This document shows positions 1 through 64,000 of a DNA stretch of 64,000 nucleotides, piece by piece. The notes beneath the pieces were generated by a model, which saw only the letters and a list, made by a program, of their open reading frames with translations, did no database searches and was not told the origin of the DNA. The position numbers and the translations under genes were made by a program. Origin of the DNA: Kondoa subrosea. Its lineage: Eukaryota. Location: positions 2,855,136 through 2,919,135 of the forward strand of contig BCIN01000001.1 in the NCBI GenBank assembly GCA_039545335.1. The letters are read 5' to 3'. Position 1 is the stretch's first letter. The number at the start of each line of letters is the position of its first letter.

Positions 1-1413
1 TCCATGTGCCTTGTGCTCATATTGGCCCGTCTGTTCGCAAACAGGCTGGAAACGTTTGGTCCTCGCTGATGCGCCCCGTCAAGTCATCAATGCAGTCACA
101 CTATACTCATTTGGTAAAGCTCTCGACTTTACAACAGATATATCCAAGTATATCGATGGATCTTGGATCAAGGTGAACTCCGATCATATATGTGATTTTT
201 CGTAAAATCTGACCAGTGTCTGTTTAGGCGACTGTTCTCATTACAATGTGCTTCACTGTGGTCGTATGGGCTGGTTCAGCTGTCTTGCTTCTGATTGCCG
301 CCATTCTCTATGTGCCGTTATTATGCTATATTCAAGGGAATCTGAAAGAGTACTGCTGCCATAAGATCGATAAACGGTTCGTGTTCGGTTTGAACGCTTT
401 CAGCGTGAAGCTGATAGCGTCTTGATTAACATGAACAGAATAGCTGAAATGATGAAGAAGAAAACACGAAAGCGTCTATTACAAGAGGCTGCTCGAGCAA
501 GAAAAGAAGCTGCTGGCGATTTCAGTCATCTCAAAGATAAGAAAGGCAACCTTAAACAAAAACCTGCGGCACAACCTACTCTACCTAAAATCGATTTATA
601 CGACAACGATAGCAGTAGTCCTTACGGTAACGATCGAAAAGGTGGATCTTACTCTGAAGTTTCGTTAAGGAAAGAACCACTCTACTACCAAAACACTGCT
701 ACGCCTTCTGGTCATGCTTATCCACCTGCCAATGGATGGTCCGGGCGACCCGATGGACCTCATCCTCAACCTTCGTACGCATACGAAGAAAGATCTGACA
801 TTGGTGGATATGCAGGAAGCGTTCATTCAATGGATCGATTAGTTCAAACACCTTCAGCTAATGAAAACCACAACGATTTCTATCTTTCCAAAGCACCTTC
901 TTATCGCTCTCAGGTTTCACTAAACGATTCGAAATCCAGACCTTGGGAAAATGCAACTGATGCTCCTCCGGTTCCTCATTATGATCTAGATCAACAGCAG
1001 TACCATCAACCTCAACCTCAGTATTTCAATGATTATGCTCAACGTCAACAAAATGGAAGGCGATCACCTGGACCGAATGAGATGAATGGTGGAGGGAGAA
1101 GATCGCCTGGTCCGAATTTGCTGGATCATCAGCAATATGGCAGCCAAAGTCAGATAGGCGGATATCAGGAAGAGGAGTATCGGGTGAGTGATATTTTCGG
1201 CGTGTGCACTTGGGCGCTTAGCTGAGTATGCGGTCACAGCCTGTAAATCGGCGGCAACTCTATGAGCAGACGAGTCACAATCGGCAATCCTCGTATGGTT
1301 CAGCATACGGCGGGACAACTCAAGCGCGGCCAGAGTCAGCGTATGATTTAGGTGATTACTATGGTCAAGAACAGCAGGATTATAGTCAGCAGCAAGCGCC
1401 TTATAGACGGTAG
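1..1413 (+). CDS. KCH1: Kch1/Prm6-family fungal potassium transporter, 5'-truncated by window edge, multi-exon
   Basis: GWKRLVLADAPRQVINAVTLY, IQGNLKEYCCHKIDKR and KDKKGNLKQKPAAQPTLP match the KCH family; exons joined by ~55-nt GT-AG introns. Confidence 0.8.
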
Positions 1414-1611
1414 CCAAGATGTCATTGTAGAAAAAGTTCAGGGGGTTTATTTCATAATGCATTTGTGTATAAAATTCATGTACTCCCACGATGTTTGCAT
1501 CTTGATATTCCCTTGCCTAGATTACTGGATACAGATACTGTTTGCTATACACTGTTCAACTGACCACTGTACACCTTGCCAAAGCTGAAACTCCTTTCCG
1601 GACGATGTTCC

Positions 1612-2711
1612 TCACTTCTCTTGTGATCGCATCAAAGCTCTTGCTCGTTGTCCTTCCATTCGAGCTTCTTTCTCTCTCCGACTCATATCTTCTTCCGCTT
1701 CAATCAACCTTCTCTCCATTCCTTGCACCAATAGACTAACGCTTTGCAGATGGGCTATCAATCTTGCATTATCCGCTTGTGTTGACTGTACCGAAGGAGG
1801 CGACATAGTCTGTTCTATCGATGGAGTAGCTAAGGGAGATGTTGAAGTAGTCGCGTTGAAAGGATTTCGCTGAGTTGAATTTGACCGAATGACAGGCGAG
1901 GCAGATAAAGTTCGGGAAGATGTGGAAGAAGGGGAATCGAAAACTGTTTCTTGCCATTTCTCGCCGTATAGCTTTTGTAAATGAGCTTGCATAACTCGTT
2001 CTCTATAGCAGTACGGCAATGAAGTAAGGTTGGATATACTATTACGTGAGCGAGGACTGACCTGTTCCGTAGTGCTGAAAGCTCCGTCAAACTCTTCTCG
2101 TTCTCCCTTTGGTATGCGCCCAATAATCTTTCCTGCGTAGCGAATTGCTCTTTGAGACCTTCAAGCTGTATTTCGCTGACTCCGTTGTTGCCCTGCTTCT
2201 TCACTTGCTGCAACTCATTGACCAAGCCTTGTTTCTCTGCTTCTACTCTGGCCAATTTCGCTTGCAAATTTGCTAGCTCTTGAGAGTTCTCTGGAGAGGT
2301 TTCATTAACCAGCATAAGATCACTCCGTGAGCTCAGAGCAGATGAAGACCGAGAAGAAGTAGTAGAAGAGACTCTTGAATGGACAACTCGAGAAGCAGGC
2401 TTAGCTGTAGCTTGCTGCTGTGAATCTCCATCACTTGAGGCAGAGGAATGGAGTCTCTTGTTTGGCGTGAGAGAGGGTTGTTCAGCCAAGACTCGACTAC
2501 CGCGCTTGCTCAAGGAAGACATTATAGTCGCACTGTCATCTCTGAGTCGTCTCTGCAACTCTGGTGACCGAGGCCCGTTCGAACTTGAGATTGAAGAAGA
2601 TTGTTTAGTTCTGCGCGAAGGGCCATATGATCTCTCTCTGGCGGCGCTACTGAGGTTTGCTAGAAGGTCTTGAGGTATGTAGGCGCTGCTGTCGGCTGAG
2701 AAACTATCCAT
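1612..2711 (-). CDS. hypothetical coiled-coil protein (2 exons, intron ~2013-2061)
   Basis: ORF 1830-2711 splices into ORF 1612-2019; Ser-rich N-terminus then heptad-rich segments; no family recognised. Confidence 0.7.
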
Positions 2712-4818
2712 ATTCGCGTCAAAAGGGTCGCGGTAGAAGTAAACAAGTGGAAAGTATCAAAATGCATTGTACAAACAGAGGTCAGCTCTTCCGTCAGTAC
2801 ATTGTCAGATCAAAGAATGACCAAGACATATCCATCATATGAAGAGCTGCCCAAATCAAAGGTGTTCCAGCAATTTTCTGATGCCGAAGGCAGAAAGTCA
2901 GAATAATTAGTCACGGTGAAGCATTGACTTACAGATAGACAGCACAAGGTTGGCGAACCCTCGAATTGCCTATCCAGGACGCATGAAAAGCAACCTAGGT
3001 TGCGCAATCCTTGATTTGACTGGATACAGACCATCTCTTCTATCCACACACTATAATGCGCCGCACCAGCTCTAGCTTGACACCCTTGACGGCGAGCTGC
3101 ATATTTGCATAAAATAACGCGATGACTCCAAATGCGACACTACGAGATCACAAGCGACGGATTTTTGAGCTACAAGACGAGCCACAAGCAGCAACGTCAA
3201 GCCTTGCATCTAGAATAGAGCGACAGGCAAGGATCCTTCCTTGAATCTTTAGCGAACAAATTGTGGAATTTTAGACATCTTAGTCTCTCTGCTGCTCTTG
3301 AATGCCAACACATGAACAAGACGACAACATCTTGATTCATCAGGACATCACTTGAGTAGACTGATCAAGATCTTTGAGCTAGTGATACGAGCTGCCCACA
3401 CCGAAGCATAGCATGAACTTCATCAATGAGAGGAAGAACAGCGACATCTGAAAGACGAGCGCAAGCATGAGACTTGAGAGATGGTGTAAAGGTAACAGCC
3501 AGGTCTAGGAGCTTTCACTCCATTAACGCGAGAAGCAAGACAAGGACCGAGACAAGAAATCGCGAAGAAGGGTAGGATCGCCTGCCCCTGTCCTTGTGTG
3601 TAGCGGTAGGCGTCCTCTATATGTTGTCTGTCGATCAAAAGCGCTGACTACAGGGACGATTGGCTGACCTCTGAAATGGGAAAAAGTGATAGTCATGAGC
3701 AAGAGGTGAATTCATTGAGTGATGCATTTACAGCCACCGAGAAGTCACGAAAGCTACATTGTCTACACATAAACGATATGTCCTGGAAACACGCGGAGAG
3801 ACTTCCTCCTACCCCGGCAACGAACGCTTGTGAGTCCGCGTCGAAAATCATGTACGGCAGAACAAAGAGCAGCTCGAATCCAGAGAATACTCGCAAAGGA
3901 CTAGCCTAGTGACTGTATCAGCATGCTGCACACAGCAGAAGAGAGAGAGAGCAAGACTTACTACACAGAATGTAATCGGCCTCGAACAACTTTCTGAACA
4001 GCCCGCATTCCACAAGAGTCATGACTTGGAGGCAAGAGCAAAGCAAAGGAACGCGGCAGCAAGGCGGCAGCAAGAGGAGAAAGGAAGTAAAGATCAGGAA
4101 ATTCTCAAATAAAATGTGAAACTTTCCATGTCATTGCATACGACCCAATTTTACAATGCCTAATTCCTTCTTTTATATTTTAACGCCTTCAGATTCAACT
4201 GCACATCAGACCGTCGCCTTCGCAACCCGTCAACGCTGAACTGAAGAAAGCTACCCGAAGATAAAAACTTATTCAGCAGACATTGTCAGGCCATGGACAA
4301 GGTTCTCGCTTCAAAAGAAGCAAGAACAACAAGGCAAAGAAACGAGGCCAGGTCATCGAGGCTCTACCATAGAATGTGCTTGCGCAACATCATGGAAAAA
4401 GCATAAAGTTCTCGCTGGTAAAGATGGCAGTCGTGCGAATCATCGTGAGACGCTTAGGATATGGCAACGTTGAGTCTGGTAAGCGAAACAGGTTAGCCCA
4501 GCGTAGGAGTATAAGCGCGAGAAGAAGAACTGACTGTCAAGACAAATACGAAAGTTACATATAAAATGATCCTGACGAAGCTGCACAGGGTAAACTATCA
4601 GTACGATGAAAGAGTTGAATGTAGGGAGATCGCGAACTTTGGTCTTGAAGAAGAAAGGCTTTTTGCGAAAATTTGCGAGGTCGAGCAAAAATTGCCACCG
4701 AGTTCTAGCTTTCGCTAGCTGCCCTGCTAGTGCTGTTACTAAGTGTTCTATTCGAGGTTCTCTTGCGTAGACCATTGGATCTGGCTTGCAAGCAATTCTC
4801 ACTTGTCGCGACTCGGAC

Positions 4819-6312
4819 ATGTACGCGCTCAATGCACGCGTCATCGCATCCCCTGCTGCTCCGTGAGCGTGTTGGAAGTTGTGCGCGAGCTGCTGCTCAT
4901 GCATTTTCTGCTCGCTAGTATCCCTGAAATCAAGATTTCGACAGATCGTTATCTTGCGAGTCCAAAGGCAGTCGATAAGCCTCTCATCAGCCTAGCTCCT
5001 GGTCATCCGGCACATGCGCCTCACGACGATGTGATACAAAGGGTAGCAGAGAGCGCAAAGGATCCAGATACTTATCAGTATGGACTGGGCAGAGGCTTTC
5101 CACCCTTAAGACAAGCATTGCTGGAAGAGATGAAAGATCTCTATCGAGATCTAAACGATACTACGGCCGGAAACTCTGCGAAGATCGAATTGTCACATAT
5201 CATGATCACTTCCGGAGCCAATCAGGCCTTTTATGTAACAGTACAGGTAAGCAGTGTTGAATCTTGCTCGATATATGACTCATTTACTGTCTTCTGCAGA
5301 GTTTAGCGGAGAAGGGTGATGAAATAATCATTCCGACTCCTTGGTTCTTCAATCATGCGATGGCTTTGCAACAACTTGGAATCACTCCCGTTCCTCTTCC
5401 GTGCTCTGCATCAAGCGGCTTTCTACCTGACCCAAAAGCTGCCGAAAAGCTTATTACTGCCCAAACGAAAGCCATCATCCTTTGCACACCCAATAACCCT
5501 TGTGGAGCTTGCTATCCTTCGTCTCTTATGGAATCTTTTGCAGCTCTAGCGATCAAGCATAAGATCGCTCTCATCGTCGACGAAACATATAGAGATCTCT
5601 TACCGTCCAATTGGGAAGGAGAGAATCCAAGCACAAAGAGAAGACCGAGACCCCATAGCCTATTTGGGAAGCAAGTACAGGAGAAGCTTGGTCATCATTG
5701 GTCAGATTATTTGATTCATCTCTATTCTTGTGCGTTTGTGTGCAAAGATGCTTGCTAATACCTAATGCTCGCTTTGTAGTCAGTAAATCGCATGCAGTTT
5801 GTGGTGCACGCTTAGGTGCTCTAGTGGCATCGCCTACGCTGAGTGGGCGTTCTGTGGGCATGCTAGGCTCCAGCTGAACTCGGTGCATCATAGTGGAACA
5901 AGCGGACAAGATTATCGATACAGTCACAATATGTCCAGAACAGATCGCTCAGCCTGCTTTGGCATATGCGATACCGCGAACGAAGGATTGGCGGGAATCG
6001 ACTCGGGCGCACATTAATGAACTGAATCAGACCTTCTGCGATTCGATCACCGCAATCAATGAAGGTTGGGAAATTGGGTCTACTGGCTCCTTTTACGCTT
6101 TCGTGCGACATCCGTTCGAAGGTAGAAGCAGCAAAGCAGTAGCATTGGAAATGATTGAAGAAGCAGGAGTAAGCTGTTTGCCAGGCAGCTTTTTCCAGCC
6201 AGCAGAAGAAGAGGGCAAAGAGGACGACAGATGGCTACGATTCAGTGTGCCGAATGTCACAATAGATCAGCTCAAGCAAGTCGGAGCAAGACTGAAAGGA
6301 CTGAAGATGTAA
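4819..6312 (+). CDS. PLP-dependent class I/II aminotransferase, multi-exon
   Basis: Spliced start MYALNARVIASPAAPIPEIK; motifs ITSGANQAF, CTPNNPCG, IVDETY, YS(F)SKSHAVCGARLG (PLP lysine across an intron), WLRFSV. Confidence 0.9.
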
Positions 6313-6437
6313 CTACTTTTGTAATTGTCGTGAACTGAATTATAGTGTACATACAACATTGCCCTTAACTTGTTTTCCCTTTTGTGCAAACTCGATACTG
6401 ATCGGGTATAGTGAAATTGTTCGGATCCTTCTACTTT

Positions 6438-9094
6438 TCAGATACGTGCCCTGCATTTTGGACAAAGTAGCTCAAGATCAGCATCAGGGTCTTCTTTCTT
6501 TCCAGCACTGCAAGAGAGAGGCTTAGTCAGACAGCTCATAAGTAGCTAACATACGGACATATCTGGACCGTCTTCGTTACCTGCATATCGATCCAGTTTG
6601 TCGTCTTGCGCTTCTCGCCATGCATTAAATTCGACCTCCTCGTAATCTTCCCATTGCCTCAAGTCAGCAAAGTCTGGGTCGCCTTGGGCTTGCCGAATGA
6701 TCATAGTCCGAGCAGCGTCGACTACAGGATAACTGAGAAGACCGTCAGTTTCTGTTACTGCATGGTCAAGCACTGTGTACTGACTTGCCAACAAGTCCAT
6801 ACGGTCCGCCTCTTCTAACAGACTGCTTAGCGATATCCCACAAAGCTGGAGCCTGTGTCGAGGTCAGCATACAGCATCACACACATCAAAGACCGCATAC
6901 TATTTTTGCAGACTTTTTCTTTGGGAAATTAGCAATGGGATTGATTTTCTTATCGCGGACTAGTCCGTCTTGCTGTTCTTTGAGACAGTGCATATGATAC
7001 CAAGCTCCGTATTTTCCGACACCACATATTTCGGAAGCGCAATGTCGCATGATCGAATCAGGGCTATACGGATCGGCGCAATTGCAAGGTCGAGGCAACC
7101 GGTATTTGTAGGCATTTCCACTGCTGTTGAGGTTCTCCGATTGCTGCATCAAGGTCTTAGACGATTTTAACGCAGATTGATAGCATTACAAGACATACCC
7201 AGCTTTTCTCGTTGATGTTCTTCCAGTTCAAGCCCAGGCCTTTGACCTTCATGCGATGAAAGAAGAAGTGATCGTTGTCGGCAGCCCATTTGCCTGAGCC
7301 AGCTTCAATAGCATGGCTAGCGGGAGCAGCAGTATAAGAGTTATCTGACTCTTGCCAAAGTTGAACGGAAGCTTGACCTGTGGGTGCTGTATCGCGGAAT
7401 TTGGTAATACTGCATTTGCCTGTAAGATCGAATGAACTCTGAGCATGTCAATGCATTAGATCCCCAATTGCTTACCGCAGAGGGACTCGATCGGAATTTC
7501 TGGCTTGTTCTGGACCCAGTCTGACCAGAAGCTGTGAATTATGTCAGCACAATATCGCGGACATGTAAAAGCTGCGTACACTTCTTTGTTGCCCATCTGA
7601 TTATAAGGTTAGCTAGGTAAGGCTAAAGAAGAGCTAAACTAACGAAGCCTTTCTCATCTTGTATCAAAGGGTGATTGCTAATACGGTAGCTCGGTCAGAA
7701 ACAGTACATGAGAAACACAGGAGACTGACATTCCGTAGGCATTCATCTCCTGCCAAGTCAACCACCATCTGACTTCCAAAGTTGCATCTAAATCCATTTC
7801 ACCATCTGCCCATTCGTCCATATCGCTTCTTCTGATCTTGCGAACAGTTCCAATCCAATATCTGATTACAATAGCTAATCAGTCCCAAAAAGGAACCGCT
7901 ACGCCGAGACTGTACTCACAAATCATCTTTGTTTTCTTTGTAGACAATATTATCCCTTTTGGCAGTTGCTTTGCCTTTCCTATAACCAGTTTCACCTCTG
8001 ATTATGAAAGAATCCCCAACTCTAACATCTAAAATCTCGCCAGGTTGATTCGATCCAGGCCAAGCCAACAGCTGAACTTGAACATGTTGAGGTTCCACAG
8101 CCATTTCTTCCCATCGGCGATCTTTAGGTCTTTTCACTCTACCCGGTGAAGCTAAAGTGGAAGTTTTGGGTTGTTTGCGTGATAAAGGATGAGCAGGTCT
8201 TTTAGCTGCCACAGGTGGTCTTTTAGCTGGTGCTTTGACTGATTTGACTGGAGGTGCAGGTGCTTCCTCCTCTTCCTCTTCGTCTTCTTCTTCTTCTTCG
8301 GGGTCCGGATCAGTAGTAGGCGGTCGGAAGAGTGGTTTCTTGCCTGCTGCTTTACGAATCTCAACAGCAGGCGGTTGAGGTAAATCGTCATCTTCTTCAT
8401 CTTCCTCGTAATCATCATCTTCTTGAGTATTTGCGGCAGCAGGAGCAGATTTCCGACGTAGATTCTTTCCTTGACCTTTGTAAGTCTTCTTTGGTGATTT
8501 GGAAGGAGCAGAACGAGGTAAAGCAGCTGCTATTTCGCCATGCAAAGCTCTTTTTCTCGCTTCGAGCGTATCTTCTTGATCCTGACTACTACTTGAAGCA
8601 CTTGCGCCAGTAGCTCCTGGCTGAGAAGCATAAGGATTGACAGGTCTCCTAGCAGGTATTCGTCCTTCCTCCTCTTCTTCCTCTACATCTTCTTCTTGCT
8701 CAGGTTCTCCAGGTTGAACGATTGGAGCAGGTCTAGGTTGCGAGTTGTTCGTGACATTTTGAGATGCTTGAGATTTAGCTGCTTCTTGACTGCTTTCATC
8801 TTCCTCTTGTGGATCATCATCGACTTCCACAACGGTACTAGCATTTGATCGTGTTGCAGTAGCACGCGTCGTAGGTCTAGAAGAAGGTCCGCCAGTCCGA
8901 GCGGCAGAAGAGGTTCGCATAGCTTGAGTGCCAGTCAATGCTTGACGAGTTCGAGTTGCAGGAGTCAGACTACGTTGGCGGTTGTTTTCATCAGAAGAGG
9001 CTTGACTGGAAGATCTTTCTTTTTGTTGTGTCGCATCGTTGTTAGCTCCAGAGGTCCGACCACCGCGTCCGAGCAGATTGTAAAGGCCTTGCAT
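6438..9094 (-). CDS. BAH domain plus split PHD finger chromatin reader (EPR-1/BP1/EBS-like) with long disordered N-terminus
   Basis: VRVGDSFII...YWIGTVRKIR...LEVRWW...FWSDW (BAH-like); CNCADPYSPD...CASEIC...WYHMHCL plus C-terminal LLCPKCRARI (PHD); IAKQSVRRGGPYGLVG motif. Confidence 0.7.
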
Positions 9095-9306
9095 TGCGAG
9101 GTCTTATTGATATTTGGGGGAAAGTCTTGTCTATGAAGGATTCTGGAGCGAGTACACAGGACACGCGCGGAATGAGTGAAGAGAGGGGTATAATATAGGG
9201 AGACGCCTCTTAGATAGCGCTACAGCACATCCTTTGAACAAAACACACTTGGAAGTCTTGCGCCAACCCAAACTCACTTCTTGCGAAAATGTCTCTCTCT
9301 GCCTAG

Positions 9307-10789
9307 ATGCTCAATCTGCTGCATTTTAGGCAGTATGGCTTCAGTACAGCCGTTCGGCGCTACAGTACGAGCATAGATCCATCAGGCGTAAGTCTTTTCC
9401 GTGACTGGAATGTCCATTGTTGACATTTGTCAAACGAAGCCTTCTATCTTTATTTCTCACTCTACTGATCCGTATCTAAATCTTTCAATTGAAGATTGGT
9501 GGGCTTTTCTCGCTTTCTTCCGTCTTTGGATTTCTCTTATCTGAGAGATAAGGCTCTTTCGGAAATCTGATCCATCTCATATCCTACTCTTTCTCTATCG
9601 CAATACTCCATCAGTGATAATAGGTCGTAATCAAGTGCGTTTGGGTCTTTATGATTCTCCCTGACAAGCTGATTCGGTTGCATAGAACCCATGGAAAGAG
9701 ATCAATCTCCCTCGATTACGAGAACTAGGCATGCCTTTCGTTCGACGACGTAGTGGAGGTGGAACAGTCTATCACGTTCGCTGTTCTTCCCCTCTCGGTG
9801 TCTTTCCATTACTAAAAGTCTAAAATCAGGATCTAGGCAACACCAACTATTGCATCTTCGTCCCTCGCCTACAATTCGATAGAAAAACGAACGCAACGTT
9901 AGTGAGTCAAGCAGTAAGAACGTTAGGTGTTCCAGCATACGTGAACGAACGGAATGACATTTGTGTTGAAGACGCAAAGATGAGTTTCTTATTTCACATG
10001 AACAGGACTTGTAAGCTGATAGAATCTCAAATTTACGTCTCTGGCTCTGCTTTCAAGTTGTCCAACCAGAGAGCATATCATCATGGAACTATGTTAATCG
10101 AAGCGAAACTCCATGATCTTCGAGGTTTACTAAAGAATACAAAAGTGATGATACCCTTTCATTTCATCTTTAGTATGGTAATCTGACGGTAGCGTTCCAG
10201 TCTGGTATAACAACCAAAGGAGTTGCTTCCGTTCCCTCTAAAGTAAAGAATCTGGAAGATTGGAGTTCGACAGTCGATCATGATGGATTTGTCAATGCCG
10301 TGACAGAAGGTTTCGCTACAAGATACAAGCATGGGCGAAAAGACATACAGGTCCGCGCACGAAGATGTCTTGCGCAGCAGTACTCAGTGTTGAGCAGGTC
10401 CTCGATGATTCGATCATGGAATCGAATGAGTTCGTCAAGCAAGGTTATGAAGAATTGCAGAGCTGGGAATGGAAGTATGGTCAAACACCTGAATTCACGC
10501 ATGATCTGCAAAGGACGCTGCCAGGAATGGACACAGTCAATTTTACCTCGGCATTTTTGAGACGAGGAGCTGATGAAGTGTACAGTCGGTGAAAATTACT
10601 TCGAAACATGGTCTGATAACGAAGTTCGAATATGACACAACATCAACGGAAGCAGATGATGCTTTGGCGAGCATACAAGCCACGATTGTCGGTGACCAGT
10701 ACGCAACGCTAGAGAAGCTCAAGAAGAATATCGACAAGTCAGACAAGCTAACACAAAGCATGATAGAATGGCTAGAAGCTGAAATGTGA
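9307..10789 (+). CDS. AIM22: mitochondrial lipoate-protein ligase A (Lip3/Aim22), multi-exon
   Basis: [65 protein letters not shown]. Confidence 0.92.
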
Positions 10790-10817
10790 CATATTACATG
10801 TTGTATAATTGCTGAGG

Positions 10818-11517
10818 TTACGATGAAGATGTCCGTTTTATTTCGAGATGCTGTAGAGGAAGTACTGCTGCCGATATCCTTCTCCCCTCTTCCGCTAGCA
10901 TGTTGTATGTTGAGCAAGCATTCCACTGTACCAGAATGAGCTGATGCTTTAAGGGAGAAGTGCAAGACAAACCGAATCAAGGACATCGACTTGCATGCCC
11001 AGTCCGTTGAGATACTTCTTGAGGAAAGGCGGCAAAGGCATCATACTCTTGCCAGTCCCAATCAACAATATTTCTGCTCATAATTTCAGCTACGAAATGA
11101 GCAACGTATCAAGAGACGAACCTGGTCTGGGTGCTACTATATCATAGATTTTGAAATGATCAACGCTCCAGCCAGTCCATTTCAGATCTTTCGGTACAGG
11201 TGGTGCATCCCACATGAACAGCGTCCCATTGATAAAGATGCAAGGTGAAGGGACCAGAAGCCCATCGACGAATTGGAACCCTTGCGGTGTGATGGTTTTC
11301 ACTTCTATTGCAGGCCGCGCTGCATCGTCATGGATATTCACGAAACTGTGATATAGTTCAGAGGGAGAAAAGACACCGAGCATGGTATGACACACTCGTC
11401 AAAGATTCGCTTGCGAGAAACGCTTGTGTGGAGATTGGCTGAAGCTACAGCTCTTGGTAGCTGTTGGGACACCACTCGTTGACTCGTAGAAGCTATCAGA
11501 GAAGATACTTTGTTCAT
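10818..11517 (-). CDS. NDUFAF3: NDUFAF3/Mth938-domain complex I assembly factor
   Basis: PRPEILLIGTGK...GMQVDVLDS/WNACSTYNMLAEEGRRISAAVLP after splicing; basic mitochondrial-type N-terminus. Confidence 0.88.
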
Positions 11518-11596
11518 TGCGATTGGAAAAGAAAGTGCTTGAATGCAACATGCGAAATAAAATAATAAAATACAAGATGATGACTATATACTGGAA

Positions 11597-14119
11597 TTAC
11601 GTGCTGATGCTCATAGAATCCAAACTGACACTCAGACGACTAGCTTCATTGCCTTGCATGCGCGAAGAACCAGGGATATCCAAACCAGACAAATCTTCGG
11701 CTTCCGATGCTTCGCTGTCATCTTCTGAGTCTTCAGGATTCATGCCTTCTGGTGCTTCATATTCTCTGAAGAGATGTTCAATGTATGCTTTGGTCAAGGG
11801 AAGCTTGTAGGGTTCAAAAGGAAAATGCGTATTGACATGTCCTTCTGTCAAAAGCTGGCGAACGAGTTCATTAGAAGCTGGCGGTGCTCGACTATCGTCT
11901 GGTTGCATGTTGATCGATAGCTGATGAGAAGAATGAGATGCTAGAGGTGTAGTGGGGACAGAAGTTGAGGGTGAAGCTCGGTTGGATCGCTCATTGGATG
12001 CAATAACGTTGAAGCAATAAGCGAACCCAACATGATGTGCGATCTTGGCAAAAGTGAGGACAACTTCGGGAGCGCAGACCTGAAGATATCGTTAACGAGC
12101 ACTTCCAACATAAAGATTAAACAAGCGTACCTTCAAAGGATTCAGATGAGACAGAATTGCAGACTTGAGCATTTCCAATTCAGGTAACCACTTTCTTTGC
12201 CCAGCATTCTGTACATTTCTTTCCCCCAAACCTTCCTCATCTTCCTCCTCGACGAACAGATCCCTCCATCGATAGCAGAAGATATACATCGCCGCTTGAC
12301 AAACAGCATAGAAGACAGCGTACTGCTGAACATTCCTTTTGGCTGCTGCAGCTGAAGAAGCGGCAGGTAAAGTTTGTAGCTCCAATTCCAAGTGATCGCA
12401 CAGCAGCACCATAGCTGTTTGTACGCTAGATGGATCAATGTATCTTGCCCTTGCGATGAAACTTGCTACATATCCACATGCTGCCAGTCGAGTAACAGTA
12501 GGAGTCGTTTCTTGCTGATTGAGAGCGATCTCAACTAGCGTGCCGTTGAAAATGTCGGCATAGTCTGATGAAAGAGATGCATACCAGAACATGAGAAATT
12601 GGACATGCCTGGTCTTGAAAGTTCGCAGAATAGTCCGCTGGAAAGTACTAAGAAGATGCTGAAATTGAGTTGCTCGAGCTTGATCTGCTTCTTCTTTTGA
12701 CATGCCAGCAGCAATAAGACTTGTTCGCGAAGCGCTTTTGCGAAGTTGAGGAATGGCCGAAGTGGATTGAGAAGAAAAGCTGATGGGACGGGTCGAAGCA
12801 GAAGAGTAGCGAGAACTGTTGACGACTTCGAGATGATTGAAGAGAACCTTGAGTATCGCATCGAGTTTGGCTGCCATTTCTTTCAGTCTGGCAATGACCT
12901 CCGGTTTCTTCTCTTTAGCACCAGAGGGTCCCTGAGTATCATCTGACCCTGAATCACTCTCTTCATCTGACGAGATCTGATCTAGATCCAAAGCGAAATC
13001 ATCTTCCCCTTCTTCGCCATCCGATTCCTCTTCCACTTTGAATGCTCTATCAAACGGATCCTCCAAATCATGACCAAACACAGCGTTTTGCAAATTGCCC
13101 AGCTCGTCCTCGAACTCGTCAAGATCCACTTGTATTTCAACATCAATCTTCGTAGCTCGACTTATGGCTGCATCCAGAATATTTTCGGCTATCTGGGGAC
13201 AGTATTCGATGATTTGAAGGACGTTGCGAAAGTAGACTACTTGAGCATCTTTCTTCTCTCTTTTATTTGGGAAGTTGCGCTCAACGCAAGGTAAGAGTAC
13301 AGTAATCATTGTGGGCACTACATCGAGAAGATGGCGAAGAAGAATATGGGCTCGATCGTAGACTTGTCTTCGAGTAATGATGACTTCAGCTTCTGGTTCC
13401 GATGGAGCTTGTCCAGTGTCTGAATCAGAAGATAATCAGGCCCAAGATCTATCTCGCAAGTATCTTTAAGACTGACTCCATCTTAAGCCTTTGACAGTAG
13501 TCTCTACCACAGCTTTCAGATGTTCCGGTCTAGCGCTAACCAGCACACCCATGAAGCGAATATAGCTTCTCACAGAACTTTCTTCGGGGAAAAGTGTCCA
13601 AGGCAAAGCAATGAGTGCTTCCACCAAACTCGCATGCGACTTGTCTAGTTGATTGACTACATGTGTGAGTGCTTCCAAGTAAGATCGCAACTGACTCCCT
13701 GATGCGGGAGGTGGTTGAGAACTTGTCGACGTAGATTGAGCAGGTCGAAATTGTGCCACTAATTCATGGAATTGCTTGCGATCTCCATTCTAATAGAAGA
13801 CAACAGAGCTTTCAGATACTTTGTCAGCTGTCAGGTGACAAATCTGATGCACCTTGCGCATGGCGGAAAATGCCTGATCAATGTAAGAAAGAAACAAGCC
13901 GCGGGTTCTAGCATTGGTAGCGGAGGCCAAAGGTTTGGAATCAGCTGAAGAAGGAGTCGCAGGTCTATCAGTGCTGTCTTGCGAGGAGTTTCGACGTTTT
14001 CCAGCCAATGTTTGAGCAGAATTGCTGGTATTGTCAATCTCGCTGTGTGCGCGTTTCTTGCCTAGCGCTTTGGCAGATGACATGACAGGGGTATGATTAT
14101 GAGCGACTATAGAGACCAT
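11597..14119 (-). CDS. RRN3: RNA polymerase I initiation factor Rrn3 (start 14119 or 14083)
   Basis: KIDVEIQVDL, ILRTFKTRHVQFLMFW, YVASFIARA, FYAVCQAAMYIFCYRWRDL, LNPLK, FPFEPYKLP. Confidence 0.93.
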
Positions 14120-14183
14120 TAGTATACTATTGTTATTTGTAAACCCTGGTGCAAGATTTTCCATAAGTTCGTCTTCGGCCACA

Positions 14184-17100
14184 TTACCCCGCTTCCTCGA
14201 GCTCTTGCAACTCTTGCTGTGCTTCATCCGCTTGAAACCTGACCAATTCATCAGGATCAATCTGCCCAACATATTCAAGCACAATCTTAGCGCGTCGAAT
14301 TTCGGTCTTGGGAAAGATGCCTTGTTGCTGCATAGAGGAAGAAGAAGAGCTATGTCTTGCGTTCAATTCAGCTCGTGCTAGAAGTGTAATGAACAGAATA
14401 GCCGATCTTCGTAATGCTGGATGCTGTGTATCTCTAGAAAGAGGTTCTGCTGTTTCTTCTGGCCTGCGTTTCGGATTTGTAACATTCAGTGAAGCCATCA
14501 AAGAGGCCAGCTCTGCAGACTCTTCTTTATCTTCATCTACTTCTGCGGACTTGGGATCTATCGCTTCTTCACCAGCCTTCCTTGACCGCGATTCGAGGGA
14601 CAAAATTGTCAAGGCAGCGGACAACAGAGACTCGGCGATAGGAATCATAGCAAAAGGAGCCTTCTCAGCGCAACTGGCCAAGATAGTGAAGGAAGAAGCT
14701 CGAATCAAAGTAGGTTGGTTGTTGGAGCTCAAGTTGGCCAGCATGGCTGGAGCGATTGCGTCGACTATATGCGTAGGCAGACGGTCAGTTGTGCTGTGGT
14801 TCGCAAGTCACAAAACCCTTACCATAGATAGCAGCGGCATTTCCTTTCGCTTGTATGAGCTTGATAAGAGCTTCACCAAGTCGTAATCGTCTGTCCAAAT
14901 CTTGTTGGATTCCTTGAGTTCGTACTTTTTCGGCATATAGCTCTGCTAATTTCAATGCGACCTTCTTTCCATTTCCAGCGGGATCAATACTTGCTAATTC
15001 GGAAAGTGCTTTAATCACACCGAGGTAGATAAACGAATCTTCTTCTGCAACAGTTTGAATCAAGATATCGAGCATTCCAGGGAAGATCGAAGGGTCTGTC
15101 GAAGAGGGGCTAGAGAGCAAGCTTCGAATCAAACCGACTCCTTGGGCGCGAACAGGGAGAATAGGATCTTCAAGGCATCTAAGAGCCTCTTGATATGTTT
15201 GTTGACTCTTCTCGTATTTACCAGCCTTCACTTTAGTGATTTTAGACGAAACAGCAGCGGATCGTAGCGATAGAATTGATAAAGCCTGTCGACAAACAGT
15301 AGCGATGCCTTCATTCAGGTTTGGCGCAGCAAGAAGAACGCGCAGGCGGCTTGCTATTATTTTCATCACTGGCGTTGACTCGATTGACAGGTTCGGATCA
15401 GCTAATACAATCTCTGATCAGCCAAGAAAAGGAACAGACAGAACAGAATCGGATCTTACTTTCCAAGGTAGCCAATAGAAGCGTTAATGCAGTGATCCTG
15501 ATCTCCTCTCCTGCACTAAGATCCAGCTCCAGCTCTTGGCCCACTTCATCCGCCTCTTCTATCTTTTCTCCAATATTGAACAAACTTGTCTTGCTGTTTC
15601 CGACCATCATTTTATTCTCCTTGACGGCAAAAGCGATAAAAGGTAAGATCTGGTCCGCACCCTTCAGTACCGAGTGGCCCCAGCTTCCAAACGCATGCGA
15701 GACCAATTGAAGGGTAATCAATTTCCGGTTCTGGTGTTCTTTTGTCTCCTCTTCTTCTGGCACTTCAATTTCGAGTTCGCCTAGCCAACGAACAAAGAGA
15801 GCTGCTTGATTACTTGCACTCAGACCGTCGCCTAGCAGTGACACTACGGAAGCTGTGTCAAGGGCGGCAGGGGTCAATGACTCTTGAGCTGTAATGGTAG
15901 ACTGCTTGATCATCAGCCTTCCTGATTCTCCCCGAGCCCAATATGCCAGATTTGGTAATGCTCCATCATGCATTATCACGTTACAAGCCTCGTACAGCAT
16001 GGAATTCAAGCTGTAGACTTCGGCATTCGCCAACCAGGTCTTAATCAGCGCGACCAATCTGGAATCGCTTTCGGCGTCGACCAGAAAGAGGGCTTTGCCA
16101 GCAGTGCTTGATGGTTCGGACGAAAACAGGTAGAAATAGGCAGTTAGAAGCATAGGCAGCGGTCCGCGCATTAGGTCGTCTGGAAGAGACGTAAGAGGAG
16201 GAATATTGGATAGAAATCGCAGAAGAAGCGAAATCGCATCATCCAAAGCAGTATCAGTAAGGAGGATTTCATCTAGGTCGGACGATTCTCGCGGTGGCTT
16301 TCCATGTAGATCAGTTGAAAGACTGCCCAAAAGTTGACTCAAGATGTATGATCGAACAGTTAGTGCTTTTGCTCGAAGATATAATCGGCTCAGCAAAAAG
16401 GCAGAGACTTTGGTGTAAGCCAAAGGTGTCGGAGTTGCAGCACTATGATTGCCTTGAACGATGAGAGAGCCTGAGAATGGACGGCAAAGGACAATCAGAG
16501 GAGGGACGATGGCTTGATGCCAAGTCTGTGTGGCAGTCAGCGGTGTGAGCAAACATAAACCTCAAGGCCACAGCACCTCTAAAGTATAACCTTCCGGAAG
16601 AAGCATCAGTAAGCTAGCGATCCTTTCCAATTGATTGTAGCTAGGTATGGCTATATCGCTGTTCAATGCAAAGATACAAACAGGCGCGGATGACTAACTT
16701 TCAGCATCGATAATTGACAGCTTGATCAAGGCGAAAACGCCGCCAGGGCGAGTAAGCTGTGCAGATAGTGCTATAGATGTTGCATTGATGGTAGTGCTGC
16801 CTCCAGTCTTGGACTGCAAGAGTAGCAGGTTGGACAGCATGATGAAAGGCGAGAATCTATGCAGATTCACTTCTTCGGATATACGCTTCCTCAAGTGCTA
16901 TCTCTTACCTGTCTGACAGCTTTTTGAAAAATGTTCTGGCCCATTCCTCGTTTCGCTCGAATGCTTGTTCATACAGCAAGGCCAAGAGGTAGGGCAGCAC
17001 ATGTGGAACAATGATACGCGCGAATTGATCATCCACGTCTGGCTGCACAGGCATGACTCGAACTAAAGCATCGAATCGCTGAGCCAATTGTTGCGGATCA

Positions 17101-17510
17101 GGCATTTTGACCATAGGTCCATCCAATATCACGAGTTCCTTTGAAGGCTCATTCCTTACTAGGCTGTTTGGCAGGAGTCCAGGCCGAATCCTCGTCGCTA
17201 TGTACCAACGCATTGCCAGAGAAAGCAGCACAGCTATGATTTTGTTGTCTCGAGCGCCAAAAAGAGGTGCACTCCCTATGGCCTGAGGGGTTGCAAGTTT
17301 CCGCATATCGCACAGAAGACCGAACGCAGCTTGTCCAGTAAGCCTGCGCAAGTGCTCATCATCCAGATCTCCATCAAAGCTGATTGTATCTGATATTTCA
17401 GGCCAAAATGATGCCGCTTCGTGAAGACCGCAGAGCAACAGGAAGGAGTCAAACTTTGCTGTTGATGCAGCTTTACATATTTCGGCTGCAGCTTTCAGAA
17501 GGTTGTCCAT
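14184..17510 (-). CDS. RTP1: RNA polymerase II assembly factor Rtp1/TANGO6-like HEAT-repeat protein
   Basis: YQEALRCLEDPILPVRAQG, EEDSFIYLGVIKAL, DRRLRLGEAL, HPALRRSA, DPDELVRFQA. Confidence 0.85.
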
Positions 17511-17600
17511 GCAGAAAGAGATTGTAAAACGAAAAATGTCAAGTGAATGATAATCAGCTAATTTATGCTTACGTAATACACAATGCACTAATGGTATACC

Positions 17601-20600
17601 TCACAGATTTGTATCGATACTGAAGTCCTCACCGAACAATGATACTATATAAGAATCCAGATTGTGATTGTTTGCAGGCGAGTTGAAATCAGATGTCTTT
17701 CCCCATAATGCTGGAAGGCCGGCTGCTTTGAAGTAAGATGATGAATCGCACCAGCCAGTCACGGCGAATGAAATATCAAGAATATGAGAGGAGAGGAGTG
17801 CAGCGTCGTTTGACGCTAGAATTGCGTATAGCGAGTCTTGTACAGCAGGAAAACTTAGGAGGTGAGTGAGCTAGGAACTCTAGAATCGCGGAAAATACTC
17901 ACATAACATTTATCAAACCGATATTCTGCTGCAACAAAAATCCCAGAATGTTGAGCATCTTGATTTTGGTCTTGCTATCGCCTGCCTGCCGAACGGACCG
18001 AGAAAGGAGGCCGGCTAACAACAGCTGGTTTTCTGAGCTTGGCATGTCAATCAAGTCATAAAAGTTTGCGTCCTCCTTGCAGTGTATGCCCACAAGTTCT
18101 GCTACAGCCTTGATATCGTAGTATGGTAGAAGGAGAACCACGAACGGAACTAGATCTGCCGGTACTGATTGTCGGAATTCTTTTGGCTTGAGAAGTAGTT
18201 GCAATAATTCAACCGATTTTTGGGACAGTCCGGCTGGATCTTGCTGGATGAGCATGGCCAGAGAGTAGTTGGGAAAATCGATGAAATTGAGGCCGCAGGC
18301 TGCGCTGAGCGATGTCCAGGCAGGTTGAAAGAACGCGTCAAGGACGTAGCGAAGCATGTCCTCGAACGATTGCAGACAGACTTGATCATTTTGCAGTATT
18401 TGTAGACTAGTTGTCAAGATCCGAACGCCTGCGGTATAGGTTTCGCTATCTTGTATAGCGAGAAAGGCTAGCGAGATGCGGACGAGAAGAGGAAGATCTA
18501 AGCAAACATTTAGAGCAGCGATCAGGTTGGAGTCTACATTGACGTACAAGGGATCAAGACGGCTTGGCAATGGCAGACCTTATTACCCAAATTCAGTTGC
18601 GAACAAGGAACAGCTTCAGGGACACATACATTCGCTAGACAGCTCAATGCGGCTGCGGCAGCGTTCCGCGCAGTATCAGACTGTAGGCTCGAAGAAAGAA
18701 CGCCGAGAAGCTGGACGGACCATTCAGCATTCACAATCTCTTGATAAAAGGTGTTTATAGTACTTACATGATACACAAGCTCTTCTTCTATTTGATTGTC
18801 CCGCGCCAACAGCTGGCTCAGCAGAAAAAGCCCCCTGCTCCGGTATTGGCCTTGGGACTTGAACGCTAGCAGGCTTGTAAGTGAAGCAAGGTGAGAGGCC
18901 GAGCTGACTTCGCTCGAGTCGAAAAGCGTCAAGCATTGAGCGAAGATGCCATCCAAATGCCGATCGATATCGGAACGCTGCAAGTCTTCAGTCTTTTCCA
19001 AGCCCTCAAGTACTGCTTTTAGGCTTGTGCGTTGTTCGGCGATGCCTGTTCCCGAATCATGATCATCGGTTCGTTGCGTATTTCCCACTAGCAGCCAAAG
19101 TATGTCTTGTAGAAGACAATCGACTGCCTGTGAGCAGTTGAGATATAAAATGGCGAAGATAAACAGCGTATAAGCTTGGTCTGCAGCTGAGGGCTCAAAT
19201 GAGCCCGATCTGCTGCTGGAAAGAACGCCGCGTAGTAAAGATAGCAGCGCCACTATCGTCGGATAGATGGGATCAAAGCGATCTATTATCTTGCTTTGAG
19301 ACGTAATGAGCTGCAGGTCCAGTGAGCTCGGTGCTGCAAGCCTTCGGAGCTACAACTTACACGAGACATTTGAGCAAAAATGCTGCCACAAAGCGCAGCG
19401 TTGGTAAAAGGTGTGGATATAAGTGCAGAGTTGATTCGTGCAAGCTGAACAGCGCCCATTGGAAAGGTTGTGCATGCACTAAGATAGGCCTCGCTTAGCA
19501 AATCATGAAAGCCGTCCAGCTTTACGGCTCCCGCCAAGCTACGACTACTGAAGACGATAGAGGCCGAAGGATCTTCCGCTATCGTGTACTTCAGCCAGTA
19601 CATAACGGAATTGGTGCTGACTTACCGACTGTTTTCAGTATCAACCCCAGGGCATTCGCTACGAGCTTGCGTTTGGTATGACAGCGGAGAGAGAAGGCTG
19701 CAGTAAATATGGGTCGTATAGCATAGCATAGAGGACCGAGCAGCCAAGGTGTGTGTCGATGTTGCTGAAACGTTATTTGAACAGCAAACAGGAGATCCAG
19801 GACTTGATCGCCTCGATGCTCGACAAGAGCTTCGCATACGCAGAGCGCTAAGTCCGAAGCCAGCTCTGGGATAAAGCTCTCGCTTGAAGCTATCGAAGAT
19901 TGTGGCAGTAAGGCTTGAAGCAGCTTGCGCGCTGCCTTTCGATCGTGACCAATCAAAAGCTGCTGAATCGAGTAAATCGCAATAACACCAGACCTGTCAC
20001 TTGTAAGAATGGCAATTTTGGCCTTCCGTAAGACTTACCACTGGTTTGTTTGCAGGTCTGGATGCGGAAACGCATTGAAGGACAATGACGCGCAGGCCAA
20101 TATTTCATAAAGCGTCAAAGTACTTGCTGACTCTAGAAAAATGAGAGAACCGTGACTTGCATTTCGCAAAAGAGTCGCTGTACCGAAAGAGGTGGAAATG
20201 CGTTGTAGATTCGTAATTTGCTTTAAGTCGATAACATCTAACATCCTGCACTTGAGGTCTGGAAGAAGATCTCGCTCTTGTGTACCCTGGAGGACTTGCG
20301 GATCAGTAAAGAGCGAACAAAAAATATCGATCACACGCACATAACGAAATATTAGATAATCAGATTTGACAGCCAACTGAACCTGAATGGGCGAAAAACG
20401 ATATCCGCGCAATAACAGAGCCTCATAAACTTCTTCCGATTCGTCAAAGAAAGCAATAGGCGGAACAATTGTGTTATCAAAGTATTTGTCAAAGTCCGCT
20501 AAGTCGGTAATAGGATGGATGAGCTTGTGATCTGGATGTCTAGAGCAGCCTTGCAAGAGTGTCTTGAAATAAGATTGCAGATAATTCCCTGGCTGAACAA

Positions 20601-23600
20601 TATAGATTGCACTTATGCTCGAAGAGAGACCTGCGAAAATATCGACACAAGCTTCCATCCATGGCAACGGGATTTCGTTGACAGGCGAGAATCCGGTAGC
20701 GTCCACCAGTAGTGCGATTTCAGCGTCCTCCGTCGCCATTAGGTAAGATGCGACGTATCGCAGCAGGGATATATAATTGGTGCTCTGATTGATTGCGCCT
20801 AGATTCACGCAGTATGTTCGGCATCCGTTGCGAGACATGCCTATATCACGAAATATGCGAGAGAAGTCGCTAGAAACCCACAAGTCTTCGCATGCTTCGA
20901 CAGATGATAAGAATCCGGCAACCGTGTCAGTTTTGATGTAACTCGGTATGCCGGTACTGGATGGCCCGAGGTCGAAAAAAATGTGGTTCAGCTGCGTCCA
21001 TGATTCAGTTCCATCGTTAGCAGTGTTTTGATGTCTTCTGGACAAGAGCAATTGACCAAGCTGATCGTGATGATCTGAAAGAAAGGCCTGTAGCGAATGT
21101 AGATTGCAGTTGCTAAGATTTGGAGCTTCAATTTTCTGCTGATGTTGCTCCATATTGATTGCATAGGGATCAGAAATTTGCTGTAGAAATTGATGCATTA
21201 GTATTCCTAATTGCTGAGTATTTGGCTTGCTGTCTTCAGATTTCGCATGAGAGCTGTTGCTTAGGTTCTGCAGTAATTTTGAGACGGCCAAGAGTCCTCT
21301 GCGGGATGCTCGATCACTTGGCGCCGATATGCAAATCGCTTAAGCAGTTTCAAAATGAGATCATGTTATGGCAGTAAATGGCAGGGACTTGCCTTCTTGC
21401 GGCGATGTTATTGCAGGATTGATAAATCGCAGAAAGAGCAGACCTCCTATTATGCTCACCATCATCAGACGCAGAACATGGATTTCTGCCCGGAAGGCGT
21501 ACCAACGGCCGATCTACCAGCTCCATGCCATTTGGCTTCGACGGTAGTGTATAAGTGGACACACAATTGTCGAATATTGGAGGACAGCAAGTCGGTAGCA
21601 GCAAGAATGCACTAAAGCCGGTCAGTAGCTGAACCTTGTGAAGCGATATGCTACTCACCGTCAAGACTAGATTGACCGGATTAGATACATAAGATGCGTA
21701 TATCGGGAAGTCCTGACGTACATGCTTCGGCTAGGACATCGACGTTTTGCTTCACTTCTAATTGTTCCTCCCCATCACCGTCGACTTCAAGTTTGATTTC
21801 CATTGGCTTTTGACAAACACTTGTTACAAGCTATGGCAGTAGGCTTAGACATGAGCGAACGAGTGGCTACTGAAGAGGCTTTTGACATACGGGTCCAATT
21901 GTACTTCGCAACCACGTGAAACCTTGAGAGCGAACATATGAAGTCAGAAGTCGACTTGTGAAAGAGTTGCCACGGAACAGTGTTTGCGAATGGACTGTCC
22001 CGGCCACTTCAACTTCAATCAGCCGGCAGAGTCCTTTGACACTCATTTGCTTGCGTTCCAGAATGGTCAGGATCACGTCGGACATTTCTTCATACTCCAC
22101 TGGCGAGCACGCTTCCACCAATGCAAGCAGAAATGCGTCCGAACGAGCGATGAGCTGGAATGAACATCAGCGTGAAAGAACTTCAAATTTCAAAGAAGCA
22201 AACCAACATCTGTCAATTGTTCAAATAAATCGCTTCGACCAAGCTTTTTGCCAGTCGTAAGTGTGGTCTGAGGCTCAGCTTGGACCATAGATTTGAGGAA
22301 AACAGAAGAGGCCGCTTGGGTGTAGATATAGGATGTAGTCACCATCCTCGCTTCACTCTCCACATTCGCCGCTATCAGATTTCCGAGAGATATACAAGCC
22401 AGAGATTCCAGATCAGGCTCCATTGTCTGAGCGAGCAAAAATCAGGCCGGTTGGTCATCTGTGAAATTGATGCACGTACCTTGCTCTCGAAGAGCGAATC
22501 AAAAAATCCGCGAATTCTTAGATAAGATGGGATATCCGCTTGGACAGAAAAATTCGAAGTAGTCGAGGCAAAAGGCTCCGTGAAGTGAAGATTGTTCAAA
22601 AGAGCTCCTAATGCTTGCATACAAGCTCTTTGGACGCTTGAGGAGTCTTCTATGATCCATGTCATCAAATAATTGATCAAAATCTGACGCGTTTCTCCAT
22701 GGCTGAGTATATTGGATCTTTTTCCGCCGCTACTTCCGTGTAGGATTAGTGCGCCCAGCCAAGTTTTGAGTTCAGTGCAAAGAGTTGGATCGAGACCGTG
22801 AGCATGCTTGACGAATTCTAAGATCAAAGAATCTGCTAGCGACTCTTCTGCAGCGGACAAGGCGATCGTTTGCAGACGTTCAAGTATGCAAGCAAGTGTC
22901 TTGACCGCTTGTTGAAGCCACTCTGTAAAAGGCAGCACCATGTCATCGCCTTCCGACTCGAGATCGGTTCGAAAGTATTTGAGAATTTCCGCGACTTGCA
23001 CTAGCAGTGTTGGAAGTAATGGGCCAGGCAATTCGGAAGAAAGACACTCCCTGACACCTTCTGATACAAATTGTTGATCGCACACCAACAGATCAGTCAG
23101 CTCCTCGACCAGAGCTACCGCAGGACGACTGGTTGGACCGAATCTGTAGAATCGTTCTGGAAATTTGTCTATGGGTATGATGTCCTCCAAAGAGGGCAAT
23201 GTGACTGAAGAAACAGCATGACCGGAAACTGCCACGAGAAAGTTGCTGACATTGATCCAGTGTTGCAGCAGATGCTAGTCAGCCAGATAATAATTAGTCA
23301 ATGTAGTTCTGAGCCCAGCGGAGGCTCACGGGATCTACTTCTTCGGTGCTTGCAAATACGAGGTCCAATGAATCCTCTGGATGTTGATCCCTGCACTGGC
23401 CTAGATCCGACTAGATGATGTATTAAGCGAGTTCATATTGCAAAGCCTCACAAACAAACCAAAAGATGAGGAAAGTTGCGTCGCAGTTCTGAGAAGGCAG
23501 CAATACCAGCGACTGTAGTTGTTGAATGATTCGCAACTGTCTTGCGCAGCCATTTCACGAGCTGCCTAGACTGGCGTGAATCGGCAATCTCTTCAGCAGT

Positions 23601-26363
23601 GCTTTCAACCAAGATCGAGTTGATGCCGATCGAACTACATCCAGGAGCATTACGTAAAGCGACTAAGCTTCCGAGGCAGTGTGAGACGACGTCTTGCAAG
23701 CAGGAATGGGGCAACAAAGAGACCACCAGACATGTAATTTCGGTAGCCGTGAAGATAGCATTGAGGTCTGCTGGCGAAGGTAAAGCAGGTTCCTTCTCAA
23801 TGCGTCAGAGCTATCTCTGGACCTTTCAAGCAAAGGCTAACATATTTTTCGGCGCTGTGGAGCACCACTAATCGCTTCAATCTCGTTCTCAAAGCTTCAG
23901 TGACTTTGAGTATATAAACGCTGTTTTCGCCGCTATCCAAAGCCTGAGAGCATAGACTGAGAATGACTGAGGTACTGTAGCGGGTATAAGCTACGATGGC
24001 ATGACATAAAAAGTAATTCACCTGTGCGAAATCAAAGTATTGCGCAGTTTCAAGGCGGCAGGATCAATCTGCTCCTCCAACATGGACATGACTTTGATTG
24101 CTGATAAGCTGAGTCTTGGCTCATGCAGCATTTGCACAAGCTGAACCAAATTATCAATAGTCGTCAGAGCAGATAAATCTTGAGGATCCGAAGGTATGAG
24201 GAGAAAGAGTGCTTTCCGCCAAAGATTCAAAATAGCGTCGACAAGTTCTGCTGGTCTGACTTCTTCTGTACTATATTGGCTATTAACGGTTTCGAAAGAT
24301 CGTGAGCTGTGATTGCCAGATGGTAGGGCTCGTAGAGTAGCTACTGCTGACTATATACCATGTTCATTATGGCAAAAGCAAGGCAGACCAAATGGCATAA
24401 ATTACCTCGAACAAATGCCGTACAGGAACTTTGAAGACTGAAATATCCATTTCATCTGTACTTCGACCCAAATTGTCGACCAAAGCTGTCACAGCTCGAA
24501 TCAAAGCAAGCTGACGTACAGTCGAAGCTGTAGTTGCAGAGTATGCTGGCAGAAGATAAGTATTGGCAGTAGATTGATTCAACTTGAACAGAGTAGTATA
24601 GCAGTGTACCAAAAGAGTAATATCGATCTGAGCATTTTCAGCGGTGAATAATCTCGGACTATCGACCATTCGAGTCCTCAATTCTATTTCCATATCGCTA
24701 ACCAGCGGTCTTAGATCTGAAACTGATTCGTCTATAGAAGCTGCAGCTCGACAGAGATCAAGATAACAAACAGCAACCGTATCTGCCAGTTTAGGTGAAT
24801 TGGCGTTCTTCCTGAGCGTATCGAGGAATTGAGCTTTCTTTGCCGAAGCATTCTTTAAACCACCATCATTTAACTTGGAGATCAAGTCGGGACAGACGAT
24901 GAGGAGCATAGATAGTAAGGGAAAGAGGAAAGGTTTCTTTTTTGGCGAGTCAGCTAGACCCCAGCAGATATCAAAGAGACCATCAGGTGATCCTTCTAGT
25001 CGGTCTCCATCGCGATATAGGTTGTAGAATTCAGTAGGATAGCTATGCCAGGATCCTTCAGTCCAGTAAACGTGCAAAAGTGACCACAGAGTGTTTACCT
25101 GTCAATCCAGGACCAGATGGAAGCCCTTAAAACAACACTCAAAGCAGCTTGAGGTGATCTTCGCAAATGAATGAATGTAGAAGCTGAGAGTTCATGCAAG
25201 ACGCTAGACAGCCTCTTCCTATTTAACGAACAGAATTCCAACAGTCTAATCTCGCTCATATCGGGTTCATCAGTGCTGCCAAAATACGCAAACCGGTTGC
25301 GCAATCGAGCTAAGACGATGCTCCAGTTTGAAGCGGAGATGAAACAGGTTAGCTGAGCTATACTTCTTTGGATATCTGACAAGAGAAGCTGTTCTTCTGC
25401 GGAAGTTGAGCTTGGTAGTAAACTTTCTGTTCGCATAAGTCCAGGAGTGGGTGGTTGACTAGACGTTTGAGGAGTCAGTGGAGGTCGAGGAGAGTTTGGT
25501 GCAGAAGGGCTTGGAGAAGAGCTGAAAAGACTTCGCACTCCTGATTTCTGAGGTGTACGAATTGGCGAAGAAGGAACGACAGGCGTTGGGAGTCTCTTCT
25601 CATCATAAGCCGTGATCTGGCGTAACATCAGTGTGATGTTGGCGACTATTTGCCGAGCAGTATTTTCAGACTCCAAAGCTGGAGGATCAATCCAGTCTAC
25701 CGTTGTATCTGCTGAAATGCCATCCTTTGCTTGACTTGACCGATAAGCTGACCAAGAGTACATGACGCAATTAGCCATGATTTTCAGCAGGAGCATTTGA
25801 CTGCGCAAGGTGCGGACGCTAACTCGATCACCAGGAGACGAGCTGCTTTTAATCACCAAGTCAAGCTCAACCAGCATGAGAGATAATGTGTATGATAACT
25901 TGAAGCGACAGAAGTTGAACAAGGACTTGCAGGCCGTCTTGATGGTTTCATCTGCTTCAAGCGATACCAGACCGCGAGATCCAGATCTATGCGGAAGCCG
26001 GGAGAAGATCTTTTCGCATAGGCTTTGAATCAATCTTTCTTCTGGAGTGACTACTACGACAGGCGCAGGAGGAGCTTCGAAGACTTTGGCTGGCGAGTAA
26101 TTGATGGAAGGAGGAAAGTGATAGGTGGTATTGCTTTCATTGTCTAGCGACGGTCTGCTCTGCATAGAGCCAGCTGCTACACTACTAGCTGCTTTCTTGT
26201 GCTTCTTCGCTGCAGCGACGCCGCGTGCCCATTGGGTGACTTTTGTACTTTCCAATTCAGCGAGCAATTCTTGATGCGTGTTCTCGCTTGAAGGAGCTTT
26301 GTTATGTTTCTTGCTCTTGACAAATGAGAAGAGGCCTTTCTTTGGCTGCTGCTGTTCAGCCAT
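17601..26363 (-). CDS. neurofibromin/Ira1-Ira2-type RasGAP with Sec14-like/PH module, multi-exon
   Basis: N-terminal ISASNWSIVLARL; GAP domain TLFRGNS (Arg finger), spliced GRSAVG/GLLFLRFINPAITSP, AVSKLLQNLSN; LLVDATGFSPVNEIP Sec14-like segment. Confidence 0.88.
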
Positions 26364-26584
26364 AGCGAAAGAATCACGTAAAACTCGGAATGAACTTCTA
26401 AGGGGGGTCTGCAAACGAGGGGGGAAGCGATGGGAGAGTATCACAAGTAAGCGGGTATACCTAGATGGCTGTGGTATCTATATGCGGCTCTAGCAGCAGG
26501 ATATCATCCAATGATCCGAGGTATGTGCTTGATTGCGAAAAAGGAGCAAGCCTGTCAAACTGCACCAGTCATCACTTGAAAACA

Positions 26585-27480
26585 ATGGACGCTGAAGAAG
26601 AAGTCAGAGCGAGTGTCAAGACATTAGCAGACTCCTTGAAGCCATTGCAAGACTTGCTGAATAGCGGCCTGTTCGCAAAACCTCTGTCTGAATCTTTTGC
26701 TGAAATGGACACTATGCAACAAGCCAACAGGAGTGTCCTTCTTGCTTATGCTATATATGACTTGCTATGGAGTCAGTGGCCTCAGACAAATCCCTGTCTT
26801 GACAAGAATTGATGGAGTGATCTAGTCTACCTGAAAACTCAAGGTGTGGATCCGCAGAAGCATGCTGTCTTTGAAGAACTGGTGAGTTCTATAGCGCTTC
26901 TCTCATTCGTGTTTAATTGATCCCAACGACAGCAACGAGTGCGAAAATACATGAAAGCTGCTAAGGAAATAGAAGAAGGCCCAGAAGCTCGTACGTCTTT
27001 CTGTTAGCAGTACTCGAGGATCTCGAACACTGATGTACCTGTCTAGCATCAATGCGAGTCGATAAAGATGTTGCAGCACGATTCATCAAAGCTGCGATAA
27101 ATTCTGGCTCCTCACAAACAGATGCTTTCTCACCAAAAGCCGGTTCTTCCAACACAAGCGAAGGACCTACTCCTTCCACTTCCAACAATCCAGAAATCGG
27201 TCGAATCACTCGGTTCAGCTCTTTAGCAAAACCGCTAGAAACGTATGAAGATAGCGAAGAAGAAGGGTTGAAAGTACATACTAGTGCTCCGTCTACAGCA
27301 GTCTCTTCGAGAGCAGCTACTCCATCAATAGCAGGGTCAGCAAGCGAAGAGACACCAAAAAAGAAGAAGAAATCCAAAAGCAAATTAGATCCTTTGGCTG
27401 GATACAGTGGAACGAGCGAAAAGAAGAAGAAGAAAAAGTCGATCAAGAGCAAACTTTCGGAGACCGTGAAAGATCAATGA
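26585..27480 (+). CDS. C1D/Rrp47 (Lrp1) exosome cofactor, Sas10/Utp3/C1D family
   Basis: LLAYAIYDLLW/IYLKTQGVDPQKHAVFEEL/QRVRKYMK, RVDKDVAARFIKAAI; Lys-rich tail. Confidence 0.85.
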
Positions 27481-27560
27481 TGCTATTCTTCCTAATCATA
27501 TGCTACTGAAATAGAAACTGTATACAATGCTGCTGTTACACCTTTACATAGATTGTACAT

Positions 27561-30500
27561 TTAGAGACCCCATGCATGTTCAATTATATGTATCGATTCA
27601 TCTTCCTTGTTCGTTACCGTTTCTTGCACTTGCGAAATTTCGACAGGCGAATCGACGACTTCGTTTGCTGATTTTGAATGAAAGGGAGGTGGTACTTTTC
27701 GTACTGATGCATCTCGAGGTGTCGAATCAGTAGTTACTGATCCACTTGTCCAACCTTTCAGAGCAGTAGTCAAAAGACTCGTTCTTTCTTGTTTGTCTGG
27801 AGTTGTGACCGAAGGCATATCTCCAGGTCGCTGAGGCACGATCATCTCTGGTCCAGCTGATCCTAGACCCATTCGATGTGCTTCAGGTACTCGACCAGGT
27901 AAAGCCATCATAGGTGCAGCCATATAAGATATCGAATTCGGACTGTGTAAAGCAGGAGACGCTCGAGATTGCGACGATACGGAAGAAGGAGAGGAAGCTA
28001 CGCCAGATCGATCGCTTGTCTGACTATCTGATGATCGACTTGGAGTCATATGAGCAGCTGAAGGTTCGGCAAAGACTTTCGCAGGTGGAACTTTTCGTTC
28101 AATGACTGCCGGTTTAACTTCTTCTGCCGGTTCTGGTTCCGGAAGGCCTACTCCTCGAACAGCAGCCAAAATCGAGGAGTTGTCTGTCTGCTGATCTTGG
28201 TTTGCCTTTTTGCCAAATCTAGCGCCAAAACGTGACACGAATTCTTTGGCTTGGGTGACATTCGCTTGTAGAGCTGCGTTTTCTGCTGCTTTAGCTTTCC
28301 AAGTGTCAATGAGTGAAGTAGAATTGCTTGATGCGTCACTTTTGCTAGTGTTTGGTGATGAGCTTCTTTGGGATGCGGAATCAACAGAGAGCTCTGAGCT
28401 TTCGATCTTTCGCGTTGGTGGTGTTTGTACGTGAAAGCCATTCTGTACTGATGTATTGACCTGAGAGACAGGCGCCGGCGATGGACTTGTCACCTCCTCA
28501 TGTTTTGATGGCACAGGAGCAAATGGCCCTTGGTCATCCTTGGTAGAAGGTGTGCTAGATCGAGATTGAATACTAGACTGCTTAGGTGAACCAGATATGG
28601 TTCCTTCACTTTGGGTGTTGATCGTTGTCCGATCAGTATCGATAGTTGAGCGATCAGAATCGCGGAAATGATCTGTATGAATGGTTGAGGTTTCTGTATT
28701 GATGGTCGATCGATCCAAACCAGAAGACCAAGAGGATCGGCGAGAGGAAACAGGAGAGCGAGAAGTGGTCTTCTGCATGCTTGCGTTGCGGTCGTTCTGC
28801 TGCAGAACACCACGGAGGCTATCTGCCGCTGATCTTTCCGAGGCTACGGGGAGAGGAGTATCGACTTGATTTTGAGGAGAGTTGTTGCAAGAGCTAGCAA
28901 TGCTGTGCACATCGGGATCGAAATGACTTTGCGAAGCTGGAGTAGATCTTGACAGACCTGGCGCTATAGTGGTGGCAGAAGAGGATACAGAAGAAGATAT
29001 AGAGGGCGCTCGTGTTCTTATTGAGCTTGCCTTTGCGGCACTTGTTTCAGGCAGAGTGGAAGTAGATATATTGGAGATGTTTGAAAACCAGGAACTTTTC
29101 CGATTGTGCTGCTGCGCAATTTGCTGAGCTGGAGAAGGTGCTGCTGAATCTTTTCCGCTAAGTCTACTATCTAAAGCTGCCCAAGACTTCTTGCCAGCAT
29201 CGGCTGCTGCAGGCGGAACATTGCGTTTTCTCAAAGCAGATTCACCAACTTCAGGTTCAGCAGGTCCATCTTCTAATGCCGCATCCTTTGGTTCCGCTAT
29301 CTGATCCTTTTCAAGTTTCATATCAGGCTTGACTTCTGCCAAATGCTCGTTCTTTCTGAAAGCTTCGCCAAAGATTCCCCCTCGAACCGGGTAAGGTTTG
29401 GTATCGAAGAAAGCCAGATCATCATAATTTGGCGCAACAACAGAGTCCATAATCTATAGTACATAGTGAGCAATTGTCAGGGACACTTTTCAAAACAGAG
29501 ACGCACAGTCTCTCGAATCTTGTTTTCGATGAAATTAGTGACCAGGCCGTACTTGAAATCCCGACTTGACAGTCTGGGAGTTACTTCTATATCGACCAAA
29601 GGAGCAGAAGTGAACCTAATTGAGCCATCAGTCATCCTGCAAAAGAGGACCAAGGAATCTGCCTTACCCATACCAGATTCGATTGCTGGGCGCTTCTTTG
29701 ATTTTAATAGCCAAAGTTCCAACAATCTCTTTCAGTAACACCTCTAGTACCGCTTGTACCTTGTATGTCGCGAGTGTTGCATCGACCGCAATGATGATTT
29801 TGAAGCTGCCTTTATAGTTCATGCCAACTTCCATTCCTACTTCTCCTTCAGGTGTCAAAGTCGTCAAGCGAGGTGTATCAAACGTTGGTGTTGTATTTCC
29901 TACATCCACTTGTCGGACAACGATGCTTTGCAAGAAATTGGGTTTGTTGACTCTGGCGAGTTTGTTGACTAATTTATCAACGATATATTGTTCTACGCTT
30001 TGTGTTTTGTAGACCGAGAGAAAGAGTCGACCTAAGAGCGCGTTAAAGCATCGCGTGTGGATGGAGTCTGATTGTTTGTCCAAACCAGAAATAAGCTGAG
30101 CCATATCTTCTGTTTTGAACATTGCCTTGTCCTGATTTGTTGAGGGTCGAGAAGCTCCGACTAGGGCCAGATACCAGTCTTCTTTATCTGAAATGGTTGT
30201 AGGAAAGAAGAACCAGGCTATTCATGATGTAAGCTGAAACTCGTATCATAAGCAGAGCTGACTCACGTAGATTATCAGCACTCAAAGAGTGAGTATTCTG
30301 TTCCGATGGCTGTAAGTCTGTGTCTCCGACAGTAGGCCGACTTTGAGGACACAGGACGACAGCAGTTCTCTTCATCCACAGCTCTCCATCCAGCAAATCT
30401 GCCTTCTCCTGACCCTTGATTTCCGAATGGGGCCATATAGAGGCTTTGTAGTGAGAGATATCGATAGCAGCATAAGTATCCTTATTTATAGCTGTACTGG

Positions 30501-30879
30501 TCTTCGGATCCGATTCGTAGAGATACAAAACATGAGAATTCCCGCTCCTCTTGAGTTCGGCGAAGAAGACATCCTTTTTTCTCATCCTCTTTGGATCACC
30601 AGACCGTTTGTCCATTCTAGATCGGTATGATGATGCGATACCATTGAGTGACGCGAACGAACTCTCGGGCAATACCTCGTAGGTTCGTCTGACAGTCAGC
30701 AATCCTCGCTTGATCGTCTTACTCTCTTGATGCTGCTCTTGCTTTTCGACCGTTGTTTGAAGAAGCTTGGGCTCTTCTATGACAGGGTGGAGATACAAGT
30801 AATGCAAATAGGCCCAGCCGACGAGCAAAGGGCTGCAGACACCAAGCAGCCAGGTGCAGACGACTGCCAGCCAGGTCAT
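27561..30879 (-). CDS. NVJ2: Nvj2/TEX2-like PH + SMP lipid-transfer protein
   Basis: N-terminal TM; PH-like DGELWMKRTAVVL; SMP segment HTRCFNALLGRLFL...KIKEAPSNRIWYG...SVVAPNYDDLAFF; long Ser-rich tail. Confidence 0.85.
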
Positions 30880-31373
30880 TGCAGGGTATCACTGAGCAGG
30901 GAATGAAATGTGAATGCGAAAGTGCTCGTGTCGTGTCAAAGAATGTTTGCGCTTTCACTAAAACAACGTCTTGGTTCTGATTTGGTCTGGATGTCAGTGC
31001 GAACGTTGTGAGACTATCCTTTCGCGTGTGGTACGGTCTGGTTCGCGTCAGTCGGAGTCTGCGTCAATCTGCGGGGGTTATGCGCTTTATCTCATGCTCT
31101 CTTATGCTTGCTGCATCTTTACTGCCCGCTAGCTTCTCCCGTATTTTACTCTGTGACTATGCAAACTCTTCTCCGCAGCCGCATCAGCTGGAAGCGAGAG
31201 CAATCTATCGGTGTCAGTACCAATTTATCAATGCCGCGTGCTTCCAGATTATTGCTGAGGCGTTCGTCCTCGCTCGGGTATATCCAACTACTCTACGCCT
31301 TCTGCTTCGTTCTTCGATCCGAAAAACCATATTTCATCCAAGTTATCAAGTCGCTGTCACCCTTTCGTCGACC

Positions 31374-31989
31374 ATGGACGAAGGAAGGGCTCGTATGGAG
31401 GAAGCAATGGCTCGTATGGATCGAAGAGCATCCAGAGTATCTAGCAGCTCCTTATCAAGCGATGCAATAAGCGACGAGGCGGCCCTTTATCAGAAGCTCG
31501 ATACCATATATGCTCAGCTACAGACCTCAGGCGATTTTACGAAGCTCAAAATATGCGCGATAAAGCAGCTCGTCGGAAATATCGGAAACGCGCTGAACGA
31601 AGAAGAAACTAAGCAAATTGCCGTTACAGAGCAGCATAACAAGAGAATGGAAGAGCAGACATCGCAGCTCAAGGAACAAGCTCGCCTCTTGAATGAGCAG
31701 TCTCTCCAGATGCATGAGTTGCAGGTGCGTACAAGTGAAGCCTGAATATTACACAAGAACCCAAGCTGTTTTCTTTGGTGCAGGACAAGTTCTCTGAGCT
31801 TCAGAAAGCGGTCGAAACTTACAAAGGAGATCAAGTAGTACGTATCGGCGATCCTTGAACAGCCTTTGCTGACTCTGAATCATCTAGGCAATAAAACCAA
31901 TTGCTGCCGGCAACATTCAATCAAGTGCCCAAACCTTTCAAGAGTGCGAAGGAAGTCTTCAAGATGAGACAGATATTGACAGCGAGTAA
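31374..31989 (+). CDS. small hypothetical coiled-coil protein (3' end uncertain)
   Basis: ATG at 31374 (MDEGRARMEE), Gln/Glu-rich heptads, two clean GT-AG introns. Confidence 0.55.
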
Positions 31990-32241
31990 GAGCTGATTAC
32001 GGACATGGCTGAATTGCAAGTCTGAAGAAAGTCAATGGGAGGAGTACTTGCAAATAGCTAAGGAAATCGTGGAGACTTCGTGATTGTTAATCAGGCAGCT
32101 GAGCGTGATATACGCATGAATCAATAGCGACTTCACTTAGCCTTAGATTTGGCTAACCCTCATGCTGTGTTTATGACTCTTTCTTGCTTCGAGAAGGCCA
32201 ACTCCAATGAGCCAATAGACGAGAGGAGATACCCCAATAGC

Positions 32242-35200
32242 ATGGCTCGGGTCAATGGGCATACCAATGGGCACGAAGGCAGCTCAACTCAAGAGGAAGC
32301 CGCTGCTACAGAAAGCAACATCAACGAATTAAGGCATGGGTTTCCAAGTGGAGAGAGCGAGCTGCAGGATTCTTACTACTACTGGACTGAAGTAAGCATG
32401 TTCATCTATTCCGCCGATCAGCAGCTCAAAGCCTTGCAATTCCAGGTTCGGCCAGAACAAGGCAACATTACTTGGACTCCGTCAAGTCAGCAGCAAACGG
32501 ACTGGAGAAGCAATCCGAAGCCCAAGACTACTCAGGCCTCTCTTCTGGTCTGCCTCCGCTTGGGATACGAACCACCAGATGTTGTAAAGACAGATCCATG
32601 TGCTAAACTCGAATGCTGGGTCGATACGCAAGTCGTAACTAAAGACAAGGCTCTGGAACAAGTCGGTATCAATCTACAGAAGCAGTATGAGAGCATTGCG
32701 GCAACTACCAAAATGAAGTACCGAGTACAGCTAGATCCAAAAGTAGACGAGACCAAGAAGTCTTTAATAGCTCTCAGGCGAGCTGCTAAGCAAGAGCGAG
32801 TACTGGTTCACTATAATGGTCATGGTGTGCCGAAGCCGACAGCGAGCGGCGAAATCTGGCTTTTCGACAAAGACTATACTCAATATATTCCCGTCAAGCT
32901 CTCTGACTTCCTTGGCTATGTAGAAGCTCCAAATATTCTCATCTGGGACTGCTCGGCTGCTGGTAACATTGTAGCCAAAATGGAAGAAGCTGTCAATGAG
33001 AGGGCGGAAGAAGCTTCTCGACCTGGTCCGATGAGGCATGGGCAGCAACAGCCAAATCCTTCAGCTGGAATACCATGGAGGGAAACTTTGCAATTAGGTG
33101 CATGTTCGGGCAATCAAACATTACCTATGAACCCAGATCTGCCAGCAGATCTCTTCACTTCTTGTCTTACTTCACCAATCGAGATGGCTCTTCGCTTCTT
33201 CATCTTACGCAATCCACTCAAAGCCGACTATGATCTCAATCTCACTTTTCAAATACCAGGCAAACTAACGGAACGTCGGACACCGCTAGGAGAACTGTTC
33301 TGGATTTTTACTAGCGTAACAGATACCATTGCATGGAATACAATACCTCACGCTACTTTTCAACGGCTCTTTCGTGGCGATCTTACAGTCGGTGGGCTGT
33401 TTAGAAGCTACCTATTGGCAGAGCGAATCATGCGGCACTACGAATGCACTCCCGTCTCCGTACCAGCGCTTCCGCCTACACATAATCATCCTCTCTGGGA
33501 TTCTTGGGACTTAGCGGTAGATCGATGCTTGGCTCAACTTCCAGCTATCTTAGCGAGGGAAAAGCTAAGGCAAGAGATGCACGATAAAGGATTACCAGTC
33601 CCACCAGAAACCGTTTTCCAGCAGTCGAGGTTCTTCACAGATCAACTTATGGCCTTCGAGCGTTGGCTGGAACAAGGAACTGCTCGATGTGCTGTGCCAA
33701 ATTTGACCGATTTTTCTACTGAAGCACCTACACCTCTTCCTTCTGACGGCACAACGAGACCACATCGATCCTATCCCGAACAACTTCCCATCGTCTTACA
33801 AGTCCTGCTCTTTCAAGCATATCGTATGCAAGCACTCACTCTCTTGGTCTCCTTCCTCAATCTCGGCTCTTGGGCGGTACATCTAGCGTTATCCATCGGT
33901 ACTTTCCCATACGTTCTCAAACTCCTACAAGCACCTCCGACAGGCGAACACAAACCTTATCTCATCTTCATCTGGACTCGTATTCTTGGTGTCTTCCCTT
34001 CATGTCAAGAAGATCTCATCAAACCTCAACCAGCACCTCTGACGGGAAACAGACAAGGGGAACTACCTTTTCATTTCTTTGTTCGAGTCTTACTACCACA
34101 ACCAACAAGCTCGACAGGCAATCTAAGTGAAATGCGAGCTATGTGCTGCTTCATCATTGCTCAACTGTGTCGAGATTTCCCCAGAGGTCAAGCAGCTTGT
34201 CTCTTACATCCAGCAGTAATGGATGCTCTTTCGACACATCTGTTTGATGAAGATCCGCTGCTGAGGCAATGGGCTGCTTTAGCCATAGCACAATTATGGA
34301 ACAACAATGCTCAAGCTAAAAGTCGCGGATTGATGGAGAACGTTCATACCAAGTTGACTGATATGGTTGTGGATGATGTACCAGACGTTCGAGCTTCAGT
34401 TATTTATGCTCTAGGCACGTTTCTTGGTGCTCCGGGTGGCGCCAACGTAACTGCTCCAGCTGGAAGATCTTTAGCCAGTATAGCACCGCAAGAGCTCAAT
34501 GTAGATTTCGATGGAACGGAAACGGCTTTGGGTATTGCTCTATCTGTTCTACGAGCGTTGAACGACGGATCACCAATGGTCAGGAAACAAGTTATTGTTC
34601 TTCTTTCTGTCGTAGTTGGAGACTTCATGGGTAGCATGGTCGTGGCAGCTCATCAGAATCAAGAGAAGGAGAAACTCAAGAGAAAGTCGGATGCACAACT
34701 CGCTGACACAATAGAACAGAGTTTGCACGATGCGATAGAAGCTGGTGACCCACCTTCCAGCCCAGCTTTCAAGACTGTCATCTTCGCAAGCATCTATCGA
34801 GCCTTGTGTGATTTGGCCACTGATCCTCATCCTTCGGTCAGCGATATGGCTGCTATTGTTCTTGATCAAATACACGACGCTCTTTTCTCGTCTTCCCTTG
34901 CACCTGGCAATGATTCTGCTTTTGGTGACAGCTCTTCCGTTGTATCTCGAAATACCTCACCGTATTCGTCTGTTCGGGGCGGTCTGGAACGCTCTATGTC
35001 TCAAGCTACCAATCTTGGCGCCTTACAAGAAGAAGAGCCTTACAATAAACCTCTCAAGAGAATAAATTCGGTCGGAAGCGCTCTGAAGAGTTTAGCTGGT
35101 CTTACTTTCACTGAACCCTCTGGCTCAACGTCTAACAGGCAGCGTGGTACTCGGAGTCAAATACCTTCACCGGAAAATTCTAGTCCTCTACTTCGACAGG

Positions 35201-36945
35201 CGAAAAGTACAGATTCTCTTAGACGGCAAGCATCATCAGACGAAGAAGCTTCAGTCGACAGTCACTACACTGAACTTGTTGAGAAAGACGAAGCGCGATT
35301 GAACTACTTGCATGCGAGACATACTTCGAGTTTCCCGCTGGCCGAAACGGATGAGATGGTCGAATCTGGCAACTTCATCGATAAGGGTCCTTTGCCTCTT
35401 CGATCTGACTTCTTCGATTACTCGCTTCGGCTATTCACTGTCCCTCAAATCAAGGTAAGCTCATTGTAATTCCTTAAATCAATGTCGTTTGACTTTGTCA
35501 TACAGACGGACGAATCGTCAGAGCCTGGTAGTGTGGAATACAACGCACGATTATGGCGAAGAGAAAGAGCAGACAACATTGTCCTAGCGACTCAACCTTT
35601 GCGAGAAGAAGCAGGTCGACACAGATGGGATGAACAGATAGCTTTCGCTCACAACGATTCTCCGCCTACTCGGGCTATCTTCCATCAATTTGAAGATCAT
35701 CTCATTAGTGCTGATGAAGCCGGTCGAATAGCGTAAGTGATCATACGTTGACGAAATAAATAATCTCATGCGCTTTGCCTTATAGCACATTCGACTGGCG
35801 GCGGAATAAGAAAATACATCGCTTCAACAACGAACCTTCTTCTGATGGCAGAAGCTCCACAAGCAGAATAACAACACTCAAGCTAATCAATGAGACTGAT
35901 CAAGCAATGCTCCTGACCGGTTCTGGTATGCACATACTTTTTCTCCGTCTGATCATCACTAATCTTCGTCCGCAGCGGACGGCTGTATACGATTGTTCCA
36001 GAAGTATTCAACGTCGGAAGTAGAACTCGTCACCGCTTTCCGAGGCCTTTCAGATCTAGCTCGTAGTACACGACAAGAAGCGGGAGTGATCTGCGAATGG
36101 CAACAGAATCGAGGTCAGCTTTTGGTCGGAGGTAATTCCAAGACTATACGAATTTGGGATGCTGGAAAGGATGCTTGTGATCTCGTGCGTCGGGCCCTTT
36201 CAATTCTTCTTCTTTCGCACTGCTGAAGTACGAGCTATCGAAAACAGGAAATACCTACTAGATCGAATTCCTGCATAACATCGATGACTTCAGATCAAAC
36301 TCATGGCGATATCGTGATTGCTGGATTTGGCGATGGAGTGATCCGAGTCTATGATAGAAGATTAGCTCATAGAGAGCAGATGACGCATATGTACCGCGGT
36401 CAGCATCAAGCTTGGATTCAAGATGTTCATATGCAAGCTGGTGGAAGAAGGGAGCTGATATCGGGCGGGTCAGTCTGCTCTTCTTCTCTGACTGATATTT
36501 GCTCACCAAAGTAAGCACAGAATGACCGGAGAAGTCTGTTTATGGGATCTTAGACGCTCTGATGGTCCTCTGCGAACGTCTCAAGCCCATTCTGGCGGAC
36601 TGCTTGGATTTGCTCTGCACGATCATGCTCCTGTATATGCTACGTATGCTCCTGTATGTGCTGATTTGCCAAGTACTGACTCTCTTATGGGTAGCGGCTC
36701 TGCATATCAAGTCATCAAAGTCTGGAATACAGCTGGACAAGATCCAATCAGCAAGTTCCGTAATGGAGCAAGTTATATGCCTCAGAAGAATTTCAACATG
36801 ACTACAATGACTTTCCATCCTCACCATATGGTTCTGGCTGTGGGAGCGGAAGATGGTCATTTGAATGTCAGTCCGATCCCTTATTGACATCTCAGTGTAG
36901 CTGATCTATACTTCTTAATAGGTGTATCGAAGCGATGTGCACTAG
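32242..36945 (+). CDS. KOG1: TORC1 subunit Raptor (Kog1/Mip1)
   Basis: RNC domain PPDVVKTDPCAKLECW, HYNGHGVPKPTASGEIW, PADLFTSCLTSPI; HEAT repeats; C-terminal WD40 exons. Confidence 0.97.
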
Positions 36946-37051
36946 ATCAAGTAGTAGTAAAGGAATACCACAACTAATCTGTTTAGTACCAAGAGTTTGT
37001 GATTCACCAGTACAAAAAAGCTAAATGTACAAGAAATTGTTAAAATGCTTT

Positions 37052-37659
37052 TTATTGCTCCGTCTCTTCCATTGGTCTCTGCCATAATTCATCCCATTTG
37101 AAATTGCCTATCGTTTCTGTCGGTATTCTCATCTGACGAGGAAATAATCCCGGAATTCTCCCTTGTTTGCTCGCTAGATCACCTTCTGTACCTCTTATTG
37201 CTTTAGCTGGTGAGATTGAGGGTTGATCCACAGCTGCAGCGAATAGTCTGGGTGAAGCAGTTTCCAGTTCTGCCAACGCTTCCCTCATGCTTTCATATTT
37301 GACTCTCAAGTTTTCAGCTTTGGATTCTCTTTCCCTTCGCTGATGCAATTTCCAAGCTCTTTCAATAGTATCGTGCGCTTCTAAAGATGGTACAGCTAAC
37401 TTCAAGGCTTCCAATCTTCGAGCATCAGAACTTGATGGATCGGTGAAAGAAGTGCCATAAACTTGCTGCTAAGGGTGTTAGAATAGTATATATGGGAATA
37501 GGAGTGACATACATTGCGTATTTGATCCGTTCTTGATGCATCCACTGGCGAATCGCTCACTGTTGTCCGCTTGCTTTTACTTTTAGCTGAGGCTGCTTTC
37601 TTTGGTGTTGCTTTAGACTTTGTTGCTGCATTCCTGAGAAAGATGCGACTTGTAGACAT
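37052..37659 (-). CDS. MRPL28: mitochondrial ribosomal protein mL40 (yeast MRPL28)
   Basis: HDTIERAWKLHQR...YESMREALAELET..PRLF...GLFPRQMRIPTET; one intron; basic N-terminus. Confidence 0.82.
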
Positions 37660-38258
37660 GGCTGGGAGCTGATGAGATGCGATTTTCGAAAATTAGAGAG
37701 GTTGTCTTGCTACCTTGACTTGCATGCTTTGGGCTGCATCTGAATCTGTCTACTTGTTGTTTTATGCGTTCTATCTATCTGTCTAGGGATCTAAGCCTGA
37801 TGTTGTTCGCTCGCGCTCGCCTAATGTCCCTTGAATCTGGAAAGTGCTTGTTCTCATGTTTGCTCTGATGGTCACTGCCTGCGAGAATGTTTACATACTA
37901 CAATGATGACCTTACTTGCACCTGCTCAGAGGAGAAGACACTCGAGACTCGGCCAATCAAGCTTGTCGAAACTGTTCATCTGCGTCAACTCGCTTGCTTC
38001 CGTGTAGTTGGCAATTCCAATGTATGACTGCATGGGACTCTGCTGTTCAATCGTGCTGATTTGTGGGAAGCGCGTGATCGTCAGAGAGTGTCATCGTATC
38101 AATGATATTCATTGCTTTTTGCTGTTCTTCTACGCAAGCCGCATTGCTTCGTCTTACTTGCCTCCGCTCTTACACTCTCTCTCACTCAGCTCTCTCAGAG
38201 CAAGGCTGACCCTTTTGGAAGGCAGTTTCAAATTAGCGGTCATCTCGTTCCCGGCAGC

Positions 38259-38263
38259 AAAAA
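38259..38263 (-). terminator. RNA polymerase III oligo-T terminator of tRNA-Pro
   Basis: TTTTT on the minus strand one nucleotide after discriminator C73. Confidence 0.7.
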
Positions 38264-38264
38264 T

Positions 38265-38479
38265 GAGCCTGTACGGGAATTGAACCCATGACCACTCCCA
38301 AATACGTCTGGGCAGAGCACCAGGGGTGACGAAACCCGAAGGGAGTACTGTGGACGAGCAAGTTAGAGGTGTCGATGATTACATAAGCTTTTGCCACGAA
38401 CTCCTACTACTAGACCTGTGATCGAGCAGATGAGCAGCGTTCTGGCGAGGATAGGAGCTGAGGAACTTACCAACAGGCC
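38265..38479 (-). tRNA. tRNA-Pro(CGG) in 4 exons: 38479-38471, 38415-38402, 38347-38335, 38300-38265
   Basis: Joined exons give GGCCTGT TG GTCT AGTAGTA GGAT A CTCCC TT CGG GT GGGAG TGGTC ATGGG TTCAATT CCCGT ACAGGCT C (72 nt); all four stems pair; B-box GGTTCAATTCC; two GT-AG introns and one 37/38 intron removed. Confidence 0.88.
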
Positions 38480-38932
38480 GGCAATTTTGGAGAAAACGAA
38501 AAATTCACTGTGCGTTTGCAAACTAAGACTTATTTATCTGTAGGATTTACTATCGTCCTCGTCAGCTCCCGACCCCCCTTTTCAAGCAAGCGGTCGAAGT
38601 TGCTGTTTCCCGCCAAACTGACGGAAATCTGATGCCAAAAGAGGATGACACAATAAGAAGCATATTTGTACGACACAAGATGAACAGCGTGGCCGCAGGT
38701 AGAGAGTACGATACAATATAATGCATTTTTTTTTACAAGGAATTATTGAAACAAAGTAGAAACACTCATGAATACAGCAATCATGCAAGTCGGATCAAAT
38801 TCTTTCTCTTTTACCTCATGGTCGACTCAGTTTAAGTTGGGCGAGTTCTCCCGTCCGTGATGGAGTCGAACGGAGTGAGGCTGTTGTTGCATAGACGATC
38901 GCTTTTTCCGACGAGCACCTGTTTTGCCTGAA

Positions 38933-40324
38933 TCAGTCCAACAATGACAAAGCAGACATCAAGCTCACCTTAGAGGCCATTGGTGTTTCTTGTGACCACA
39001 ATCGCTGCGCCCATTGATTGACCCAAACACTCTCATGATCTTTCTCGCCCAACACTTTGAATCGAAACCTTAATCGCATCTGCTTCCTTCCGTTGTTTAA
39101 TCGTAGAAGAGGTAAGAAATGCCTTCGTGTAACAATAAATGGATCTTCCTCTTCTTCTTTACTAGAGATAGCAGAAAAGTCTTGATCGGATAAATGATCG
39201 TAAGCCGCATCGATAGAGATATATTTCAGGTTTGGTAGATGGACAAGAGGTGCGTATGTTGTAGATTCGATAGGTCGAAAGAACAAGAGGTTGTTGAGCG
39301 TGAAGCTGTCTAAATGAGGAAGATGTACCAGACTACTGATCAGAGCTTGGAGTTCACTGATTTCTGGTGAGTCGTAGATATTGATCACTAGTTCTTTGCA
39401 ATGGGGAAAGAGGGACCAAAGCCGTTTGAGTTGTTTTGGATCACGATGAATGTCATCCAGCATGACTCTGTCCATTTTCAAGTGTGTAACATTTGGGTAG
39501 ATCAAATCGATGGGAAGTGTTTTGAGGAAAGGAGGGATCGACCATGTGACATGATCGCCTCTGAGCATCAGATGTGTGACCAGATTTGCGGCTTCGGGGG
39601 TAATTAGGACATAGGTGTAATTGGGCGCCGTGAGCTCAGGATTTTCTTCATCCGGTATGCCAATCTTATCACATATTGGTAGCTTGTAAAGTGCTAATGC
39701 GGAGACGTCTATCTGGAGCTTGTGTAATTGATTAGGCAAAGTTGTTGGCAATAGGGAGCGAGGCCAAAAGTTGATGAATCGGAGACAGGATATCGTGACA
39801 GGCTTGCTGAAGATAGAAGAGAAGGAAGGGATTGTGTAAGAAGGAGGAACATTGACTATCTCGATAGTCAAGCAGTGTATAGTCGAAAGGAAGCTGAGGT
39901 CTGCTTCATCAAAGTCAAATGTCGTCTGAAAATGAGAGAACTTAGTAGAAGTGGTAGAAATAGAGAGATGTAGGGTATTGATATTGCTCAGTCTGGAGAG
40001 CAGATAGACTTGGTTCAAAAAGGTGCTTTTGTGCTGTGGCCATGCTCCAGGCTTTGTCGTTCCAGTGATCCTGGCGATCGTCATATCCCAGCGAACCGTT
40101 TTGACCATTGATCTATACGCTTCCTTTTGCCCTAGCACTTCTTCCTTGAGATTCCTTATGCAGTGGTTTCCGCTGAGGTGCAAGTCATAATAGCACCAAG
40201 GGGTCCATATCTCATTGAACTGCTTGTTGACCAAGCGTAGTGACCAGAAAGTAGCTTGACTGCCTTTATCTTTTCGAAGGTGTTGTGCTATTATTGCGAC
40301 CAGATCGAAGGGAAGTGTATGCAT
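38933..40324 (-). CDS. intronless F-box/LRR-like protein
   Basis: MHTLPFDLVAIIAQHL...LRLVNKQFNEIWTPWCY F-box-like start followed by LxxLxL repeats. Confidence 0.7.
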   Translation of the reverse strand: MHTLPFDLVAIIAQHLRKDKGSQATFWSLRLVNKQFNEIWTPWCYYDLHLSGNHCIRNLKEEVLGQKEAYRSMVKTVRWDMTIARITGTTKPGAWPQHKSTFLNQVYLLSRLSNINTLHLSISTTSTKFSHFQTTFDFDEADLSFLSTIHCLTIEIVNVPPSYTIPSFSSIFSKPVTISCLRFINFWPRSLLPTTLPNQLHKLQIDVSALALYKLPICDKIGIPDEENPELTAPNYTYVLITPEAANLVTHLMLRGDHVTWSIPPFLKTLPIDLIYPNVTHLKMDRVMLDDIHRDPKQLKRLWSLFPHCKELVINIYDSPEISELQALISSLVHLPHLDSFTLNNLLFFRPIESTTYAPLVHLPNLKYISIDAAYDHLSDQDFSAISSKEEEEDPFIVTRRHFLPLLRLNNGRKQMRLRFRFKVLGEKDHESVWVNQWAQRLWSQETPMASKVSLMSALSLLD

Positions 40325-40474
40325 CACTAGACTGTTCTCAATCAGTGATGCAGTTGGATTCAGTCTCGAACGCGATGGGCGGTGTGGAGAAACCCATGAA
40401 CGCTTACTAATCACGTGTGTAATCTCGCGCGAGCGGCAAGCGTTCTCTTTCTCCTCAACAGCAACCGCACGAGA

Positions 40475-40938
40475 ATGTCAGGCAAACAAAATCAAGGAGG
40501 CTTCACTGTCAGCGGAACCAATAGCAGAGTGCGCTACATTTCATGTTCTTACGCTTAGAGCTTACCTAACGTTGAATTCGACAGGGCGACGACTATGTCG
40601 CCCGATACGACGCAGAAGGCCAAAACAGGTTAGTCTTCTTCACAGCAGCAATAGACCAGAACTGATTATTTGCGATTCAGGAGCTTCTCGTACAAGAACG
40701 GCAGGTCCTCTTCCCACGTATAGATGTATGCTTACTAGATTGCGGTATAGCTGATAACGGGTCTCGCTACTACGAGAAGACCGGTGATAGAGGCTTCGCC
40801 AAGTATGATGCTCCGAAAGATAGCGGAAGGTTAGTTTCAGCTTGTATACGGGAACAAAGCGGGCTGAACCTTTTGCTGCATAGTGGAAAGTCATGGATTC
40901 AGGGATCTGGCTCTGAGCGTTATAATACAAAGAAATGA
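40475..40938 (+). CDS. small Gly/Ser/Tyr-rich protein, 5 exons, not in ORF track
   Basis: Spliced MSGKQNQGGFTVSGTNSRGDDYVARYDAEGQNRSFSYKNADNGSRYYEKTGDRGFAKYDAPKDSGSGKSWIQGSGSERYNTKK; four ~50-nt introns keep the frame, one is GC-AG. Confidence 0.7.
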
Positions 40939-41706
40939 GAGATAGCAGCAGATGAGAGGATGATATGGATTGTATGACTTTTGTTGTGTAAGATTATTAT
41001 GAATGAATTCTTGGGCACAAAGATGCAAAGGATTTGGATTGATAACAAGAGTATGATAGCGATACCTAACAATAAGCCAAAGGCTGAATACGAATACCAA
41101 AACTTCGCATGCATTGTGACAATCGAATCAGCAGACCTATTCGACTTCAATAGACATCTATCAAGAGACGTATAGATCGAGAGGAAGCAGGCAGGTGCGC
41201 CTGAGTCACGCGGTCTGCATATCTTGAGAACGATATTCTGAATGCCGAGAGTGCGGATGACATGCAAACGGCAGAAAGAAGAGAATCAAAGGCAGAGAGA
41301 ATCAGGAGAGTGTATCTTCGTATTCTGAGCACCTCACTGCTATAGGAAGGGCGAGTATATAGAGAACATTTCTGCGAAATTCATGTGCAAACTTTCAAAG
41401 CCGCATCGTGTAAGTGGTCGAAGAGATTGATGCGGCACTTGAACAGGAGAAAACAACAAGGCATGGATTGTTCGAAGTACGGTAGTAGCGAAGAAGGATG
41501 AGTAATCACAAGCAATCACATTTTCTTCTCCGAACCGGCCGAATGCGATTTGCTGAGTGTGACACATCCCTGCCGATCCCTTTCGTCGCTCTTTCCTGAA
41601 CAGCTATTATACTTGTCTGATACCTCACGCGCATATACCTAGACTGTATCCCAGTCTGCGCTTTGTTACTCGTTTTCTGGCCTCCCGTGTTTTCACAACT
41701 TCAAAC

Positions 41707-47069
<5,363 letters not shown>

Positions 47070-47275
47070 TTCTACCGTCCTCATCTGTATGTATCATTTG
47101 TGGAAAAGGGCATATCATTCTTCTGTTTGTATATAAGCATATAAGCATGGTCACGACGTTCGGAGAGCGTTCAATTCATGACAAGGTACATTGAATCCAT
47201 AGATTTTCACTTAAAACTTTGCGATTGATACATTTGGCAAACGATTACAACATGAAGCGTATAAGATGATCCTGC

Positions 47276-49284
47276 CTAATTCTTTCCATGCGCCAGAGTA
47301 CCCATAGGATCCCATACGGGTAGAACTGTGGGTTGCCCTTTGTCGAAAACAGCTTTGACTTCACGCGAGAGGTATTTGCGGTCACTTCAAACAGGCATCA
47401 GTTCCAATTTGACGCAAAAGATCATCAAACTCACGCAACGATCTGGTAAACGTATTCCTTGAACCAGTCAGCGCTCATGACAAAGAAGCCATCCGTTCCA
47501 GGTGTATTGCCCCAGCTGTTCTCAACCCGGAAACGAATAGGTTCGCCAGAAGCTGAAAGATGAGCCGCGGTGATTACCCTACAAGCAGATAAAGATGAGC
47601 TGTATGCGCTGACTCGAGCGATTTAGTTAGACCCACATCGCATGTGTCATTGCGGATTCGCCGCTGTAAGCAATCGGTTAGCTGTAGTCGTGAAAACGGT
47701 TTGACAGACTTACGTTTGCAATCGTTGAGCTTTAGTCATGCCTAATTCGACACCGAAAGAAGTCTTGAGGTCGAAAAGCCTTGGATCCATTATACCCAGC
47801 GCAGAGTTGCTCGATTGACCAACATCGCAACCAAACCAAACGGGTTGATTAGCCTTCAATAGGTTGATGACGACTATTCGCCGCATTAGCATAAATTCGT
47901 CCAGTATGGCAAAGAAAGCTCACCCTTCATCATAGCCTCTGCAGTTGTGTTGACATAAAGGACAGGTCGCCCGTTGTAGACATTGCCCAAGCGCTCTACA
48001 GTGTATAGGTGATCATACTTGTTCCGAGGATCATTGATGAGAGAGATACATTGACCAGCGTTGAAAGGAGCGCAAGATTGTCTATAGAATTGCACAGGAG
48101 TAGATTTGACGCATTGGAACTTCTTGTCTTTATCTTCGAACTCCCAAGTGAACTAACGTAAACCTGTGAATATTGAAATGATAGCCACGTGAAAGCAAAA
48201 CTCACTTCTGCATCGGGTTTCGGAGGCTTGCCCAAAGCGATAGAAAGCATAGTATACACCTCGCTCATTTGTTCAGCTTTGCGTCTTCTTGCCATCTGAC
48301 TGGCGATGTTTCTCTTCTCTTGCATCGACTTAGAGGTGTTGGCTTGAGCGATTGATACAAGAGTTCGAGCGTGTAATTCGCGCAATTCCAAAGCGTACTC
48401 GCGAAGCTTGGAAGTGAGTAACTTATCGATAGCGGAAGAGTTACTGGAGTTGTAGCTTTCCGGATAGATGCACTGAGGAACAAGACCGTATTTCTCGACC
48501 AAGTTGACGACCACTGAAATTGTGTTCTGGATCAGAAAATAATTCGTGTATACATAAATATAGCCTCACTATCAAATTGACCTCCATCATTCTCTGGATC
48601 AGTGCAAAGGTATTGGACTGTCCTATCATCAAGCGGTCTTTCGGCGAGTTCGATCATTTGTTCAAGCTATCAAGCACAAGTTGTCAAATAACTCCTCGAT
48701 CCAAAGAGCAAGGTTTCGCACAAAGTAGTTGCTCTTCTCGAGCCAATCATAGAAGGCAAGATATGACTGAGATAGTTCCATGTTGTCTAGCTTGTACTTC
48801 TCCAGCACATTCATTCTCGCTACATTGCAAGTTGCGAAGAGCTGTGAGCCGGAATGAGCAAAGCTTGACTTCTACTTTCAGCAAGATCTTACCCAGCATC
48901 TTCCAGATTGCATCTGATTGCATACATCACCAACAGCTCGAGTGAGCTAGCATCGATGTGAGAACCTTCTTGACTGAGCATTCCAAAGACTGGACTTACT
49001 TTGAGATTGAAGACTTGCTGATCAGCGATAGCTGCTTCCCTCGATTGCAGAGCAGTCCATAAGTGCTGCTTGCTCAAGACAGTCCGAGCAAGCCTCTTAG
49101 CTGGATCTTCATCGATACGCGCTTCCCAATCATCCAGACTATCGATAGAGAGAACACCTGTATCATTGGTCGTTCCCTTGATCTGGAGACGCGCGAGTAG
49201 CTTGGATGCGCTCTCTGCTTGATAGTGAGGAATAGGAGTCTTCTCGCTAAGCGGGGTGACTGGTTTTGAAGGTTGTCCGCCCAT
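47276..49284 (-). CDS. LAP3: bleomycin hydrolase / cysteine aminopeptidase (peptidase C1B)
   Basis: NQMQSGRCW catalytic Cys motif, VWFGCDVG, SAMTHAM, RFRVENSWG, WDPMGTLA. Confidence 0.95.
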
Positions 49285-49911
49285 GTAATATACTTGAAAG
49301 TGTTATCGGTGATGATCTGACGTGCTTGCGAAGCTTTGGATCGATGTATCGAGATAAGGAAGACCTTACCCCGGATTGACCAAACAAGGATTGAATCCGG
49401 CTTCTCTTGTACGACCCATTTGATGTGCAGCAACCATCATAGCCCTGGCAGAGAGGCATGCCTATGGAAGGAAAGGCTGCCGAGCTGATATCCAGCAACT
49501 TTGGCGAATGTGCCAAAACTTGTCAAATCGTGTGCGATGGACAGTCTTCAGGGCAATCATGATGATCTTCACCTGGAAAGCTTGATTGCTGGCGATTTCT
49601 GCTGCTCCTTTCCCTGTTTTCTTGCGTCTGTCTTCCCTGCATCCCGTTTTTATTCCATTCCTCTTATCTACCTATATACGCCTGCTCATGTACGCTCGAG
49701 GACTTCCATTGTCGCTCTCTTTCACGGTTCATTTGTCTTTGCGCGCACGAGCACATGATGTAACTGTTTCCCGAAAACACTACGAAACAAAGAACACTGC
49801 TTCCATCTACGTCAGTGCATAAAGCTGTGTGAATTTTCATTTCTACTCTTCTCTTTCTTGTACCACTCACCTTGTATTCACACTTCGATATCCCGACACT
49901 TTATACTTATA

Positions 49912-50984
49912 ATGTTCACCGCTCAAATCGCTCTGCTTCTTGTGGCAGCTTCAGCTGTTCTAGCTGCTCCTCGTCCTCAGGATACTTCCAACGTTCCTGC
50001 TTGTGTCAATCTCTGGTAAGCTACCTTGTCGTCTTACTAATTACCTGTGTCTGATCTATTTGGGCAGCGTTCGCGTCAAGTGAATTGGCAATACATCATT
50101 TTCTCGCACAAGCTGATTGACATCACTTTGCAGATTTGAAGAAGCCGCTTCGCTTGCTCCAAACTGCGCTTCTACTGATATTGGATGCCTTTGCGCAACT
50201 CCAAGCTGGATTGGTGCCTACTCCCGTTGTTTGACTGATAACGTATGTTCTCATCTGTGCAAGTCGATCATTGAAGCTGATCATAGTACAGTGCGCTGGA
50301 GCTGATGTTCAAACTGGCGCTACTTTCGGTCTTCAGCTTTGCGCCAATGCGTAGGTTCGAGCGCATTTGAGCGGGAAAGCTTGGACTGACATTTGATGCA
50401 AAGCGGTGTTGGTCTCAATGGTCAAACAGCTGTGACTGATGCTGCTGCTTCATCAACTGCTGCAGCTGCCGTTTCTAGCGCCATTGCTGAAGGTTCCTCG
50501 CGAGTCTTCTTTCATGGTATGAATACAGGATGTTCTCTAAAGTAAATTCGTAGATCTGCTGCATCGCTTACTTCTTCTCTTGCTGCTCAAGCCTCGTCCG
50601 CAACTTCTTCAATGGCTGCTGAAGCTTCTTCATTGGCCTCACAAGCCAGTGCCAGCGCAAGTTCAGCAATGATGGCAGCTTCAAGCGCAGCTCAAAGGTA
50701 AGGATCATGTTCATACCTGCTTGATGAGATCTCTAACAGGATGTTCTTACAGTGCATCATCATCTCAATTGGCCTCTTCTACTTCAGCTTTCGGATCTTC
50801 CATCTCCCAAGCCACTCAAAATGCAGCCTCGTCAATCTCAGCTCTATCTTCTCAATTAGCAGCTTCAATCTCTTCCGCCTCTCAAGCAGCCAAACCAACC
50901 ACTTCTGGTTCTTCTTCAGCTGGCAAAGTTCAAGTTGGTGGTGTTCTCGCTTTGATTGGTGGAATCGCTGCTTTGGTTGTTTAA
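49912..50984 (+). CDS. secreted CFEM-domain, probably GPI-anchored, cell-surface protein
   Basis: Signal peptide MFTAQIALLLVAASAVLA; PACVNLC...NCASTDIGCLC...YSRCLTDNC...QLC; Ser/Ala-rich stalk; hydrophobic C-terminus; 12-nt microexon 50068-50079. Confidence 0.85.
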
Positions 50985-51203
50985 GCATCGAAAGGGAATT
51001 TGGGGCTCTATACCAATACACGAGGGGATTGTACTCTTTTCGCCGCTTATAATTATTTTAACGAAAGTAAATGAAGGTTATACTCGAATCATTCGAACTG
51101 TCAGGGACTATAGTATGACATCGTGCAAATGCAAAGGAAAGATACATCAAAAAGAGTATATACAGAGGAAACGTGCATGCGATAGTAACCCAAAACCGAG
51201 AGA

Positions 51204-52613
51204 TCATGACTGTGGTTCGACAGAAAACTTGCATCAGCTGAATGCTGATCGCAATGTTGTTCTCTGCGCACCTCTCCTGCATCTTCTGGATCATTGATCC
51301 CATCCGCTCCGATTGAGAATTGTTGCGACCCTTCCGGTAGGCAAGGCGAGTCATAGATTTTAGCAATACGATTTGGTCCTCTTCCTTTCTTGAGCGAGAG
51401 ACTGTACGACAACGAAGCTCGCGTAAGCAGGAAATCTTGCTATACACAAATTGAGCGAACCGTGTTGTAGAAGCATGAGCCATAATATTGCCTCCGATAG
51501 GTTTTGGGCCGGATGCGAAAGCAGAAGGACCAGCATCAGGTGAAGCGACTACTTGATTCGTTACCACAACAGCGATTCCATACTGTACCAGAAAGAATAA
51601 GTTGATAGATCAGAATATCGCGCTCTCAACTCACCTCATCAGCTAATCTCAATAACGTCCTTAAAAATTTTGCTAAATGATTCTGTCTAGCACTTAATTC
51701 ACCTCTTCCAGAGAAATCCGTTCGATAAAGAGAAGTACAGGAATCGACAATAAGTAAGGAGAATCTTGATTCAGCCATCATAGCAGAAGCTTGCGTTAGT
51801 AGAGCTTGTTGATGATCTGCATTATAAGCTCGAGCATAAGCGACGTTGTCCAGAACTTCTTCTCCATTGAGACCATAACGTTCTGCTACCGCTAGCAATC
51901 GGACTGGTCGGAAAGTGCCTTCAGTATCGATATATAGACATTTCCCTTCTCCACCTCCCATTGAATGCGGTAGCTACGGATCTGCTCAACTACGGGACGA
52001 ATTGCAAACAATCACTGGTACATACCTGACAAGTGACTGCAAGCTGATGACAAATCTGAGACTTGCCCGTTCGAAATTCACCAAAGATTTCAGTAATGGA
52101 ACCAGTTTCAATACCTCCGCCTAATAGCAAGTCCAAGTTTTTACTACCAGTAGTGATGGTCAGAAGATCTTCGCGACGAGCGTGATATTCAGTAGCTGTG
52201 GTGAAACCCATTGGAACGACTTTGTTTGCTGCAGAAGAGTGCTTTTTAGCTACAGAAGGCTGCACTACTACACAGTAGCATACCTCCGTTTAAGATCTTG
52301 TCCGCTTTAGCTTCTGAAATGCCCTTGATAGCGAGTAGCACTGTATGATAAAGACCAATCAAGATCAGTTGTCGTGCCACGTAAACCATGACACGTACAC
52401 TTCTTTGGTGTGAAAGCAACGCTCTCAAGCGTATGATAGCCAGCCTCTTGAAGTTTTTGACAATCTCCATTCGTCAGACCAAATTCCTGCCAACGCAATA
52501 CTTCAGCTCCCTTGAATTGTACAGTGAATGCTACAGTAGCTCACACATAATGCTGTGATAGGTGTAGCGCATTTCAAAGAAGGAGTTTCTTCAGCTTGCG
52601 ATTCTTGTGACAT
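51204..52613 (-). CDS. RAD51: DNA recombinase Rad51
   Basis: [70 protein letters not shown]. Confidence 0.97.
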
Positions 52614-52968
52614 TGTTTACTTTCTGACTTTTGTTGGAACGCGCTCTTAGCTGCTAGACTTATGACCGGAGATCAGATATAGGCTGCTTAGAGTGTTGCA
52701 GCAAGCCAAGATACGAAAAGGTGGAAGTCAGGGAAGAGCTTGCGCAAGGGTGAAGCTGCGAGGTGGCGTGCCAACTTCACGCGCGTCGAGGTGAAAAGAG
52801 TCGAGAAGTACGAGATGGTTGCTTGTAGCGTACTTGCTTGCTGAGAGAGCAGCGAAGCTAATCGAAATTGTGCGCATGAGAAGAAAATATGCACAATGAG
52901 AGAACGCAGTCATGGTGTCTATATACAATGTTTTGCAAGAACCTCGCTTAGCAATTGTTTAGAGTACA

Positions 52969-55902
52969 CTAAGCCTCTTCAATATGCGAAGGCTTTTGTT
53001 TTGTCGCGCGTTTGCCATCTACTTTATCTGCTGCCAGACCATATTCTTTGACGCCGATGAGATCGGCACCTTCTTGGTCTTGGTCTATCGGAACGATGTA
53101 GTCTCTCCATTTACGAGCAGGAATCTTTCGAGAGAACATATAGTTGATTTCTTCCAGAGTGCGACCTCGCTGCGACACATTATAGGTCAGCATTATTCCA
53201 GGTAGGAAGAGATGTGACTGACCGTTTCACCGATGTACAGCCAGACAAAGAGAGCACTCAAAGCGCATCCGCCTGCATAAATATACCTGAAGTGCAGGTC
53301 AGTATCAAACAAAGCTCAAGATAATTTCACCAACCCGATCTTCAGTCCAAGACCAGCTCCGCCAACATTATTGTACTGGATAGACAAGTTCAGCTGGCAT
53401 AATACCATTATTGATCATGAGACGAACGAGATAAGGCAAGGTGAAGGTGACCTGAATCGACAATTCAAAGCATCATCACATATCAAGCCAGAATGAACTC
53501 ACAGCCCAAGCAACAATCCAGAACGCTGCTGTGCCGATTCCCATGATTCTTTTTTTTGAGAAGAATAGGAAGGAGAAGAAGGGGGAACAAGAGGAGGGAG
53601 AAGAATGGGGTGAGAAAGAGGAGCGAAAAAGAAAATGGAGGCTTACAGGGATCGATTAGGACCAGTGCACATCTCCGTGGCGCTGTAAGTAAGTCGCCAA
53701 GTCAGGACTCTATGCGAATTACTTGAAGAGTCTTGACTTACACAGACCAGGCCAACTGTTTGACATAACTCAGTTCGGGGCTGGTATATTAATGTCAAAT
53801 GACTCACAGGGCCCCTGAGAAAGAATGGACATCAGACTAGTAGTCTCCTCGACAGGTAAAAACACCTACCAGCTGACATTGAAAGCGAAGACATAGATAC
53901 AAATGAAAGCAATTGCTGTTTTGCCATAAGCTGGCGGTGGGACAGTAGGCGCAATTTCAGGCTAAGCACATATCAGCTGAAGCATCGATAAGGTGGAGAT
54001 GAGCATACACCGGAAGCAAGACCCCCAATAATCAACACTATGGCCGACTGAGCATGATATAAAGGGGACAGAAGCATAGACGTACTGGATACAATTTCGA
54101 TCAATGAGCACCAAAGAATCAGAGGTTTGCGGCCGACACGTTCGATGATGAAGAAGCCAGCGATGACGCCCAAAACTTCAATGATATTGATCTGTGGAAA
54201 CGAACGGTAAACTCCGCCTTAGCATGTAAATAACGAATCAGCTGACGATAATAGTAATGATGAAAGGGTTGGCGAGCTATGGCCACGTCAACACTGATCT
54301 CGTTGGATACTAAAGTGTCTCACTTGTAACGCGACCGAAATCTGCAAAACAGATCAGCTAGAAGAAGAACGGCGTTTCGCACAGTACTGACCACTGTAGC
54401 GTACGAGAAGATGAACTGCACAGAGATATAAGCAGAGTGAGCGTATTCTGAAGAAAGTCGACCTACTTGCTAGGATCATTAGAATTGCACTTGTCAGTGG
54501 AGCGATGAGAGCAGAAGTTAGTACATACGACACCACCAATCTGTTGACCTCTACGTATGGCTCTCCGTTAACATTGCTTCTCTCGTGTTGGGCAGTCACT
54601 CACGCGAGAATACCAAAAGTCGAGATCAATTTTCTTCGTTCAATAGGATTAGTGAAAATCTCTAGCGGTCCTCCGCCAGACCTCTTCTCCCGCTCAGCCT
54701 TCTCGTGATCTTTTTTGATGAGAGCAAATTCCGGTTCAGCATCGTAATCAGGGTTGCTGGCATTAATGCGATTGAGACTGCGAGCCGCCTTTTCGTCGCG
54801 TCCTTTGGCTGTATTCAGCTTTTAGTGAGTAAGATGTAGATATACTGTCAGAGAATGCTCACAGACTAGCCATCTTGCTGATTCGGGGATGAATGCGATG
54901 AAAACGAATACAATGAGAGGGATAGCAAAGTTCAAGCCAATCGGAATTGCGTATGAAGCTTGTCCGTCAATTGTTCGGGTTCCTTCGTCGACTCCGGCCT
55001 GTCAAGAAGCATACACATCAACGATTGTTGTTACTGCTGTACAGACTCTTGACATACTCCGATGACCTGACCAATAGCAAGCATCAATTGCCATGAACCA
55101 ACGATGATCCCCCTAATGGCGCTTGGACTGGCTTCAGAGAGGTATAACGGCACCCTGCGCAGGATAAGAGACATATGCTGGTATTGGTTGAGAAGACATA
55201 CGCATTCGAAATTACGCCTGTTTGCAACATTAGCTTATGTCCATTCCACGATGCTTGACTTACCAATGCCCATTCCAAGCACCAAACGACCTCCTGTCAT
55301 GCCTCCGATCGAGCCGTCTGTAGCGAGTTGTATGATTGTACCGAGACTGACAAGAATGCACTGCAAATCGATGAGTTACCTCGATTAGAAGGTAGCCAGA
55401 TATCTAGCTCACTGCAGCTGTAAGACCTCCTTTTCTTCCAAGGTAACCACCAATGACTGCTGCAGAAAGCGAGCCGACTAATTCACCAACTTGAACGATT
55501 GAGGACAGCAGCGACAGAGTACCAGATGTAAGCTGAGGGTCGCCATTCGCATCGACTGTATCTCCATATCTTCGAAGGAAAGTAGGCATGGCCGCAATAC
55601 CAGTGAAATAAGTTCCATCGTAACCGTAGAGGACTGTGAATACGTGTTAGAATAGTGCAAGCTGCATTGAATTGCAGTATTTACCTGCTCCTAAGACGAA
55701 GAATCCCTTCCAATGACGCGTGAGCCCGAAAAGTTTGTTCCCCGCATTCTTGATGTGAAATTGCTCACACAGTATAGTATACCTTTGACATGATGTCTGA
55801 ACTGTCGAGGTTGTGAGACTAGAGCTGATTATCCTGGGGCTTAAGTGAACTTACAATGAAAGGTTCAGTAGGCTTGAGCGATGCTACAGCTCCTCCAGCC
55901 AT
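52969..55902 (-). CDS. MFS sugar porter, very intron-rich
   Basis: YGYDGTYFTGI, GYLGRKGG, PLYLSEASPSAIRG, FIPESARWL, IERVGRKPL, GET/RGRTLEEINYMF. Confidence 0.9.
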
Positions 55903-56538
55903 GGTGTAGTTTTGAGGTTTTGGAGATCTGAACAACACAGGCGTAGCTGTTGTTGCTGGTAACAAAGCAAGCGTGTCTTATTTCTGGCTAGCGGCAGCGG
56001 CAAGCTTGAAACTTTCCGAGAGTGACGATGACGATGCCCACTAACTCGGTAAATCTTTGGAAAATGGGAAACAACAATGCGATATCGCGAAAAGGATAGA
56101 AAATGCAAAATTGAAATGAGGACGTCAGATTTGTCGTAGAGGAATTGGATACCATGTCAGTAGAATTGACAATGCAGCCAAGAAGCGCAGAAAGAACAAC
56201 AGTTGAGGGATACGAAATGGGGTATAGCAGGAAATTTAGGTACAGTGGATGACTTCTGCCTAGGCTTCATCAAGGCGCGAGAGCACCGGTGAAAGAAGTG
56301 CATCGTAACAGGAGGAGAGGAATACAGCGACTTTCCAAGTTGCAGTCGAAGCGACTTGCACGATTACTGGCCATACGTGTCGCGGCAGGAGAAGAAGGCC
56401 ATAGGAGAGGACATGCCATGCAATCAATGCAAGCCGATGCTTCCAGCTAGCTCGAGCCCAATATTATCGCACCGCGTGCTGCTGCGCATTTGACCTTTTG
56501 ACTTATCGTGTTCTTTTTCTCTTGCTACCACTCGCAAG

Positions 56539-57773
56539 ATGAGTACCTCAACGCAGCCATTGGTGGAAGATCCACCAGAACAAGCCTTGCCAGGAGATAT
56601 CGACGCATTGCAAGTTTCCTTTGATTCATTTTTGGCTCTGCTTCAAGCTCCAGGATCAAGCACAGAAGACATTCTTCGCGGCGCTCTGAATGGCCTGATC
56701 ACTTCTGCCCAAGCTGCGACAGCCGTAGCTGTCAATTCGTTGCCAAATGATAGAAGAGCATCACATGATACAAGATCAGGTTCTTTGCCTTCAAGCGGAG
56801 CAGGCGCAGCTCTCGGGCTTCGACTAGGCAACGAGTTGCGAGCGGGAATCGAAGGTTTCCTGGAAGCTTTGCTCGGCGAGCAACTTGCGCAGCCGTCAGA
56901 CAGGCCAAGGCGAAACAGAGGTGACAGGCATCGGCACGATGACTATCCTGTGAGTTTTTGCCTCTCTTCACTCGAATGCTGCTGAAGATCTTGTTTAGCC
57001 TGGGACGGCCAGAGGGCACCATGTTGGTCAAATGCTTTCCGACTCTGCTTGTTTGATCGCGTATCTTTGCAGTTCTGGAGACATGTTCCTGCACCTCATC
57101 ACCCTCCTCCTCCTCCTCCACGGCTGCATCATGTAAGTGCTTCTCCTGGTTGAGTTATCTTCATTAATTCTATTTTAGTTCTGGGGACCTCCTCCAGTAA
57201 GTATTCGTGATTTTTACATCGCATCATGTCTGATGAGCTGTCAGCCGCATTACTGGGGACCACCTCCGGTAAGCCATCGATACACCAGTCAGGGTTTGAC
57301 ATCTCATTTCCAATTCAGCCTTGGGCAAGAAGTCCGCCTCACAGTCATCGGCCTGGAAGGCATTCACCTCCCAGCTCACCTCCTATATCTGATACAGAAG
57401 AAGAAGAAGAGGTAGTACAGCCGAATAGAAGATCTGGTCGTCAGGCTGATAACTCTGTACCACCGTGAGTTGGGCCGATTCTTTACTGTTTAAGCTAGTA
57501 CTTATCAGAGACGCGTTCAGACCATACCCTACTGGTCCAATGCATCACAATCATCCCCATTCAGGTCCTCCGCATATCAGGGGTGGAAGAGGAGGAAATG
57601 AACGAGGTGGACGAGGAAATCACCATCACCCACATGGGCCACCACCACATCATCATCACCATCATCATCCTCCCGGCAGAGGTCATGCACATCCACATCC
57701 GCCTGGCGCTTTCGAAATTTCTCGTACACACTCGGTCGAAGAAGATTGGAATTCAGATGATCAGCTGGACTAA
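56539..57773 (+). CDS. hypothetical His/Pro/Gly-rich protein with microexons
   Basis: Spliced ORF with repeated WGPPP exons and C-terminal HHHPHGPPPHHHHHHHPP tract. Confidence 0.65.
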
Positions 57774-57909
57774 ATCCACAGCTCAATACATTCGCCCGGT
57801 AAGAATACTATGGGTCGCACTGAAAGGTTTTGCATGATTTCATAATTTCACACTTAGTAATACTCCTTATTTGAGATAACCTAATAATTCGTAATAATGC
57901 ATGCATTGC

Positions 57910-59819
<1,910 letters not shown>

Positions 59820-60480
59820 GCTGGGTTTGGGAAAGAATTTAAAGCGCTTGAACCGAGGCAGCGACATACGAACTCCCAGATTCGATATATAGCGCTGTAG
59901 ACTATACCTAAGGCTGTCAATACGTCTGCTTCTCGGAAGACTTCCTTACTCGATGCACATTTTGTACTGTTCGGATGCTGAATCTAACATCTCGTTACCG
60001 ATATCTCCATGTCTGGGCTACTTGCTAGAGCTGCCCTTGCTCTGGACAGATGGATCCTCCCGAGGCTGTACCAGTTTTGCCTATGTTTCTCTTATTGGAA
60101 GAATTGGAATTTGGTGAATTCTGTATGCAATGGCAAACTCTGTTTGTAAAAGACATGTCCTCAGTCAGTGAACTAGACTTGTATCGCTTTCCCTTAACTG
60201 TGTTCTGGCTTTCGTCAAGAACAGAGGACTTAGATATCGCACGATCAGTGGTTGATCATCAAGATTGACTTCTAAGTTCTCATTCCTGGCTCATTTCATC
60301 CTTGAGTCGAGCCTAAATCTAAACATGATATATTTAGGACAGAAAGGAAACCGATGAAACGTAAACTATTTAGGTTTGAAAGGGAAGTGATCAAAACGAC
60401 GAAATTTCCTCTCTTGCTTCTCTTTCTGAATCACATACCTCTTCTCTTCTCTCATTCTTCTAACATCTAACAGAATCACT

Positions 60481-61619
60481 ATGTCCAACACCGCTCACAA
60501 CTTCGTTTGGACGTGGGAAATCATTGACCAACGAAAACAGCAAGCTCTGAACAAAATCAGACAAGGCATAAACCAACCCTCAAGTTCTTCCCTCTATCAG
60601 AAGTTGAAGATCAGAGATGAAGTTCGTCAAGCATGCGAAGGTTTCTTCGGAGCTATCGCAAGTCATTTTGATCAAATTGTGAAGGTCAGATCCCATCTAC
60701 TACGGCAGATTTCAGAGGATGATGTTTAGCATAGCGCCACACACCTGCAGAGGTCATCGAAGAAGTCAAAGCGTACATTAAGCAGCTCAAGCCCGTCCAC
60801 GATAAGCTCCAACAACTACACGCGCATCAGGTCGCAACCTTCCACCCTGTGCTTTTGTATTTCTGGCAAATGCTTGGCGATGACGATAAAGTCTGGCAGA
60901 AAGAAGTTTGGGCTAAAGCAAAGCAGTGGCAGGAGCTCGCGCCCACTCCCTCAACTGGTATCTTTGGTCATACATTGCCACCGTGGATCGATATTCATGC
61001 TATTCGTAGTAAGCTCGCTATTGCGCATACCAATTGTGCCATTGCTCATGCAATAGCTGCGAATAGGAGCACACCCAGAGCACGTGCTAGAAAATGTACG
61101 ATGGCTTAATCACACTTTTGACATCGGAAAGAAGGACCAGGATATCCCTTTCTACCGTCTTCTGCGCCAAACATCATCCAAAATCCGAACAGGCGAGTCG
61201 GAAGACGAACATACGGCCACAGCCAGAACTGAAATTTTCGGTCCTATGATCACGGTCGTGATTCGTTTACTAGAAGAAGAGTATCATCATCAGCAGGAAT
61301 CAAGTAGAGAATCCGTGAGGCTTGGCATAGATGTCACTGCACCATCTAATCCAAATCAAACCTTTAACAGTTCAGGAAAGCAGTCATCGAATTTCTAGGT
61401 CGATTGGCAACCGCACTTCATTGGAACCATGACTGGACAACTGGCGAGACATCAGAAACTGGACGAGAGCGTGAGAGGCTGCGCGAATCTGTGCAACCGT
61501 TAGTGACTATGCTGAAACATCAACAAGCTTGGGACGGCGCAGGAGCTCTCTTTAAAGTCACGATGGAATTGAATAAGATGGAAGAGTGGTACAGGCCTGA
61601 GCTTAGGAGTAACGCTTAG
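60481..61619 (+). CDS. hypothetical protein, multi-exon, structure uncertain
   Basis: Chain of + strand ORFs separated by putative short introns; no family recognised. Confidence 0.5.
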
Positions 61620-61672
61620 AGTGACCAATCTCATGACCCTATACATGCATTTCAATCTCTTTTTAGACTTGT

Positions 61673-63161
61673 CTAGCATATCTTCCTTCCCACTGCGTTT
61701 GGGTTCTGTGACAAATCTCATCAGCTGCATTGAGTTAGAGCGATCTACATAAACTCACCTTCCTTCCCATACCAACAACAGGCATTCCATCTCTCCCAAC
61801 TCTAACTCCTCTCCCCCTCGTCTTCCTACCTTTTTCTCCTAGAAGCATGACAGGTTGCCAATCCACATCCACTTTCCCTCTCTCCAATTCTTTCGCAGCC
61901 AACTTCTCTTCCTTCCTTCTCTGAATCTCATACCTTTGCTGACCTTTCAAATATTCTTTCTGATCAGGTCTTAGTATGAGCGTATCTTCACCAGATCGTT
62001 TACTCGCTCCAGAGGATGATAAAGGTGAAGGCAAAGCGTATATAGTTCCTCGGTTGTGGTATTGAAAATTAGATTTCAAGTGTAAGATGTACCCTTTTGG
62101 ATGTTCGGGTGTAGGTTGAGGTAAGTAGGTTATTGAAGTTCGAAGAAGAGTTGAGTTTCCACACGAAGGGCAGAATTTCTCTATTGGGTTTTTGCAGAGC
62201 CTGATATCGAATAGATCAGTTTGAGGAACGAATTGGAGAAGAGGAGGAAGAACATACTTGTAACATGCATGGCATCTCAATACCCAAGTACGGACGTTTC
62301 TCACTTTCAATCCATTCACACCAACAATGTTCAACCCCATTTGTAGACCAACGTTCTGCATCGCGAAATCACCAGTAATACAGGCTGCTTCCATTTGCTG
62401 TGCAGAAGAAGAAGAAGATCCAGTCAGAGGAGCAGAAGAGATGAGACCTGTATCTTTTGCTCGATGTGTCGTTAGATTGGACGGAGTGATCCATTCTCCT
62501 TCATCGGAATCTGAATCGCTTTCTTCTGCTTTTTGAGTGACTTTGGTAGGTACTTCAGTCCATTCATCCTCTCCTGTTTCTTCAGCTTGTTCTTGCGAGA
62601 CTTGTTCAGGTTGAGAAGAATGTTCCTGTTCTTGTTGCAGATTCAATTGCTCTACTTTCTCTTGAACCTGATCAATATCCTCTTCAGCTTTCCTCTTCAG
62701 TCTAGCTTCCCTTTTCAACTTGGCTATCCTTTCCTTTTCCAACTCGAATTCAGTTTTCGCACCAGGACTTGAACGAATTCGTTTTGTTCCATTTGCTTCC
62801 ACTTCAACCGTATAAAGTAGAGCAAGTATTTGTAAATCCGTAGAAGATAATACAGCTATATCACCCGTTTTCCTAGCAAAGGCAGTAACTATTTCACTCC
62901 TCACATCAACTATTCTGTCATGGATTCATGCAATGAAAAGCACGAACCTTTTGCTACTGAATCAGCAGTAGGTGTTTTCACTTTCAAACCACCACCTTCA
63001 ACTAAAGACCAAGCTTGTAAAGCAGTTCGAGATTTTTCATCCCTGATTTCATCCAATACAGATTTCGTAGTCACAAAGTTATGAGCTAGAGTTTTTAAAG
63101 TCGATACTGGACATGTAAGGAGTGGAGCAGAATCTAGGACTAGAGTGTCTATGGAAGGCAT
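61673..63161 (-). CDS. NOB1: 20S pre-rRNA D-site endonuclease Nob1
   Basis: PIN domain LVLDSAPLL, FARKTGDIAVLSSTDL, GEWITPSN, TGDFAMQNV, Zn ribbon LRCHAC...FCPSCGN. Confidence 0.96.
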
Positions 63162-63348
63162 TGCAGTGACAGAAAAATATAATCGGTTGAGGGAAGAGTG
63201 CAGCTGTTGGGTTATTATAGCTTGAGGAACAGTAGGGATATCACAGCAAGGTATAGAAGGGGCTATAGCTCGGGATATAAAGGCAGCAGTCCGTCGAACA
63301 AGATCAAGTCAGCTCGGATTCAAGCTTGGAGCCTTACCATTACTCAAC

Positions 63349-64000
63349 ATGTCTAGTTTCCCAGAAGTGAGCTCTGATACGTCCTCTGAAGACCTTACAT
63401 AGGCTTATACGCTCACGGCACAGCTCGACGACTTTGATTCTGGTTTCAATGGCCAATCCGCAACCACCCAATCTGACTTCCTTTCACGCGAAAGAGAACT
63501 CTTAGGTGAAGATGCCGACGCATTCGGAGCACCTCCTTCACTTCCAAATCAAGCAGACGATGAATTTGGCGGATTCGGAGACTCAGCTGGAGATTCAAAG
63601 CAGCAGCAAGATAGATTCGATGTTTCTGCCTTCGAACGTGATTCTGCTAAACCTGTCAAGCAAGAAATCAACGTTACTGGTACTGATGAAGTATCAGCTT
63701 TCGAGAACCAGTTTCCAGATATTCAACCTGAGCCTCAACCGAATTATAATGTCAGTCCTGGAAGACCTGCTTTCAGCGTGCGCTGATAGGTCGGATCCAC
63801 GGGTGACAGAACGGCTTTGACGCGCAGCCTCAGCAGCAGCAGAATTATCCACCTACTACTCAATCCCTCTTCCCCGCTATGAGCAATCAAGTACAAGAAG
63901 AAGAATCTGAAGCTATTCGGTTCATTCTCCCTCTTTTTACTCTCCTATTACAATCACTGATTTTCGTGAATTAGATCATGGCGCGAAAAACAGAGCACAG
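63349..64000 (+). CDS. CLC1: clathrin light chain, 3'-truncated by window edge
   Basis: MSSFPE/LDDF, DFLSRERELLGEDADAF, FENQFPDI, EEESEAIR/SWREKQ. Confidence 0.9.

Follow-up and report, generated by a model that had tools for sequence, protein, structure and literature searches.

The 64-kb window, that is, the whole stretch of DNA that was analysed, contains a tRNA-Pro(CGG) gene interrupted by three introns, two of them resembling the introns of protein-coding genes and the third an ordinary tRNA intron. The interrupted anatomy exceeds what chance would yield, and the observation is confirmed. On balance, we favour the reading, founded on sequence analysis, that this is a working gene that has gained two spliceosomal introns in addition to its ordinary 37/38 intron.

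Anatomy of the interrupted gene

The gene lies on the minus strand at 38265-38479 and spans 215 nt, of which the exons account for 72 nt; this figure, here and for the restored tRNA, includes the discriminator base (C). Exon 1 (38471-38479, 9 nt) encodes tRNA positions 1-9, comprising the 5' acceptor strand followed by U8 and G9. Intron 1 (38416-38470, 55 nt) is of the spliceosomal type and interrupts the tRNA between positions 9 and 10. Exon 2 (38402-38415) is a 14-nt micro-exon covering positions 10-24, and contains the 5' strand of the D-stem, a 7-nt D-loop, three nucleotides of the 3' strand of the D-stem and an A-box-like word. Intron 2 (38348-38401, 54 nt), likewise of the spliceosomal type, falls between positions 24 and 25. 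Exon 3 (38335-38347, 13 nt; positions 25-37) supplies the last D-stem base, position 26, the 5' strand of the anticodon stem, the anticodon CGG and G37. It is separated by the canonical tRNA intron (38301-38334, 34 nt, between positions 37 and 38) from the 3' exon (38265-38300, 36 nt; positions 38-73), which carries the 3' strand of the anticodon stem, the variable loop, the T-arm, the 3' acceptor strand and the discriminator C. CCA is not encoded at the 3' end. All of the coordinates and sequence words given for these exons and introns in the sequence-only reading are present on the minus strand.

The 34-nt intron has the features of a canonical TSEN-type intron: it is located at 37/38, it is short, and it pairs with the anticodon region. 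In the local fold, the G nucleotides of the anticodon pair with a CCC word of the intron, whose boundary is ambiguous by one T. In position, typical size and anticodon pairing it thus matches the canonical 37/38 introns that are removed by TSEN and ligase. Unlike in ordinary tRNA genes, the canonical intron here shares its gene with GT-AG introns.

Several elements expected of a gene transcribed by RNA polymerase III are also present on the minus strand. The T-arm contains a B box (GGTTCAATTCC, 38276-38286) that fits the pattern GGTTCRANNCC, and this is the sole match to the pattern on either strand of the 64-kb window. Direct reading of the flanks revealed a terminator-like T5 run at 38259-38263, right after the gene and one base (A) past the discriminator. 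The 5' flank (38480-38503) consists of a T5 run (38503-38499), a T4 run (38496-38493) and then CTCCAAAATTGCC. Further upstream, at 38530-38537, direct reading identified the TATA-like word ATAAATAA, 51-58 nt ahead of tRNA position 1.

Removal of both inserts restores a cloverleaf

ARAGORN was run in intron mode on four constructs. It called no gene in the native sequence and none when either D-arm insert was removed singly. When both were removed it called a 72-base tRNA-Pro(cgg) whose anticodon loop contains a 34-nt intron, at a score of 106.1. This bears out the earlier proposal that excision at the GT/AG boundaries restores a 72-nt cloverleaf with introns at 9/10 and 24/25. The restored molecule has four stems and a 7-nt anticodon loop, and all 21 of its 21 stem pairs are Watson-Crick or G.U (four G.U) with no mismatches. 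In the ARAGORN cloverleaf, seven nucleotides of exon 1 form six Watson-Crick pairs plus G1.U72 with the 3' acceptor strand, the topmost acceptor pair being the G.U. T54-T55-C56, U8, A14, U33 and G37 are all found at their expected places.

Three features of the restored tRNA gene depart from the norm. The 7-nt D-loop reads AGTAGTA and lacks a GG doublet; to our knowledge, the G18-G19 doublet is near-universal in tRNA D-loops. The 106.1 from ARAGORN is a low-end score, passing the 105% thresholds and failing at 110%, with comparison tRNAs in the same run, which were bacterial, scoring ~102-122. Finally, the gene has no contiguous A box, as intron 1 intervenes between positions 8-9 and the rest of the box from position 10 on. 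Exon 2 has an A-box-like word that is short of one G of the GG and lies ~64 nt into the gene.

Standard searches do not reveal the gene, as the sequence-only reading had anticipated. ARAGORN found no gene at the locus in the unprocessed sequence, and Rfam returned no matches at gathering thresholds. A lenient Rfam search (E<=5) gave an 18.9-bit match to the tmRNA model, which belongs to the tRNA clan, on the T-arm (38272-38339), and two chance-level matches elsewhere.

The possibility that the cloverleaf is a chance resemblance or an assembly artefact was weighed against an excise-then-search control, in which GT..AG segments were removed singly or in pairs from both strands of the 64-kb window before running ARAGORN. 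With segments limited to GTNNGT..YAG of 40-80 nt, 483 single and 100 paired excisions produced one call, the tRNA-Pro(CGG) locus. When any GT..AG segment of 40-80 nt was allowed, 19,348 single and 169,283 paired excisions (188,631 constructs) produced 21 calls. All 21 were located at ~38.3-38.6 kb, and the proposed intron pair had the top score, 106.1. Excision restored no tRNA elsewhere in the window in any of the 188,631 constructs. Running a tRNA finder before and after in-silico removal of GT-AG segments, a check put forward with the original observation for the genome, restores one locus when carried out with ARAGORN within the window.

What can be said for chance is that ARAGORN is permissive near the locus: its intron mode is tolerant and still called 81 of 162 variants in which the boundaries had been moved by as much as 4 nt. 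No shifted variant beats the 106.1 of the exact GT-AG boundaries. The ties at that score comprise three equivalent registers of intron 1 and one intron 2 variant that retains two extra nucleotides. Because a GGT direct repeat is present at both junctions, intron 1 has four equivalent registers that give the same product. Against chance or artefact, no excision construct outside the locus gave a call, the 9-nt exon 1 pairs perfectly with the 3' acceptor strand and is immediately followed by GTAAGT, and an assembler would not make two different ~55-nt inserts with splice signals. We find this explanation scarcely credible.

The D-arm inserts resemble local mRNA introns

Both D-arm inserts contain words that resemble splicing signals. 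Intron 1 has a GTAAGT donor, a CTCAT branch-like word and a CACAG acceptor, while intron 2 has a GTTCGT donor, a CTAAC branch word and a CACAG acceptor. The branch-like A is exactly 16 nt from the 3' end in each. CTAAC fits the local CTRAY consensus, whereas CTCAT departs from it.

The introns of protein-coding genes in the window were collected by an ORF-joining screen that required open frames of 50 codons or more on each side and a stop on read-through. The screen gave 540 raw candidates, reduced by filtering to 30 rows at 18 distinct donor sites. The shortest versions at these 18 sites are mostly 47-64 nt long with CTGAY or CTAAC branch words, and the inserts of 55 and 54 nt fall within this mode. 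GTAAGT is among the ORF-validated donors, a likeness that is partly circular since the validated set was itself chosen for G at +5 and T at +6. GTTCGT opens what is plausibly an mRNA intron, at 377-438, flanked by 49 and 261 open codons. These results uphold the earlier statements that the intron lengths and donor words match those of local mRNA introns and that GTTCGT also serves as a donor near position 377. The D-arm inserts thus appear to carry the hallmarks of the host's spliceosomal (U2-type GT-AG) introns, a view that the sequence comparison supports.

The two inserts are also mildly similar to one another. Their last 19 nt are identical at 14 positions, and 8 of 500 shuffles reach the score of their overall alignment. 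No further copy of intron 1, intron 2 or the 34-nt intron was found in the 64-kb window, where the best other match is 13 nt long. The reading of the inserts as members of an introner or repeat family finds no support within the 64-kb window, where sister copies are absent. Runs of four or more Ts are missing from all three introns. This absence is uninformative as a signature of Pol III transcription, since such runs are also missing from 14 of the 18 mRNA donor sites.

A different origin for the D-arm inserts can be envisaged, in which they are non-canonical tRNA introns of the bulge-helix-bulge (BHB) type, like those of Cyanidioschyzon merolae, nucleomorphs and archaea, that the tRNA splicing endonuclease cuts, and their GT-AG ends are coincidental. 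Multiple and ectopic tRNA introns do occur in some eukaryotes, according to the portions of two sources drawn on here (PMC3728597, PMC10485636). The motif was enumerated as a 4-bp central helix and two 3-nt bulges containing the cuts, with flanking helices and a tolerance of +/-3 nt. Intron 1 allows a weak 4-bp central helix (two of its four pairs are G.U) with two 3-nt bulges, but this candidate would leave extra nucleotides and the wrong junction, and intron 2 has no candidates at +/-3 nt. Neither the MFE fold nor the local folds place a D-arm junction in a bulge, and both inserts have donor, branch and acceptor syntax as well as the modal length of mRNA introns. We know of no ectopic BHB introns in fungi. 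Removal of the D-arm inserts by TSEN at BHB motifs is rejected on the enumeration and the folds, and this origin is in our judgement highly improbable.

Host lineage and genomic neighbourhood

The tRNA-Pro(CGG) gene sits between two genes on the same strand. The window also encodes a Raptor/Kog1 protein (32149-35469), RRN3, a NOB1 zinc ribbon, a CRAL/TRIO domain protein and pieces of an ABC-ATPase. The closest named relatives of the window Raptor are from Pucciniomycotina: Mixia osmundae (47% identity), and Sporobolomyces, Rhodotorula and other Microbotryomycetes (41-47%). Two further Raptor homologues are nearer, at 76% and 67% identity. Matches in the PDB indicated no more than a fungus that is distant from Chaetomium and Saccharomyces. 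Judged by protein similarity, the host is a sparsely sampled basidiomycete lineage near Pucciniomycotina.

The classic example of snRNA genes with mRNA-type introns comes from a Pucciniomycotina yeast, and Rhodotorula hasegawae belongs to this subphylum. Taken together, the snRNA introns of R. hasegawae and the placement of the window Raptor mean that spliceosomal splicing of Pol III transcripts has a precedent in this part of the fungal tree. The tRNA itself led to no relative: a single metagenome scan with a 21-nt T-arm/acceptor word returned 18 loci, all of them bacterial tRNA-Asp or tRNA-Glu genes or clusters.

Proposed transcription and maturation

RNA polymerase III would be the simplest candidate for transcription, on the model of fungal U6 genes that contain introns. 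A precursor of ~220-230 nt would start a few bases upstream of exon 1 and end at the T5 run. If exon 1 is included in a Pol III transcript, the start must lie downstream of the upstream T5 run at 38503-38499. The spliceosome would then remove the 55-nt and 54-nt introns and join the 9-nt, 14-nt and downstream exons, while the 37/38 intron would be left to the tRNA splicing endonuclease and ligase. The tRNA ends would be completed by RNase P, RNase Z and the CCA-adding enzyme. In the predicted MFE and centroid folds of the precursor (216 nt), the acceptor, anticodon and T stems are kept, and neither fold has a BHB at the D-arm junctions. The stability of the fold is not special (z = -0.56; 57 of 200 shuffles fold at least as well). 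For the spliceosome, a first exon of 9 nt and an internal exon of 14 nt are very small, and transcripts made by Pol III are uncapped.

The position of the A box complicates this scheme. The A box consensus lies ~8-19 nt into a tRNA gene, 10-20 bp from the start site, and intron 1 shifts the A-box-like word ~55 bp downstream of its normal place at the DNA level. Under the textbook rule for TFIIIC-directed initiation, the start would fall inside intron 1, missing exon 1. The shift means that a TATA-directed start or another polymerase must be assumed. The shifted A box, the D-loop without GG and the off-consensus branch word of intron 1 are three blemishes on which the sequence-only reading does not remark. 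We speculate that the TATA-like ATAAATAA at 38537-38530 might set the start, by analogy with U6 genes.

Transcription by RNA polymerase II would be the other way out. The tRNA would then be part of a read-through or non-coding transcript from the upstream gene on the same strand, the spliceosome would remove the introns, and RNase P and RNase Z would excise the tRNA. The layout allows for this, as the tRNA lies ~350-450 nt downstream of a same-strand coding region ending near 38.83-38.93 kb and ~600 nt upstream of the next same-strand ATG. Coupling to Pol II would also account for efficient recognition of the very short exons and would remove the problem of A-box spacing. Yet the layout of a Pol III gene has been kept, with a B box, a T5 run after the discriminator and a 5' flank that is T-rich and then of the CAAAA type, and direct reading of the stretch that separates the tRNA from the upstream gene shows A-rich words resembling poly(A) signals. 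We therefore rate Pol II transcription as improbable and retain a Pol III precursor as the simplest proposal.

A working gene or a disabled copy

The most serious challenge to a working gene is that the locus has been disabled. A formerly normal tRNA-Pro(CGG) gene would have received two intron-like insertions, through reverse splicing and retro-recombination or as an introner-like element, and would now be silent, wrongly initiated or unspliced. CCG codons would be read by another copy of the gene or by a UGG isoacceptor. The D-loop without GG and the low ARAGORN score are consistent with such a fate, as are the displacement of the A box ~55 bp from where the start would require it and the weak branch word of intron 1. 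Exact restoration of the tRNA at the GT/AG boundaries is expected of reverse-splicing insertions even without selection. Moreover, CGG isoacceptors are dispensable in some fungi, so a dead tRNA-Pro(CGG) copy could persist.

Other evidence is harder to reconcile with a disabled gene. The 21 stem pairs are free of mismatches, the gene retains an intact B box, T5 terminator and canonical intron, and the splice signals are undecayed. Two gains within 72 nt imply transcription after the first gain, and probably also tolerance of it. The lack of sister copies of the inserts in the 64-kb window speaks against a repeat family having recently expanded in a burst. The clean stems, the intact signals and the fact that introns were gained twice count against a gene long in decay, and on this evidence we regard a disabled copy as possible but less likely than a working gene.

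As for how a working gene came by its inserts, the introns most likely arose, by the route suggested for introns of snRNAs, through reverse splicing into an abundant RNA followed by reverse transcription and recombination.

Comparison with known systems

Spliceosomal introns outside protein-coding genes are best described in fungal snRNAs. The available portion of a 2018 review of U6 (PMC5855946) reports that the U6, U2, U1 and U5 genes of Rhodotorula hasegawae carry mRNA-type introns, that a single fungal U6 gene can hold as many as four, and that spliceosomal introns occur in rRNA genes; it agrees with the earlier remark that such introns are known in fungal snRNAs such as U6. Introns in snRNA and ascomycete rDNA are credited to Takahashi 1993 and 1996 and Bhattacharya 2000 in the cited parts of PMC5855946 and PMC2586383, and a further source, likewise consulted in part, describes spliceosomal introns in structural RNA genes (PMC8527467).

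One parallel is with fungal U6. As described for Schizosaccharomyces pombe and R. hasegawae, among others, in the parts of the literature used here, U6 is also a short non-coding gene, expected to be transcribed by Pol III, that is split by short GT-AG introns. In the same accounts, U6 introns number from one to four, have canonical donor, branch and acceptor sequences, are otherwise unconserved and are thought to derive from reverse splicing. The likeness extends to the host, which is of the same or a neighbouring fungal lineage. Unlike U6, the tRNA-Pro(CGG) precursor also contains a TSEN-type intron, so that two splicing systems would act on one small RNA, and its exons of 9 and 14 nt are far shorter. 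U6 belongs to the spliceosome and a tRNA does not, so proximity to the catalytic centre is no explanation for intron gain here.

The U1, U2 and U5 snRNAs and ascomycete rDNA offer another parallel. In the source portions available, they too have spliceosomal-type introns, located in conserved, structured regions, and they include genes not transcribed by Pol II (rRNA). They differ from the tRNA in RNA class and polymerase, and none needs a second, protein-only splicing pathway.

Interrupted D-arms are also found in nuclear tRNA genes of Cyanidioschyzon merolae and in archaea. In the parts of four sources considered here (PMC3728597, PMC3978253, PMC4390854, PMC10485636), these genes have up to three introns, some in the D-arm, and are invisible to standard eukaryotic finders. 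Their introns are of the BHB type and are cleaved by the tRNA endonuclease, whereas the inserts in tRNA-Pro(CGG) have GT-AG ends, a branch word and the length of mRNA introns, and do not fit the BHB motif. The cited sections of the 2023 review (PMC10485636) state that the eukaryotic TSEN removes 37/38 introns only, and that the eukaryotic mode of tRNAscan considers canonical introns only.

Novelty and implications

No report of a spliceosomal intron in a tRNA gene was found in the full-text literature searched, the scope of which leaves out most subscription journals. The phrase 'spliceosomal introns in tRNA' is absent from that literature, and no paper in it brings together pre-tRNA, the spliceosome, GT-AG and RNA polymerase III. 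The portions consulted of PMC3978253, PMC4390854, PMC13578239, PMC12530127 and PMC10485636 likewise report none. The search is in keeping with the sequence-only reading, which knew of no established case in a tRNA; the genes listed in the available part of the U6 review are those for snRNA and rRNA, with no tRNA (PMC5855946). Spliceosomal introns have been seen before in structural RNA genes; with this locus tRNA joins their hosts as a new class, and the same gene holds a canonical tRNA intron as well. To judge from the sequence, it has roughly an even chance of encoding the first tRNA to depend on the spliceosome as well as on the tRNA splicing endonuclease, in which case intron gain in this lineage would extend from snRNAs to tRNAs.

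In the parts of the reviews relied on here (PMC5855946 and PMC10485636 among them), spliceosomal introns belong with Pol II transcripts, apart from a small number in snRNA and rRNA genes, and the introns cut by an endonuclease belong with tRNAs. A tRNA gene with both types of intron would break this division between intron types and RNA classes. If our reading is true, a Pol III precursor with 9-nt and 14-nt exons is correctly spliced by the spliceosome, and the gene would test how the spliceosome deals with an uncapped, highly structured Pol III precursor containing micro-exons. It would also test whether reverse splicing seeds introns in any abundant RNA or only in RNAs of the spliceosome active site, a question that the U6 review leaves open in the portion cited here (PMC5855946). 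As tRNAscan-type tools consider canonical introns only, genes of this kind would be missed and tRNA sets would look incomplete. On the same reading, a hidden class of tRNA genes that all standard finders pass over may exist, and isoacceptors that are apparently missing from fungi may really be encoded by split genes.

The two GT-AG introns of the tRNA-Pro(CGG) gene

The interrupted tRNA-Pro(CGG) gene, on the minus strand, carries a 55-nt intron 1 and a 54-nt intron 2 whose 3' ends (38416-38434 and 38348-38366, respectively) resemble each other. The final 19 nt are identical at 14 positions and share TGCTCG..CACAG, and each intron has its branch-like A (within CTCAT in intron 1 and CTAAC in intron 2) at a distance of 16 nt from the 3' end. 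Over their full length the two introns show only mild similarity, with an alignment score reached by 8 of 500 shuffles. It is possible that introns 1 and 2 descend from one ancestor. Intron 2 also shares its uncommon GTTCGT donor with a 62-nt candidate mRNA intron on the plus strand (377-438), the removal of which would connect open frames of 49 and 261 codons.

In predicted folds of the minus strand, the 5' part of intron 1 pairs with the end of exon 2, the 14-nt D-arm exon between the two introns, and with nucleotides 1-3 of intron 2. The resulting 9-bp helix (38451-38459 with 38399-38407; seven Watson-Crick and two G.U pairs) covers the intron-2 donor in the minimum-energy fold and is partly present in the centroid fold. 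Such a helix could hold back the intron-2 donor until intron 1 has been removed. It could also be a chance pairing, the probability of a 9-bp helix of this kind being about 0.08, a figure that is a rough estimate and not a computed control.

Flanking sequence and neighbouring genes

Two T runs, a T5 and a T4, precede tRNA position 1 by 14-24 nt (38493-38503, minus strand). For exon 1 to be included in a Pol III transcript, initiation would have to occur downstream of the T5, which would also halt Pol III read-in from upstream. Further upstream, direct reading alone places a candidate short intron of approximately 41 nt (38927-38967, minus strand; GTGAGC...CTGAT..CAG) near the 3' end of the gene that precedes the tRNA on this strand. 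With this intron, the coding region of that gene would probably extend to approximately 38.83 kb rather than ending at 38933.

Pfam matches identify ordinary housekeeping genes encoding the Pol I initiation factor RRN3 (12092-13309, minus strand), a CRAL/TRIO domain protein (20035-21198, minus strand), ABC-ATPase fragments separated by short introns (43015-44593, plus strand), and a NOB1 zinc ribbon (61735-62394, minus strand). Several ORFs of 200-630 aa in the window have no Pfam match. The gene for the TORC1 subunit Raptor/Kog1 (32149-35469, plus strand) is a single open exon of approximately 1100 codons. Among named relatives of its product, the closest belong to Pucciniomycotina and share no more than 41-47% identity with it; two environmental or assembly proteins are nearer (76% and 67% identity). 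From these comparisons, the host lineage seems to be represented by few named genomes.
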